The position numbers and the translations under genes are program-made. From positions 128,001-192,000 of the forward strand of contig CAWFGE010000007.1 in NCBI GenBank assembly GCA_963815195.1: a stretch of 64,000 nt of DNA, given 5' to 3'. Positions within the stretch are counted from its first letter, which is position 1, and each line of letters opens with the position of its first letter. Positions 1 to 64,000 of this stretch are shown one piece after another. The notes below the pieces were generated by a model. It saw only the letters and a list, made by a program, of their open reading frames with translations. It was not told the origin of the DNA and did not search any database. Source of the DNA: an uncultured Planctomycetaceae bacterium. GTDB lineage: Bacteria; Planctomycetota; Planctomycetia; Planctomycetales; Planctomycetaceae.

Positions 1-3000
1 CGTTGGGCGTCGCGCCGCTTGCCGACTTGTCCACGAAAATCGTGTCGCCGACCTGGAACGAGAAATCGAAGATGCCGCCCGGCTTCCCGTCGCCGTTGCC
101 GTCGATGGGCGTGGCGGGACGCAGCGTGCCGTCGGGCTGAGGCGTGCTGTCCGCATCGACGATGGCCGCCGTCGGATCCGGGAGGAAGTCCATGCGAAGC
201 TCGTAGGCACCGTCGGTTGTGCCCTGGGAACCGCTATCGGGCACACGCGGATCATAGGTTTCGTTGCCGACGCTGGAGACTCCCACGTAGTACACCACGG
301 GATTGTTGGCATCGCCTTCGAGCTGGAGCTTCAAGAAGGAATCCGTCCCGTAGTAGTCGTCGTTGCGGGCGATGACCTCGCGCACGAGGCCGGTCGCGGT
401 GGCCGTTTCCTTGTACAGCGTCAGGACGGTGTTCAATTGGCTGGACGATTCCAGCCGCTTCGCCAGCGTTTCGATCGTGACTGTGCCCGTCTGGCGCATC
501 TCGAAACGGTACATATCGATGTCGTTGCTGTCCCGCCGGAACAACCGCCGCAAGTGCACGATGTCGTCGTTGCCGGGGAACACGGGTTCGACGGTCAGCG
601 GGTTCGTTGGTTCGATGCCCAAGCCGCCGTTGGCGCCGCTGCCGAGGATGGCATTGAGATCGAGGGCCTCGTTGAGCCCCAACAAGCGGCCGATTTCGTT
701 CATCGCGATGCGGAACCACTTGCCGCCGTACTGGTTTTGGGCCGGGGTAAAGTTTTCGCCTTTGTCGATCACGGCGAGGTAGCCGACCGTGCTGTTCTGT
801 CCCGAGATCCCTTCCACGCCGCCCGGACCCGTGGGGACGGTGGGCACGACGGCCCGCAAGTCGCCGGTGACGATCGTCAGAATGTCGTTCACGCCCGCGC
901 CCAACGCTTTGGCCTCAGCGACGCTGGCGGTCTCGACGAACTGCACTCCCGACACATACGAGAAGATGTCGAAAACTTCCCGGCGCGCTGCTTTTGCTCG
1001 TCCGTAATCACGTTGGACAGTTCGTTGCCTTGCGGATCCTTCCCGTACAGACTTTGGAAGTTGTAGGCGATGGTGCGAATCCCGTTGGCGCAAACGGCGC
1101 GGTGCCCCGGCCGTTGTTCGGGCCGGCGTTGAACTGCCCGGTATTCGAGTTGTCGAGGTGGTTTTGGCCGCCTCCGCCTTGGGGGGTGTCATCCACGAGC
1201 GGAATGTCCCGGTGGCCGGGCTCGTCGTTCCCGCCCGCTTCGGGAGGCAGCAACACGTCGATTTGAGGCTCGACGGCGACATCCGTCACGTCCTGGCCGG
1301 CGGTGCCGAGATTGCCCAGCGCCGTCGCTGTATCAAACATCGAGTTGTTGTCCGGATCGTTCGTCAACGGATCGACCGATTCGCCGACCGACAGGTGCAG
1401 TTGATAACCGTCGCCTGTTTCCGGCGGCTGGCCGGTCACACTTCCGCCGGCGTCCATCGAATCAAATTTCCCGACCGCGATCACATAGGTCCCGTTGGTC
1501 GCGAACACCACCGAGGAATCCGCCGTTCCAACTTTAATGAGCGGATCTTTCGCCGTGTCGCTGCCGGGATCCGCCGAGGTGACATTGTCACTCGTGGCAA
1601 TCAGATTGCCGGCGGGATCGTACAAGAACAATTCCGCGTCGAAGTTGGCGTTGTCGATGTCGAACAAGCCCACGTCGCCCGCTGTGGCCGTGAAGGAATA
1701 ATAGTCAATGCTCCCATCGCCAGTCCCGAAGATCGTCACGTGGGGAACCTGCGTCGAGCGCTCGATATTCGGGTCGTACGTCCTCGTCATCAGCGACGAC
1801 GGCACGATTTGAGGATTCGTCCGGAAATTGTTGGGCTCGACTTCCCGGATTCCCTTGAGGGGCGCCACGGTCAACCGGTACGAACCGGTCGTCGTTCCCC
1901 CAGTGCTGTTGCTGCCGTCGATGGGGTTGTAGCTATTGTTTCCTCGACTGGAAACTCCAATGTAATAAACCCCCGGAAGGAGTTGAGGGACAGGCCCTGG
2001 GATTGTGAGACCATTGTCCACATCGTAGGCGAGGAGTTGGCCGCCGAAGGAATTGAAAATCCGCAACTCCGCGTGGAGGCCGTTGTCGGTCGTCAGCGAC
2101 ACCGACAAATCACCGGGCGTGGAAAGTTCGAGGCGGTACAGATCGACCTCGTTGGGATCGAGCGAAGTCGAATTGGGATTGCCTCCCAGGAAGGCGTCCT
2201 GATAGTAAACGGAGCCCGCCGGGCGCGTTCCCAAGTTGGTGGCGGTGTCGAAAGTGCTGTTGACTTCAAACGACGCTCCGATTCGCAGGTTGTACGTTCC
2301 GGTGTCGAAGGGCGCGCCGAAGTCCAGCGTTGCGACCGCGGCGTCGGCGTTGTAGATCACGCTCACGGGCAGCCGCACCGTTCCGTCGGTGCGAATCAAC
2401 CGATAGAACGCGGGGCTCTGGGCCGTCGCCGGATCCAGCGGATCGTTGGAGTTGAAATACACATTGATCAGATTCTCCCGCTGCACCAGATTCGCGTCCT
2501 GGACGGAGATCGCGTCCATGGCATTGCTTCCCGGCGTGATCACCGGCGAAAAGGCGTCCCCTTGGATCGTGACGCTGGAAGCCGTGGCGGTCGCCGAGAT
2601 GCCGAACGCCGAACCCAGGTTGGCCGCCTGCGCGTTCAAGGCGTCGCGGATGTGAACCGCCACGTCCGCGGCGGAATCCGGCACCATCGCCGTGCTGCCG
2701 AAATACGAAATCTGAATGTTGTTGGGATCGGTCAACCCGTCCCCCACTGCCACGTCTTCGAACTCGAACGTCAACGGCGCGCCGCCCGATTGCACCGTGA
2801 ACGTGGCCCCCTCCAGAGAGGAGATGTCGTCGACGTTCAACCGCTGATTCCGAAGCACGGGCTGTTGGACGACGGCTTCGATCTGAGCGCCGCGGTCCAC
2901 CTGGAAGTTGAAGATTTGGTCTTCGCCGTCGTTAAACGCGACACCGACTTCATTGCGCAGCGGATGGTTCCCGGTCCCGCGAAACCGGATCTGGTAGGTG

Positions 3001-3503
3001 TCGTCGACCAGGGTGTTTGCAAACCGCACGATGACCTCGTTCGGCCGCTCTCCGATTTGAATCGACCCAATGTCCGCCGGCACCGAATCGTCGAACACCG
3101 GCCCCATCGGGTTGGGATTGTTGTCGACGGAATTCCCGTTCATGTCCACGAGGAACACGTCGTCGAAGCCGCTGCGGACGATCTCGATCCCGCGCAGGGT
3201 GTTGGGATCGATGACCTGCCCTTCGCTGAAGCGGAACATCATTTCCCGCGGGGCGGTGTCCAGGACCTCCCCGTCTTGAAATCCTTTCGCCGGATCAAAC
3301 ACCCCGGTATTGGGGGTGATCGCCACCAGCCGCGGCCCCGTGGCGGCGAGTAGCACGCGATCTTCAAGCGATTCCACAGAAGCGTTCAGGTGCTTGACAA
3401 GGTTTGGCGTTCCGGACTGCCGGCGGCGTTTCTTGGAAGCTCGCGATGAAACCGGACCGTGCAAACGGTTGCGCAAAGACTTAAGCCAATGCGAAATAAG
3501 CAT
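1..3503 (-). CDS. Giant planctomycete extracellular protein (LEPR-XLL-type N-terminus, PPC-like repeats, degenerate M10-like peptidase domain); runs off the left edge; two apparent frameshifts near 1090 and 982
   Basis: The ORF 1008-3503 has a basic N-terminus and VESLEDRVLLA. In shifted frames the reading continues as NGIRTIAYNFQSLYGKDPQGNELSNVITDEQKQRA, then EVFDIFSYVSGVQFVET...DIDMYRF...DGNGDGKPGG, open to position 1. Confidence 0.8.
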
Positions 3504-4155
3504 CGAATATTCCCCTGACGAATGCTAAAGGCAGTCGGAAATGACGACCTAAAATGGGTAAGAATTCCAAAGTAATCGCCCTACCTAGGAGATGCAATAA
3601 TCATTTCCCACTGGTTTTCCGGTGTTTTTAGGCAGGGACTGTATGAGTTTTGAGAATGATTCCGCCGCGGAGTTCGGGAAGGACGCAGCCTTGGATGAAA
3701 AGGGCGGCTTTCTAACCCACCGCATCCTTCCAACCGAAATAATCGGTCTTCCGAACGAGGCTTCCCCGTTTTTTTGGCGGCCGGAGATTTGTTCGAAACG
3801 TCCGCGCGATTGTTCCGAGTTTAATGAAGATCGCAGTCCTGGGCGTTGCTCACAAGTTACCGATCTGTCGTTTCCCCCAACGGCGAACGTAATTGTTAAC
3901 CGAAAAAACAGAATGGCCCGGCTGCTGAAAAAGAGAAATCTTGGATTGAGAGGGGCGGGGTGTGCGAATTGCCCTTGTTGAACAATCCCTTGTCGGATGG
4001 TGTGTGCCAGAAAGGAGCCGGCCGACCATCACAAATGGGGATTGGTGATATTCCCCATCATCCTGATAAGTGAGAATCTTCTCAAGTCTGAGACAGGATC
4101 ATTACAACCAGAGTTCCCAAAATATCAGAAAAAAACGGAAAAATGTTTCAACTCG

Positions 4156-5355
4156 TCAATGGAATTGCCCCGTAGGGCTTTTTGCGGGCTTTTGCGGTTG
4201 ATGGGATTTCGCAAATCTCGCCACGGCATGAATCGCCGCGAGCATTTTTCGCCGATCCACGGAATGCACCTCGAGCGGATCGCCGACGCCCCGGAGCATC
4301 GTGAGCGTCAGCCGGCCTCCCAAGTGCTGCCGGAATTCCTCCAAACCGTCGAACAACGCGCTGGTTTGCTCCAGCGTGGGATGATACAGCGGCAAGCCCA
4401 GATCTTTCAGGCAGTGGAGGACTTTTTGCGCGGCGTGGTCCGCGAGGCCGCATTCCAGGGAGGAATAAACCGTATCCACCGCCACGCCGATCGCCACCGC
4501 TTCGCCGTGCCGGAGCGAAAACTCGCTGAGGACTTCCATCTTATGGGCGGACCAGTGTCCGAAGTCCAAGGGCCGCGCTTCCAGCGCCTCGAACGGGTCC
4601 CCGCCTTGTGTGATGTGGTCTAAATGCATCCGGGCCGACTCCCGTAGAATCCGCCCGGCCGCGGACATGTCACGCTGGCGGATCGGCTTGGCGTCCCGGC
4701 AGATTTGCTCGAAGATCGCATCGTCTTTGAGGAGCGAAACCTTCACCGCCTCGGAAAACCCGCACAAAAAGTCGCGGTCCGGCAAGGTCTCCAGGAGGGC
4801 CTCGTCGTTGATCACCGCCCAAGGCACGGCAAAGCTGCCCACCCAGTTTTTCTTTTCGAACAGATTGACGCTGTTCTTCACGCCCACGCCGGAATCGCCT
4901 TGGGCCAATGTCGTCGTCGGCAGCCGCACCAGCCGAATCCCGCGGTGGGCGATCGCGGCGGCGAAGCCCACGGCATCCAGCACCGCCCCGCCGCCGATCA
5001 CGACGATGTAACTCCGGCGATCCAGATTGGCGGCATTGATGACTTTCAGCATCCGTTCCAAGATGTGAATATCGTTTTTGACCGCTTCGCCCCCGGGCAC
5101 GACCTGCAGGTTTCCCGCCAGCCGAAAGCGATCCCGGTGGGCCTGGGCAAACTCCAAGAGGCGATCCCATAACTCCGGCTGGGCGTTCAAAACGTGCTCA
5201 TCGAGCCAAAACTGCACGCGGGCCGGTTGTTCGCCGGACCGCTCCAACACATCGAGCAACACCTCCGCATCCGGTCCCAACACATCCTGGGTGAAACGCA
5301 AACGATGAACGAACGGCACATGAAACGAGCGAGTGAATTCAGATTCGAGCGACAT
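4156..5355 (-). CDS. 3-dehydroquinate synthase family sugar-phosphate cyclase (EboD-like)
   Basis: Motifs [46 protein letters not shown] and HGEAVAIG. Likely start is MSLESEF at 5355. Confidence 0.85.
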
Positions 5356-5485
5356 ATTCTCATTGAAAACAAAAGATGGATGGATTGGCGAATAATGGAT
5401 GCCTACCAGTTTGATGGAAACATCGGCCATCTTCAATGCTTCGCGTCCACCGGCCCCGCATTTTTTTTGGAAGCCGCCTTGGGGG

Positions 5486-6715
5486 TCAGTCCACCAGTTG
5501 CACACGGCAGAAGCGTTTTTTGCCGGCCCAAAGGAGCATCCCGTCGGTCACTTCGACTTCTCTGGTGTTTGGGTCGAATTTGATTTTGTCCTCTCCGTGG
5601 GCGGCTCCGCCTTGTTTGATCAGCCGCCCCGCTTCACTCGAAGTGCTGCAAAGACCAAGCAACTTGAACGCCACCGCGAGCGGGATTTTTCCCTCCGTCA
5701 ATTCGCGTTTGCAGAGCGTGGCGACGGGAATGTCTGCGGGCAACGCCTTGTTCGAGATCTCGCGTTCCCACCGCTCGTCCGCGTCGAGCGCCTCGGCTTC
5801 GCTGAAATAGTCCGCGATGATGCTGCGGGCCAACGCCTTTTTCGCCGACTTCGGATCGCCCGCCAGCAGTTGCTCCACGTCATCCAAGGGTTTGTCGGTG
5901 AGGAGTTCAAAATACATCGGCATGAGGGCATCGGGGATCTGCATGAACTTTTTCATCATCTCGTAAGGCGGCTCGCTGATGCCGATGTAGTTCCCCAAAC
6001 TCTTGCCCATGCGCTTGACGCCGTCGATGCCCACGAGAATCGGGGACATCACGCCGATTTGCTGCGGCAGGTTTTGATCTTTTTGGAGCGTCCTGGCGAG
6101 CATGAAGCTGTAAAGCTGCTCGGTGCCGCCGAGTTCGATGTCCGCCCGGATCTTCACCGAGTCCCAAGCCTGCATGATGGGATACAGGCATTCGTGGAGA
6201 TAGATCGGGGTCTCGGCTTTCATGCGTTTGGCGAAGTCGTCGCGGGTCAGAAGTTGGGCCACGGTGACCTTGCCGCAGAGGTTCAGAATGTCGGCGAACG
6301 ACATTTTCCCGAACCAGTCCCCGTTGCGGTGCACCTCGGCTTTCGAGAGGTCCACGACTTTGCCGACCTGGTCGAGATAGTCGCGGGCGTTGGCTTCGAC
6401 CTCGGCTTCGGTGAACTGCTTTTGGCGGGCCTCGTCCCGGCCGCTGGGATCGCCGACCATCGCGGTGTAGTTGCCGATGATGATCACCGCCTGATGCCCC
6501 AACTCCTGGAACTGCCGCATTTTCCGCAAAGGCACGGTATGCCCCAAATGCACGTCCGCCGCGGTGGGATCGATGCCGTATTTCACGCGGAGTGGCGTCC
6601 CCGTCTCGCGGCTGTGCTTCAATTTGGCGGCGAGTTCTTCCTCCGGCACGATTTTCTCGATGCCCCGGCGGATGATCGCAAGTTGTTCTTCGACGGGTGG
6701 AAAGGAAATGGTCAT
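5486..6715 (-). CDS. tyrS: Tyrosyl-tRNA synthetase
   Basis: [14 protein letters not shown] (HIGH), GGTEQ, RMGKS (KMSKS variant) and a C-terminal S4-like domain. Confidence 0.97.
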
Positions 6716-6803
6716 GGAATCTGGATCAATGAGATAATGCAGTTTGCTTCACAGGCTCTGACACGGAGCGTAGCAACCTGTTCGCATCGCTTCCAGAGAA
6801 CAA

Positions 6804-6951
6804 AGTCGCCCATCGCTCCGCGATGGCAGCGAGAAGAAGAGTTTGCATCGAAAGTGAATTGATTTCCAGATAGATCGATAATCCACACTGTGATTTTTTC
6901 GTAGCGGCTACGATCACGTTTTGCGCTACCATCGCGGAGCGAACGGCGACT
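6804..6951. repeat. REP-like inverted doublet, family B (AGTCGCC..TCGCTCCGCGAT)
   Basis: 6804-6831 is an imperfect reverse complement of 6924-6951. The same motif pair recurs at 34555-34668. Confidence 0.7.
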
Positions 6952-7849
6952 ATTGGCCCGGCGGGATGAGCAGGGCCCAGATCAGCATCCAGGCGTTGAA
7001 CAAGGCGTGCGTCGTGACCGAGGCGAGATAGCTCCGAGAGCGGTAATACACCCCGCCCAAAACCAAAGCCAACGGCAACAGGGGAATCATGTCCGGCCAG
7101 CCGTGCACCGAGGCAAAGATCACCGCCGTCATCGGCCACGCCACGCGGACCGGCAGCCATCGTAAGAGGGCCGATTGCAGCACCACGCGGTAAATCAGTT
7201 CCTCCACCAAGGGGGCCACGATCATCACCGACAGCGCGATCCAGAACACCGTGTCGGCTCCCGGATTTTCCCGCAGGAAGTTGAAAAACGGATGTTGCGT
7301 TTCCGTGGACCGGAAGGGACTCGTCGCGAGCAGCAGCGAATACACCGGCAAAAGACTCGCCAAAAACGCCAAGCCGCCCACTGCCAACTGCCAACCTTGG
7401 ATGCGAAATCCATAATCCCGAAGCGAAATGGGGGACGCGGTGAGCAACAGCCCCAATACCAAGACCCACTCGATAATGCCGGTCAGAACGATCGAATAAA
7501 GCGCGTCCCGCGTCATGTCCGGGGCCGGCGGGTTTGGGGGAGCCTGGTAATGGTTCCACAGGCTTTGCCCGATCAAATAGATCACCAAAGCCAGCGCGGG
7601 GAGAGGGACCGTGGGCGGCGGATCGGAAGCATGATCCTCCAGCACCGGGCCGGGCAATTTCCCAAAATAGAACAGACACCACACCCAACCGCTGGCGAGC
7701 AACATCACCGCCAAACTCGCCACTGGAAAAATCAAACCGCCGTCCTTTCCCCGAAAGCCTCCACCCGTCTGCCGCCAAGTTATCGCCCCGCGATTGGTCC
7801 GGTCAACCACGTCTGGCGGTGGGTTTGAGAGAAATCGAGTTCGCGCCAC
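6950..7849 (-). CDS. CPBP/CAAX-family intramembrane glutamic protease (start uncertain)
   Basis: Multi-TM protein with APLVEELIYR, FASVH and HALFN motifs. Confidence 0.88.
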   Translation of the reverse strand: MARTRFLSNPPPDVVDRTNRGAITWRQTGGGFRGKDGGLIFPVASLAVMLLASGWVWCLFYFGKLPGPVLEDHASDPPPTVPLPALALVIYLIGQSLWNHYQAPPNPPAPDMTRDALYSIVLTGIIEWVLVLGLLLTASPISLRDYGFRIQGWQLAVGGLAFLASLLPVYSLLLATSPFRSTETQHPFFNFLRENPGADTVFWIALSVMIVAPLVEELIYRVVLQSALLRWLPVRVAWPMTAVIFASVHGWPDMIPLLPLALVLGGVYYRSRSYLASVTTHALFNAWMLIWALLIPPGQ

Positions 7850-7886
7850 CCGAAAACCGGTGGGTTTGAGAGAAATCGAGTTCGCG
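7818..7886. repeat. 28-bp direct repeat GGTGGGTTTGAGAGAAATCGAGTTCGCG, two copies
   Basis: Identical copies at 7818-7845 and 7859-7886. Confidence 0.85.
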
Positions 7887-7934
7887 ATATGATCGGGAAG
7901 ATTTCATCAGATCCTTCAACCGATCGAGGACATT

Positions 7935-8717
7935 GTGACCGATATCCTGGAGACGATTGTTTCCCGCAAGCGCGAGGAAATCGCCGCGGCGAAAGATCGG
8001 CATTCGCTTGCGGAATTGGAACGCAAACTTCCCGAAGCTCCGCCGGTGCGGGATTTTGTCGCGGCTCTCAAAAACGCCGAGGGCCTGGGCCTCATTGCGG
8101 AAATCAAAAAAGCCTCACCGTCGGCGGGAATCATCCGGGCAGATTTCGATCCGGTCCAGATCGCGAGGATTTATGCCGAAAGCGGCGCCCACTGTCTGAG
8201 CGTGTTAACCGATGAGCCTTTCTTCCAGGGGCATTTGGATTATCTGGTGCAGGTGCGGGACGCGGTCACGCTTCCCGTGCTGCGGAAGGATTTTTTGCTC
8301 GATCCGTATCAGATCGTAGAAGCCCGGGCCGCGGGGGCGGATTGTGTGCTCTTGATCGCCGAGTGCTTGGATGATGCCTCGCTTGCGGAGCTTTACAGCA
8401 AAGCCCAGAACCTGGGGATGTCGGCTCTCGTGGAGATTTACGATCCTGAAAACCTGGAGCGGGTCTTGAAGCTCGATCCGCCGATGATCGGCATCAACAA
8501 CCGAAACTTAAAAACCTTCGTGACCGATCTCGATCACACCCTTAAGTTATGCCCGCGGATTCCTGAAGACTGCCTGATCATCAGCGAGAGCGGCATTCGC
8601 ACGCGCGATGATGTGCTCAGGCTGGCCTCGGCCGGCGTTCGCGGTATGCTGGTGGGCGAAACCCTGATGCGCTCCGAACCCATCGCCGCCAAGGTCCGCG
8701 AACTTTTGGGCCGCTGA
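7935..8717 (+). CDS. trpC: Indole-3-glycerol phosphate synthase
   Basis: IAEIKKASPSAG, LSVLTDEPFFQG, LRKDF, GINNRNL and SESGI. Confidence 0.97.
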   Translation: MTDILETIVSRKREEIAAAKDRHSLAELERKLPEAPPVRDFVAALKNAEGLGLIAEIKKASPSAGIIRADFDPVQIARIYAESGAHCLSVLTDEPFFQGHLDYLVQVRDAVTLPVLRKDFLLDPYQIVEARAAGADCVLLIAECLDDASLAELYSKAQNLGMSALVEIYDPENLERVLKLDPPMIGINNRNLKTFVTDLDHTLKLCPRIPEDCLIISESGIRTRDDVLRLASAGVRGMLVGETLMRSEPIAAKVRELLGR

Positions 8718-8788
8718 AGGCCAACTTTCGCGGGGTGGCAGTTGCAATAAGTTGCCAGCTGGCGGTCACAGAATGGCCTTGGTCAGTT

Positions 8789-9730
8789 TTATTCTTGACG
8801 TTCGACGAATCCGCACGTCGGCAATGCAGCTTTGAACTTCTTTTTCCCCTCCTCGGTAATCTGGGTCCCTTGGACATCTAAAGATCGGAGCGATTTCATA
8901 TTGCTCAAATGCATCAGCCCGGCATCGGTCACCTTGGTATGATTAATCAAAAGGCTTTCGATCTTCAGGCCCTTCAGGTGCAACAGCCCGGCATCGGTGA
9001 TTTTGGTTTTGCCAAGGCTCAAACTACGCAGGTTGGTCAGCCCTTTCATGTAAACCAAGCCCTCATCGGTGACCGCACTCCCCCACAAGGACAAGCGCAG
9101 TTTACTCAGCCCTTTGAGGTGGACGAACCCGGGGCCGGTGACTTGAGTGCGACCTAGGTCCAGCGACCGTAGCCCGGTCAACCTCGTCAAGTGAGCCAGG
9201 GCCGCATCGGTGACCTTCGTCCCGCCCAGGCCCAGACTTGCCAGCTTGGTCATGTTTTTCAGATGCGCGAGACCGGCATCGGTCATGTTGGTGTTGACCA
9301 GGTCAAGGATCCGCAGGTCCGTGAGCCCCTCGAGATGAGCCAGCCCGTTGCCGGTGATCTTCGTGCCGTAAAGTGAAAGAAATTGCAGGCCGGTGAACTC
9401 CTTGAGGTGGGCAAGCCCGGCGTCGGTGATCCCGGTCTCTTCGAGATACAGCCATTCGAGTCTGGGCAGGCCTTCCAATTGAGCGAGCGAGGCGTCGTTG
9501 ACCTTGCTGCTTTGCATTAGCATCATGTATATCCCCGGTTTAATTTTCGTTCCGGTTATGATATCTTTGGTCGCTTTTTCGAGACCGGCGATCCCTCCCA
9601 GACGCCTGGCGACGACACGCGCCTTCTTGAGCGCCTCGCTCTGATTATTCCCGTCCTCGTCGGTCTGGGCGGCCGCGGCCGCCGTCGTGAAGCACATGAT
9701 GAAAACCGCAGTAACACGTAGAATTGCCAT
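8789..9730 (-). CDS. Secreted leucine-rich-repeat protein
   Basis: Signal-peptide-like N-terminus and about nine 24-aa repeats of the LxxLxLxxTxITDAGLAHLxxL type. Confidence 0.9.
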   Translation of the reverse strand: MAILRVTAVFIMCFTTAAAAAQTDEDGNNQSEALKKARVVARRLGGIAGLEKATKDIITGTKIKPGIYMMLMQSSKVNDASLAQLEGLPRLEWLYLEETGITDAGLAHLKEFTGLQFLSLYGTKITGNGLAHLEGLTDLRILDLVNTNMTDAGLAHLKNMTKLASLGLGGTKVTDAALAHLTRLTGLRSLDLGRTQVTGPGFVHLKGLSKLRLSLWGSAVTDEGLVYMKGLTNLRSLSLGKTKITDAGLLHLKGLKIESLLINHTKVTDAGLMHLSNMKSLRSLDVQGTQITEEGKKKFKAALPTCGFVERQE

Positions 9731-9873
9731 CGCTTCCTCCCTTAGACTTCAAAGTACGATTGCTCGACTGTCGCAGTTCGAGATTACTCGTTAGTCTACA
9801 ACCGCTTGTCGGTCAGGTCGATGTCCGTGGCCTTTTCCATTGCGCGCAACGAACTTCTTGAGGAACCCAACCC

Positions 9874-10473
9874 ATGAACGAAAGCCAACCCGTGGAACAG
9901 ATTCTGGTGGTGCCGACTTTGCTTTTTCACGAGTTGGGATATTTTCAGGGGTTCTGTGCGGATGTGGATCGGTATTTGAAAACTTTGCTCGATCCGGCCC
10001 ACGTCAGCTATCGGCCCCGGCCGGAAATGGAGAACGATCCGAGTTACAAACAGCTCATTCCCTACTGCATCTTTCAGTTTGAGGACCGGATTTTTCATTA
10101 CCGCCGGGGCACCGACCAGGGCGAAGCCCGGCTGCACAGCAAACGCTCCATCGGCATCGGCGGGCATATTTCCTCCGAAGACGAGGCTGGCTCGAACGCT
10201 TACGAAGAAGGCATGCGGCGGGAAATCGCGGAGGAGGTGTACCTCGAAACAGGCGTCCGGCAGGAGTGCATCGGGCTGATCAACGATGACGAAACCGAGG
10301 TCGGGCGGGTGCATTTGGGCGTTGTGCACCGATTTCATCTGGACTCGCCCAAAGTTCGGCCCCGCGAAGCGTCGATTATGGAAACAGGCTTTGCCGCGCC
10401 TGCGGATTTGGCGGGTTCTCGGGATGAGTTTGAAACCTGGTCCCAGATCTGTTTAGAATACCTTCTGCGCTGA
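9874..10473 (+). CDS. Predicted NUDIX-family phosphoesterase
   Basis: [41 protein letters not shown] and FETWSQ. Confidence 0.8.
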
Positions 10474-10533
10474 GCTGATTTTTGCCCTTCAAAACCTCCG
10501 TGTTTCGGATGTGACAAAGGAGTGTCGCTGCCC

Positions 10534-11097
10534 ATGACAATTTCTTCGCGTGGTTGGTTTGTGGTGGCCGGGTTTGCCGCCGTGGTCATTGGCGTGGCGA
10601 GTTTGGGGTTTTCCCCCGGGATGGCCGCCCAGTCGGCGGGCCAGTCCTTCACGGAAGACAGCCTGGGGCAGTCGCTCGAGTCTCTGGGCCTCAAGACGCG
10701 AAAAGACAAGCACCGCTATGATTTCAGCTTCAAGGCGGACTTTCAGGGCGAGGAATGGGAGTTCACCATGTCCGCCGTTCTCAGCCAGAACGGGGAATCG
10801 CTGTGGGTGATGGCCTGGCTCGATGAGTTGCCCAAATCGGCGACGGCCGTTCCGAAGACCGCGCTCCTGCGGCTCCTCGCCAACAACGACCGCCTGGGCA
10901 AAGGCAAGTTCTTCGCTTACGTTCACGAAAACCGCCGGTTCGTGATGCAGCGGGTTCTCGACAACCGGGACCTCGACGGCGACAAACTCCGCGCGGTGCT
11001 CCAGGACCTCGGCGGCAGCGTCGCGGAAACCTACGAATTCTGGGCCGTCGATCAATGGAGCCAGAACCAAACCACCCACGCCACCGCGACGCAATAG
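10534..11097 (+). CDS. Exported protein with a YbjN/CesT-chaperone-like domain
   Basis: N-terminal hydrophobic signal, with an LLRLLANNDRLGKGKFFAY...MQRVLDN pattern typical of YbjN-like folds. Confidence 0.6.
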   Translation: MTISSRGWFVVAGFAAVVIGVASLGFSPGMAAQSAGQSFTEDSLGQSLESLGLKTRKDKHRYDFSFKADFQGEEWEFTMSAVLSQNGESLWVMAWLDELPKSATAVPKTALLRLLANNDRLGKGKFFAYVHENRRFVMQRVLDNRDLDGDKLRAVLQDLGGSVAETYEFWAVDQWSQNQTTHATATQ

Positions 11098-11124
11098 AGA
11101 GTTCCAAGTTCCAAGTTTCAGGTT

Positions 11125-11157
11125 CGCCCGGAGCATTGGCTGCGGGCGTTTTTTTTT
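11125..11157 (+). terminator. Rho-independent terminator
   Basis: Hairpin CGCCCGGAGC-ATTG-GCTGCGGGCG followed by T9, downstream of the gene ending at 11097. Confidence 0.75.
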
Positions 11158-11301
11158 CGCCCCGCGATTTTCCGCGAAGGTTTGCGAAACAGGCCTGCGG
11201 GTGCTCCTCCCGTTGCGGCGGCCTTGCAAATCGGCGGGAGCCTGCTAGTTTGAGCGTTTTCCTGGCCTAAACTTGTCGTTTTTTATTGCGGGGCAATATC
11301 G

Positions 11302-13178
11302 TTGGGGGAGAAACTCGGGCGTTTTATCAAGTTCCTGGAATTCCATTCATCGGGCAAATGGCTGATTTTGTCCTCGATGATTGGCGTGGTGGCCGGTCTC
11401 GGCGCGATTACATTTCAACTGCTGAGCCAGGTCATCATTCATTTTACGCTCAGCGGGATCGGCGGATTTGCGCCCCAGGAAGCCGAGGGCGAGTATCATA
11501 TCTTCCCGCACGTCAAAAATGAATTGTCGCTGACCAACCTGATGATCATCATCACCGCCGGCGGGTTGGCGTCGGGGTTTTTGGTCTATACGTTTGCCCC
11601 GGAAGCCGAGGGGCACGGCACCGATGCCGCGATCGACGCCTTCCATAACAAGCGGGGCATGATCCGCGCCCGGATTCCGATCATCAAGACCCTGGCGTCG
11701 GCGATTACCATCGGCACGGGCGGATCGGGCGGGCGGGAAGGACCGATCGCCCAGATCGGGGCGGGGTTCGGTTCGTTTCTGGCGACGAAATTGAACCTCT
11801 CGGCGCGGGACCGGCGAATTATGCTGGCGGCCGGGATGGGGGCCGGCGTGGGGGCGATCTTCCGCGCGCCGCTCGCCGGGGCGCTGTTCGCCGGGGAAAT
11901 TATGTACCGCGACGCCGATCTCGAATCCGACGTGATCGTGCCCGCGGCGATCGCGTCGATCGTCGGCTACAGTGTGTACGGATTGTCGCTGCCGTCTGAG
12001 ATTTGGTTCTCGCCGCTGTTGGGCAACAAGTTGAAATACACCCTCGGCTCGCCTCTGGAACTCTTCTCTTACGGCGTGTTGTCGCTGGTGCTCGTGGTCG
12101 TGGCGGTGATCTACATCAAGGTGTTCTACGGCACGCACAAGCTGTTTAAGAAACTGCCGATCCCGCCGCACTTCCGCCCGGCGATCGGGGCGGCCCTCGC
12201 CGGGTTGTGCGGGATTGCATTTTATCTGGCGATGGATCGGGAACCGCATGCGATGGCGGTGCTCTCCACGGGCTACGGCTCCCTGCAGCAGGCTCTGATC
12301 GAGGGCGGGGCCTTGGCGGACAAATCCCGCGAGGGACTGGTCGTGCTGTTGCTGTTGATCGCGCTCATCAAAATCGTCACGACATCGCTGACGATCAGTT
12401 CCGGCGGCTCGGGCGGCGTGTTCGGGCCTTCGATGGTGATCGGCGGATGTCTGGGGGCCGCGGTCGGGCAGTATTTTCAACGGTTTGAAGCCGCCTATCC
12501 CAACTGGGTGGCCAATCCGCAGGCGTACGCAATCGTGGGGATGGCGGGCTTTTTCGCGGGCTGCGCCATGCGCCGTTTTCGACGATCATCATGGTCTCGG
12601 AACTGACGGGCGATTATCACCTGCTCCTGCCGACGATGTGGTGCTCGATGCTCTGCTTTTTAATGTGCCGGCGTTGGAGCCTTTACGACAAGCAAGTCCC
12701 CACCCGGCTGGAATCGCCCGCGCACCGCGGGGATTTCATCGTGGATGTCCTCGAGGGGCTCCGCGTGGCCGATGCCTACCGCAAAGATCGCAAGATGATC
12801 TACATTCCCGAATCGATGTCCCTGGACGACATCGTGCACACCCTCGCCAAGACCAACCAGCATTACTTCCCGGTCATCGACAAGAACGAAAAGCTCGTCG
12901 GCATATTCTCCTCGGACGATGTGCGGAGTTGGCTGTATGACGATTCCATCTGGAAGCTCGCCGTGGCGCGGGACGTGATGGTCACGAACATCGTCAGCGT
13001 CACGCCGGACGACGACCTCAACACGGCCCTCCAAAGGTTCACGGCCCTCAATCTCGACGAGCTGCCCGTCTTGGACCCCGAAGACCGCGGCAAACTCCTG
13101 GGCATGCTCCGCCGCAAAGAAACCATCGCCGCCTACAACCAAAACCTGATGAGGCACAAACAGGCGCTGGAAGTCTAG
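11302..13178 (+). CDS. ClC/EriC chloride channel or antiporter with two CBS domains; frameshift near 12567
   Basis: GHGTD, GSGGREGP and GGSGGVFGP motifs. Adding one C gives GCAHAPFSTIIMVSE and joins the CBS-containing ORF 12591-13178. Confidence 0.9.
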
Positions 13179-13756
13179 CTGAATCGCCTTTGAGGCCGGC
13201 GGTCAATAAACGGAACTTGCATGTTACGGGAAGAAAATCACCTGCCCATAAACATGGTTCTTCCGGCGAATGAGGGGGGCAACGACGACGGTGTTACAGA
13301 ATATCTTGTGTGCTCTTTCATCGTTGCCGAGGACATAGATGCCATCGCCACCAACCACTCGGCGATCTCGCGGCATGGTATTTCATGCCGGTGAATCAGC
13401 AGCGGCGGCGGGTCTGCCATCTGTTCGTCGCGGATGGCATAATTGTTTTCGATTGCCCACGAAATGAGATCGCCGTCGAGCGTGCCGTAGTCCGTGCACC
13501 GTCGCTTTCAACCCAAACGACTTCGATCTCAAGGTTGGCGATGGACGATGGCTGAGCCATCGCCGCGAGAAGTTCGTTTGAAATCGTTTATTAGCCCGCC
13601 TTCTGATCGCTCAGCTTGTCGCTACATGGCTTGCGTCACGAACGAACTCGCCCGTGACGAATCGAAAAAAGCCACGACTGACACAGCCGTGGCGCGGGAG
13701 GGGTTCGTTTGGGAGAGAGGGATTTGGGGAGCATCGGGACAATGGTTCGCTGGTTC

Positions 13757-13903
13757 TCAATCAAACTCCGCGAGCGCGTTGTCAAAATCGTCCGGGTCGG
13801 GCTGAAACACCAGCATGTCGAGCCAATGGGCCGCATGGTGCAGATCGGTTTCCATCGATTCCGTGAGACAAGCCAGGATTTCGGACGTGTGGGCGAAGTG
13901 CAT
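13757..13903 (-). CDS. Small acidic hypothetical protein, 48 aa (below the ORF-track cutoff)
   Basis: MHFAHTSEILACLTESMETDLHHAAHWLDMLVFQPDPDDFDNALAEFD, preceded by an AAAAGGA RBS-like sequence. Confidence 0.5.
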   Translation of the reverse strand: MHFAHTSEILACLTESMETDLHHAAHWLDMLVFQPDPDDFDNALAEFD

Positions 13904-14217
13904 GCGGAAGTCCTTTTCTATGCGTCAAAAGGGTGGAGAAATAGAAGGGAGAGAGGGATTTGTCGTTGCCGGGAATTGTTGTCGGGATGCTCATTCCTTA
14001 AAGCACGTCGCGTGCCAAAGCGGAAAACGCCGGGAGATTTTCGCCGTTTGCCTTGTTTTCTGCGGAACGAGTCGTTCTTGTGATTGAGACATGGCGTGGG
14101 CCTGGGAAAAAAATGCAAGGACCCGCCCCGATTCGGGGACACCTTTACCAAATTCATCAACGGTAGATAACGGCTCGCCAAAAGACTGAAAAACGACAAC
14201 TGAAAACCGAGGCAAGA

Positions 14218-15952
14218 ATGATTTCAACTTGGGCAACGCTGGGCATCCTGGCGGCGGGGATGGCCGTGGTCATTGGCGGGATTCTGGCCCTCAGGCTGCA
14301 CGCGTTCTTGGCGTTGATCTTCGGAGCCTTGCTCGTCAGCGCCCTGACGCCCCAAGCCGCGGTCGTGAACCACGCCGCCGGCCGCGATGGTTTTCCGCTT
14401 GTCTCCGCCGGGAGTTACCAGGCGTTTTTCACCGCGGAGGGAAAAGAACGCAGGGGTCAATTTGGGAAAGGACGCGTCCTTGCCAAGCTGGGGCCGAAGC
14501 AATCGGCCGCCGTCGGCCGCGAGATGCTGTTGATCTCCCTTCCGAATCTCGAACCCCTGGGCCGGTTTCGCGTCGAAGAGATCGTGAAAGCCAGGCAGCA
14601 GGAAACCTCCAAACGCCGGGACATGCTGGCCGTCCTGAAACCGATCGATGAACAGGCCGAACGCCTCGCGGAAATTCCGGCCGACGCGGTGGCGATCGAT
14701 CCCGCGGCGCTCGCGGCCGCGAAAAGCCTGGGCAACGCCACCATCGGCCAGCGCGTGGCCTCAGGTTTCGGTAGCACCTGCGCAAACATCGGCATCTTGA
14801 TCGCGATGGCGTCGATCATCGGCAAATGCCTGCTCGACAGCGGGGCCGCCGACCGCATCGTGCGCACCGCCCTCGGCTGGTGGGGCGAGCGCGGGGCACC
14901 CCTGGCGTTTTTGTTCAGCGGGTTTTTGCTGGGAATTCCCGTGTTTTTCGACACCGTGTTCTACTTGATGATCCCCTTGGGCAAAGCCCTGCAAATGCAG
15001 ACCCGGCGGAATTATCTGCTCTATGTGCTGAGCATCGTGGCCGGGGCGACGATGGCCCATTCCCTCGTCCCGCCCACGCCCGGACCGCTGTTGGTCGCCG
15101 AGCAGTTGGGGATCGACGTGGGCGTGATGATCCTCGCCGGCGGAATCGTCGGCTTCTTCGCGGCGGGCTTCGGCTACGTCTACGCGACGTTCGCCAACCG
15201 GATTTGGGAACTGCCGCTCCGCGAGTCGCCCGATTTTTCTTTGAAGGACCTGGAAGCCGTCGCCCAGCGGGACATCAGCGAACTCCCGCCGTTCTGGCTG
15301 GCCTTGACGCCGATTCTATTGCCGGTCGTGCTCATCGGCGGCTACACGATTTTGAGCCCCCTGTTGCCCGCCGGGTTCTGGAAGAAAACCGCCGCCACGC
15401 TGGGCGACAAAAACATCGCCCTCGTCCTCTCGGGAATCATCGCAATGCTGATGCTAGCCTGGCAGAAGCGAACCAGTTGGAAAGCCCTTGCGGAACCCAT
15501 GCAAGCCGCGCTCGCCAGCGGGGGCGTGATCATCCTCATCACCGCGGCGGGCGGAGCCTTCGGCAGCGTGCTTCAGCAGACGGGCGTTTCGGGATTGATC
15601 GGCCAACTTTCCACCACCGAACCGAGCGTGGTCGTGCTGTTGGCATTCGCCATCACCACCGCAATCCGCACCGCACAAGGTTCCGCGACCGTCGCCATGA
15701 TCACCGCCGTGGGCATCCTGGGCGGCATCGAGCGCGGACCTGACCTTTCATCCCGTGTATCTCGCGCTCGCCATCGGCTGCGGCTCCAAGCCCATCGCCT
15801 GGATGAACGACAGCGGCTTTTGGGTCATCACGAAAATGAGCGGCATGAGCGAAGCCGAGGGCCTGAAATACGTCACCCCCATGACCACCAGCATGGGCAT
15901 CGTGGGGTTGATTGTGACCCTCATCGGCGTCAATTTTTTCCCGAACTTTTAG
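14218..15952 (+). CDS. GntP-family permease with an inserted soluble domain; frameshift near 15732
   Basis: LHAFLAL, SGAADRIV, IPVFFD, HSLVPPTPGP and AQGSATVA. The shifted frame continues as HPVYLALAIGCGS...WMNDSGFWV. Confidence 0.88.
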
Positions 15953-16009
15953 AGCACTGGGAAACAATGATCCTTAAGGATCGCTCGATAAATAACGGTC
16001 GCATTTATG

Positions 16010-16075
16010 AGCCGCAGGGCGCTAGCCCCGGTTCATGGGAAGAACCGGACACGAGCGCAGTTCCGGCTGATAATT
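16010..16075. repeat. REP-like doublet, family A (AGCCGCAGGGCGCTAGCCCCGGTTC)
   Basis: Near reverse complement of 35843-35910; located between convergent genes. Confidence 0.8.
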
Positions 16076-16876
16076 AGACAGTTATTTCTCGAAGGTCCTA
16101 AGCGGCCTTGCCAAGGCTTGTTTCCGCGGGTTCCTGCGCTTTTCCGCGGTTTGGGTTGGGCCCCCGCTTTGGGCCACGAGCGAAACCGCAGCCGCATGAG
16201 CGTGAACGCGTAACTCAAGATAAAGGCGAACAGGTTCCGCTTGCTTTCGCCTTCATCGCGCCGCTTGAACGTAAAAGGCACTTCCTTAATCCGCAGCGGA
16301 CCGCCGTCGTGCGCGAGGCCCACCATGATTTCTTCCACCACGTCAAAGTTGTCGCAGCGAAGATCCAAGGCCCGCAAGCGGTCGCCGTCGTAGACCTTAT
16401 AACTATTGGACATATCCCGGCACGGAATGCCTAGCACGATTGCATAGGTCATATTGAGGACCCGACTCATCAGTTCCAGGATCGCGGCGTTTTCCGTGCT
16501 GCCGCCGCGGACATATCGCGAGGCAATCACCAGATCGTGCTCCCAGGCGTGCTTGTAGAGCTCCTGAATAAACTCCGGCGGATGCGAGCCGTCGGCGTCC
16601 ATAAACACCACATGCAGCCCGCGCGTTTCCCGGATCCCCGTGCGATAGGCGTCGCCGAAGTCATTCGAAGGCGAGCGGTTGATGCAGCGAATGCCGTGGC
16701 CCGCGCAAATCTCCGCCGTCTCGTCCCGGGGCGCAGACGGTATCTATCACCAGGACCTCATAAGAGATCCCCATGGCCGCCAGCGACTCGTTGAGCCTCG
16801 GCAAGAGAATCTTCAAGTTTGCCGCCTCTTCATAAGCCGGCAGCACGACGCTCAACGCGATATTAGTTTGCAACAT
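16033..16876 (-). CDS. Family-2 glycosyltransferase, polyprenol-phosphate glycosyltransferase (DPM1/GtrB)-like; frameshift near 16730
   Basis: [14 protein letters not shown], then in a shifted frame [21 protein letters not shown] and [17 protein letters not shown]. Confidence 0.85.
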
Positions 16877-17891
16877 GATCCTTCACCCACTCCAGCATGG
16901 AACGAATGCCCGTGCGATAATCCACTTCCGGTTCCCAGCCAAGCAACCGCCTGGCCTTAGTAATGTCGGCGATAAACACCCGCTGATCGCTCGAGCGCGG
17001 CGGGAGTTTTTTATATTCGAGCGTCACACCGACTTCTTGCTCCAGCACGTCGAACAGTTCCAATAACGAAAGGCTGTTCGCCGTTCCGCCGCCAATGTTA
17101 AACGCCTGTCCGCCGGACTTATCCCGGTGCGCCACGGCGGCAAAGTACAGGTTCACCATATCCTTTGCATGCAGAACATCACGGACTTGTTTGCCGTTGC
17201 CGCAAATCGTAAACGGTTCACTGCGAGGAAAGGTCGCCTTTTCAATGGCCTTGCTGCAGAACCAGCCGATCCAACCTTGATCCGCCGTCGAAAACTGCCG
17301 GCCGCCATACATCGAGGAATGCCGAAACACCACGGTATTCAGATCGAACATGCGGGCATAGTCGAGCATATATTGATCGGCCGCCCCCTTGGAGCAGCCG
17401 TAGGGCGAATGAAAATCGAGCTGCACGGTTTCGGGAAAGCCGAGGGGATACTCGGCCGCGACATAACGAGTCGCGTGCTCCTCATAGGGCGTCCATTGCA
17501 GGTCTCCGTAAACTTTGTTTGTCGAAGAGTAGACCACGGCGGCGCTCGGAGAATACCGCCGAACCGCTTCCAGCACATTGAATGTGCCGAGCGTGTTGAT
17601 TTCAAAGTCGGCGCGTGGATTGGCAATCGATGTCGTCATGGCCACCTGGCCGGCCAGATGAAATACCACGTCCGGCTTAAGGTTCCGAATCAAGTTCGCG
17701 ACGGCCTGGGCGTCGCGAACGTCGGCCTGGTGAAAGTCGAACTCGCCGAGCGATTGAAGATAGATCAAGTTCTCTACGGACCCCACGCGATTGAGGTTGT
17801 CCAGGACCGTCAATTCTTCGTTGCGCTTTAGAACTTCCGCGGCCAGGTTGGAACCGAGAAAGCCGCAGCCGCCTGTCACCAAAAACTTCAT
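16863..17891 (-). CDS. rfbE: CDP-paratose 2-epimerase (tyvelose epimerase)
   Basis: [64 protein letters not shown] and DQGWIGWF. Confidence 0.9.
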
Positions 17892-18786
17892 GCGATCTTC
17901 CTTTGTGTCATATTGTTGCGATAATAGTCCACCGTCTGGCGCAGGCCCGCTTCCAAATCCGTTTGAGGCCGCCAACCGAGTTCCACGAGCCGGTGAATAT
18001 CGGCCCGGGATTCCATGACTTCACGCTCGCGGTAAGCCACGGCACCATAATTGACATAAGTGTCACGATTGCCCGTCAGCGTGTGAAGCGTTTCCACGAC
18101 ATCCCGCAATCGATAGGCCTCTCCGCTGCCCACGGGGATTTCATAATAACCTGGATGCCAATGTATCCCTTGATCAAGCAAAACATTGAGCGCATCGACA
18201 AGATCGCTGATATATAAGAAATCCCGTCTTTGTTCGCCTTTTGTCAGCTCGATTGTTTCCGCCGGTTCCAGGAACTTTTTAATCAGAAAGCGGATCAACC
18301 GCGCATCATCTTCCCCGGGTCCATAGAAATGCTCGAGCCGGCCGTCAATGGCAACGATTTGCGACGCATTATGCCTTAGCCATTGGGAGAATTGATTTTT
18401 CGATAGGGAATAGGCATTGATTTCCGGAGGCAGCGATGTGCCGGCATTCAGGAACACTGAGGTCTTATGCTGCACCGCAAGTTCCAAAAGCTGTAACGGC
18501 AAGCGAAGGTTGGCCTCGATAACGGCAAGGCGGTCCGCATCGCGCCCGTAATTCGCCAGGCAGTTCACAACCGCATCCACTTGCCCGCTTCGAAATAGAT
18601 GAGCGAACTCGTCGCCGCCGACTTCAACGAACGAGATCTCTGAACGAATATCCGCCAGTCGATCGAAGCCGGAACTCGCGCGGCAAAGCCCATACACCCG
18701 CCAGCCGCCTGTGTCAACAAGTCGGCGTGCAAGTTGGCTGCCTAAGTAGCCGGTGATACCGGCGATCAGGATTCGCGCGAGTTCAT
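17888..18786 (-). CDS. CDP-paratose/abequose synthase-like NAD-dependent 4-reductase (start approximate)
   Basis: [25 protein letters not shown] and [13 protein letters not shown]. It lies between rfbH and the epimerase; the ATG at 18786 is one base out of frame. Confidence 0.75.
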
Positions 18787-18834
18787 TGGTCTTTGCAAAA
18801 AGAAATTCAAGACGTGCCCGAATCGAACGGATTA

Positions 18835-20191
18835 CTAGGCGGTTCGTCGATAAGAATGCGATCCCTGGCACACGCCGAGACGGATTTGCTCTGCGATATA
18901 GTGGATCATTTCGCACGTGAGTCCGGGATAGACTCCCACCCAGAAAGTCTGTTCGGTGATAAGGTCCGCGTTGGCGAGGTCGCCGACGATGCGGTGTGGA
19001 ATGTTTTTGTAGGCCGGTTGACGCAGCAAGTTGCCTCCGAAAAGCAGCCGCGTTCCGATTTTGGCAGCGGTCAAGTGCGCGATGAGGTCGGTGGCGCGCA
19101 ATGTTCGCCGTAGGTTGAATCGTAATCGGAAAGCCGAACCAGGAGGGTTCGCTGTGCTCGGTCGCTTCGGGCAGGATCAGAATATCCTCCAGGTCTCGAA
19201 GCTCCCGGTGCAGTTGGTCGAAGTTGGCCCGGCGGCGCTCAATAAAATCCGGCAATTTGTCGAGCTGCGCGACGCCGACGGCGGCCTGCATGTCGCTGGC
19301 TTTGAGATTATAGCCGATATGACTATAGACATATTTGTGGTCGTAGCTTTCGGGCAATTCGCCGTGCTGCTGGCAGAAGCGCTTGCCGCAGGTGTTGTCG
19401 TGTCCGGGCGGGCACCAGCAATCGCGGCCCCAATCGCGGAAGGATTCCAAAACTTTTTTCAACAAAGGAGAGTTCGTCATCACAGCCCCGCCTTCGCCCA
19501 TGGTGATATGATGAGCCGGGTAGAAGCTGGTGGTTGCAATATGCCCGTATGTTCCCGCATACTTGCCCCGGTACTTGGCACCGATGGCATCGCACGTGTC
19601 TTCAATCACCCACAACTGATGCCGGTTCGCGACGTCCATCACGGCGTCGAGATTAAACGGGTTGCCGAGCGTATGGGCGATGCAGATCGCTTTCGTCCGA
19701 TCGGAAACCGCCTCCTCCAAGCGGTTCGGATCGATGTTATAAGTGGGAATGTCCACATCGACAAACACGGGAATCATGCCATTTTGGAGGATCGGGTTGA
19801 CGGTCGTCGGAAAGCCGCTGGCGACGGTGATCACTTCGTCGCCGGGTTTGCATTGGCGTTCACCGAGCAGCGGCGACGTGAGCGCGGACACCGCCAACAG
19901 GTTGGAGCTCGAGCCCGAGTTCGTGACGAGCGCGCTGCGAACGCCGAGGAAACGGGCGAACTTTTTTTCAAACTCGTCCGTGAAGCGTCCCGCGGTCAGC
20001 CAGAAGTCGAGCGAGGAATCGACCAACAGGGCGAGTTCCTCATCGTCGAAAACTTTGCCGGACACAGGCACAGGATCGATCCCGGGACGAAACGGGCGTT
20101 TGGGCCATTTCGCACGAGAATAGCTTCGGGTCAAGCGGAGGATTTCTCGACGCAAATCTTCGGCGGATGTTTCACTGATGGAATCGGTCAT
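18835..20191 (-). CDS. rfbH: CDP-4-keto-6-deoxy-D-glucose 3-dehydrase (E1, DdhC); frameshift near 19095
   Basis: [54 protein letters not shown] and YDHKY. The C-terminus [17 protein letters not shown] is in a shifted frame. Confidence 0.92.
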
Positions 20192-20304
20192 CCTTGACCC
20201 CGCAGGTGATGTGTGGTCTGTGTGATTATTAGCAATACTTGAATTAGTAGATTGAATCGAGCGACCAGTCGAATTGCGCTCACTTCCGCTTGTTCTAGGG
20301 AACG

Positions 20305-20332
20305 GAACCGGGGCTAGCGCCCGGCGATTAAT
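20305..20332. repeat. REP-like single copy, family A
   Basis: GAACCGGGGCTAGCGCCCGGCGATTAAT. Confidence 0.6.
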
Positions 20333-21467
20333 GATCGTAAACTAGGCGGCTCGGAGTGGCGCTCTGATCTATCAGGAATCCAGGACTTCGCAAAAGAGGC
20401 TAGCTGGCTGATCTTCATCTCGGCGAGTTGGATTTGCTGTTTACTATAGTCCCAAATGCTATTTGAATCCTCTTGCCAGGCTTTATACCAATCGACCGTC
20501 CATTGGAGACGCCTTTCGGCCGCGAGCAGCGGTTGCCAGCCCAAAAGGGCGACGGCTTTGCTGGAATCGAGCTTTAGAAAGTGGGCTTCATGAGGGCCAG
20601 ATTCCATCTCAGCCTCGGTGACTTTCCCGCCGCCCCAGGTGTGGACAAATTGCCGGGCGATGTCGCGGACCATTAAGGGTTCAATATCGATGGGGCCGAA
20701 GTTCCAAGCGGCCGCGGCGTGTGGATGACCCTCCGCCAGCGCGGCTCCAAGCAGAATATAACCGCTCAATGGTTCTAACACATGTTGCCAGGGTCTGAGC
20801 GCCGTCGGCCGGCGAAGATGGATCGGCTGCCCGGCGAAATGGCGCGGACCATATCGGGCACCAACCGGTCTTCCGCCCAATCGCCGCCCCCGATGACATT
20901 CCCCGCCCGGGCGGTGGCCAAGCACCGGCAGGCGGTTTGTTCGGGAAAGGATTGCCGGTAAGAGGCCGCCAGGATTTCCGAGCAGGCTTTGCTGCTGCTA
21001 TAGGGATCATGGCCCCCTAGGGGGTCGGCTTCGCGATAGCCCCAATGCCATTCGCGGTTTTCGTAGCATTTGTCGGTGGTAATGACGACGGTGGCTTGGA
21101 CCGAATCGGTTTGCCGGGCCGCCTCCAGCACATGAGCCGTGCCCATCACATTAACCGCATAGGTGCCGACGGGATCTTCATAGCTCAAACGCACGAGCGG
21201 CTGGGCGGCGAGATGGAAGATGACATCGGGCTCTATGTCTTGAACAACATCTCTCACGAGTTGCGGATCGCGGATGTCACCGTGGATTGAGGGCATGTGG
21301 GCATCGATGCCGGGCCAGCCTTGCCGCATCGCATCGGTGGGCGGCAGGCTCAAGCCGTGGACCTCGGCTCCAAGTTCTTTGAGCCACAAACCCAGCCAAA
21401 TCCCCTTAAATCCGGTCAAGCCGGTAATCAGTACGCGTTTGCCTGGATAAAAATCTCGCACCGCCAT
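20314..21467 (-). CDS. rfbG: CDP-glucose 4,6-dehydratase; frameshift near 20835
   Basis: [36 protein letters not shown] and [12 protein letters not shown], then [13 protein letters not shown] and [13 protein letters not shown] in a shifted frame. Confidence 0.92.
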
Positions 21468-21530
21468 TTAACTATATCCTTGCCGATCGAAGGTGTCCTG
21501 GGAGTCGCTGCGCTCGATCTATTGCCGTAA

Positions 21531-21612
21531 TTGAGTGGCAGGCGCTCGCTTCCGGTTTCGATGAAAGGATCTTTCCAAAATCAAAACCGGCGGCTAGCGC
21601 CTTGCCGCTCAC
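21531..21612. repeat. REP-like doublet, family A variant (AACCGGCGGCTAGCGCCTTGCCGCTCAC)
   Basis: Matches the unit at 32148-32303; a degenerate inverted arm lies at 21531-21559. Confidence 0.65.
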
Positions 21613-21649
21613 GTTTGCAGAGGAATGCATTTCTCATACCCGTTTTACA

Positions 21650-22477
21650 TTAGGCCGCTTTAGGTCGCTTGATGATGTCGGGGGATTCGAAGGGCATCTT
21701 GTTGATGAGCCAACTCGCCCATGGGGCCTCGCCGGTGGTCCATAGATGTTCGAGGTGGTTTTTGTCGCGGAGCGTATCCATGGGCTGCCAGAATCCGGAA
21801 TGTTTATAGGCCGAGAGTTGCCCGTCCGCGGCCAGGCGCTGCAGCGGTTCGCGCTCCCAGATCGTTTGGGAAGCGTCGATATAATCCAGCACAGCGGGCG
21901 AGAGCACGAAGAAGCCGCCGTTGATCCAACTCCCATCGCCCAGGGGTTTTTCGGTGAACTCTTCGATGCCGTGGCCCTCATTGAGCTTGAGGGCCCCAAA
22001 CCGTCCCGGCGGCTGCACGGCGGTGAGCGTGGCGAGTCGCCCGGATTCTTTGTGGAACGAAACCAGCTCGGTGATGTTGACGTTGCTCACGCCGTCGCCG
22101 TAGGTCATACAGAAATCGTCATCGCCCAGGTGCTGCCGAACTCCCAGCAATCGGCCGCCGGTCATTGTGTCGAGGCCGGTCTCGACGAGGGTCACTTTCC
22201 AAGGCTCGACCTGGCGGTCGTGGACGATCATGTCGTTGTTGCGCAAATCGAACGTCACGTCCGACTGATGCAAAAAGTAGTTCGCAAAGAACTCTTTAAT
22301 TACATAACCTTTGTATCCCAGGCAGACGATGAATTCGCGAAATCCATGCTCGGCATAGATCTTCATGATGTGCCACAGGATCGGCCGGCCGCCGATCTCG
22401 ACCATCGGCTTGGGCTTGGTTTCCGATTCTTCGGAGATGCGGGTGCCATAACCCCCGGCCAGCAGCACGACTTTCAT
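21650..22477 (-). CDS. rfbF: Glucose-1-phosphate cytidylyltransferase
   Basis: [35 protein letters not shown] and [11 protein letters not shown]. Confidence 0.96.
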
Positions 22478-22756
22478 GAGGAGTCCTTTCCAATCCCAGG
22501 CTCGCGAGCCTGCGTCGACCGCTCGGTGTTTCGGGACGGTGCGAATCCCTCGTGGATTGCGGATGGTCCATCCCCCCGAATTTGCGGGGAATCCTAATCT
22601 ATTCGAGGCCCCGCCGCTAGCCCATTTTTCACCTGCATTTTTGTGATTTCTGCTTTTGTCCGCTGCCCTTTCGCGGCGGAGCCATTCTTGGCATGATGGG
22701 AAGTTCGATGCCGGCTGCCTTGTCCGTGGGTCTTTTGAATCAGGTGAATTTTAGCG

Positions 22757-23647
22757 ATGCGCATGTGCTGTCTGTTTTCCGCCGCGGTGTTGTTGTTGTT
22801 GAACGGGTTTTTGCAGCCTTCGTCACGGGCGGCGCAGCCGGAAGGGGAAGCGCATGTGTATAAGACCGTGGGCGAGCGGAAACTGCGTCTCTATGTGACG
22901 AAGCCCGCGGAGTGGAAAGCGTCGGATCAGCGGCCGGCGATTGTGTTTTATCACGGCGGCGGCTGGGTGGGCGGAGCCCCCGGGCAATTCACGGAGCACG
23001 CGAAATATTTCGCCTCCCGCGGCCTGGTCACGGTGCAGGTGGAATACCGGTTGCTCGACCGCAAAAAGAACGAGCCGCCCACTGTCTGCGTGCACGATGC
23101 CAAGTCCGCGATGCGCTGGGTTCGCGGACATGCCGGGGAGTTGGGAATCGATCCGGACCGCATCGCGTCGGCCGGCGGTTCTGCGGGCGGGCACCTGGCG
23201 GCGTTTGTGGGGACGGTGGACGGGCTCGACGACCCGGCGGACAACCTCAAAATCTCCGCGAAGTCCAATGCAATGGTGCTGTTCAATCCCGTGTTCGACA
23301 ACGGCCCGAACGGCTGGGGCCATGCCCGCGTGGGGGACCGTTACCGCGAGTTTTCCCCGCTGCACAACGTCTCGGCCGACGATCCTCCCGCGATCGTGTT
23401 TTTGGGATCGGCCGACAAGCTCATCCCCGTCGAGACGGCTAAGAATTTTCAAAAGGCGATGGAGAAAGCCGGGCGGAAATGCACCGTGAAGATCTTTGAA
23501 GGCGAGCCCCACGGCTTTTTCAACTACGGACGCGGCGGCAACAAGCCGTATTACGAAACCGTGCTGGCGGCCGACCGGTTCCTGGCGTCTTTGGGCTGGC
23601 TGTCGGGAGAACCCACGCTCGAAAAACCAAAGACCGCGAAGAATTAG
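22757..23647 (+). CDS. Exported alpha/beta hydrolase (esterase/lipase)
   Basis: Signal peptide, HGGGW, GGSAGGH, catalytic Asp (ADKLIP) and PHGFFN. Confidence 0.9.
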   Translation: MRMCCLFSAAVLLLLNGFLQPSSRAAQPEGEAHVYKTVGERKLRLYVTKPAEWKASDQRPAIVFYHGGGWVGGAPGQFTEHAKYFASRGLVTVQVEYRLLDRKKNEPPTVCVHDAKSAMRWVRGHAGELGIDPDRIASAGGSAGGHLAAFVGTVDGLDDPADNLKISAKSNAMVLFNPVFDNGPNGWGHARVGDRYREFSPLHNVSADDPPAIVFLGSADKLIPVETAKNFQKAMEKAGRKCTVKIFEGEPHGFFNYGRGGNKPYYETVLAADRFLASLGWLSGEPTLEKPKTAKN

Positions 23648-24564
23648 CGAATTTCGATTTTGGCTTTCGCCCGCTGGGCTTTGACGGTCTCGTCCCAGAG
23701 CTCTTGCGAGAGCTGATTGAACACGACCGACCGCACATCTTCGAGGCTCAATTCGCCCGGCTTTCGCTCCGTAACGGTGACGAGATGCACGCCAAAGGGC
23801 GAACGGACGGGCTCGCTGACTTCGCCGGTTTTGAGCGCGAACGCGGCTTCGCTGACGGCGGCGGGAAGTTTGCCGCGATAGGAAATCCAGCCCGCATCGC
23901 CGCCCTTCGTCTTGGAGGGGGCATCGGAGTATTGCCGGGCCGCGTTTTCAAACGACAGTTGACCGGATGCGATTTCCGGCTTCAACAACCGCAGCTTGTC
24001 CTCGGCGGTTTTGACGGCCTTGGCATCGGCGTCTTTGGGCAGCTTGAGAAAAATCTGCCGCACCCGCACCTCGGTCCCGTCGAACTCGGCCCGGTGCTTT
24101 TCGAAGTATTGCCGCAACTGCTGGCTGGTGACGATCAGCCGCAGGTAGGCTTTCCACGTCAAAGGCAAGGCCAACTCCCCTTTGAGCGTCTCGCGGGTCA
24201 TGCCGAACTTGGCGAGCAGTTTGTCGGGGTCGTCGCCGCTGTCGCGGATGAGTTTGAGCACCCGCGCCACTTGCTCGTCGAGTTCGGTTTGGCTCGGGCG
24301 GGCTTTGCGGCTTTGGAGGAACTCCCGCATCAACTGCCGCTCGATGAGGATGTCGAGAAAGCGTTTCTTGACGGCTTCGGTTTGCTGCTCGGGCGGGATT
24401 CTGCGGGAATGCAGGAGAAAATCCAGATCTTCGCCCGTGATGGAGGTTCCATTGACGACCGCCAACACCCGGCTTTCATCGGCCTGTCCCCACAAAAACA
24501 ACGCTGGGACGAGGGCCATCGTAACCAGTGCAAAACCCAAGATGATGCGGAGGCGGTTTGGCAT
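23644..24564 (-). CDS. PpiC/parvulin peptidyl-prolyl isomerase (PrsA/SurA-like)
   Basis: N-terminal anchor, VLAVVNG, FENAARQYSD, GGDAGW and VSEPVRSPFGVHL. Confidence 0.9.
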   Translation of the reverse strand: MPNRLRIILGFALVTMALVPALFLWGQADESRVLAVVNGTSITGEDLDFLLHSRRIPPEQQTEAVKKRFLDILIERQLMREFLQSRKARPSQTELDEQVARVLKLIRDSGDDPDKLLAKFGMTRETLKGELALPLTWKAYLRLIVTSQQLRQYFEKHRAEFDGTEVRVRQIFLKLPKDADAKAVKTAEDKLRLLKPEIASGQLSFENAARQYSDAPSKTKGGDAGWISYRGKLPAAVSEAAFALKTGEVSEPVRSPFGVHLVTVTERKPGELSLEDVRSVVFNQLSQELWDETVKAQRAKAKIEIR

Positions 24565-24640
24565 GGGCGTTCCTTCGGGCGTCTCAATTCGCGGTGCTTC
24601 GGTCCATCATAAGGCATGGAGAGCCGGCGGGAAAAGCCGG

Positions 24641-25042
24641 TTAGCGGCGGGATTTCCGCGAGCGGCTGCGGCGGGCGACGGGCAGCCATTCCGATTCGGA
24701 TTCGTCCCGGTTGTGCGGGCTGTGGCGGTGGGTGCCGTGGGCGATCATCCGCCTTTTGGGAATCAGCCGTTCCATCCGGCGTTCCAAATCGTGAATCATC
24801 CGGTCGCACGCCCGGCGGGCCGCTCGCAGAACGAGCATGTTGGAAATCTTCGTCCCCACGATGCTGACGACCAGCCCCGCGAGCGTGAGCGAGACCGCCC
24901 AACTCATCGTGGCCGCGGGAATTGATCGTCCCACGAGCGTCCCGGCCAGAAAGCCCAACAGCAAAATGGTCGAGGACGGCCCGATCAGCGGTCGGCTAGG
25001 ACGGGGGCGTCGGCTCGAAGGATTTATAGCGGATGCGGTCAT
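24641..25042 (-). CDS. Hypothetical two-TM membrane protein
   Basis: MTASAINP start, two hydrophobic segments and a basic tail. Confidence 0.55.
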   Translation of the reverse strand: MTASAINPSSRRPRPSRPLIGPSSTILLLGFLAGTLVGRSIPAATMSWAVSLTLAGLVVSIVGTKISNMLVLRAARRACDRMIHDLERRMERLIPKRRMIAHGTHRHSPHNRDESESEWLPVARRSRSRKSRR

Positions 25043-25201
25043 AGCGTTGTCCCGGCGGGGTTTGAAGTTCGTCCTTAAGGAAATAGATCGAAAACCGCGG
25101 CCGGTCAAAACCGTGTTGCCTTCCGGCCACAAACAAGCGATGATTTTCGGCAACATCAAACGGTTGGGCCGGTTATTCCGGACCCTCAAACAGGAGGCGG
25201 C

Positions 25202-27118
25202 GTGTTTTTAACGAGGGCGATCAAGCGGCCGGCGGCGGGTTGGCGGGGGATGGTCCGGCAGGTGCTCCGGCGGGAGGATTCGCTCGGCCGGCTCGCCGAG
25301 GAGGAACTGCGAAAGGAAAGCCTCAGCCTCGCGTACCGGGCCCGCACGGGCGAAGCCTTGGAGCGGCTCTTGGTTCCCGCGTTTGCCCTCGTCCGCGAGA
25401 CGGCCCGGCGGCGGCTGGGAATCTCGCATTATCCCGTTCAGATCCTGGGCGGGGTGGCGCTTCACTTCGGCAGCATCGCCGAGATGCAAACCGGCGAAGG
25501 CAAAACCTTGACCGCCGCTCTGCCTTTGTACCTCAATGCCCTCTGCGGTCGCGGCGCGCATCTGGCGACGGCGAACGATTACCTCGCCCGCCGCGATGCC
25601 GAACTCCTCCGGCCGGTTTACGAATCGCTGGGCCTTCGCGTGGGCGTCGTGCTCACGAACATGTCCCGCGCGGACCGGCAGGCGGCCTATGCTTCCGACA
25701 TCACCTACGGCACGGCGAAAGAGTTCGGGTTCGATTTCCTCAAAGACCGCCTGCTCGAGCGCCGGTTGGCCGAGGGAGAGCGGGACGTGCTGGGGCCGAT
25801 GCTCGGAAAGCCGACCGCGCGGGCCGCGATGGATCGGCCGCTCCAACGGCAGCTTTGGTTCGGCCTGGTTGATGAAGCGGACAGCGTGTTGATCGATGAT
25901 GCCCGCACGCCGCTGATTTTAAGCGCCGTGCCCACGAGCCATCTCCGCGCGGTGGAGGCGGCATTCGGGTGGGCCGCGGAATCTGCGGAGCAATTCGCGG
26001 AGCCGGAGCATTTTCGCCTCGACCCCGACAATCGCACCGTCCGCCTGACCGCCGCGGGCCGGCGATGGACGCGGTCGCTGCCCAAACCGCCCGCGATGCA
26101 GCCGTTGGGCCAGGTGGAGATCTATGAGTACATCGAGCGGGCGATCAAAGTTTTGAAGGACTATCGCCGCGATCAGCAATACATCGTCCAGAACGGCGAG
26201 GTGGTGATCGTCGACGAGAGCACCGGCCGATTGGCGGAGGGGCGGAAATGGCGCGACGGGGTCCACCAAGCCGTGGAAGCCAAGGAGAGGCTCGCCATCA
26301 CGCTGGCCACGACCAATGCCGCCCAGATCACGGTGCAGCAGTTCTTTCGGCTGTACCGCGGGTTGGCGGGGATGACGGGCACAGCGATCCCGGCGGCCCG
26401 CGAATTTCAAAAGGTGTATGGCCTCAAGGTCGTGCCGATCCCCACGCATCGGCCCTGCCAGCGGCTGAACATGCCCGACCAGGTTTTTCGCCGGGCCGAG
26501 GACAAATGGAACGCGGTCGCAAAGAAAGTCGAGCGGATGCACGCCCAGGGCCGGCCGGTATTGATCGGCACGCGGTCCATCGACAAATCCGAAGCCCTCG
26601 CCGCGTATTTGCGGGAAGCGGGGATCGACTTTGCCCTCCTGCACGCGAAGCACCTGGAAGCCGAGGCCAACATCGTCGCCCAAGCTGGTCAGCCCGGGCG
26701 GGTGACGGTGGCCACCAACATGGCCGGCCGGGGGACGGACATCGAACTGGGCGAAGGCGTCGCGGAGCTCGGGGGCCTCTGTGTGATTTGCACGGAACTC
26801 CACGACTCGGCCCGCATCGATCGGCAGTTGATCGGCCGCGCCGCCCGGCAAGGCGATCCCGGCAGCTTTGTGCGAATCCTTTCCCTGGAGGATGAAGTGC
26901 TCAACACCGCTTTCGCGCCGGAAGAATCCCGCCGCCAAACAGCCCCGCTCGAGCAATCCTTTTCTCCCGACGCCGCGGTTCGGCTCTTGGAAAAAGCCCA
27001 GCGGCGGGTCGAGCAGAAGCAAGCCCGCGGCCGGCGGTTGCTGCTCCACTACGTCAAACGTCGCACCGAACTCCAAAAGCGCATGGGCCAGAACCCCTAC
27101 CTCGACACGCCGGGCTGA
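25202..27118 (+). CDS. secA: Short SecA paralog lacking the C-terminal wing and tail
   Basis: EMQTGEGKT, DITYGT, VDEADSVLIDDARTPLILS, GMTGTA, VATNMAGRGTDI and RIDRQLIGRAARQGDPG; only 638 aa. Confidence 0.85.
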   Translation: MFLTRAIKRPAAGWRGMVRQVLRREDSLGRLAEEELRKESLSLAYRARTGEALERLLVPAFALVRETARRRLGISHYPVQILGGVALHFGSIAEMQTGEGKTLTAALPLYLNALCGRGAHLATANDYLARRDAELLRPVYESLGLRVGVVLTNMSRADRQAAYASDITYGTAKEFGFDFLKDRLLERRLAEGERDVLGPMLGKPTARAAMDRPLQRQLWFGLVDEADSVLIDDARTPLILSAVPTSHLRAVEAAFGWAAESAEQFAEPEHFRLDPDNRTVRLTAAGRRWTRSLPKPPAMQPLGQVEIYEYIERAIKVLKDYRRDQQYIVQNGEVVIVDESTGRLAEGRKWRDGVHQAVEAKERLAITLATTNAAQITVQQFFRLYRGLAGMTGTAIPAAREFQKVYGLKVVPIPTHRPCQRLNMPDQVFRRAEDKWNAVAKKVERMHAQGRPVLIGTRSIDKSEALAAYLREAGIDFALLHAKHLEAEANIVAQAGQPGRVTVATNMAGRGTDIELGEGVAELGGLCVICTELHDSARIDRQLIGRAARQGDPGSFVRILSLEDEVLNTAFAPEESRRQTAPLEQSFSPDAAVRLLEKAQRRVEQKQARGRRLLLHYVKRRTELQKRMGQNPYLDTPG

Positions 27119-27128
27119 TGCGAGTGCT

Positions 27129-28289
27129 TCATGCGTGACGGGCGGGCGGGTCGGATTGCAAGGATTCTCGCCCGGCGGACAGAAACTCCACCGGAAGCTC
27201 GGTCCGGCCCTCCAAAGCCAAATCCGCCAAGGCCTGGCCCAAGACGCCGGTAAACTTAAAACCATGCCCCGAAAAGCCGGCCCCGATCGCGACGTTGTCC
27301 CACTCGGGATGGCGGTCGATGAAAAAATGCAAATCCGGAGTCATCGTATACAGGCACACGATGTGGCGGTGCATCTTCGGCTCCACAGAGGGCAGACATT
27401 CGCCGATGAACGTTTCGATTTGCTTTTGATCGGCGGAATGCAGCGCGCGATCCACCGCACCGGGGTCGGCCACCGTCTCGCCGCCCGAGTGCTCCGCGAG
27501 CTTCAGATGCCGGCCGCCCGATCCCGGCAGTCCGTAAAACACCCCGGTGGGCAGTTCAAACAAAAACGCCGGCATCCGAGCCGCGTTTTCTTGAAACTCC
27601 TCCCGCAACGGATACCAGAACACGGGCTTTCTAAGCACCCGAAGAGGCAATCCCAATTCGCCCAGCACTTTTCCCGCCCAGGCGCCGGCCGTGATGATCA
27701 GTTTCTTCGCTTCGTACTCATTCCGGTCGGTGCGGACTTTGACGGTCTTTCCATCGCTCGACCATTCGAGAGCGGTCTCGTTGGTTTTGAGCAAACCGCC
27801 CCGCCGCTGCGCTTGCTCGATGTGCGATTGCACGCAGCGCTCCACGAACAAATATCCGGCATCCGGTTCGTGCACCGCGGAGAACTCCTCCGCAAAGTTA
27901 ATGCCAGGGAACTGTTTCCCGGCTTCTTGGGGCGAAAGCTCGTCCAAATGCAAGCCATGCTGTTTTGCGGAGATTTTGGCTCCGCCGACGGCTTCGCCAT
28001 CCGCAGGACCGGCCAAGAGGACGCCCGCCAACTGCATGAGAGGCTCGCCGGATTCCGCTTCCAGATCCCGCCAAAGATCGTAAGCGCGAATCGCCAGCGG
28101 GACGTAATTGGGATGCTCGAAATAGGCTTTGCGGATGATGCGGGTCTCGCCGTGCGAGCTGCCGCGGTCGTGGGCGATGCCGAACTGCTCGAGGCCCAAC
28201 ACGCGAACGCCGCGCTTCGCGAGATGATAAAACGCCCCGCTCCCAAACCCCCCGACGCCGAGCACGATGCAATCGTAAGTTTCACTCAT
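27129..28289 (-). CDS. solA: N-methyl-L-tryptophan oxidase / monomeric sarcosine oxidase family
   Basis: GVGGFGS, GSSHGETRIIRKAYFEHP, CLYTMTPD and GFSGHGFKF; start MSETYD. Confidence 0.88.
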   Translation of the reverse strand: MSETYDCIVLGVGGFGSGAFYHLAKRGVRVLGLEQFGIAHDRGSSHGETRIIRKAYFEHPNYVPLAIRAYDLWRDLEAESGEPLMQLAGVLLAGPADGEAVGGAKISAKQHGLHLDELSPQEAGKQFPGINFAEEFSAVHEPDAGYLFVERCVQSHIEQAQRRGGLLKTNETALEWSSDGKTVKVRTDRNEYEAKKLIITAGAWAGKVLGELGLPLRVLRKPVFWYPLREEFQENAARMPAFLFELPTGVFYGLPGSGGRHLKLAEHSGGETVADPGAVDRALHSADQKQIETFIGECLPSVEPKMHRHIVCLYTMTPDLHFFIDRHPEWDNVAIGAGFSGHGFKFTGVLGQALADLALEGRTELPVEFLSAGRESLQSDPPARHA

Positions 28290-28312
28290 GGATTGGACCT
28301 GTCGGCAAGACG

Positions 28313-29692
28313 TTACTCTGTGGAGTGATGGTTCTTCTGCCGCTCCGCATACATCGCGCGGAAGCTTTGTTTGGGCATCGGCGGCAGTTCGCGGCGTCGG
28401 CCCCAGGCGTTCATGCGGTTGTACGTCAAAAACCGGGGCAGCTTGGGCAGCGTGAAGCGGGCGAGCCAGCCCAGGCTGCGGTAGATTCGCGGATGCCGAA
28501 ACACGAAGCCCGCGAACTTCATCGACCAGCGTTTGCTCCAGGCGAGTTGCCCGCGAACGTTGATCTCCCGCCGCCAGGTGAGGAGCTGATGATGCAGATC
28601 GATCTTCACCGGACAAACATCGGTGCAAGACCCGCAGAGGCTGCACGCGAAAGGCAGGCTGGAATACGTTTTAGAATCGCGGGCGGGGTTCAAGATCGAG
28701 CCGATCGGCCCGGGGACCGTCGCTTCGTAGCTGTGGCCTCCGCTGCGGCGATAGACGGGGCAGGTATTCATGCAGGCTCCGCAGCGAATGCAGTTGAGCG
28801 AGCGGCGGAAATCGGAACTGCCCAAGATGTCGCTGCGGCCGTTGTCCAACAGAATGATGTGCAGTTCCCCGCCGGGTTTCGGGCCGTGGAAATGCGACGA
28901 GTAGGTCGTAATCGGCTGCCCCGTGGCCGATCGCGCGAGCAAGCGGAGGAACACACCCAAATCCTCTGTGCGGGGAATCAGTTTTTCGATGCCCATGCAG
29001 GCGATGTGCAAGTTCGGCAGCGACACGCCCAAGTCGGCGTTGCCTTCGTTGGTGCAGACGACGAACCCACCGGTCTCGGCGATCGCAAAATTCACCCCGG
29101 TGATGCCCGCGTCGGCCCCCAGGAATTTTTGGCGCAAATGTCCGCGGGCCGCTTCGGTGAGGTACTTGGGATCGCTGGCCCCGGCCTTTGTCCCCAAATG
29201 CTCATGAAACAGTTCGCCGACTTCTTCCTTTTTGATGTGGATCGCCGGCAGCACGATGTGGCTGGGATGTTCGTGCCGCAACTGCACGATGCGTTCGCCG
29301 AGGTCGGTGTCGATGACTTCCATCCCGTGCCGTTCCAGAAACGGATTGAGATGGCATTCCTCCGTCAGCATCGATTTGCTTTTGACGATCTTTTTCGCAT
29401 TGTGTTTTTGGAGGATGTCGAGCACGATCTGGTTGTGTTCGGCGGCGTCTTTGGCCCAATGCACCGTCGCCCCCTGCTGCTGGGCGTTTTGTTCAAACTG
29501 CTCCAGATAATCGCCGAGCTTGGATGCGGTGTGCTGCTTGACCTGGGACGCAAGTTCCCTAAGGGTTTCCCACTCCGGCAGAGAATGTGCGCATTTGTCC
29601 CGCTTGGCCCGCACGAACCACAGGGCTTTATCGTGCCAATGCGCGCGGTCTTCGTTCTGGGTGAATTCTCTGGCTAACGTGGCGTGAGACAT
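28313..29692 (-). CDS. lutB: Lactate utilization Fe-S protein LutB/LldF
   Basis: KSKSM, TDLGE, TNEGNADL, CIRCGACMNTCPVY and CSLCGSCTDVCPV. Confidence 0.93.
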   Translation of the reverse strand: MSHATLAREFTQNEDRAHWHDKALWFVRAKRDKCAHSLPEWETLRELASQVKQHTASKLGDYLEQFEQNAQQQGATVHWAKDAAEHNQIVLDILQKHNAKKIVKSKSMLTEECHLNPFLERHGMEVIDTDLGERIVQLRHEHPSHIVLPAIHIKKEEVGELFHEHLGTKAGASDPKYLTEAARGHLRQKFLGADAGITGVNFAIAETGGFVVCTNEGNADLGVSLPNLHIACMGIEKLIPRTEDLGVFLRLLARSATGQPITTYSSHFHGPKPGGELHIILLDNGRSDILGSSDFRRSLNCIRCGACMNTCPVYRRSGGHSYEATVPGPIGSILNPARDSKTYSSLPFACSLCGSCTDVCPVKIDLHHQLLTWRREINVRGQLAWSKRWSMKFAGFVFRHPRIYRSLGWLARFTLPKLPRFLTYNRMNAWGRRRELPPMPKQSFRAMYAERQKNHHSTE

Positions 29693-29720
29693 GTCGGGCT
29701 AAAACAGATTAAGATTAAGA

Positions 29721-30515
29721 TTAAGAATAACTGCCGTGCGCCGGTGTCTCTGCACTCGCGAGGATCTCCGCGACGTGCATGACGCGGATGGGTTTGTGCT
29801 GCCGGCGGATGAGGCCTTCGAGGTGCATCAGACAGGACATGTCGGCCGCGGTGAGCACTTCGGTGCCGGCTTGTTCGTGGTCGTGGATGCGGTCGTTGCC
29901 CATCATGCAGGAGACGGCTTCCTCGTTCACCGCGAACGTGCCGCCGAACCCGCAGCATTCATCCGCACGCTCGAGCTCGGCGAACGTGATGCCCTCCATC
30001 GTCTCAAGCAATCGGCGGACTTTGTTGACCGACTCTTTAGCCAACTCGCTCGCCGATCCCAACCGAAGTTCCCGCAGCCCGTGACAACTCTGATGCAGTC
30101 CTACCTTGTGCGGAAATCGGCCTTCGATTCTTTCGACCTGGAGGACATCGTGCAGAAATTCGCAGAGTTCGTAGGTCTTCGATTTGAGTTCCTCAAAACC
30201 CGGCCGGCCCGAAAGAAATTCCTCGTAATGCTGCCGAACCATCGCCACGCAGCTTCCCGACGGACAGACGATGGCATCGTAAGGCATGAAGAGCCTTAAA
30301 AACTTCTCGGCGAGCGGGCGGGCTTCCTCGGTGCAGCCGGTGTTCGCCATCGGCTGACCGCAGCAGGTTTGCTCGGCGGGGAAATCGATCTCGAACGCTT
30401 GCCCTTCTCTCGCGGCCCATGCCGAGCCGTACTTCTCCAACACGCGAACCGTCGCCAGGCCCACGTGGGGGAAAAGCTGGTCAATATAACAGGGGATAAA
30501 CAAACCAATCCGCAT
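29721..30515 (-). CDS. lutA: Lactate utilization CCG-domain protein LutA/LldE
   Basis: QTCCGQP, PSGSC, HQSCH, ECCGFGGTF and DMSCLMHL. Confidence 0.93.
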   Translation of the reverse strand: MRIGLFIPCYIDQLFPHVGLATVRVLEKYGSAWAAREGQAFEIDFPAEQTCCGQPMANTGCTEEARPLAEKFLRLFMPYDAIVCPSGSCVAMVRQHYEEFLSGRPGFEELKSKTYELCEFLHDVLQVERIEGRFPHKVGLHQSCHGLRELRLGSASELAKESVNKVRRLLETMEGITFAELERADECCGFGGTFAVNEEAVSCMMGNDRIHDHEQAGTEVLTAADMSCLMHLEGLIRRQHKPIRVMHVAEILASAETPAHGSYS

Positions 30516-30716
30516 GAAACCTACCGGCAGGTTTTATCTGGTGAGGTCAATCGTCGGTCTTCTTTCCATATTATAGTGCCCGGAGCCAGGGAAGCGAACC
30601 GTTCCTCCGTTTCGGAAAATTCGAGGGGACGCTCGCCGAATCGAGCGAGACTTCTTAAAGTAATCACTTTCTCTTGATATGACTTCTCAGGCGAATGCAA
30701 CCAACGAGGAACGAAC

Positions 30717-32122
30717 GTGGCGGAAAGTCCGAAACCGGTGCCCGAAACCGCGAACAATGAGGAAGAAGGGGGAAGCCTCGTCTGGCTGTTGGCCACGATG
30801 GTCGCCATGGCGGGGTGGGGGTTGTGTCACGCGCTGGGCTGGACTTTGGCCAGTTTGATGTTTGCCGTGATCTTGATTTCGATCGTCATCAAAGAAGCGT
30901 GCGACCCCTTCGCCGATGCCGCCCAATGGGTGGGAGACACGTTTCACATCCCCGGTTCCGTGCGCGGGGCCACCTTGGACGCCATCTCCAGTTCGATGCC
31001 GGAACTCTTCAGCGGGATTTTCTTCGTCGTGGTGGCCTTGGGGGCGATTACGCAGCCGGACGTGACAGAGCGGCCTTTGACCGCAAAAGAGATGCAAAAG
31101 GCCAAAGAAGAAGCCGGCGCGGAAGGCTATGGCTCGACGATCGCCACCTGCGCCGGAAGCGCGGTTTATAACATGATTTTGATCCCCGCGTTTTGTGCCT
31201 TGTTCATTTCCTACTACCGGCCGCATCGGCCCACGATCGATATCGAGAACGAGGTCATCGCCCGCGACGGGTTTTGGTCCGTGGGCTGCCAGTTTTTGCT
31301 GATCGTGTTCTTGTTCCAAGACAGCATGCATTGGTGGATGGCCATCGTGTTCTTGGGGCTTTATGTCATCTATATTTTGCAACTCGTGCGCGACGCCCGC
31401 CGCTACCGCCGGCAAATGCGACTGGTCACGTCGCGGCTCGAGGCCGTCGGCGTGGAGGCCTCCAACACCGAAGTGATCGCGAACCTGCATGCCGAGGATG
31501 TCTCCGTTTCCAAAACGATCGTGGACAAAGCCCGCCAACGCTTGAAAGGCGAGGACGAAGAGGAGGAAGAGACCCCCGAAAGCGCCGGGGCCTTGTTCGG
31601 TTTTTGGGGGATTCCGCTCCACGGTATGTCGGCGACGATTATCCTCCTCGTCTGCACAATCACCGCGGCGACGGCGTGTTACTATCTCGTCGAAGTCACC
31701 CGCGAAACGGCGGTGCAGTTGAACGTGCCTGTGTTTTTCGTGGCGGTGATCATCGCGGCGGCGGCGTCTTCGGTCCCGGACACACTGCTCTCCATCGGCT
31801 CTGCCAAACGGGGCGACGATTCGGCGCGGTGTCCAACGCCTTCGGCTCCAACATTTTCGACATCTGCGTCTGCCTGGCCATTCCCCTGCTGGTCAATTCC
31901 GCCCTCAACGGCTGGGAACCGGTGAGCCTGCTCCAAGACGGCGAACCGATGCATGGCCTCGTCGGGCTGCGAGTTCTCTTGGCCGTGATGACCGTGGTCA
32001 CCCTGGCCATCATCTGGCACAATCGCCAAATCACCCGCAAGAAAGCCTTCATCCTCTGCGGGCTGTATTTAATCTTCATCGGCTATGCCGTGCTCGGGTC
32101 CCTGGGCATCCTGTTTGATTAA
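30717..32122 (+). CDS. Na+/Ca2+ (CaCA) antiporter; frameshift near 31824
   Basis: Alpha-repeats GATLDAISSSMPELF..GSAVYN and AAASSVPD..GAVSNAFGSNIFD, the second completed in a shifted frame. Confidence 0.88.
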
Positions 32123-32147
32123 ACCCGCCGGAATTGAGATACTACGC

Positions 32148-32303
32148 TGTGAGCGGAAGGGCGCTAGCCCCCGGTCTTTTCAAAGCAAAACTCATATTCC
32201 AAGACCGGCGGCTAGCGCCGTGCCGTTCACGTTTTCCAAGACCGGCGGCTAGCGCCGTGCCGTTCACGTTTTCCAAGACCGGCGGCTAGCGCCGTGCCGC
32301 TCA
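32148..32303. repeat. REP cluster: one inverted arm plus three tandem 37-bp units
   Basis: The unit TTCCAAGACCGGCGGCTAGCGCCGTGCCGTTCACGTT starts at 32197, 32234 and 32271 (third copy partial); the inverted arm is at 32148-32177. Confidence 0.9.
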
Positions 32304-32326
32304 AAGCCCCCAACCCCTGCGGATGG

Positions 32327-34555
32327 ATGATGTCTTCAAAGCTCTCCACGCTCGCCGTTTGCGTATTTGTGTTTTCCGTCCCCGCGATGGCCGACGAAAA
32401 ACCATCGCCGGCGGTCAGTTTTCAGAACGACGTGATGGCGGTGCTTTCCAAAGCCGGCTGCAACCTGGGCACCTGCCACGGGAACAAGAACGGCAAAGGC
32501 GGGTTTCATCTGTCGCTCCGCGGCCAATCGCCGAGCGAAGACTTCTTCGCCCTCACGCACGATTATTCCGCCCGGCGGGTCAATCCGCTCCGGCCCGCGC
32601 AAAGTTTGATCCTCTTAAAACCCACACTCGACGTGCCCCATGAAGGCGGCAAGCGGTTCGACGTGGGATCGCAGGAATACGAAATCTTGAAAACCTGGAT
32701 CGCCGCGGGTTTGCCGGCCGATCCCGCCGATGTGCCCCGGCTGACCGACCTGATCGTCACGCCGAAAGAGCAAATCCTGTTCGATCCGGCCGACCGCGTC
32801 CAGATCCACGCCGAGGCGGTGTTCTCCGATGACAGCCGGCGGGATGTGACGTCGCTCGCCGTTTACGAACCGGCTCATCCGTTTGTCACCCCGAAACCGA
32901 ACGGGGAAATTCATCGCGAAGGGCACGGCGAAACGACGGTGACCGTGCGGTTCCTCGATCGGCAAGTCCCCGTGCGGTTGGCGTTCTTGCCGAGCCGGCC
33001 GGATTTTCAGTGGAAGGAGATTGCCCCCGCGAACGAGATCGACGAGTTCATCTTCGCCAAACTCCGCCGGTTGCGGATCAATCCCTCGCCGGTTTCAGGC
33101 GACACCGTTTTCCTGCGGCGGGCGTATTTGGATCTCACCGGCCGGATTCCCACGGCGGAAGAAGCCCGAACGTTCCTGGCGGACGAAGACACCGGAAAAC
33201 GTTCCAAGCTGATCGACGACCTGCTCCAGCGGCCGGACTTTGCGGATTTCTGGGCGCTCAAATGGTCGGACCTGTTGCGGAACGAAGAGAAAACCTTGGA
33301 CCGCAAGGGCGTGCAGAATTTTCATGCGTGGATTCGCAATTCGATCGCGCAGGGCAAGCCGCTGGATGCGTTCGCGCGGGAACTGATCGCCGCCCGCGGC
33401 AGCACGTACAAAAACCCGCCGGCGAATTATTACCGGGCGATGCGCGATCCGCTCACGCGGGCCGAGACGACGGCCCAGTTGTTTCTAGGCGTCAGGTTGC
33501 AATGCGCCAAATGCCACAATCATCCGTTCGACCGCTGGACGCAGGCCGACTATTACGGCTGGAGCAATCTGTTCGCCCGCGTGGATTACAAAATCCTCGA
33601 AAACAAACGCCGGGACAAAAACGACAAGCACGAGTTCGCCGGCGAGCAGATCGTGTTTATGGCCAAAGCCGGGGAAGTCAAAAATCCGCAAACGGGAAAT
33701 CCCGCGCCGCCCCAGTTCCTCGGTGCCCAAACCCTTGACGAAAAGGATGAAACCGATCGGCTGTTGGAGCTTTCGGAATGGCTCACGAGTTCCGGCAACG
33801 ACCGCTTCGCCCGCATGCAGGTCAACCGGATCTGGTATCACCTGATGGGCCGGGGTTTGATCGATCCGATCGATGATTTCCGCTCGACGAACCCGCCGAG
33901 CCATCCGGAATTGCTCGACTGGCTGGCGAAAGATTTCGTCGAGCATGGGTTTGATCTCCGGCATACGATTCGGCTCATCATGCAGTCGAAAACTTATCAG
34001 CTCGCCTCCGAACCCACCGCGGAGAACCGGGACGATTTGAATTTTTCGCACGCCCTGATCCGCCGATTGACGGCCGAGCAGATTTTGGATTCCTTGAGCC
34101 GAGTCGCCGGAACGCCGGTGGCCTTTAATGGGTATCCCAAGGACGTTCGCGCCGCCCAGATCCCGGGCGTGGAAGCCGTGCGTGCCCGCGATCAGAAGCC
34201 GAGCCTGGGCGATCAATTCTTAAAGCTATTCGGCAAGCCGCCCCGCCTGCAAAGCTGCGAATGCGAACGTTCCGAAGAGACGACCCTCAATCAGGCCTTT
34301 CAAATGGTGAGCGGTCCGCTGATCAACAATCTGCTCACTGAGCCGGAGAATCAACTCTCTAAACTCCTGGGCGAGTCGGATTCTGCCGCCGAGTGGGCGG
34401 ACGCTCTGTATTGGTCGGCCCTCAGCCGCGCCCCCACGGACCGCGAAAAAGAACTCGCCGTTCAAAACTTGAACCAGGCGAAGGACAAACGCGAAGCCCT
34501 CGAAGATTTGGCGTGGGCCTTATTGAACTCGCACGAGTTCATGCTCCGCAGGTAA
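32327..34555 (+). CDS. Planctomycete DUF1549/DUF1553 protein with CxxCH-like motifs and an Ig-like domain
   Basis: GCNLGTCHG, FLRRAYLDLTG, QCAKCHNHPFDRW, NRIWYHLMGRG and NPPSHPELLDWLA. Confidence 0.92.
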   Translation: MMSSKLSTLAVCVFVFSVPAMADEKPSPAVSFQNDVMAVLSKAGCNLGTCHGNKNGKGGFHLSLRGQSPSEDFFALTHDYSARRVNPLRPAQSLILLKPTLDVPHEGGKRFDVGSQEYEILKTWIAAGLPADPADVPRLTDLIVTPKEQILFDPADRVQIHAEAVFSDDSRRDVTSLAVYEPAHPFVTPKPNGEIHREGHGETTVTVRFLDRQVPVRLAFLPSRPDFQWKEIAPANEIDEFIFAKLRRLRINPSPVSGDTVFLRRAYLDLTGRIPTAEEARTFLADEDTGKRSKLIDDLLQRPDFADFWALKWSDLLRNEEKTLDRKGVQNFHAWIRNSIAQGKPLDAFARELIAARGSTYKNPPANYYRAMRDPLTRAETTAQLFLGVRLQCAKCHNHPFDRWTQADYYGWSNLFARVDYKILENKRRDKNDKHEFAGEQIVFMAKAGEVKNPQTGNPAPPQFLGAQTLDEKDETDRLLELSEWLTSSGNDRFARMQVNRIWYHLMGRGLIDPIDDFRSTNPPSHPELLDWLAKDFVEHGFDLRHTIRLIMQSKTYQLASEPTAENRDDLNFSHALIRRLTAEQILDSLSRVAGTPVAFNGYPKDVRAAQIPGVEAVRARDQKPSLGDQFLKLFGKPPRLQSCECERSEETTLNQAFQMVSGPLINNLLTEPENQLSKLLGESDSAAEWADALYWSALSRAPTDREKELAVQNLNQAKDKREALEDLAWALLNSHEFMLRR

Positions 34556-34668
34556 GTCGCTGATCGCTCCGCGATCGTAGCGGATTTCTCGTGCGACAAT
34601 GGAGGAAAGTGGCACTGGGATTGGAAATCGCCTCTTCACGCGCGACGTGCGCGGAGCGAACGGCGACA
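34555..34668. repeat. REP-like inverted doublet, family B
   Basis: AGTCGCTGATCGCTCCGCG ... CGCGGAGCGAACGGCGAC, located between convergent genes. Confidence 0.65.
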
Positions 34669-34669
34669 T

Positions 34670-35782
34670 TTACGGCTGCAGGGGTTCGAGGTCGAGATCG
34701 ACCGCGTTCCCCTGGAAGTCGATGTCTTCGGCGTGAAACAGCCCGTTGTTGAGGGATTTCTCCGGGTTTTGGACGTAGTCATTTAAGAACTCCGGCATCG
34801 GTTCTTGGCCCGTGCCGGATTTGCGGCTGGAACACACGAGGATGTGGTAGCGGCCGGGGCGGATCAAGCGGAGTTCAAACCGGCCCTCTTTGCCGGCGGG
34901 GACGGCGTTGCCCCCCAAGAGCCGCAGCGCTTGGGTCAAGGTCTTCCGATCCGCAGCCGCGAACCATTCGGCGGGGATTTGTTCCTCGCCCGCAGGATTT
35001 TGCGGAAACGCATAGATCCAGGCGTTTTCATCGGACGCGATGGCGCTTCCCGCCTGGCCGGTGCTGGTTTTCACGGCGCCGCGAACGGCGGGGCGGCCGA
35101 GGCGGAGCATGGGATCGACCGGCTGCGGCCCCGGTGTCGGCGAGCCGGCGGATTGCCCGGGGTTCGTTTCGGGCGAGGAGTTTTCCGAGTGATTCTTTCC
35201 GTCCCAGCGCCCCACGGCAAAGCCGACGGCAATCGCCACGAATCCGACCATGAGAAACGCCAGCCAAAGTCTCCAGGGCAGTTCGTTGGTCCAAGCGAAC
35301 TGGCCGAACGGGGGCGGGATGGTTGGCCGCGAAGGAGCGTCGGGAGATTCCGACTGGGCGAGGGTCGCCAACTCCGCGAGCGCCGAGTGGGCGCAGAGCG
35401 TTTCCTCGTCTTCATCCACGGGAGGTTCGCTCGGCGGTTCGATGGGTTCGGCCGGCGGTTGCGGGTCGGCGGGGATGACCTTGGGCGGCGGGGCGTGCAC
35501 TTCGCGGGTCTCCCGCACATCGCCCGAGCGCTGATACCGGGGCGGAAGCTCGGGCAACGCCACCGAGGACGATTGGGCGATCGCGGCCACTTCGTTCAAA
35601 GCTTTCGCGAGCTGCGAGTCCTCGTGGTCCAAGGCCGGCACCCCCACCCGCTCGGCCTGGCCGTCTTTCTGCGGAACCTTGACCGATCGCCCGCACGTCG
35701 GACAATCCACGACCATTCCCGCCTTGGAATGCGAGATGCCTAGATATTGTCCGCAATGGATGCAACGAAATTTAATTGGCAT
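34670..35782 (-). CDS. Zinc-ribbon, Pro-rich, single-TM hypothetical protein
   Basis: MPIKFRCIHCGQ...CPTCG, a Pro-rich linker and one TM helix. Confidence 0.8.
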   Translation of the reverse strand: MPIKFRCIHCGQYLGISHSKAGMVVDCPTCGRSVKVPQKDGQAERVGVPALDHEDSQLAKALNEVAAIAQSSSVALPELPPRYQRSGDVRETREVHAPPPKVIPADPQPPAEPIEPPSEPPVDEDEETLCAHSALAELATLAQSESPDAPSRPTIPPPFGQFAWTNELPWRLWLAFLMVGFVAIAVGFAVGRWDGKNHSENSSPETNPGQSAGSPTPGPQPVDPMLRLGRPAVRGAVKTSTGQAGSAIASDENAWIYAFPQNPAGEEQIPAEWFAAADRKTLTQALRLLGGNAVPAGKEGRFELRLIRPGRYHILVCSSRKSGTGQEPMPEFLNDYVQNPEKSLNNGLFHAEDIDFQGNAVDLDLEPLQP

Positions 35783-35842
35783 GATTCAGAACGGGAAACG
35801 GGAATCTCGGAACGCTAAGAACCATTCGAGAAACAACCGTCC

Positions 35843-35910
35843 AATTATCAGCCGGAACGCGCTAGCGTCCGGTTCTTCCCATGAACCGGGGCTAGCGCCC
35901 TGCGGCTAAT
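35843..35910. repeat. REP-like doublet, family A
   Basis: ATCAGCCGGAACGCGCTAGCGTCCGGTTC ... GAACCGGGGCTAGCGCCCTGCGGCTAAT. Confidence 0.8.
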
Positions 35911-35938
35911 AAATGCGACAATTATTGATCGAGCGATC

Positions 35939-36178
35939 CTAATCTTGTCTTTCGTCCTCCAGATGCATCATACATGTGGTCAGCAATCCGATCCAGGCGA
36001 TGGCGTTTACGCCCCAGCAGGCGGCGAGTCCCCAGAACACGCCCAGGCAGAATCTCGCTCCCGCTACATCGCCCAACGCGGACAATCCGCTCCACAGGCT
36101 GCCGAAGATGGCACAGCCCAACGCCAACACCGCCGCCAACCAAACGCAGCGGATGATCCTTTCCCGCGTGTGCTCCAT
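35939..36178 (-). CDS. Small two-TM hypothetical protein
   Basis: 79-aa hydrophobic ORF starting MEHTRERII. Confidence 0.55.
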   Translation of the reverse strand: MEHTRERIIRCVWLAAVLALGCAIFGSLWSGLSALGDVAGARFCLGVFWGLAACWGVNAIAWIGLLTTCMMHLEDERQD

Positions 36179-36335
36179 TGCGATCGGCCTCCTTGCCAAA
36201 ACGATTTCGTGACAGTTTCCATGCAGGAATCCGGAAGAAAAAACTTTTCACGGATTCTGTTTAGACTCTGATTATTGTACAATAAAGGAGAGATTCACCC
36301 ATTCCAATTTTTTGGGAAAGTTTCCTGATTTTGCG

Positions 36336-37700
36336 ATGAACGCGTCCGATTTTCTCAGGCGGGAGATCAACCGCCGGCAATTTTTAGGCTCCTCGGCGAA
36401 AAACGCCGCCGGAGTGGCGGCGGGTTTGGTCGGCGTGGGCCTCGCGGCGCAGGCGGCCCACGCCGCCCCTAATGAACGCGTGAACCTTGGGGTCATCGGC
36501 GTTCGCGGGCAGGGAAAAGCGCTGGCGGAGAGCTTTGCGGCGCTTCCGGATGCCGAGGTCGTGGCGGTTTGCGATATTGACGAAACCATCGCCCGCGAAA
36601 CGGCGAATACGGTTGCGGAAATCCAGGGCCGGGCACCGAAGCGCGTGCACGATTTCCGCAAGGTCTTGGACGATCCCCGGGTGGATGCGGTCGTGATCGC
36701 GACGCCGGACCATTGGCACGCCCTGATGATGATCCTCGCCTGCCAGGCCGGGAAAGATGTGTATATTGAAAAGCCGGTTTCGCATAACTTGGCGGAAGGC
36801 GAACGCATGCTCGCCGCGGCCCGGCACACGGGGCGGATCGTGCAATGCGGCCTCCAACAGCGGAGCCAGTCGCATTTCCGCTCGGCGATCGAGTTCGTGC
36901 AGAGCGGAAAACTCGGTCAGGTCCCGCTCGCCAAGGCGTGGTGCGTCAACCGCCGAAAGTCGATCGGCTTCAAGTCCGAATGCGAAGTGCCGCCGGGCGT
37001 CGATTACAATCTCTGGCTCGGCCCCGCGCCCGAGCGACAGTTCCAGCCGAATCGCTTTCATCACAACTGGCATTGGTTCTGGGATTATGGCACGGGCGAA
37101 TTGGGCAACTGGGGCGTGCACATGGTCGATGTCGCCCGCTGGGGCCTGGGCGTCGATTGGCCGGAGCAAGTGACCGCGAGCGGCGGCAAGCACGCTTTTT
37201 ACGACGACCAGGAAACGCCGGACACGTTGTTCGTCAACTACCACTTCCAGCCCGCGGCCAAAACCCAGAGACCCCAACACATCGCCGCCCCCAAAACGAT
37301 CGTCTGGGAACATCGCCTGTGGAGCCATCACGGCATCGAAGGCCGGAGCACCGCGGTTGCATTCTACGGCGAGCGCGGCACGCTGATTCTCGATCGCGGC
37401 GGCTGGAAAGTTTACGGCACGCGGGAAGCCCCTTCCTCCGAACCGGGCGACGGGCTCACACCGCACCTCCGGAATTTTATTGACGCCATCAAAGGCCAGG
37501 CCCCGCTCGCCTGCAATTTGGCGGCCGGTCACATGAGCTCGGGGCTTTGTCACCTCGGCAACATCGCCTACCGCACCAGCGGCCATCTGGCGGTGGACGC
37601 TCGGCGGCCGGACTTCGGATTGACAGGCGACGCCTTGAACCTCATCAGCCGCGAATACCGTTCCCCGTGGCAGTTGCCCGATCTCTCACCCAAAAGTTAA
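36336..37700 (+). CDS. Gfo/Idh/MocA oxidoreductase with Tat signal
   Basis: NRRQFL, GVIGVRGQG, ATPDHWH, VYIEKP and GNWGVH. Confidence 0.93.
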   Translation: MNASDFLRREINRRQFLGSSAKNAAGVAAGLVGVGLAAQAAHAAPNERVNLGVIGVRGQGKALAESFAALPDAEVVAVCDIDETIARETANTVAEIQGRAPKRVHDFRKVLDDPRVDAVVIATPDHWHALMMILACQAGKDVYIEKPVSHNLAEGERMLAAARHTGRIVQCGLQQRSQSHFRSAIEFVQSGKLGQVPLAKAWCVNRRKSIGFKSECEVPPGVDYNLWLGPAPERQFQPNRFHHNWHWFWDYGTGELGNWGVHMVDVARWGLGVDWPEQVTASGGKHAFYDDQETPDTLFVNYHFQPAAKTQRPQHIAAPKTIVWEHRLWSHHGIEGRSTAVAFYGERGTLILDRGGWKVYGTREAPSSEPGDGLTPHLRNFIDAIKGQAPLACNLAAGHMSSGLCHLGNIAYRTSGHLAVDARRPDFGLTGDALNLISREYRSPWQLPDLSPKS

Positions 37701-37740
37701 CCGCCTCGAGGAAATGCACCAAGAAGGGATGCCGGGTGCC

Positions 37741-39345
37741 ATGTATGATTGTATTGTGATCGGGGCGGGACATAACGGGCTGGTCTGTGCCAATTACCTG
37801 GCGGCGGCCGGTTGGAAAGTCCTGGTGCTCGAACGCCGGCATGTGTTGGGCGGGGCCTGTGTGACGGAGGAACTCTGGCCGGGCTACAAAGTCTCGACCG
37901 CGGCTTATGTCGTCAGCCTTTTGCTCCCCGAGATCGAACGCGACCTGGACCTGGCCCGGCACGGCTACCGCGTGCTGCCTCGAAATCCCTCGTCGTTCAC
38001 GCCGCTCGAAAACGGGCAATCTCTCTTATTGGGCCGGGACCGCGAGTTCAATCAACAAGAGATCGCGAAGTTCTCGGAAAAAGACGCCGGCGCCTTTCCG
38101 CAATATGAAGCCTTGTTGGAACGCATCGCCGAGGTTTTGGAACCGACGCTCAGCGACACGCCGCCGGACTTTTTGCCGCTGCCCAAGTCCTGGCGGCCGC
38201 CTTCGTGGAAACGGCGGTTCCGCGACCTGAAGCGGGGCTTGAAGTTGACCCGCGCTCTCAAAAAGCTGGGCAGCGATTTGCCGGAGGCGATCGAAATCCT
38301 CACCGGCTCCGCCCGCACGATTTTGGACCGCTGGTTCGAATCGGACGTTTTGAAAGCCACGCTCGCGACCGATGCCGTCATCGGCACCTTCCAGCCGATT
38401 TCCGCGCCGGGAACCGCGTATGTGCTTTTGCATCACGTGATGGGCTCCGCCGGCGGCGCGCGGGGCGTGTGGGGCTATGTGGAAGGTGGGATGGGAGCGC
38501 TCTCGAATGCCCTGGCGAAGTCGGCCCGCGAACGGGGCGTGGAAATCCGCACCGAAACGCCCGTCGAGGAAATCTGCGTCGCCGGCGGCCGGGTCGCGGG
38601 CGTTCGCATCGCTGGCGGAGAAGTCCTCCCGGCCCGAAACGTGGCATCCAATGTGGATCCGCACTTAACCTTCGAGCGTTTGTTGAACTCCGAGCATCTG
38701 CCGGAGAATTTCCGCAAAGCCGTCGCGAGGATCGATTACGCGAGCGCCAGCTTGAAGATCAATCTCGGCGTGAAAGAACTCCCCAACTTCACTTGCCTGC
38801 CGAATACCGATTCCGAACCGCAGCCGCATCACCGCGGGACGATTCACATCGGGGCGAGCAGCGAGTATCTGGAGCGGGCTTACGATGATGCCAAGTACGG
38901 CCGGCCGTCCTCGCGTCCGATTGTGGAGATGACGATTCCCTCCGCGGTGGACCGCACGATCAGTCCGGACGGCGAGCACATTCTTTCGCTGTTCGTGCAG
39001 TATGCGCCGTATCATCTGGCCGAGGGAAATTGGGACGACATCAAGGAATCGTTCGCGGACCGTTGCCTGGAAGAAGTCGCCCGCTACGCCCCGAACGTGC
39101 CGGGCTCGGTGCTGTATCGGCAGGTGCTTTCGCCGGTGGATTTGGAGCGGACCTTCGGGCTCACGGGCGGAAACATCTTTCAAGGGGCGATGCCACTGCA
39201 TCAGTTGTTCAATCTCCGCCCCGTGCCCGGCTGGAGCGACTACCGCACGCCCATCGAAGGCCTGTTCCTCTGCGGGAGCGCGGCCCATCCCGGCGGCGGC
39301 GTGATGGGCGCCTGCGGCAAAAACGCCGCCCACGAAATGCTTTAA
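37741..39345 (+). CDS. Phytoene-desaturase-like FAD oxidoreductase (PYROXD2 type)
   Basis: IGAGHNGL, GGACVTEE, YVLLHH, GGNIFQG and HPGGGVMGACG. Confidence 0.9.
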   Translation: MYDCIVIGAGHNGLVCANYLAAAGWKVLVLERRHVLGGACVTEELWPGYKVSTAAYVVSLLLPEIERDLDLARHGYRVLPRNPSSFTPLENGQSLLLGRDREFNQQEIAKFSEKDAGAFPQYEALLERIAEVLEPTLSDTPPDFLPLPKSWRPPSWKRRFRDLKRGLKLTRALKKLGSDLPEAIEILTGSARTILDRWFESDVLKATLATDAVIGTFQPISAPGTAYVLLHHVMGSAGGARGVWGYVEGGMGALSNALAKSARERGVEIRTETPVEEICVAGGRVAGVRIAGGEVLPARNVASNVDPHLTFERLLNSEHLPENFRKAVARIDYASASLKINLGVKELPNFTCLPNTDSEPQPHHRGTIHIGASSEYLERAYDDAKYGRPSSRPIVEMTIPSAVDRTISPDGEHILSLFVQYAPYHLAEGNWDDIKESFADRCLEEVARYAPNVPGSVLYRQVLSPVDLERTFGLTGGNIFQGAMPLHQLFNLRPVPGWSDYRTPIEGLFLCGSAAHPGGGVMGACGKNAAHEML

Positions 39346-39490
39346 ACCGGTGGCGCCGCCAATTCAAAAAACCGAAGCCGCGAAACCCTTTTTCTCCGCG
39401 GATTCGGTCCTGTTGATCGCTTTCTCTTAAGCCGGTTTTTGTAAGCGGCTGGGCGCTACCACCTAACACCGTGCCGCTCGGGCCCGACGC

Positions 39491-39525
39491 AAAAAGCCTC
39501 CGATGGGCAAATGCCAATCGGAGGC
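39491..39525 (-). terminator. Rho-independent terminator of the 39582-39812 gene
   Basis: Minus strand reads GCCTCCGATTGGC-ATTT-GCCCATCGGAGGC-TTTTT. Confidence 0.75.
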
Positions 39526-39581
39526 CGGGCTGCGGGGAATGTTGTTTGGTTTTGCTTTATGGGTTTGATTTTCCCAGACGA

Positions 39582-39812
39582 TCAGGCGGCGTCGGAAAAC
39601 GGCAGAATCGATTGGTCCTCGTCTTCCGCGTCTTCGTAAACCAACGCGTATACGTTGTTGATCGCTTCATCCAAATACGCTTGGATGTTCAGGCTTTCCA
39701 CCGTATCTCGCAATTCTTCCAACGAGGCGCACACGCGGTCCACTTCGTCATAAGAGATTTCTTCATATTCGGTTTCGTCTGTGGGATTCGGGGGCAGTTG
39801 TTCGTCCGCCAT
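39582..39812 (-). CDS. Small acidic hypothetical protein
   Basis: 76 aa with GGAAGGAAG RBS-like sequence upstream and a terminator downstream. Confidence 0.75.
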   Translation of the reverse strand: MADEQLPPNPTDETEYEEISYDEVDRVCASLEELRDTVESLNIQAYLDEAINNVYALVYEDAEDEDQSILPFSDAA

Positions 39813-40026
39813 GACTGCTTCCTTCCACTCTGAGAATCAAAGGGACACGACCAGAACCACATATCGGCCGGCAGCGCGGGAATTCCTCACCCCACCTGCC
39901 CGCGTCCGCAGAGTTTTCCCAGTTTGAAATAACGTTCCCAAAAACCCCGCCTTGAGACGCCGGGGCGCAAAAAAACGGCAGCGGAAAGCCTCTGCTCTCC
40001 GTTGCCGTTCATCCGGTGATTTCAGG

Positions 40027-40093
40027 GAACCGGGGCTAGCGCCCTGCGGCAAATGAGGAATCATCAGCCGCAGCAGGATGGCGTCCGGTTCAT
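40027..40093. repeat. REP-like copies, family A
   Basis: GAACCGGGGCTAGCGCCCTGCGGC plus a degenerate second arm. Confidence 0.7.
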
Positions 40094-40099
40094 CGGTCG

Positions 40100-40621
40100 T
40101 TAATTGCCCAGCGCTTCCCGGAAGGTGAAGGTGTGCAGCGGGGCCAAGGGAATGGGGGTGATGGCGCGGTTGGTGTCGTTATACGGGAAACCATACGCGG
40201 CCACTTTTCCGCTGGTCAATTCGCCGATGTAGATCACGCCCGTGGCCATCGTGAGCCGGCCTTGGCTGGGAAGCTGGGCGTTTCCGGTGACGAAGGCATA
40301 ATGCGGCGTGGCGGCCGGGTCCACGGAAAAGTCGGCGGCGATATTCCGATAATAAAAGTTCGTGAACTTGCCCGTCTTGCCCAGAACCGCCCCTTTGAGC
40401 TGCCCGGTCAGAAAGTCCAGAACGAACACGCCTTCCAAGTGGTCGCGGACGCCCCCGAAGGTCACGTCTTTCACCGGCACCGTCACCATCGCAAACTTGT
40501 CGTCCCGATCGGAAACCCCCGCGTGCATAGGTTCTTGCGGCCAAAACCACGACACGGCCACGCCCACCGCCACACCCGCCATTAACCACAAATACCGATT
40601 TCCAGATTGCAATGAAGTCAC
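40100..40621 (-). CDS. Hypothetical exported or anchored protein
   Basis: GTG start after GGAGGG, N-terminal TM segment and VFVLDFLTGQLKG. Confidence 0.75.
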   Translation of the reverse strand: MTSLQSGNRYLWLMAGVAVGVAVSWFWPQEPMHAGVSDRDDKFAMVTVPVKDVTFGGVRDHLEGVFVLDFLTGQLKGAVLGKTGKFTNFYYRNIAADFSVDPAATPHYAFVTGNAQLPSQGRLTMATGVIYIGELTSGKVAAYGFPYNDTNRAITPIPLAPLHTFTFREALGN

Positions 40622-40836
40622 CGCAAATCCCTCCAAATGTGTTTCGAGAAAAAGCCATCCCGCAGGTGGGGCGAAGCAAGTCGATTCCCCACCTGACGAT
40701 ACCAAAATCCGACCCAAACCACCAGAGGCATTTTGCACAGGTTAAAGAGTTGAGTTTCGCCGTTCCCGTGCGTCGCGCGAATCTGCGATAGACTGATGTG
40801 CCAACCGATTTTCTATCCAAACTTGGGGGAGACGTC

Positions 40837-42213
40837 ATGTTGCGATTTGCCGCTGTGTGGGCCGTCCTGTTTTGGATGATCGTCGGCACGTCCGCCGCGC
40901 GGGGCGAGACCGCCCGTTCCGAATTTCGCCTGGCCGTGTTTTCAACCGACGTGACGATTCCCCTCGGGCATCGCTGCATGGGCATCTTGCCGACGAAGGC
41001 CAAGGTCATCGAAGACCCCTTGGAGGCGCGCGGCTTCGTGCTGCTCGGCCCGGATAAGCCGCTGGTGCTCTGCGCCCTCGATTGGTGCGAAGTGCGAAAC
41101 GGCGCCTACGACGAATGGCGGGATGCGCTCGCCCAGGCGGCGGGAACAACCCGCGAACGGGTGCTCGTCAGTTGCCTGCATCAGCACGATGCCCCCGTCG
41201 CGGACAGCGGGGCCCAGAAACTTTTGGATCAAGTCGGCCTGAAGAAAGAACTCTACAATCCCGAGTTTCATGCCGAGTGCATCCGGCGAACGACGCTGGC
41301 TCTCAAAGAGAGTCTCGAGTCGGCCCGCCCCGTCACGCATTTGGGCCTCGGGCAAGCCAAAGCCCTAAAGGTCGCGTCCAATCGCCGGGTCGTCGCGGAG
41401 GACGGCCGCGTAGATTACAACCGCTATAGCCGGTCCGGCGGCGATCCCTTTCACAGCCAGGCTGCCGACGGTTTGATCGATCCCTACCTCAAGACGATCA
41501 GCTTTTGGAACGGCGACGAGCCTCTGCTCGCGCTCTCCGCGTATGCCACGCATCCCATGAGTTATTACGGCCGAGGCGGAGTGAGCGCGGATTTTGTCGG
41601 CCTCGCCCGCCGGCGCGGGCAGCGGGAGCATCCCAAGGTCTTTCAGATCTACGTCACGGGTTGCAGCGGCAATATCACCGCCGGCAAATACAACGACGGC
41701 TCCCCCGCGATGCGGCCGCTGTTGGCCGAGCGGATCTATCGCGCAATGAAACAAGCCTGGACCGACACGAAACGGCAACCGCTCGAGACCGTCAACTTTC
41801 GCAGCGCAAAACTCGATCTGCCCTTCCACGACGGCCCCGACTTCACTCGCGAGGCCCTGACGAAAACCCTGAATGACCCGAAGGCCAAAACGGAAGACCG
41901 CATCCTGGCCGCGATGAGCCTCAGCAGCCGAGACCGCATCGACCGCGGGGAAAAGATCGATCTGCCCTGTATCGACTTCGGTCCGGCTCAAATCGTCGTC
42001 TTCCCCGGCGAAGCTTTTGTGGGCTATCAACTGCTCGCCCAAAAGCTCCGGCCCGATTCGTTCGTCCTCTCCATAGGCTACGGGGAATGCTGGCCCGGTT
42101 ATATCCCCACCAAATCCGCGTTTGCAGACGGCTTCAACCACGACTGGCGCTGGGTCGCCCCCGGCTGCGAAGAAAAAATCCAAAACGCCCTCAAGGAAGT
42201 GCTTAAGCCATAG
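40837..42213 (+). CDS. Exported hypothetical hydrolase, neutral-ceramidase-like fold
   Basis: Signal peptide, HQHDAP, YATHPMSYYG, GCSGN and GYIPT. Confidence 0.7.
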   Translation: MLRFAAVWAVLFWMIVGTSAARGETARSEFRLAVFSTDVTIPLGHRCMGILPTKAKVIEDPLEARGFVLLGPDKPLVLCALDWCEVRNGAYDEWRDALAQAAGTTRERVLVSCLHQHDAPVADSGAQKLLDQVGLKKELYNPEFHAECIRRTTLALKESLESARPVTHLGLGQAKALKVASNRRVVAEDGRVDYNRYSRSGGDPFHSQAADGLIDPYLKTISFWNGDEPLLALSAYATHPMSYYGRGGVSADFVGLARRRGQREHPKVFQIYVTGCSGNITAGKYNDGSPAMRPLLAERIYRAMKQAWTDTKRQPLETVNFRSAKLDLPFHDGPDFTREALTKTLNDPKAKTEDRILAAMSLSSRDRIDRGEKIDLPCIDFGPAQIVVFPGEAFVGYQLLAQKLRPDSFVLSIGYGECWPGYIPTKSAFADGFNHDWRWVAPGCEEKIQNALKEVLKP

Positions 42214-42317
42214 ACGACAAAGGATGGCAATGCGACGATAAACAGCCGCGCACACAGTAAGCGGTCAATCATTGGCTCCCGCTTACGGCTTGCGAGGCTC
42301 TTTTCCACGAGCGATCC

Positions 42318-43202
42318 CTATTCCCCGGACATCTGCCGGCGGATGACGTCCCACGCAGTGAGGGCGTCGCGGACGGCGCGCACGTCGTGAACGCGAAGAA
42401 TGTCGGCATGCTGCATGGCGAGAGCGACGGAGACTCCAATCGTGCCGCTCGATCGTTCTTCAACAGGCCGGCCTAGGAGTGTTTTCAAAAACCCTTTGCG
42501 GGAATGACCGACCAACACCGGCCGGCCGAGGCTGCGAAACTGTTTAATGTGCGAGAGGATCTCCAGGTTATGTTGAGCGGTCTTTCCAAACCCCACGCCG
42601 GGATCGAGCACAACGCGGCTTCGCTCGATCCCCGCTTGCTCCAGAGCATGGAGGCGCTCTAGGAAATAGTCGTTAACCTCTCGAACGACATCGTCGTATT
42701 GCGGGTTGTCCTGCATGGTTTGAGGCGTCCCCAGAATGTGCATGCACACAATCCCCGCATTGTTCGTTTGACAAAGGGGAAGCATCTCCGGATCAAACCT
42801 TAATCCGGAAATATCGTTCACAATCTGTGCCCCGTGATCGATCGCCTGCCGAGCGACGTCCGACTTGGTGGTGTCGATCGAAAGCGGCACACCGGTTCGC
42901 CGGGCGAGTTCCTTGACAACAGGGACAACCCGCCCCAGTTCCTCTTCCAACTCGACGAGCCTGGCACCGGGGCGGGTGGACTCGCCGCCGATGTCCAGAA
43001 TGTCGGCGCCTTCCTCAACGAGTTGGAGGCCATGCTCGACGGCGGCCTCCGCAGCTCGAAACAGCCCGCCGTCGGAAAAACTGTCCGGCGTGACGTTCAC
43101 GATCCCCATGATTTTCGGGAACGCCCCCAGCTCCCAACTCTGCCCGCAAAACTCCCAAGGGCAGAGCGTCGCTTCAGAAACCGGTTGTTGTTCAGCGCTC
43201 AT
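42318..43202 (-). CDS. folP: Dihydropteroate synthase
   Basis: MGIVNVTPDSFSDGG, GGESTRPG, DPGVGFGK, GHSRK and RVHDV. Confidence 0.97.
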   Translation of the reverse strand: MSAEQQPVSEATLCPWEFCGQSWELGAFPKIMGIVNVTPDSFSDGGLFRAAEAAVEHGLQLVEEGADILDIGGESTRPGARLVELEEELGRVVPVVKELARRTGVPLSIDTTKSDVARQAIDHGAQIVNDISGLRFDPEMLPLCQTNNAGIVCMHILGTPQTMQDNPQYDDVVREVNDYFLERLHALEQAGIERSRVVLDPGVGFGKTAQHNLEILSHIKQFRSLGRPVLVGHSRKGFLKTLLGRPVEERSSGTIGVSVALAMQHADILRVHDVRAVRDALTAWDVIRRQMSGE

Positions 43203-45301
43203 TTCGATTTTGATTCCGCCTTGGCAGTGGATGAATCGACGCGATAGACAACCGCCGTTCCTGAGACCAACCGCTGTTCAGAAATCCGCACAAACCGGAC
43301 GCCCGAAAACCGGCCCATTAGGATCTTCTTTTCGATACTGGGATCCAGAACCACAGCGTACACACTGCGATCGGGAAAGGCTTCGAGGACTTTATTCAGC
43401 GGGGCGAGTTCAGATCGAAATCGGCCGCGCAGGATCGGCCGATCGAGCGGCGGTATGTTTGTCACATAGTCAATATGCCGATCCGCGGGGTTGTTGGCAA
43501 TTAGCACAAGGGCCGGCCGCTGTTTGATGGTGCGATCCAACAGGTCATTAAACACGGCATAGTTTCGCCGCGCCCAAATATCCTCCTCAATCGCGGCCTG
43601 AAAGCGGGAAACATCCCACAGCGGCGGCAGCGAAACATAGGCAACAAGTAGGGAACAACCTGCCAGGCTAATCCACCAAACCACTAGGCCAATCCGTCCC
43701 GATTGCCGCCAGGCATTCATAAAATAGCAGGACACGCCGGCATAGATCAGCAAAACAAACGGAGCCGCCTCGAACACATAGTGCCAATAGCGGATGCCCA
43801 CATACCAATAGGGGATGTGGGCGATATGCAAAGAGAGAACCGCGAGGAACACGAGCCACCACCTGCCGTCTGACAAACTCGCACCCGATCGGCTTCGACC
43901 CGCCACAAATGGAAATACCGCGATCACCATCGCCAAGGGAACAACGCCTAGCACCCACTCGCCCGTGGCGACGAGCCGCTGTTGGACATTCCTTGCCGCG
44001 AGCGTCGGCGTAAGATTCTCCGCCCATTTGTCATAGTTTTCAACGACTTTTTTACTCGGATTGGACGCGGCCCGCTCGACGTTATTAAACCCATAGACAT
44101 GGCGGGGCGTGTAGATCTTAGTATAGAGTTCATAGGGCGTCGTCCAGGGGCTGCCCGTGAGTCGATAATCATAGACCAACATGGCCAGCAGGCCCAAGCC
44201 AATCGGCAAGCCTACGTTCAGTATGAGCAGCGACCGGCGGCGGAAGTTCCATCTCTTTTGCAGATCTTGATCCGAGTTTCGCAAACCGCGAATCCACCAA
44301 TAAACGAGCCAAATTCCGAACGGGAAGCCGATGCCGGCCGCCGTCATCGGCCGGCACAGCGTGGCGAAAATGAGGCCTAACCCGGCGAGAAAGGCATTCG
44401 CAAAGGACAATGTTCGCATCATGCGGAGAAACATCCAGGCGAAAAACGTCAGCCCGACCATTGTCGGATGATGCGCGAGCAACAACTGCGCGAAGAGTTG
44501 AATTCCCGGTGAAACCGCCGCCAATAAGCCGGCGAACAGGCCCGGGGCATTTCCCGCGAGTTCGCGGCCGATGGAAAACACGAACGCCGCGCTCAATGCG
44601 CCCGCGAGCCAATGCCCCCAATAGGGTTTGCCGAGGGCGACAAACGGGGCCATCCATAACGCCGTTCCGGGAAAATACCGGCCCGCGTGAACGCCGTTGT
44701 CGTTGAGCACGTGCATCTGATCGAAAAGCTGCGGGTATTGCGGATGGCTTGCATACGCCGCTCGGCCCGCGAGGAATGTCTGCGATTGAAATAAATAGCT
44801 ATATTCATCGTGCAAGGCGGGCGGCAGTTTGCACAACGGCATAACCCGTCTGGCAGACGGAGTATTGACCGCCACCCCAGTCGCCCCGATGCGAACGCTC
44901 ACGCTCCAAGACGTCAGTCCAACCAATGCCGCGAGAATGACTGCCCGGACAATTTCCGCGCGGGTTGTTGCTTCATGGGGTTTGGTTTCCGGGCCGAACC
45001 ACGTCCGCCAGAATCCGCGAGGCTCTCGTGGTTTGTGTTGTCTGATAAACCAGAATAGAGGCAGCAACAGAAATACGAAAAGCGGGAGGGTCGTGTCCAG
45101 ATTGATCGGCGTAAACCAACTCGCCCAGCCCGCCTTGGAATCGACCGCCTCGCGCAGCCGGAGAATTTCGATCGGCACGAAAATCGCCAGCCCGACAGCA
45201 ATTGCCCAAATAGTCAACGAGAGCGTCACGCGCTCGCTGGCAGGGCGGGAATGGTTGTCGGGCCGGGACGGGGTCTTAGTGGGATCGTTCGACATGCTCA
45301 T
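43199..45301 (-). CDS. Multi-TM protein, probable GT-C superfamily glycosyltransferase
   Basis: Many TM helices, an HDEYSY acidic motif in an early loop, RYFPG, and RYWHYVFE near the end of the TM domain. Confidence 0.6.
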   Translation of the reverse strand: MSMSNDPTKTPSRPDNHSRPASERVTLSLTIWAIAVGLAIFVPIEILRLREAVDSKAGWASWFTPINLDTTLPLFVFLLLPLFWFIRQHKPREPRGFWRTWFGPETKPHEATTRAEIVRAVILAALVGLTSWSVSVRIGATGVAVNTPSARRVMPLCKLPPALHDEYSYLFQSQTFLAGRAAYASHPQYPQLFDQMHVLNDNGVHAGRYFPGTALWMAPFVALGKPYWGHWLAGALSAAFVFSIGRELAGNAPGLFAGLLAAVSPGIQLFAQLLLAHHPTMVGLTFFAWMFLRMMRTLSFANAFLAGLGLIFATLCRPMTAAGIGFPFGIWLVYWWIRGLRNSDQDLQKRWNFRRRSLLILNVGLPIGLGLLAMLVYDYRLTGSPWTTPYELYTKIYTPRHVYGFNNVERAASNPSKKVVENYDKWAENLTPTLAARNVQQRLVATGEWVLGVVPLAMVIAVFPFVAGRSRSGASLSDGRWWLVFLAVLSLHIAHIPYWYVGIRYWHYVFEAAPFVLLIYAGVSCYFMNAWRQSGRIGLVVWWISLAGCSLLVAYVSLPPLWDVSRFQAAIEEDIWARRNYAVFNDLLDRTIKQRPALVLIANNPADRHIDYVTNIPPLDRPILRGRFRSELAPLNKVLEAFPDRSVYAVVLDPSIEKKILMGRFSGVRFVRISEQRLVSGTAVVYRVDSSTAKAESKSK

Positions 45302-45352
45302 GCGGCGGTCGCCGAGTCACTTCTCTTATATATATATGTTCGACTGGCGCCG

Positions 45353-46102
45353 TCACTCCTTCTCGAGTCCCGCTTCGTCGAGGATCTTTTGGGCCTCGTC
45401 CGGGCCGATCTCGTGGACATAGATGTTACGCCAGCGAATCTCGCCGCCGTGGGTTTGCAGCATAATTGGACCTTTTGCGGGCAGCGGCATTTTCCTTTGC
45501 GGGTCCCAGTAGTTTTCCATCACGGCCCCGTCCACGACGAGTTTGTCGTTGAGCCAAACCCATGTCCGCGAACCGACCTGGCGAATGCGGAAATTGTTCC
45601 ATTCGCCGAAGGGGCGGTCAGCGTGCATGAGGGGCAATTGGCCGGGGGCGTTTTTGGAATTATTGAACAGGCCGCCCGAGCCTTTGTCGGCGTTGCGGTC
45701 CCATTTGCCGCCTTCTTTGGTGGTGTCCCAAATCTGCACTTGGGGCGTGCCTCGCAGATAGATTCCGCTGTCGGCCTTGGCGACGGTTTTATAGTCGATC
45801 CGCAATTCGATGTCGCCGAACTCTTCGTTGGTCGTCGCATAAGGTCCCGTGCCTGAATTGACGAGTTCGCCGTTGTCGACGGACCAATGTTTCGCAAACT
45901 CGTCGCGCATTTTTTTGAGGGCGGCCGCTTTCTTTTCGCCTTCGAGCTTAGTGACGGAATGCGGATTCAAGCCGTACCAACCCGTGAGATCCCGGCCGTT
46001 AAACAGGGCGCGAAAGCCCTTGGGCGGCATCGGCGCGGCGGCCTCGACATCCCACACCGGAACAACAGCCAACGCGACCAAAAGTAACCAAACATTTTTC
46101 AT
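45353..46102 (-). CDS. DUF1080 (3-keto-disaccharide hydrolase) family protein
   Basis: LFNGRDLTGW, DSGIYLRG, QVQIWD, GEWN and LQTHGGEIRWRNI. Confidence 0.92.
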   Translation of the reverse strand: MKNVWLLLVALAVVPVWDVEAAAPMPPKGFRALFNGRDLTGWYGLNPHSVTKLEGEKKAAALKKMRDEFAKHWSVDNGELVNSGTGPYATTNEEFGDIELRIDYKTVAKADSGIYLRGTPQVQIWDTTKEGGKWDRNADKGSGGLFNNSKNAPGQLPLMHADRPFGEWNNFRIRQVGSRTWVWLNDKLVVDGAVMENYWDPQRKMPLPAKGPIMLQTHGGEIRWRNIYVHEIGPDEAQKILDEAGLEKE

Positions 46103-46196
46103 AGTGGAGCCTTTGCAAGTTTTGGTGGATGAATAGGAATCGGACCACAGCCTATCATGGCCGGTTTTGGCGGCGGGATCAAGTTGACGCGTCCGG

Positions 46197-48644
46197 TCAC
46201 TGGGACCGGCTTGGCCGGCCGGGCGGAGGCGGCGGCGGTTGTTGCCAATTCCAGTCCGATTGGTAATGGATATCAAGATGCGGCGTGGGCAGCAGTCGGC
46301 CCCCGTTCTTTTTGGAGGTGAGCAGGGCGTCGAGCGTTCCGGTGGTCAAGAGCGTCCGCTCGACCGGCCAGGTCGGAACGCCGGTTTGCATCATCTTTTC
46401 GATGCCCCGGAGCAGATAGTTGAAATGATGATAAGGCCTCGCTTCCTGCGTCCAAAAAACGGTCGATTGAATCTCGGGCTCGTCTTCCGACCGCCAGGCG
46501 ACCGCCCATTCCGCAATCGCGGGGTTTAACGTGAAGATATTGGCTTTTAATCCATCTTGATATTGGATGGTAAACAGCACCGGTTCGGGAACGAGATCTT
46601 CAATGCGCTTGCCGGGCTTAAGGGGACGTTCCTTGAGTCGCGACAGGGCCTCGTCCAGGAGTTTCGGGTCGTAGACGCCTTCCTTTTCCGCTTCCCAGAC
46701 CGCGGCACCCACTCGGCACTGCACAGACTTGACGCCGGTCTCTCCGCCGTGCCGGCGCTCCACGAGCGATTGCACCATCTCCAAAGCATGAAAGCCGTAG
46801 GTGTCGAGCCGATGGTAAGACACCGCGACGATTTCTTTGAGCTTCGCATCGCGTTTGACATCGATCGGCGGATAACGCCAAAGCACGGGCAGCGAAGAAC
46901 CGGCCATCATCGGAATCTTCATCTCTTGGGCGGTGTCATAGATCCACTTGGCATCGGTCCAATTGTCCGAAAGATGTTTATCCGAGAACACCGGCACGAC
47001 GCGGCCGGTCTCGCGAAAGGTTTTAGCAATTTCCCCAAACAGCCGCCGCTTGGGATATTGAATCTGCCCGGTGTCGGATTCGGGATACTTGCCGTGCTCG
47101 GCAATCATCATCACGCCATCGACGGCTAAGGTATTCGTTCCGCCTGTTAAGGCACTCGGTATGTTCTTATACACAGGGATGCGGGATTCCATTGCAAGAC
47201 TGCGGCCTATATCGTTTTGCGGGATTTGATCGATATAGAGACTGCTGAGATCGAGCGGCGGCGTGTCGCCCTCGAAGTCGAGCGTATCGGTTTGCATCAA
47301 CCGGCTGAGCAGCACATCGGCATGGGAGTTGTGATAGTAAACCGTGGTGACGCCGGCGACGCGGGGAATTCGCAGGGCGTGCACGGTGAGAGGATAGATC
47401 GTCGTGACATAAACCGTGCCGTCTTTCGCGGCGCAGATGCCCATCACCACATAACGCGGCTGCAAAGGTTCGCCCGCGGGTTGATGGACGCCATGATGCC
47501 AGGGCAGCGTTTTGCCGCTACCATCGTTGAATTCCGTGTAATCGGGATTGGAAATCGCCAGCGGTCCGTGATCGGTGGGAGCTTTGTCGCCGGGATGATA
47601 GCTCACGACGCAGAGCCGCTGTTTGCCATCCGGATAGGTCGCCGCCACGCCGGCCCAGACCGTTTTGTCCGGGGCGACGCACATGGCCCGGCAATCGGTT
47701 TTTTTGGCTTTGGGAACGAGCGGCCCGAGCGAAACGCCGTGGAGGGTTTCGCCTTCCTGGGTCAGATCGTAGCGGTAGAGTTGGTTGCCGCTCATCGCGA
47801 CGGCATAGAGCGTTTTGCGGTCGGGCGAGATGTCCCAGTTGATGGGATGCCCCGTAGGATGGGCTAATAGAGAATCCTTACCTAGAGGTTTGCCGTCGAT
47901 GGTTTGCTTGAGGCGGTCTAGTTTTTTCGCATCCGGGTTATAACGGGCGATGTCGCCGCCCAGGATTGGATGATAGGCCCGGCCGAGGTAATCGACGACG
48001 ATAAAGGCATACATATGCCGGCAGTCTAGGAGATCGGTGTACTTGCCGGTCTTCAGGTCGAGCACCATAAAGTGCGTGCTGTCGGTGGGCCGCTCGTCGG
48101 AGCTTGTGCTGATATAGGCGATGCCTCGATCTTCGTCCGGCGTGACGCTGATAACGCCTTGATGCGGAACGGGAATATCATAGACGCGGGTGGTTTTGGT
48201 TTTCGGGTCGTAGACCATCGGGTATCCGCCGGGGTAGTCGCCCCGCGATTCGCCGTCTTTGGGATAGCCCTGCTTGGTGCCGAAGTAGATCTTGCCGCTT
48301 TTGCCGACGTTGTTTCTGGTATGGATTTTGGCCTGGGCGGCGAACCCGGTGGCGGTGGTGCCGATTTCTTTATGGGCATCGACCACGACCTCCATTTTCT
48401 CCGTCGGTGGATCGTAGGCGACGAGGTAGGCATTGTGCCGGTACTTGGCGGTGCCGATGTAGATCTTGCCGTCCTGGCCTTCGATGATCGAGAAATATCC
48501 GCTGCCTTCGCTGGTGGTGTGCTTGGGCACGGCATGGGCTTTCGTCCAGACCCAATGCGGCATCAAGGGCTCCGCGCACTCGACCGCAGAAATCATGAGC
48601 GAAAAGAGAATCCCCAAGCCCGCCAGCCATGTTCTTGATAACAT
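46197..48644 (-). CDS. Exported two-domain protein: beta-propeller-like N-half fused to an oxidoreductase-like C-half
   Basis: Signal peptide and repeated GKIY[IF]GT blades. The C-half has SHADVLLSR, AVDGVMMIAEHGKYP, PVFSDKHLS, MAGSS and YGFHALE. Confidence 0.7.
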   Translation of the reverse strand: MLSRTWLAGLGILFSLMISAVECAEPLMPHWVWTKAHAVPKHTTSEGSGYFSIIEGQDGKIYIGTAKYRHNAYLVAYDPPTEKMEVVVDAHKEIGTTATGFAAQAKIHTRNNVGKSGKIYFGTKQGYPKDGESRGDYPGGYPMVYDPKTKTTRVYDIPVPHQGVISVTPDEDRGIAYISTSSDERPTDSTHFMVLDLKTGKYTDLLDCRHMYAFIVVDYLGRAYHPILGGDIARYNPDAKKLDRLKQTIDGKPLGKDSLLAHPTGHPINWDISPDRKTLYAVAMSGNQLYRYDLTQEGETLHGVSLGPLVPKAKKTDCRAMCVAPDKTVWAGVAATYPDGKQRLCVVSYHPGDKAPTDHGPLAISNPDYTEFNDGSGKTLPWHHGVHQPAGEPLQPRYVVMGICAAKDGTVYVTTIYPLTVHALRIPRVAGVTTVYYHNSHADVLLSRLMQTDTLDFEGDTPPLDLSSLYIDQIPQNDIGRSLAMESRIPVYKNIPSALTGGTNTLAVDGVMMIAEHGKYPESDTGQIQYPKRRLFGEIAKTFRETGRVVPVFSDKHLSDNWTDAKWIYDTAQEMKIPMMAGSSLPVLWRYPPIDVKRDAKLKEIVAVSYHRLDTYGFHALEMVQSLVERRHGGETGVKSVQCRVGAAVWEAEKEGVYDPKLLDEALSRLKERPLKPGKRIEDLVPEPVLFTIQYQDGLKANIFTLNPAIAEWAVAWRSEDEPEIQSTVFWTQEARPYHHFNYLLRGIEKMMQTGVPTWPVERTLLTTGTLDALLTSKKNGGRLLPTPHLDIHYQSDWNWQQPPPPPPGRPSRSQ

Positions 48645-48826
48645 CGTCCACCTCGTCTTAACGAAATCGTTGAGTGCCCGCCTGCCACGATGTTCGCTTT
48701 GGGGACAAAGTGCAAGTCCACGCGATCTTCTTTTTCCGCGGACGTCGCCTCACACCTTTGAAATGCGGACGGGGGGATGCTTCAATGAAAGTGGAAGTCC
48801 GTGGCCCATTTCAGGGAAAGCAATTT

Positions 48827-49420
48827 ATGGGAGAATATCAGGCGTGCCTTTGTTGCGGGCAGATTCATCGCGTGCCCGCGCTCGAACCGGCGCAGGTCGC
48901 GGCGTGCGTGCGGTGCGGGGCGAGATTGACGAATCCCCGCGAAGCCGACCGCGCCGCGATGCAAACCGCGGCGGCGGCCTTGGGGGCGTTCATCCTGTTC
49001 TGGCCCGCGGTCTTGTTGCCGATCCTCGAAATCGAACGCCTCGGCCATCATCACAAATCCAGTTTGCTCGGGGGCATTTTTGAGATGCTCGGCCACGGCG
49101 AGTGGTTCGTGGGCGCGATCGTGCTCTTGTTTTCGATCGTGTTTCCCCTGGTCAAAATCGCGCTGTTATTGGAACTCAGCCTCGTGAAACTTTTGCACCG
49201 CCGGCATCGCGCCTTGACCTATCGGCTTATGGAAGGCACCGGCCGCTGGAGCATGATGGATGTGATGCTGCTTGCGTTTCTGGTGATGCTCGTCAAACTC
49301 GGCGGGATTGTTGCCTTCCACATCGGGCCGGGGGTGGTGGCGTTCAGTTTGTGCGTGATCCTGAGCCTCGCGGCGTCGATGCGGTTTCACCCCGAGCAGA
49401 TTTGGGAGGACGGCCAATGA
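48827..49420 (+). CDS. pqiA: Paraquat-inducible protein A-like, single domain (alternative start 48785)
   Basis: CxxC..CxRCG, FSIVFPLVK and GRWSMMDV. Confidence 0.88.
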   Translation: MGEYQACLCCGQIHRVPALEPAQVAACVRCGARLTNPREADRAAMQTAAAALGAFILFWPAVLLPILEIERLGHHHKSSLLGGIFEMLGHGEWFVGAIVLLFSIVFPLVKIALLLELSLVKLLHRRHRALTYRLMEGTGRWSMMDVMLLAFLVMLVKLGGIVAFHIGPGVVAFSLCVILSLAASMRFHPEQIWEDGQ

Positions 49421-51243
49421 CCGAGGGTGCGCCCCCGCCGCCGACCGGCGAAGCGGATTTTCCCGTGGCGGAGGTTCAGCCGGCCGGCTGGTCCTTCGGG
49501 CGTTGGCTCAGGCGAACGTGGCCGATCTGGGTCATTGGCCTGGCGTCGTTGGGCGTGGCGGCGGCGCTTGTGATGATCTCACAGGGTTCGTCGGGGCCGC
49601 GAATTGTTGTGAAATTCGCGGAGGGGCACGGGATCAAGCCAGGCGACCGGTTGCGGCATCGCGGCATCGATGTCGGCGAGGTGACCGGCGTCGAACTCGG
49701 CCCGCGGCTCGAAGACGTGCTGATTACCGTGGAACTCGCGCCGGCCGCCCACGGCATCGCCCGCCAAGGCAGCCGGTTTTGGATCGAACGGCCGCGGATC
49801 AGCCTTTCGCGAATCAGCGGCTTGGAGACCGTCGTCGGCGCGAAGTACGTGGGCGTGTTGCCGGGGCCGCCCGACGCGGCGCCGCAGTTCGAGTTCGAGG
49901 GTATGGACACGCCGCCCTTGTTCCACAATGCCGACTCGGTGGAAATCACGGTGCAATTTCAGAACGGCTACGGACTCGCGGCGGGGGATGTGGTGAAGCA
50001 TCGCGGCATCGTCGTCGGCGAAGTTGCGAGCGTGGAGCCCGATCCGAAGTTTCAAAGCATCGAAGTCCGCGTGCGGCTTATCGGGCGGGCCACGGGTTTC
50101 GCCCGCGCCGGCAGCCAGTTTTGGATCGAACGGCCCCGATTGAGCATCGCGGAAGTGCGCGGCCTCGAAACATTGATCGGCGGGCGTTTTCTCGCCGTGT
50201 TGCCCGGTTCGCCCAACGGAAAACCGCAGCGTTCGTTCGTCGGTTTGGAATCGGCCCCGCAAGGCGAACTTCCCGCGGGCGGATTGGAGATCCTGCTGCA
50301 AGGCTCCATCAAGCACGGCCTGGCCCCCGGCACGCCGGTGCTCTACCGCGGCCAGCACGTGGGGCGGATTCTCTCCGTGGGACTCGCCCATGACGCGGCC
50401 AGCGTCGATGCCCGCGCGTATATCCAGCCCGACTATCGCAACCTGATCCGCGACAACACGCAGTTCTGGAGCAACAGCGGCCTGCAACTTCGCTTGGGGC
50501 TTTCGGGGCTGGAGTTCAACACCGAAACGCTTTCCAGCCTCGCACTTGGCGGCGTGACGTTTGCGACGCCGACCTCGCCGGGCAAACCCGTCACGACGGG
50601 CCACCGGTTTCCCATCGCGGCGAAGCCCGATTCCGATTGGCTGGAATGGCAGCCCCGCATCGCCGTGGGCGCGGGCTTGATCGGCAATGGAGTTTCCATG
50701 CCATCGCCCCAGCGAGCCAGCCTGCGGTGGTCGGAATCGTTCCTGGGCATCGGCCGCACCAAACGCCGGCAAGGCTGGGTCTTGGTGCTCGACAAGGGCC
50801 GCGAACTGCTTGGCCCTGCCGACTTGCTGACGCCGGCCCAAGAGGCCGATGATGAGACGATCCTGGAAGTCAGCGGGCGAGAGATCAAGATCACCAAAGG
50901 AAAAGCGAAAGTCGTCGACGGCATCGCATTCTATTCCATCGAGGGCGAGCCGATTTCGCCGGAATCCGCCTGGCCGATCAAACGTTTGCGGTCGCCGGAG
51001 GAGTTGGAATCTTCGCTGTTGATTGCCGACCCGCAAACGCCGAAAGTTCCGCTGGCTGCCGCGAGGCTTTCCCCCAGCGAAGATCAAAAGACCTGGTTGA
51101 TCGATTCGTCCGTGCCGATCGATGGCAGCTGGCATGGCGCGTGTTTGATCTCCGTCAAAGACGGGGACCTGATCGGCATCGTGCTCGCCGACGAAACCCC
51201 GGCCCGCGTCGCGGTGATCCCGCCGAAGTTGGAAATTCCATAG
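49417..51243 (+). CDS. pqiB: PqiB-like protein with three MCE domains and an extra C-terminal domain
   Basis: ATGA overlap with pqiA and three repeats of the GxxxGxxVxxRGxxVGxV...SxFW pattern. Confidence 0.85.
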   Translation: MTEGAPPPPTGEADFPVAEVQPAGWSFGRWLRRTWPIWVIGLASLGVAAALVMISQGSSGPRIVVKFAEGHGIKPGDRLRHRGIDVGEVTGVELGPRLEDVLITVELAPAAHGIARQGSRFWIERPRISLSRISGLETVVGAKYVGVLPGPPDAAPQFEFEGMDTPPLFHNADSVEITVQFQNGYGLAAGDVVKHRGIVVGEVASVEPDPKFQSIEVRVRLIGRATGFARAGSQFWIERPRLSIAEVRGLETLIGGRFLAVLPGSPNGKPQRSFVGLESAPQGELPAGGLEILLQGSIKHGLAPGTPVLYRGQHVGRILSVGLAHDAASVDARAYIQPDYRNLIRDNTQFWSNSGLQLRLGLSGLEFNTETLSSLALGGVTFATPTSPGKPVTTGHRFPIAAKPDSDWLEWQPRIAVGAGLIGNGVSMPSPQRASLRWSESFLGIGRTKRRQGWVLVLDKGRELLGPADLLTPAQEADDETILEVSGREIKITKGKAKVVDGIAFYSIEGEPISPESAWPIKRLRSPEELESSLLIADPQTPKVPLAAARLSPSEDQKTWLIDSSVPIDGSWHGACLISVKDGDLIGIVLADETPARVAVIPPKLEIP

Positions 51244-51289
51244 TGCCGAACGCCGGAGGGGGATTCCTACCGGTTCCCACATTCGGCCC

Positions 51290-51409
51290 CACCCAAGACC
51301 TTCGGCACCATCGGCCTTCGATTTCAGAATGTTGGATAAATTGGGACAACAAAGTTCCTATATTTATGAGCTATTCGGCGGCGGACTGACTAAGTTCTTT
51401 AAAAAGTGA
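51290..51409 (+). pseudogene. Possible 3' remnant of a toxin gene (JAB-like HP..PSxxD tip)
   Basis: The frame reads HPRPSAPSAFDFRMLDKLGQQSSYIYELFGGGLTKFFKK*, is AT-richer than its surroundings and stops 11 bp before the next ATG. Confidence 0.4.
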
Positions 51410-51611
51410 GGGAGTTTGTCATGGCTATACTGATAGGCGGAAAGACTAGGTGCGTCCTTTGTGGTGGCGTGATCGGAACGTCTGCAGAAGCGTTGGGGTT
51501 TCCTGCATTTGTACCCAACGGGCATAAATTTTCGAAATTCTCCGACAGTGCATTTCACCGAACCTGCTTTGTAGAATGGCAACACCATGAGGAGTTCGAA
51601 GAACTATTCAA

Positions 51612-53390
51612 CCCGGATTATTCATCAGGTCCGTGCGTGGTGAGTATTTCCGTGGCGGAAAGTGCACCGGGTGGTTGGGGAGCGGAGGATGGGCGGACCG
51701 CCCCCTTTCCCCCTGGGGCCTGGCGATCGTTGGGTGAGTGAAGGAAAGAAACAGAAAGGCGGATGCCACGATGGCGAACTGCTCAGTCCCGAAGAACCAG
51801 TTGCTCATGGGCGTGACGTGGGAGAGGTGTGTAGGGCCGCGGGCGAGCTCCGCGCGGACGTGGCCAGAGGTTGGCCAGACGCAGCGATCGGATGCGGGAA
51901 GACATCGCGGCCCAAAACGCGCTCACGCTTTCCTCAATGTAAATCACGAGGCGGCGGGAGTGCTTCACGACCCGCGCTCCTGTCCGCAGCACCGACTGCT
52001 GGAAACGATGCAAGTCCCAGCAACCGCCCAACTCGTCCTCGAACTCGATCCGCAGCATCGACGCCAGGTTGAACGCCAGCAGGCCCAACAGCAACGTCAC
52101 TTCGTTCTCCGCAAACACCGATGACGAAAGACGGCAGCCAATCACCGCGTTGAATTCGCCCAGCCGGTCCTCGAACGTGCCGCGCTTGCGGTAGTGCGAC
52201 AACACCTCATCCGCCGAGCGTTGCTCCTCGGTCCAGTTTGTGATCAGGAAGAAGTAACGCGGAAACAGAGCCAGTTGGCCCGTCTTCGCCTCCGGCTTGT
52301 CGACGATGACCAGAATCACCCGCTGCGGATGACGCCAGCCCTCGGCTTGGTACTTTCCGAGTTCGATCACGTCCTCATATCCGCCTTTGGGCGGCCGGCC
52401 TACGGGACGTGTCAGATAGGGCGCGGCCATCTCTTCCAGCACGTTGTTCTTCTTGATTCTCCCGCAAAAACGGATGTTTTCGTCGGTCAACTCATCCAAC
52501 ACCGGGCCGGCGATGAAACCCGCATCGATCCGGAGGTCGAAGCTCCACGCCAGTTGCCGGGCCTTGCCGACCACGTTGCGAATAAACCGCCGGATGCCAT
52601 TGGCCGTATGCACGCTGCCTTGCCGCAGGATGGCATGAATGAAGCCGTTGCCCAGCCGCTGGCCTTCCCGCGTGCTATCGTAGTCGCCGCCGACCGAGAA
52701 ACTAGCGACCAGCGGATGATAGACGGTCTCCTTGTAGTAACCGTTGTAGCGGGCCCCCGGCTGCTGGCCATAAACCTGCATCGGGAAACTGTCGATGTCG
52801 ATGGTGGCGTAGCGGACGCGGCGGTCGCTGTCGCCGGTGCTTTTGATGTGCCGATGGATCCAGTCGAACAAGGCGCTCCGCACGGCCTCGAGATTCGTCT
52901 TGCAGTCGGCCAGCCAATCGATGAGCCGGGATTGAGTGGGTTGGCTGGCCAGGCGTTGGTTGAGCACTTCTTCGCCGGGCCGGTCCCACGCGGCCATCTT
53001 CATAGCGGGATCATGGGCGAGCCGGTCGAGATCATCCTGATCGGACTCTCCCAGGGCCATGGCGTAGATTCTTTCCCGCAGCAGTTCGACGCCTTGATAG
53101 CGGACGCGGTCTTGCTGGCGAGGATCGATCAGTTGATCCGCGAGCGATTCGGTGAGTCCGAGCCGATGATCGAAGTCCCGCAGCAGAACGGCACCGGAGT
53201 GTGACGTGAGCCGCCCATCGACGGCCTTGACCTTGATGGAACGATTGAAATCGGGCTCGAAAATGTTAGGCTGAACTTCACCCATCGCGTGATTCCTCCG
53301 TTTGGTTTCGGGATTGCGGTATACCACTTAAACGCAGAGGGTCACGCGATGGTTCCTTCTTTTTTCATCTTTTTTGGTGAATAATCCGGG
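51612..53390 (-). mobile_element. IS1380-family insertion sequence, 1779 bp
   Basis: Terminal IRs CCCGGATTATTCA(T/C)CA match at 15/16; 5-bp target duplication TTCAA at 51607-51611 and 53391-53395. Confidence 0.93.
51783..53285 (-). CDS. IS1380-family DDE transposase
   Basis: LTSHSGAVLL, LASQPTQSR, IDIDS, YNGYY..YHPL, RIDAGF and YRKRGTFE. Confidence 0.93.
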   Translation of the reverse strand: MGEVQPNIFEPDFNRSIKVKAVDGRLTSHSGAVLLRDFDHRLGLTESLADQLIDPRQQDRVRYQGVELLRERIYAMALGESDQDDLDRLAHDPAMKMAAWDRPGEEVLNQRLASQPTQSRLIDWLADCKTNLEAVRSALFDWIHRHIKSTGDSDRRVRYATIDIDSFPMQVYGQQPGARYNGYYKETVYHPLVASFSVGGDYDSTREGQRLGNGFIHAILRQGSVHTANGIRRFIRNVVGKARQLAWSFDLRIDAGFIAGPVLDELTDENIRFCGRIKKNNVLEEMAAPYLTRPVGRPPKGGYEDVIELGKYQAEGWRHPQRVILVIVDKPEAKTGQLALFPRYFFLITNWTEEQRSADEVLSHYRKRGTFEDRLGEFNAVIGCRLSSSVFAENEVTLLLGLLAFNLASMLRIEFEDELGGCWDLHRFQQSVLRTGARVVKHSRRLVIYIEESVSAFWAAMSSRIRSLRLANLWPRPRGARPRPYTPLPRHAHEQLVLRD

Positions 53391-53599
53391 TTCAAAGCAT
53401 ATCAGGAGATTTGGAAGTCGCGGCCGAAAGACGTTGGATTGGAAGCGGCAGAGGATTGGGGGAGAACCGCATTTTCCGATTTATTCGCCTCTGGCATGGA
53501 AAAGACATCATGATCACCCCGTTCAGCGATCATTTTCTGTGTTGCCCCAAATAGGAGACTGACGGTTCTCGATGACGTGACCCCTGGTCAGCCAGCGAT

Positions 53600-53659
53600 G
53601 TAGGGTCCGCTGTGCGGACCGAAATTGATGGTTCACTGTTTCAATTAAAGGTCCGCTAC
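53600..53659. repeat. GTAG-type REP palindrome with a collapsed second arm
   Basis: GTAG-GGTCCGC-TGT-GCGGACC at 53600-53620 and GGTCCG-CTAC at 53650-53659. Confidence 0.65.
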
Positions 53660-55184
53660 GCTGCTTTGTCTTCACGGGCGGGGATTTTCACGGGGAGGTG
53701 ACGGCCGGGGGCGATGCGGTGCTCGCGTCGTTCGGGAACGTCAAGGGACACCTCGCGGCCGGTGGCTATGCGTTTCTGGCGTCGTGGGCCGATGTGGATA
53801 ACATGGTCGTGGAGGGTCCGGCCGGGGTGGGCGTTTGGGCCGTCGGCCATATCGAGGGGCTGGCGTCTTCCCGCGTAACCTCCACGCAGGGAGAAGTCAA
53901 TATCCTGGCTTTGGGCAATGTCTCGGCCCGCGTGGAAGCCGCCGCCGATGCCACGATCCTCAGCGAAGGCGATGTGAATGCTTCACTCGACGCCGGCAAG
54001 GATGCCTTTGTCTTAGCCTATGGAGACGTCACAGGCAATTACTCCGCCGACCGCGATGCGTCCGTGATCACCTACGGCAACTTCAACGCCGGTCTGCACG
54101 CGGGCCGGGACATCGGCCGCCGACCGTTCGGCGGGAATGCGCTGCCGGGCGTGTGGGCGCGGGGGAACATCTCCGGCGCGATCACGGCGGACCGGAACAT
54201 CGGCTACGAGGACCAGCAGGCCATCCAGGATGACTACGATTATGTCATCTTCAGCTATGGCTCAATTGACGCGGCGATCCTCGCCTATAACACCGCCAAT
54301 ACATCGAACGGCGGCTACGTGGGCAGCATCGGAGCCTTGGGCGCGATCGGCGGCACAATCATCGGCCAGCGGGCCGTCTCGCTCGTCCAATCCGGCGATG
54401 CGGTGACCGCTTTCATCCAGGCCCCCAACCTGCCCACCGTCATCGAGTTCGATTCCACGATGGCGACAAACTACCCGCTTCCCGCGGTGCCGGATTCGAT
54501 CTTGAACGAAGTGCTGGCCGACCTGCAAGCCGCGCGGGACCAACTATTTGCCGACAAGGACCAATATGAGCAAATCCTCGATGCGGGCCGCAGCGATTTT
54601 GGGGCCACCCGCCAACAGGCCCTGAGTGACTTGGCTCAAGCGGTCGCGCAATGGTCGGCAGACAACTCAGAGACGAAGGCCGACGCGGAAAGCTCGCTCA
54701 AAGACGACCAGGACGCGGCCATCAAAGGGCTTCGCCAGAAGCAACAAGAAGAGCACGAGTTTATGCTCGCCGCGGTGGATGGAAAGGTCGACGCTTCCAA
54801 AAAGGAAGCGGCGGCAAATCACAACCGCGACCAGGCCCAGCGAAAGGCGGCCCGGCAAGCCAAGGAGGCGGCCGATCGAGTCAAGGCTGTGAACAACACC
54901 ATCGCCCAAACCGACAACGAGTTGGCCCAAGCCCGCGTCGCCGTGCAGCAAAACAGCGATTGGAAGATGACCGAGCACATCATGGCCTTCCAGGAGACTC
55001 CGAAAAATGTGGTCGAAACCTGGAACTGGGGCGGCTTCTTTGATGGTTTGGGGACGGGCTTCAAAGCGTTGGGTAACAGCGGCGTTGATACGGTTGTCGG
55101 CTTCGTGTCGCTGGGCGGACTCCTGTTTGATGCGGAGCCACTGCATGTGTTCGGCGGGGAAGATGAACTGGGGTATGATGCATC

Positions 55185-56652
55185 CACCCCTTTCAACATG
55201 TCACTTACCCCTGGATTTGGCCAGAGTTCGCGCGGTGGAGATATGGTGATTCCGTTTGCCGCTCTTTTTTCGAGGCTGTGGTTTTTTCGGCCCGCGTTTC
55301 TTTTTGGGGTAACGCGTCAGGTCGATGCGTTTCGCGAGTCGCACCAACTCGATCGCGAGTTTTCGAGGTGGCATGATTTGATAGCCCTCCCAGATTTCCG
55401 CGTCCACGGCGATGTTCATGCCCACCGTCGTGGCAGTCACGTCCTGCGTCAGGTGGTAGTCCGACAGTTCTTCATCGATCGTTTCTTCACCGTGAACCGA
55501 TCGCAGCGCCGCTTTCACCACGGCATAGGTGTTATAAGCCAAAACCGCCGTGGCGAAGGCGAACAGCGCCGCCTTGGGGTAGCCCAGCGTCTCCACTTCG
55601 CAGCGCAACACCTCGGTCAGAGTTTGGAAGGCTTCTTCAATCGTCCAGCGCTTGCGATACAGAAAAGCCACTTTTCGCGCATTGGCGACTTTGACAGGCA
55701 AGTTGGTCAGGATGTGAATCTCAGTGTCACCATTCTCTGTGGGCGTATCCAATTGGATGGTGATCCGCCGGACTCGCAACGTCTCTTCACCCTGGGACAG
55801 CTCGGCCGACTGCTCGAAAACAACACCCGTTTCGATGCGTCCGATGCGTTTCCGGCGACCGACGAGTTTCCAGGTGAGTGTCGAAGCGTGTTGGCGAATG
55901 ACAAAGTAGGCCGACTGCTTGACAATTCCAAACAGAAACTTGGTCGTGCAGAAGTTCCGGTCGGCGATTGTCACCGTCTCGGCCCGGATCCATTCCAGAA
56001 GCTCCGGCAGAAGCGAACGTTCCTGAGCATGCCCGTCTTCACACGGGAGCAGTTCCGAAATCAGATCCCGCTGCGCGTCCAGAAGCGCCAAGGTCTGGCC
56101 GGGCAAAGGGCCTTCCCGCGTGACGCGCAATTCCGCCAGCCGATGCTCAGTCGCCGCCAAATGATTCCCGTCCAAATACTGCACGTGATAGCCCGGCAAA
56201 AGTTCGCGGCATGCTCCCGGCATGGCATCGATGACTTGAGCCGCGTCCTGGCTCGTTTCCCGGATCATCGTCGCCGAAAGACCGGGTTCCAGACGGTTCA
56301 ACTTGCCATAAAGTGCGGCCGGCGAAACCGCCAGTTGCTCCTTGGCCGCCAAGTACCCGGCATGGACCGACGTGTGCGTCCGCGTCGCCACGCCCATCAT
56401 CAGGGCCACCACTTGCGAAAACAGCAATTCTTTCTCGTATTGTCTCTGCGAAGCGTCGGCGAAAATCTCATCCAGGCGATCCGGCGACACAAGATTCTCG
56501 AGCGTCGCTCGAACCATCACTGCCGCTGGACATTCTTCCACAAAACGATCAAGCACAGCGTCGGGCCACATCCTTGCCGCCTCCATAAGGTTTGATACAA
56601 CAATCCCTGTAGAAGCGACTTATAGCAAAAAACTAACATGTTGAAAGGGGTG
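55185..56652 (-). mobile_element. IS4-family insertion sequence, about 1.47 kb
   Basis: IRs CACCCCTTTCAACATGT / ACATGTTGAAAGGGGTG; duplication GGTATGATGCATC at 55172-55184 and 56653-56665 (11 bp if the IRs are taken one base longer). Confidence 0.92.
55201..56586 (-). CDS. IS4-family DDE transposase
   Basis: LDGNHL, IADRNF, ILTNLP and YRKRWTIEEAF (YREK signature). Confidence 0.93.
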   Translation of the reverse strand: MEAARMWPDAVLDRFVEECPAAVMVRATLENLVSPDRLDEIFADASQRQYEKELLFSQVVALMMGVATRTHTSVHAGYLAAKEQLAVSPAALYGKLNRLEPGLSATMIRETSQDAAQVIDAMPGACRELLPGYHVQYLDGNHLAATEHRLAELRVTREGPLPGQTLALLDAQRDLISELLPCEDGHAQERSLLPELLEWIRAETVTIADRNFCTTKFLFGIVKQSAYFVIRQHASTLTWKLVGRRKRIGRIETGVVFEQSAELSQGEETLRVRRITIQLDTPTENGDTEIHILTNLPVKVANARKVAFLYRKRWTIEEAFQTLTEVLRCEVETLGYPKAALFAFATAVLAYNTYAVVKAALRSVHGEETIDEELSDYHLTQDVTATTVGMNIAVDAEIWEGYQIMPPRKLAIELVRLAKRIDLTRYPKKKRGPKKPQPRKKSGKRNHHISTARTLAKSRGK

Positions 56653-57342
56653 GGTATGATGCATCCTATATGATAAATCGCTTCTCGGTGGAGTTTTTGT
56701 TTGGGGTGGGAACGGGAGGTTTATCGACCGTATCCAAAGTGGGCTGGGTGGGAAAAGTCGGCAAAGGGGTTTTCTTGTGGGATACGCTGGGCAACGGGGC
56801 AGCCATGATCCGAGGCGGCAGCGACATTGCCGAAAACGGCTTCACCTGGCAAAATAGCATCCAGTTCTTCGGCGGCACCTTCGGCCTCGCCGGCAACTGG
56901 GTCGGCCGCACGCACTTCTTTGATGATGTGCCTGTTGCCCCTGTCCCAAAAAGTGGACCGGGACGGTTTGAACGCGTTATCGAAAGTATGCCTGACCGAG
57001 CGGCTCGCTATCAAAGTCGCATAACGGGAAGATTGCCTGATGTCGGATACAGGGTGAATGGCGTCAAATTTGATGGATTCGATGAGATTGCAGGAGTTCT
57101 TCTTGACGCAAAAGGGCCGGGTTACGCAAAATTCGTTCGAAACGGTGAGTTTCAACCGTGGTTCCGTGGCGCTGATGAACTCGTAGAGCAAGCCCAACGG
57201 CAGTTGGGAGTGCGGGCGGGACTGCGCATTCAGTGGCACTTTGCGGAGGAAGCGGCTGCTGAAGCCACCCGCAATCTGTTCCGATTTGAAAATATTGAGG
57301 GAATTGAGATTATCTTCACGCCTTAGCAATGTGAGAATCGGC

Positions 57343-57912
57343 ATGTTTGTAGGTGCATATTGGGGAAAGCGAAAGGAAACACGCGACGAATGCGCAAAGC
57401 GCATCGCTGATGTCTTGCAACGACTTGGACAATGTCATCCAGCACTGAGGACTTGGTATCTGAAGGGCCGTAGTAAAAGTGAGGCGCTAAAGAACCCAAT
57501 TGAGTTATCGGGAGATTTTCTTGGCCGGATTCTGAGGACGAACAATCGCGACACCGACGGTTCAGCGATAGTGGAACTTGGTTTCAATATCGGTGTTTGG
57601 AATGGAAACAACAACCTACCTGTATCGTTTCGTGCGACGTGTGGAGGGTACTCGGATTTCGTTAGAAACTCCGTGGTGCTACAGCTGCCATCGAACTGCG
57701 ACGATTGCGACTTTTTGTCCTCTAAACGAGTCCGAACAATGTTGCTCGATTTCGTTGAAACGTTTGACCCAGACAAGGCAGTGGTAACAAGTAATGAATA
57801 CCTTGACCGTGCTGGTGTTAACCACCCGTGTGATGCTGGATGGTTAGTGTATGAGCGAAGCCGCGGCGTCGATCAGATCATTGAACAGGGGACAGTCGGG
57901 CAGGTCGATTGA
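57343..57912 (+). CDS. Imm52-like immunity protein
   Basis: MFVGAYWGKRKETRDECAKR...HPALRTWY...LGFNIGVWNG...GWLVY, starting 16 bp after the REase-5-like stop. Confidence 0.85.
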   Translation: MFVGAYWGKRKETRDECAKRIADVLQRLGQCHPALRTWYLKGRSKSEALKNPIELSGDFLGRILRTNNRDTDGSAIVELGFNIGVWNGNNNLPVSFRATCGGYSDFVRNSVVLQLPSNCDDCDFLSSKRVRTMLLDFVETFDPDKAVVTSNEYLDRAGVNHPCDAGWLVYERSRGVDQIIEQGTVGQVD

Positions 57913-58734
57913 ATGCCGGCGGTTCGGCCCTGGTGACCACTTGGGGCGATTTGAACGGCTCCGTCACCGCCGGGGACGCGGCGTTGGTGTTTTCCGGCGG
58001 GGAATCCACCGATTTCGACATCGATGCCGGGAGCGATGCCCTCCTGCAAACGGCGGGATTCACCATCACCAACGTGCACGCGGGCGAAGACGCCCTCATC
58101 ATCGCGGGCGGGGTTTTGGCCGGCAGCGTGTACACCGACCGGGACGCGGCGGTGTTGACGTATGATTTTTCCACGATCCTGGTCGATGCCGACCGGTATG
58201 CGTCCGTCTCGATTTTCAGCAAGTATCAGGGCACGGTGTCTGCCGGGGCGGTTGCCTTCGTGTTCACGGGCGGAGATTTTCACGGGGAGGTGACGGCCGG
58301 GGGCGATGCGGTGCTCGCGTCGTTCGGGAACGTCAAGGGACACCTCGCGGCCGGTGGCTATGCGTTTCTGGCGTCGTGGGCCGATGTGGATAACATGGTC
58401 GTGGAGGGTCCGGCCGGGGTGGGCGTTTGGGCCGTCGGCCATATCGAGGGGCCGGCGTCTTCCCGGGTAACCTCCACCGGGGGAGAAGTCGATATCCTGG
58501 CTTTGGGCAACGTCTCGGCCCGTGTGGAAGCCGCCGCCGATGCCACGATTCTCAGCGAAGGCGATGTGAATGCTTCACTCGACGCCGGCAAAGATGCCTT
58601 TGTCTTAGCCTATGGAGACGTCACAGGCAATTACTCCGCCGACCGCGATGCGTCCGTGATCACCTACGGCAACTTTAACGCCGGTCTGCACGCGGGCCGG
58701 GACATCGGCCGCCGGCCGTTCGGCGGGAATGCGC
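57909..58734 (+). pseudogene. Second toxin-stalk fragment, truncated at its 3' end by a REP
   Basis: About 275 codons of the same xAGxDAxVxxxGDV repeats. The last 159 codons duplicate the first cassette, and homology stops at a REP. Confidence 0.8.
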
Positions 58735-58772
58735 CCCTCACCCTAACCCTCTCCCCCGAGGGGAGAGGGGAC
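58734..58772. repeat. REP-like palindrome CCCTCACCCTAACCCTCTCCC..GGGAGAGGG
   Basis: Hairpin CCCTCTCCCC-CGA-GGGGAGAGGG. Confidence 0.8.
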
Positions 58773-58787
58773 AAATCCACGGACGAT

Positions 58788-61535
58788 CTACTTCGCGTCG
58801 TCCTGCTTCGCGTCGTCCTTCATCATCTTGAAGTCGCCGGCGACGACGGTGAAGAGCTGTTTGGGTGCGATGTGCTGTTTGAGGGCTTCGTGCACCTCGT
58901 CCGTCGCGACTTTGGGAATCGCGGATTCCAACTCTTGGTAATACTCCATCGTGCGGCCGATGTGCAGGTTTTGCGAGAGGAGGCGGGCCAGGCCACTGTC
59001 GCTGCTGCGGGCAACGGTTTGCTTTTGCAGGTAGCCGGTCTTGGCCTCGTTGAGTTCCGCTTCGGTCACGCCGTCTTTGAGGAGTTTTTCCAATTCCTCG
59101 GAGATGACTTTGCGGACTTTGGGGATGTTGTCCGGATTGGAGATTGCGTAGATATAAAACGAGGACCGCTCGTCCAGCGCGGAGGCATTAAAACCGCAGC
59201 CCACGCCGTAGGACAGGCCTTCCTTCTGACGGACGCGGTTTCCGAGCCGCGACGAAAGCGACCCGCCGCCGAAAATGAAATCGCCCAGTACGAGCGCGGG
59301 ATAATCGGAGGCGGTGTCCTTCATGGGGAAGGTCATTGCGGAGAAATAGACGGCGTTTTTCTTGTCCGGGGTGTTGATGTCTTCAAACCCGCCGGGCTTT
59401 TGGGAGGCTTTGTCCGCGAGGCGTTCGTAGGGCTGTTTGGCTTTCCAACCGGCGAGGACCTTATCGCAGAGGGGCACGATCTCGTCCGGATCGAAATCGC
59501 CGACGATCGCCAGCTCCGCGTGCTCGGGCGTCAAATAGTTCTCGAAGAGTTTGACCATTTGATCGCGGGTGACATCTTTGGTCCGCTGGATCTCTTCTTC
59601 GATCGAAGGCACGTACCGCGGATCGCCCTTGGGCCATGCCGACATGTGCTGCCGGACCAAGGTGGTCGCCAGGGACTGGGGCTCGACAAGTTCCTTTTCC
59701 CAGCCGGCGAGTTGAGCCCGCTGGATGATGCCCAACTCCTCTTCCGGGAACGTCGGTTTGCGGAGGACTTCTTGGAGGAGTTTGAGCACGGCGGGGAGGT
59801 TTTCCCGCTTGGTTTCGAGGGAGAAGGTGGCCACGCCGGGCGAGCCGCTCGCCGCGAGTTGGGCCTTCTCCTTGTCCAAAGCGTCCTGGAGTTCCTGGCG
59901 GGTGAAGTTCATGGTGCCGCGAGTCATCATGCTCGGCAACAGCTCGGTCGCCTTTTCCAATCCCGCCAAACTCTCGGCGGTCCCGTAGCGGAGCGTGAGC
60001 CGGAGGTTGACGGCTTCGCCGCGGGTCTTTTTGGGCAATAACGCGGCCTCCGTGCCGCATTTCAACATGACCCGCGTCGTGCGGGCCTGGATGTTTTTGG
60101 GCGACACGTCGAACGCTTCGCCTTGGGCGATTTGCTCCCGGCCTTCGTAGTTGCCGATCATCTCGGCCAGGTTGGGGATTTCCGGGATGACGGTTTTCTC
60201 AGGCTGTTTGGTGGGCAGATACAAACCCACGGTGCGGTTGCTGCGGGTGAGGTATTCTTTGGCCGCTTTGTCGACGTCCTCGGCCGTGACTTTTTCCAAG
60301 CGGTCGCGGTAGACGAAGTACAACCGCCAATCGCCCATCGAGGCCCATTCGCTGAGCTCGATGGCGATGCGGTCGGACTTGGACGCCGCGAGTTCGCGGT
60401 ATTTCAAGAGCTTCAGTTTGATGCGGTCCACTTCTTCCTGCTTGACGCCCTTTTCCACGACCTCTTCGATCGTGTCGAGCATGGTGCCGAGCACCAGGTC
60501 GGGTTCGTTGCCTTCGGAGACCTCGGCCATGATCCGCAGGATGCCCGGATCATGCCAGGCGAAGGCCGCCCCGGAGACGCTCGCGGCTTTTTTGGTTTCC
60601 ACGAGCGACTTGTACAACCGCCCGGACGGGGAAGAGGTCAAGATGCCTTCCAGCACGTCCATCGCGGGATATTCGGGATGGGGACCGGCGGGGATGTGGT
60701 ACAGCACGCCGACCAAAGGCACTTCGCCGACCCGCCGGAGCGTGACGATTTTCTCGCCGTCTTGCGGGGGCTCTTCGGTGTAGGTCTGGCCGAGCTCGCG
60801 CTTCGGTTTGGGCAGCGTCCCGAAATATTTGCCCGCGAGCGAGAGCGCGGCATCGGGATCGAAATTTCCGGCGATGACCAGCATGGCGTTATCGGGCTGG
60901 TAGTATTTTTTGTAGAACTCTTTGAGCTTGGAGACCGGCACGCGTTCGATGTCGGCCTTGTTGCCGATGGTCGATTGCCCGTAGTTGTGCCATTGGAACG
61001 CGGCCGACATCATCCGCTGGCCGAGGATCGACGAAGGGCTGTTTTCGCCGCGCTCGAACTCGTTCCGCACGACCGTCATTTCCGAGGCGAGGTCTTCGCC
61101 TTTGATGTAGCTGTTGATCATGCGGTCGGCTTCGAGCTTGAGGGCGAACTCCAGGTTCTCGTCGGACGCGGGCAGGGTTTCGTAATAGTTCGTGCGATCG
61201 ACCCAGGTCGTGCCGTTGAACCGCGCCCCGCGTTCGGTGAGCAGCTTGGGAATCTTCTCGTGCGTGGGCGTGCCTTTGAAGACCATGTGCTCCAAAAGGT
61301 GAGCCATGCCCGCTTCGCCGTAGCCTTCGTGCCGGGATCCGACGAAAATGGTGAGGTTCACCGTGACGACGGGCTTGGAGTCGTCCGGGAACAACAAGAG
61401 GCGGAATCCGTTTTCCAATTTGTATTCCGTGATCCCTTCGATCGAGGTCACCTTTTCGGCGGTCGGTTCTTCGGCGGACAAGACGGGGTTCGACATACAC
61501 ATCACCAAGGCGGTAAAGACGAAAACTCGCAGCAT
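58788..61535 (-). CDS. M16 (pitrilysin/PqqL-like) zinc protease, exported
   Basis: Signal peptide, HLLEH, NGTTWVDRTNYY and RQKEGLSYG. Confidence 0.95.
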   Translation of the reverse strand: MLRVFVFTALVMCMSNPVLSAEEPTAEKVTSIEGITEYKLENGFRLLLFPDDSKPVVTVNLTIFVGSRHEGYGEAGMAHLLEHMVFKGTPTHEKIPKLLTERGARFNGTTWVDRTNYYETLPASDENLEFALKLEADRMINSYIKGEDLASEMTVVRNEFERGENSPSSILGQRMMSAAFQWHNYGQSTIGNKADIERVPVSKLKEFYKKYYQPDNAMLVIAGNFDPDAALSLAGKYFGTLPKPKRELGQTYTEEPPQDGEKIVTLRRVGEVPLVGVLYHIPAGPHPEYPAMDVLEGILTSSPSGRLYKSLVETKKAASVSGAAFAWHDPGILRIMAEVSEGNEPDLVLGTMLDTIEEVVEKGVKQEEVDRIKLKLLKYRELAASKSDRIAIELSEWASMGDWRLYFVYRDRLEKVTAEDVDKAAKEYLTRSNRTVGLYLPTKQPEKTVIPEIPNLAEMIGNYEGREQIAQGEAFDVSPKNIQARTTRVMLKCGTEAALLPKKTRGEAVNLRLTLRYGTAESLAGLEKATELLPSMMTRGTMNFTRQELQDALDKEKAQLAASGSPGVATFSLETKRENLPAVLKLLQEVLRKPTFPEEELGIIQRAQLAGWEKELVEPQSLATTLVRQHMSAWPKGDPRYVPSIEEEIQRTKDVTRDQMVKLFENYLTPEHAELAIVGDFDPDEIVPLCDKVLAGWKAKQPYERLADKASQKPGGFEDINTPDKKNAVYFSAMTFPMKDTASDYPALVLGDFIFGGGSLSSRLGNRVRQKEGLSYGVGCGFNASALDERSSFYIYAISNPDNIPKVRKVISEELEKLLKDGVTEAELNEAKTGYLQKQTVARSSDSGLARLLSQNLHIGRTMEYYQELESAIPKVATDEVHEALKQHIAPKQLFTVVAGDFKMMKDDAKQDDAK

Positions 61536-61736
61536 CGGTCGCTCCTAATTCCGTTGGAAGGAGACCCGTGAATGGGGCGACGATTCGCTTCCCATTCGCG
61601 TGGACGATCGCCGGCCGGATTGACTCGACATCAAAGGCTGGGCGATTTGGGCAAATACATTGCCGAGATCCTAGCAACCGCGCCCGCCGAATGGAACCGT
61701 GCCTTCGGTGGATCCGTCTCGGCGATCCGGCCGGCG

Positions 61737-62551
61737 TCAACTTTTGGCCAAGGCGATGATGAACATCGCCATCAGGACCAAGAATCCCAGGATCAGCACG
61801 GCATATCCGAGAACGAGGCCGGTGAGCGCCATGCCTTCGCCGCTGTAGGCCTGCCGGTTGGCTTTGATCTCCCGCAGCGCCAAATGCCCGAAGATGACGG
61901 CCAGGAGACTCCCCACGCCCAAGAGGACGTTGGTTCCCAAAATGCCCAGGATCAAACTGGCCGAGGCCAACGGCGGCGTGGGCCGCTCTCCGGCGGGCCG
62001 CCGCGGGAGAACTTCGTCGCGACCGATGATGATCGGCTCGGGTTCGGGGTCGAACGCGGGCGCGGAACGCTGGGCGCTTGAACCGCGGACGCCGCTCCGC
62101 GGAAGCCCGGGATGCGGTCGGCTTCCACCCAATCGGGGAAGGTCTCGTTCCAGACCAGCGTGTCCAAGGGCAACCGCCCGTTCTGAAAATACTGCCGCAA
62201 CTGGGCCTCCGTCACCGGCCCGCGGGTTTCCTCCGCTCCCTGGAGGCAGAAGTGCCATTCCAACTCGTCGTCCGCGGACACCACTTCCAGGTCGTCGAGC
62301 AACTGGACTTCGATGATCTCCGGCTCGGCGGGCGCCGGCACCGCAGAAGGCTGCTCTTTTCTTGCCGGCTGCGGCGGTTTGGGCGGCGGAAACAGCCCTT
62401 CGACTTTGCGGGCCGGCTGCCAGCGCTCTTTGTCGGTCGAGACCTGGTGCGTCTTTTTCAGGTGCCCCCGCTCGGCCTTGGATTTCAAGTCCTCGAACGA
62501 AAACGGCCCATGGACCTTGCCCTGTGACCGAATGTAATAGGTGTCGCTCAT
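61737..62551 (-). CDS. GYF_2 (DUF4339) x2 plus DUF4190 membrane protein; frameshift near 62070
   Basis: GKVHGPF and RGPVT..LVWNETFPDW, then in a shifted frame ASLILGILG..GHLALREI..GEGMALTGLVLGY. Confidence 0.8.
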
Positions 62552-62671
62552 CGCGGTAAGTCCCGGCCCTCCGATTGGGATTGGTCGTGTCAGATAAGGC
62601 TCATCAAAGGTTAATCGAGGAACAAGCGTCGCATTCCAGTCCCATTCCATTAGCCGCAAGTTCGCGAATTC

Positions 62672-62756
62672 ATTAGCCGCAGGGCGCTAGCCCCGGTTCA
62701 TTGAGACACCCGGACGAATGAACCGAATGAACCGGGGCTAGCGCCCTGCGGCTAAT
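62672..62756. repeat. REP doublet, family A: perfect 31-bp inverted repeat with a 23-bp spacer
   Basis: ATTAGCCGCAGGGCGCTAGCCCCGGTTCATT at 62672-62702 and its reverse complement at 62726-62756. Confidence 0.9.
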
Positions 62757-62900
62757 CAATTTGACGAACCTTTCGGATCATCAGCCGGAACGCGCTGGCG
62801 GACAACCGAACGCTCGCTTTTCCAAATCTTCATAGTAATCCGATGCAGAACCGGAATCGAGAGGCCGGGGGGAGTTTTTTGAGAATGCCGCGATCGAGGC

Positions 62901-64000
62901 TCAATGCTGTTCCTGAAGTTTCCACGCCACGTACAACCGGTGGAACGTCGTGCCTTCGCGTTCGAGATCTCGGAACCGGCCGGTCTCCACAATCCGGCCG
63001 CGGTCGAGCACCAGAATCTGATCGGCCCGCTCGAGCGTGGCCGGGCGATGCGTGACCAAGAGCGTCGTGCACTCCGGCCGGTCTTTTGACAGACGCTCCC
63101 AGAGAGCCGCTTCGGTCTCGGCGTCCAGACTGGCTGTGCAATCGTCCAGAAGCAACACCCGCGGGCGGCCGGCCAAAGCGCGGGCCAAGGCGACCCGCTG
63201 TTTCTGCCCGCCGGACAACCGCACGCCCCGCGAACCGACAACGGTCCCGAGCCCCTTCGGCCAACCGGCGAAATCACTTTGAAGCTGGGCCGTCTCGATC
63301 GCGGCCCCAATCGCCTCGTCCGTCACGTCCTTCCGCCCGAAGCGGATGTTTTCTTCCAGCGTCCCCGAAAGCAAATGCGGCTCCTGCGGCACGTAGCCCA
63401 ACCGCCTGCGCAGAAGATCGGCCGGCCAGTCGCGGGCATCCCGGCCGCCGATCGACACCCGGCCGGCCGCGGGATCCATCAGGCGTGGCGCGAGGTTCAA
63501 GAGTGTGCTTTTGCCGGCACCGACTTCCCCGGCCATCGCGGTGAGCGTGCCCGGCTCGGCGGCGAAGTTGATGTCCTCAATCGCCCATCGTTCGCTGCCC
63601 GGATAGCGGTAACTCACGCGTTCAAACTGCACCAGAAGCGGCTGCGGAAACTCGCCGGCGGCGTTTTCCTCGTCCGGCAGAGCCGAGGCAATGTGCCGGG
63701 CCGAGGGCGGCGGGGATTCGGGGATCAGAACCTCCGGCGGAAACCGCTCGACTTCCGCCACGCGGTCGATGCTGACCGCGCACAATTTCCCGCGCACGAA
63801 GAACTGCCCGATGTCGAACATCGGCCACACGAGCATCAAAACGTAAGTATCGAACGCGATCAAATCCCCCAGCGTCACATCGCCCGCGATCACCATCATC
63901 CCGCCCGCCAGCAGCACCGCCACGATCGCGAGCTGCCAGATGTTGCCGTAGAGCGAATCAATGACGGTCTGCCAGCGGACGGCTTTGATTTCCGCCCGCC
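62901..64000 (-). CDS. ABC exporter, fused permease/ATPase (5' part outside the window)
   Basis: GEVGAGKST, YVPQ, LSGGQKQR, LLLDD and VTHR. Confidence 0.93.
   Translation of the reverse strand, partial: RAEIKAVRWQTVIDSLYGNIWQLAIVAVLLAGGMMVIAGDVTLGDLIAFDTYVLMLVWPMFDIGQFFVRGKLCAVSIDRVAEVERFPPEVLIPESPPPSARHIASALPDEENAAGEFPQPLLVQFERVSYRYPGSERWAIEDINFAAEPGTLTAMAGEVGAGKSTLLNLAPRLMDPAAGRVSIGGRDARDWPADLLRRRLGYVPQEPHLLSGTLEENIRFGRKDVTDEAIGAAIETAQLQSDFAGWPKGLGTVVGSRGVRLSGGQKQRVALARALAGRPRVLLLDDCTASLDAETEAALWERLSKDRPECTTLLVTHRPATLERADQILVLDRGRIVETGRFRDLEREGTTFHRLYVAWKLQEQH

Follow-up and report, generated by a model that had tools for sequence, protein, structure and literature searches.

A probable decayed array of orphan polymorphic-toxin cassettes with an apparently undescribed beta-helix stalk in a planctomycete genome

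The locus at 51290-58772 of the 64,000-nucleotide stretch analysed (the window) is most probably what remains, after decay, of an array of orphan cassettes that belong to a polymorphic-toxin family of planctomycetes. The locus itself is an ordinary orphan-cassette graveyard; the family to which its stalk belongs is apparently an undescribed stalk architecture for polymorphic toxins. The term polymorphic toxin system follows the usage of Zhang et al. (2012; PMC3482391). The features found were a cognate immunity gene (Imm52) directly downstream of the Tox-REase-5 tip, orphan 5'-truncated cassettes with homology arms (two arms, a tip remnant and a further array on contig C9), and, in the stalk family, a conserved scaffold with many alternative C-terminal toxin domains.

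Layout of the locus and its insertion sequences

The array lies on the + strand between a MlaD/PqiB-like gene (49102-51243) and an M16 peptidase gene (58788-61535, minus strand). Its parts, in order, are the remnant of a toxin tip, a small gene without matches, a toxin truncated at its 5' end, Imm52 and another truncated beta-helix arm (Table 1). A preliminary description had listed five pieces on this strand between pqiB and the M16 protease, and all of them were found. Its remark that tips and immunity genes are AT-richer agrees with a GC content of 0.47-0.52 for these parts, against 0.64-0.65 for the stalks and 0.597 for the genome. Likewise, inspection of the upstream frames revealed no leader and no plausible start in either stalk piece, as it had stated. 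The five-piece array is thus real, and what had been overlooked is the presence of two insertion sequences, which account for 3.25 kb of the 7.5 kb. They also account for part of the "genes" described earlier: the whole 336-aa ORF 52194-53204 and residues ~497 onward of the 965-aa ORF 53698-56595 run antisense to the transposase genes.

Table 1. Features of the array, in window coordinates
Feature	Coordinates	Strand	Evidence or remarks
Toxin tip A remnant (last ~50 codons + stop)	51260..51409	+	blastx to C-terminal ends of P0045 and P0115; GC 0.47
Small gene, 5' part, cut by IS1380-family element	51421..51611	+	putative immunity gene by position
IS1380-family insertion sequence; transposase 51783-53327	51612..53390	-	NCBIfam, Pfam, inverted repeats, duplication
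Small gene, 3' part	53396..53513	+	frame open after in-silico IS removal
Homology arm 1 (stalk segment common to arm 2)	53664..54142	+	479 nt vs 58256-58734
Orphan toxin, 5' part	53698..55184	+	beta-helix to ~54468, helices 54502-54993, start of Gly-rich hydrophobic segment
Probable IS4-family insertion sequence; transposase 55201-56586	55185..56652	-	Pfam DDE_Tnp_1, inverted repeats, duplication
Orphan toxin, 3' part: Gly-rich segment, Tox-REase-5 (~57003-57248), stop 57324-57326	56666..57326	+	PF15648
Imm52 immunity gene, 189 codons, intact	57343..57912	+	PF15579; GC 0.495
Homology arm 2, 275-codon beta-helix stalk fragment without tip	57909..58734	+	sequence match to arm 1
Dispersed REP-like hairpin element	58735..58772	.	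26 other genome copies at E<=1e-5

The tip A remnant begins 17 nt past the end of the MlaD/PqiB-like gene, and its stop codon lies at 51407-51409. By blastx, 51260-51397 matched the extreme C-termini of two proteins of the stalk family, P0045 (67% identity over 36 aa, residues 2545-2580 of 2583) and P0115 (51% identity over 51 aa, residues 315-365 of 367); no Pfam family was matched. The ATG of the small gene follows at 51421, 11 nt past the tip A stop. In-silico excision of the IS1380-family element together with one duplication copy restored a small gene of 102 codons ending at the stop 53511-53513. No Pfam or NCBIfam match and no homologue of this gene were found. It does follow tip A, as the preliminary description had it; since it has no detectable relatives, the "immunity-like" label given there is positional only.

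The IS1380-family element sits inside the small gene and the probable IS4-family element inside the toxin ORF. Thirteen full-length copies of each are present in the genome, the locus copy counted. The first element is an IS1380 family member by its transposase model (NCBIfam NF033539, 272.4 bits, cut-off 180; Pfam DDE_Tnp_1_4, E 1.4e-74), its inverted repeats and its short target-site duplication (5 bp, TTCAA, 51607-51611 and 53391-53395). The second has 17-nt perfect terminal repeats and an exact 13-bp target-site duplication (55172-55184 and 56653-56665); its transposase scored 49.2 bits with Pfam DDE_Tnp_1 (cut-off 23) and 105.5 with the NCBIfam IS4 model NF033592, under the cut-off of 115. 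After in-silico excision of this element, the toxin frame is continuous over 715 codons. Because of the two insertions, the main cassette is a disrupted pseudogene.

The Tox-REase-5 cassette and the stalk arms

The orphan toxin has an in-frame stop just upstream and no leader, and is laid out as beta-helix, helical hairpin, Gly-rich segment and Tox-REase-5. Its tip is a predicted PD-(D/E)xK nuclease of the Tox-REase-5 family. The PF15648 score was above the Pfam gathering threshold (59.8 bits, cut-off 25, E 3.9e-16), the signature motifs Y, FDG, [DE]AK and W given in the Tox-REase-5 passages of PMC3482391 are present, and ARYQ, FDGFDE, LL(D/E)AK (here LLDAK) and QWHF align with the solved Tox-REase-5 chains 9oz0_B and 7dym_A. 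The next gene starts 17 nt past the toxin stop and was matched by Imm52 PF15579 (90.3 bits, cut-off 25, E 1.9e-25, residues 36-204 of the listed ORF). Both identities, proposed earlier from the letters, were hence borne out by HMM, and the pairing of Tox-REase-5 with Imm52 is on record in the passages of Zhang et al. (2012; PMC3482391) that treat this toxin.

Arm 1 (53664-54142) is 96.9% identical over 479 nt to 58256-58734 in arm 2. The 15 nucleotide differences cause 3 amino-acid changes, which implies that the arms would have diverged under purifying selection. At its 5' end, arm 2 exceeds arm 1 by 116 codons and overlaps the Imm52 stop. The stalk homology ends exactly where the REP-like hairpin element begins; read in the stalk frame, this element gives PLTLTLSPEGRGD. 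Loose ends of contigs from other metagenomes lie at 58734 and 58771-58773. The 5' truncation and the near-identical arms agree with the earlier view of orphan toxin/immunity modules with common homology arms.

The AF2 model of the toxin 5' part (mean pLDDT 78) has a beta-helix at residues 1-257, mostly with pLDDT >90, and long helices at residues 269-352 and 360-432; the prediction thus supports the beta-helix proposed for the stalk. The best match of the stalk model via structure comparison was 3p4g (Z 19.2). The repeat period of the stalk is ~18 residues. Against Pfam Bactofilin (PF04519), arm 2 scored 25.7 bits, under the 27.9 cut-off, and the relatives P0073 (62.4 bits), P0068 (36.6 bits) and P0088 (30.1 bits) passed it. 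These scores point to a common repeat type, not to membership of a cytoskeletal family. The stalk, which had been called unfamiliar, is so in that no description of its family was found by text search of the literature, but the Bactofilin matches, which stay under the threshold here and exceed it in 3 relatives, qualify the word.

The stalk family and the origin of the array

A stalk-coil profile search returned 250 cluster representatives at E<=1e-3, 140 at <=1e-10 and 65 at <=1e-30. The full-length proteins are giants, 2,000-7,900 aa long, and in giants up to 7,912 aa the stalk match is near the C-terminus. Judged from the relatives, their parts would be a basic "LExRxLL" leader, Ig/cadherin repeats, a bactofilin-like beta-helix with an 18-residue period and a coiled coil, in many cases PT-HINT, and tips that differ between members. 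A basic leader with an LExRxLL-type motif was found in 12 of 39 relatives of at least 1300 aa and in the intact 3274-aa gene of genome G116; one PF07595 match was sub-threshold (18.6 bits, cut-off 25.5). Among 30 relatives scanned, the tips included AHH, Tox-URI2, DUF2380 and DUF7587, PT-HINT was present in 9, and 16 had no Pfam match whatever. Twelve further relatives added Ntox28 and PT-TG tips, with PT-HINT in 4 and Big_9/cadherin repeats in 4, and a TreTu_C-like tip also occurs. The REase-5 tip of the locus was absent from all 150 representatives listed. The stalk homologues therefore end in many different tips rather than one common C-terminus; the suggestion of a possibly undescribed planctomycete toxin-delivery family is in keeping with this and with the lack of a description in the text searches.

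Within the same taxonomic family, 7 of 151 genomes have members of the stalk family, the source genome counted; in a phylum sample the number was 0 of 400 other genomes, a count that is a floor because the phylum search used a stricter filter. This sparseness speaks against the decayed-array reading, as does arm 2, which has no tip, unlike a classical orphan. In favour of this reading, a same-genus genome, G070, carries a similarly truncated fragment of the same stalk (87-89% nucleotide identity) within the array of another toxin.

The preliminary description placed the full-length gene elsewhere, which was not borne out in this assembly. Protein and nucleotide searches of all 25 contigs (assembly 94.6% complete) turned up no parent gene whose stalk matches this one. 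They found a divergent, frame-broken paralogue on contig C9 with 30-40% identity to the stalk and an orphan array of its own, in the order stalk-coil-TM-HINT-tip, small ORF, and after these three or more additional copies truncated at the 5' end. Because the assembly has no matching parent gene, tip-swapping cannot be demonstrated here. The cassettes may still be a working tip store that recombines with a near-identical full-length stalk gene in unassembled DNA. This is improbable, although giant repetitive genes often break assemblies, the arm divergence is of the purifying-selection type, Imm52 is intact and, on contig C9, orphan arrays stand beside a gene of greater length. In the 25 contigs no further copy of the stalk was found beyond the distant paralogue, G070 also has a fragment only, and the two insertions and the bare arm argue for decay.

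On the decayed-array reading, a complete member, judged from the relatives, would be a giant exported or surface protein. After the leader, the Ig/cadherin-type repeats and the beta-helix would come a helical hairpin of ~160 residues, a hydrophobic segment rich in Gly, in many cases a PT-HINT autoprotease, and a variable tip followed by the immunity gene. Recombination within the stalk may have displaced the cassettes from a gene with such a stalk, or brought them in for one. What survives is the last ~50 codons of tip A, the small gene, the truncated Tox-REase-5 toxin with its intact Imm52, and a bare stalk arm; the two multi-copy insertion sequences would have arrived later, in the small gene and the toxin ORF. 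The truncation leaves the locus without a secretion module. Lacking a leader and a start, and with its ORF split, the array has probably lost the ability to deliver a toxin. Protection by Imm52 from neighbours with the same nuclease tip may persist, and the 97%-identical arms could recombine, deleting the intervening 4.6 kb.

Some expression of the 3' part is conceivable. An ATG at 56670, 4 nt past the duplication copy, opens a 218-codon frame with the Gly-rich segment and the intact nuclease domain, and Imm52 follows 17 nt later. Co-expressed, perhaps from a putative outward IS promoter, the two could act as a TA-like pair that stabilises the region. We regard such a residual addiction module as unlikely; in the ORF as it was before the insertion, this ATG is an ordinary Met codon in the interior.

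It is very unlikely that the near-identical arms and IS copies represent collapsed or chimeric strain variants in the metagenome bin: the genome has many near-identical IS copies, the unique parts have ~1-6x word depth versus ~50 over the IS copies in the one public run that contains the toxin parts, and public contigs are short and do not bridge the junctions, yet exact target-site duplications flank both insertions and the frames that they interrupt fit together again perfectly, which is rare in a chimera, the Imm52 stop/arm 2 and tip A/small gene junctions are coherent gene boundaries, and G070 independently has a truncated stalk fragment.

Comparison with known toxin systems

In CDI orphan arrays, 5'-truncated CdiA-CT fragments keep a conserved upstream homology arm, each has an immunity gene, and the tips are AT-richer. 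The array here is likewise 5'-truncated and arm-bearing, with AT-richer tips and a beta-helix stalk, and the predicted stalk fold superposes on the TpsA secretion domains of HMW1 (2odl, Z 17.4) and EtpA (8cpk, Z 17.0). This resemblance is at the level of fold only, as no Pfam match to a TPS domain or Fil_haemagg/FHA was found in the locus or 42 relatives. The stalk differs from this T5SS in its 18-residue bactofilin-like period and in relatives with PT-HINT and a planctomycete-type leader. VENN (PT-VENN) was absent from the seven translated locus pieces in a regular-expression scan and had no Pfam match. No CdiB/TpsB-type gene was found in window ORFs beside the locus or among the 16 and 10 flanking ORFs around the family genes of G044, G070 and G116. 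A described CdiA/FHA family next to cdiB, named earlier as what would speak against a new family, was thus seen neither in the locus nor in the scanned relatives or flanks.

Rhs/YD toxins have polymorphic C-terminal tips, displaced orphan rhs-CT/immunity cassettes, frequent IS elements in their arrays, and a shell scaffold. Polymorphic tips, orphan cassettes and IS elements are shared by the locus, whereas a solenoid fibre takes the place of the shell. RHS_repeat PF05593 and the YD..G and PxxxxDPxGL-type motifs were absent from the locus and the 42 relatives scanned, and no PAAR or LXG signature was found. The earlier statement that RHS/YD, VENN, LXG, PAAR and HINT are lacking therefore stands for the locus, but HINT is common in relatives. 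An RHS protein in G044 is a mere neighbour of the family gene.

The tips of the contig C9 paralogue, P0046 and P0027 resemble SitA6/DUF2380 of the Myxococcus SitA type (TIGR02269/DUF2380); the stalk-family scaffold differs and has no lipoprotein delivery module. As for bactofilin, the Pfam model recognises the repeat signature of the stalk. Bactofilin itself is a cytoplasmic polymerising domain of ~100 residues. In the stalk family, by contrast, the motif recurs across hundreds to thousands of residues, within giants that also have leaders, Ig/cadherin repeats and toxin tips.

With known Tox-REase-5/Imm52 pairs, the cassette shares the tip family, the signature and the downstream Imm52. The Tox-REase-5 contexts named in the relevant passages of PMC3482391 are T2SS, T5SS, T6SS and PrsW, and planctomycetes are not among them; here, a planctomycete has the tip on a scaffold of beta-helix and coiled coil.

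Layout of the locus and its insertion sequences

The preliminary description listed five plus-strand elements between the MlaD/PqiB-like gene and the M16-type peptidase gene. All five are present, but it had overlooked two minus-strand insertion sequences that together account for some 3.25 kb of the 7.5-kb stretch. Two candidate reading frames were rejected: a 336-aa ORF (52194-53204), considered as an immunity gene, is antisense to the IS1380 transposase gene, and the last ~470 residues of a 965-aa ORF (53698-56595) are likewise antisense to a transposase gene. The GC content is 0.64-0.65 in the stalk and 0.47-0.52 in the tips and immunity genes, against 0.597 for the genome.

Features of the array and of related loci in the same genome and genus
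Feature	Coordinates	Strand	Remarks
MlaD/PqiB-like gene	49102-51243		Left border of array; Pfam MlaD, E 8.5e-37
Tip A (toxin-tip remnant)	51260-51409	+	Homologous part 51260-51397; stop 51407-51409
Small gene	51421-51606	+	Split by IS1; continues to 53513
IS1, IS1380-family transposase	51612-53390	-	NCBIfam 272 bits (cut-off 180); Pfam DDE_Tnp_1_4, E 1.4e-74
Arm 1 (stalk segment)	53664-54142	+	
Orphan toxin	53698-57326	+	Split by IS2; stop 57324-57326
IS2, IS4-type DDE transposase	55185-56652	-	Pfam DDE_Tnp_1 49.2 bits; NCBIfam IS4 105.5 bits, just below cut-off 115
Imm52 gene		+	57343-57912; 17 nt 3' of toxin stop
Arm 2 (tipless stalk fragment)	57909-58734	+	
Hairpin element	58735-58772		38 bp
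M16-type peptidase gene	58788-61535	-	Right border, convergent
Paralogous locus, contig C9	about 47600-66800		L006 = C9:50000-66000
Second giant family, contig C9	about 73172-86434	-	Frame-broken
Second giant family, genome G070	C12:4000-23999		L021

IS1 is bounded by terminal inverted repeats and an exact 5-bp target duplication (TTCAA); in IS2 the terminal repeats are perfect over 17 nt, and the target duplication, likewise exact, is 13 bp long. Each is present in 13 full-length copies in the 8.87-Mb assembly, the window copy included, and most copies are 97-99% identical. Excision was simulated by removing the element together with one copy of the duplication, and the frame alone was checked. 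Removal of IS2 leaves 715 open codons in the toxin, and removal of IS1 leaves a small gene of 102 codons. Since both frames stay open, the two insertions were simple, recent events in formerly open frames. The locus offers a clean case of IS-driven decay in such toxin arrays.

The source genome is a metagenome assembly. Of four public sequencing runs, only one (X1) contained the toxin parts, at a word depth of ~1-6 and in short contigs; none of its contigs spans either IS, and the other three runs contain only IS or REP copies. No RNA run was listed among those containing the locus. The exact target duplications and the restored frames argue against a chimeric assembly, yet they are no substitute for spanning reads.

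The 713-codon MlaD/PqiB-like ORF carries an Arg/Gly/Pro-rich N-terminal extension of ~100 residues (49102-49413). Its start is probably internal, because homologues from the same genus match only from about residue 105. A syntenic empty site was not recovered in the same-genus genomes G070 and G130, where the PqiB-like and M16 genes lie on separate contigs with unrelated flanks.

Toxin modules and their known or putative immunity genes

Tox-REase-5 and Imm52 form a textbook toxin-immunity pair with solved relatives. Both assignments of the preliminary description were borne out by HMM search: the 3' piece of the toxin matched Tox-REase-5 (PF15648) at 59.8 bits against a cut-off of 25, and the intact Imm52 gene of 189 codons matched PF15579 at 90.3 bits. 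The ARYQ, (F/W)DGFDE, LL(D/E)AK, and WHF motifs are kept in an alignment with the solved Tox-REase-5 chains 9oz0_B and 7dym_A. The domain also agrees with the published Tox-REase-5 signature (Y, FDG, EAK, Y, Q, W), and a table in the same paper pairs Tox-REase-5 with Imm52 (Zhang et al., 2012; PMC3482391).

The 5' end of the orphan toxin was improper even before the insertion. An in-frame stop lies just upstream, and homology to the other stalk copy begins abruptly at the first base of arm 1, in the middle of the beta-helix. VENN and PAAR strings and YD-type motifs were absent from the seven translated pieces, and Pfam found no RHS, FHA, LXG, or HINT domain at the locus, as had been stated from the sequence for all of these but FHA.

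The tip remnant proved to be real. It matches the extreme C-termini of two stalk-family proteins recovered by profile search, P0045 (2583 aa; 67% identity over 36 aa) and P0115 (367 aa; 51% identity over 51 aa), and no Pfam family covers this tip in either protein. The tip family spans residues about 2480-2583 of P0045 and about 260-367 of P0115. In these two tips, an HxHPxPxGPSxxD string (HTHPxPxGPSxxD) may be a JAB/JAMM-like metal-binding motif.

The ATG of the small gene follows the stop of tip A by 11 nt, the usual toxin-immunity spacing. A word search of 5.8 billion proteins returned no homologue of 51421-51606, neither Pfam nor NCBIfam gave a match even at E<=5, and the Atlas offered nothing but unnamed clusters of 'hypothetical' proteins, whose recognition did not reach its trust level. 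Since no relative or family was detected, the gene is designated a putative immunity gene by its position.

The stalk and its family

An AlphaFold2 model of 53698-55182, built on a 38-row alignment, reached an average pLDDT of 78. A regular beta-helix spans residues 1-257, most of it at pLDDT >90. It is followed by two helices of ~83 and 72 residues (269-352 and 360-432), which would fit an antiparallel hairpin, and the last 65 modelled residues are Gly-rich, hydrophobic, and disordered. In the restored toxin frame, residues 441-600 contain 21% Gly and 41% AVLIFMW. Foldseek found nothing in the PDB at E<=1e-3. VIA-align matched the model to MpAFP (3p4g; Z 19.2, rmsd 2.5 Å, 218 aligned), the HMW1 secretion domain (2odl; Z 17.4), and EtpA (8cpk; Z 17.0). 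These are generic beta-solenoid matches that reflect a common shape, not homology. A bactofilin structure was absent among the 50 VIA-align matches listed, which excludes nothing.

The stalk could be read as a cytoskeletal bactofilin. Its sequence repeats with a period of 18 residues, and the Pfam Bactofilin model scored 25.7 bits on the window stalk, under the cut-off of 27.9, and 62.4, 36.6, and 30.1 bits on the relatives P0073, P0068, and P0088, respectively. This reading was rejected on the context of the pieces and on their giant relatives. NCBIfam has no model for the stalk.

The preliminary description had placed a full-length parent gene elsewhere. Such a gene with a matching stalk was not found: all 25 contigs, searched at both the protein and the nucleotide level, gave only the two places in the window, and the sole other stalk match in the genome is a paralogue on contig C9 with 30-40% identity. 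There, a 1,435-codon frame encodes stalk, coil, hydrophobic/TM segment, PT-HINT, and a DUF2380/SitA6-like tip. It is followed by a 178-codon ORF and then by at least three further 5'-truncated copies, which start at the stalk end and bear other tips. The C9 locus is thus a textbook orphan array inside the same genome. Upstream of it, pieces of cadherin-like repeat and stalk extend over about 8 kb and are spread across at least six frames, reflecting either a pseudogene or assembly indel errors.

Genome G070, of the same genus, contains a fragment of the window stalk with 87-89% nucleotide identity, truncated within 55 nt of the truncation point of arm 1 and located among the orphan modules of a giant alpha-helical toxin to which it is unrelated. 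Given this fragment and the missing parent, the window-type stalk appears to circulate in the genus only as debris, in these assemblies. A second, unrelated giant toxin-like family was also noted on C9 and in G070; its N-terminal repeats are of the 'DxDGDGxAD' type, and it has very long alpha-helical repeats rich in Ala, Asp, and Thr. In G070, its gene heads a mosaic orphan array with a beta-helix stalk fragment and an Imm11-like gene.

A profile that combined the piece from the window with two pieces of the C9 paralogue and two database matches was searched against 1.84 billion cluster representatives. It matched 250 at E<=1e-3, 140 at <=1e-10, and 65 at <=1e-30. Many members are giant (3,429 to 7,912 aa), with the profile match a few hundred residues from the C-terminus. 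The C-termini vary, as had been predicted. Among 30 mid-sized members scanned with Pfam, PT-HINT was found in nine at E<=1e-3 (seven above cut-off), the named tips were AHH, Tox-URI2, DUF2380, DUF7587, and a sub-threshold TreTu_C, and 16 had no Pfam family. Among 12 large members, four carried 6-21 Big_9/cadherin-like repeats, four PT-HINT, one Ntox28, and one PT-TG. Two more members combine PT-HINT with DUF2380 or weak WHH/colicin-DNase tips. The REase-5 tip of the window occurred in none of the 150 representatives listed.

In 12 of the 39 members of at least 1300 aa, the N-terminus has a basic stretch and, after it, an LExRxLL-type motif; many of the others begin without Met and are fragments. 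The motif also occurs in an intact 3274-aa gene of genome G116. Its general form is '(L/V)E.LE.R.(L/V/M)(L/M)', at residues about 5-55 of the giant proteins (P0019, P0023, P0027, P0028, P0044, P0068, P0073, P0077, P0092, P0105, P0109, and P0124; also L026:8068-8517). PF07595 (Planctomycete extracellular) matched one member at 18.6 bits, below its cut-off of 25.5. No TpsB/CdiB-like neighbour was present among the flank ORFs scanned around the genes of G044, G070, and G116. In G044, the region L019/L020 (G044:C3:34000-68000) has the look of a toxin island: the 4,251-codon family gene is flanked by an RHS-repeat protein (at least 1,942 aa) and a further giant ORF (at least 2,720 aa), and immediately 3' of its tip come small ORFs and a gene for a phage-type integrase.

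Within its own taxonomic family, the window genome is one of seven, out of 151, in which the stalk family was detected; it was found in none of 400 other genomes of the phylum sample, where a stricter first filter makes the count a floor. A related-locus search with a single protein gave one locus with fragmented frames in an uncultured Planctomycetaceae MAG (L007), the only named relative locus. A homologue search with a second alignment (A2), confined to proteins of 3612-5000 aa, found nothing.

History of the array and comparison with known systems

Arm 1 departs from arm 2 at 15 of 479 nt, and only three of 159 codons are changed. So few codon changes among the nucleotide differences imply that the arms diverged under purifying selection, in working genes, before they were stranded. 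Arm 2 stops exactly at the hairpin element, which has 26 other copies in the genome and belongs to a REP-like, GC-rich, dispersed type of about 38-45 bp. In unrelated metagenomes from soil and wetland, contigs break off at the edges of this element. Where it lies within an open frame, the hairpin reads 'PLTLTLSPEGRGD'.

Stacking by recombination is known from CDI and Rhs orphan arrays. The cassettes here may have been stacked through recombination within the stalk; the array would next have lost its 5' and 3' ends and then have been struck by two active ISs. In intact relatives, the leader would export a fibre composed of the Ig/cadherin repeats, the beta-helix, and the helical hairpin, and the Gly-rich segment and HINT would help to translocate and release the tip. 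Recipient DNA would then be cut by the PD-(D/E)xK nuclease, and Imm52 would shield kin. At the window locus, delivery would be impossible, and Imm52 may persist as protection against neighbours.

What the preliminary description observed was largely right, and incomplete. The data support its reading of the cassettes as orphan modules of a polymorphic-toxin family, at a locus that is itself decayed. The window locus is non-functional debris, yet it points to a coherent family of at least 250 sequence clusters with proteins of up to 7,912 aa. To our knowledge, next to nothing has been characterised of how Planctomycetes deliver toxins to other bacteria. We tentatively propose, with a confidence somewhat short of even, that the stalk marks an undescribed, planctomycete-specific polymorphic-toxin delivery system. 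Giant surface fibres would be exported via the phylum-specific 'LExRxLL' (Planc_extracel-like) leader and would consist of Ig/cadherin repeats, a bactofilin-type beta-helix of great length, and a helical hairpin, with Gly-rich insertion into the neighbour cell and a HINT-cleaved tip. Such a system would be a CDI analogue independent of type V secretion, and the window cassettes would be its recombination debris. Should the family prove to be exported and contact-dependent, it would represent an independently evolved delivery fibre and would provide one function for some unexplained planctomycete 'giant genes'.

No description of this scaffold was found in the openly searchable part of the literature on planctomycete polymorphic toxins, bactofilin, giant genes, HINT, and Planc_extracel/PF07595. 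The terms bactofilin, beta-helix, solenoid, cadherin, and Rhodopirellula are absent from the main text, up to its last part, of Zhang et al., 2012 (PMC3482391). Polymorphic-toxin systems are well known, and the scaffold of this family appears to be a new form among them. The family follows their usual logic, with variable tips, immunity genes, and orphan arrays, but its scaffold and leader are not those of the CDI, Rhs, Maf, or LXG systems.
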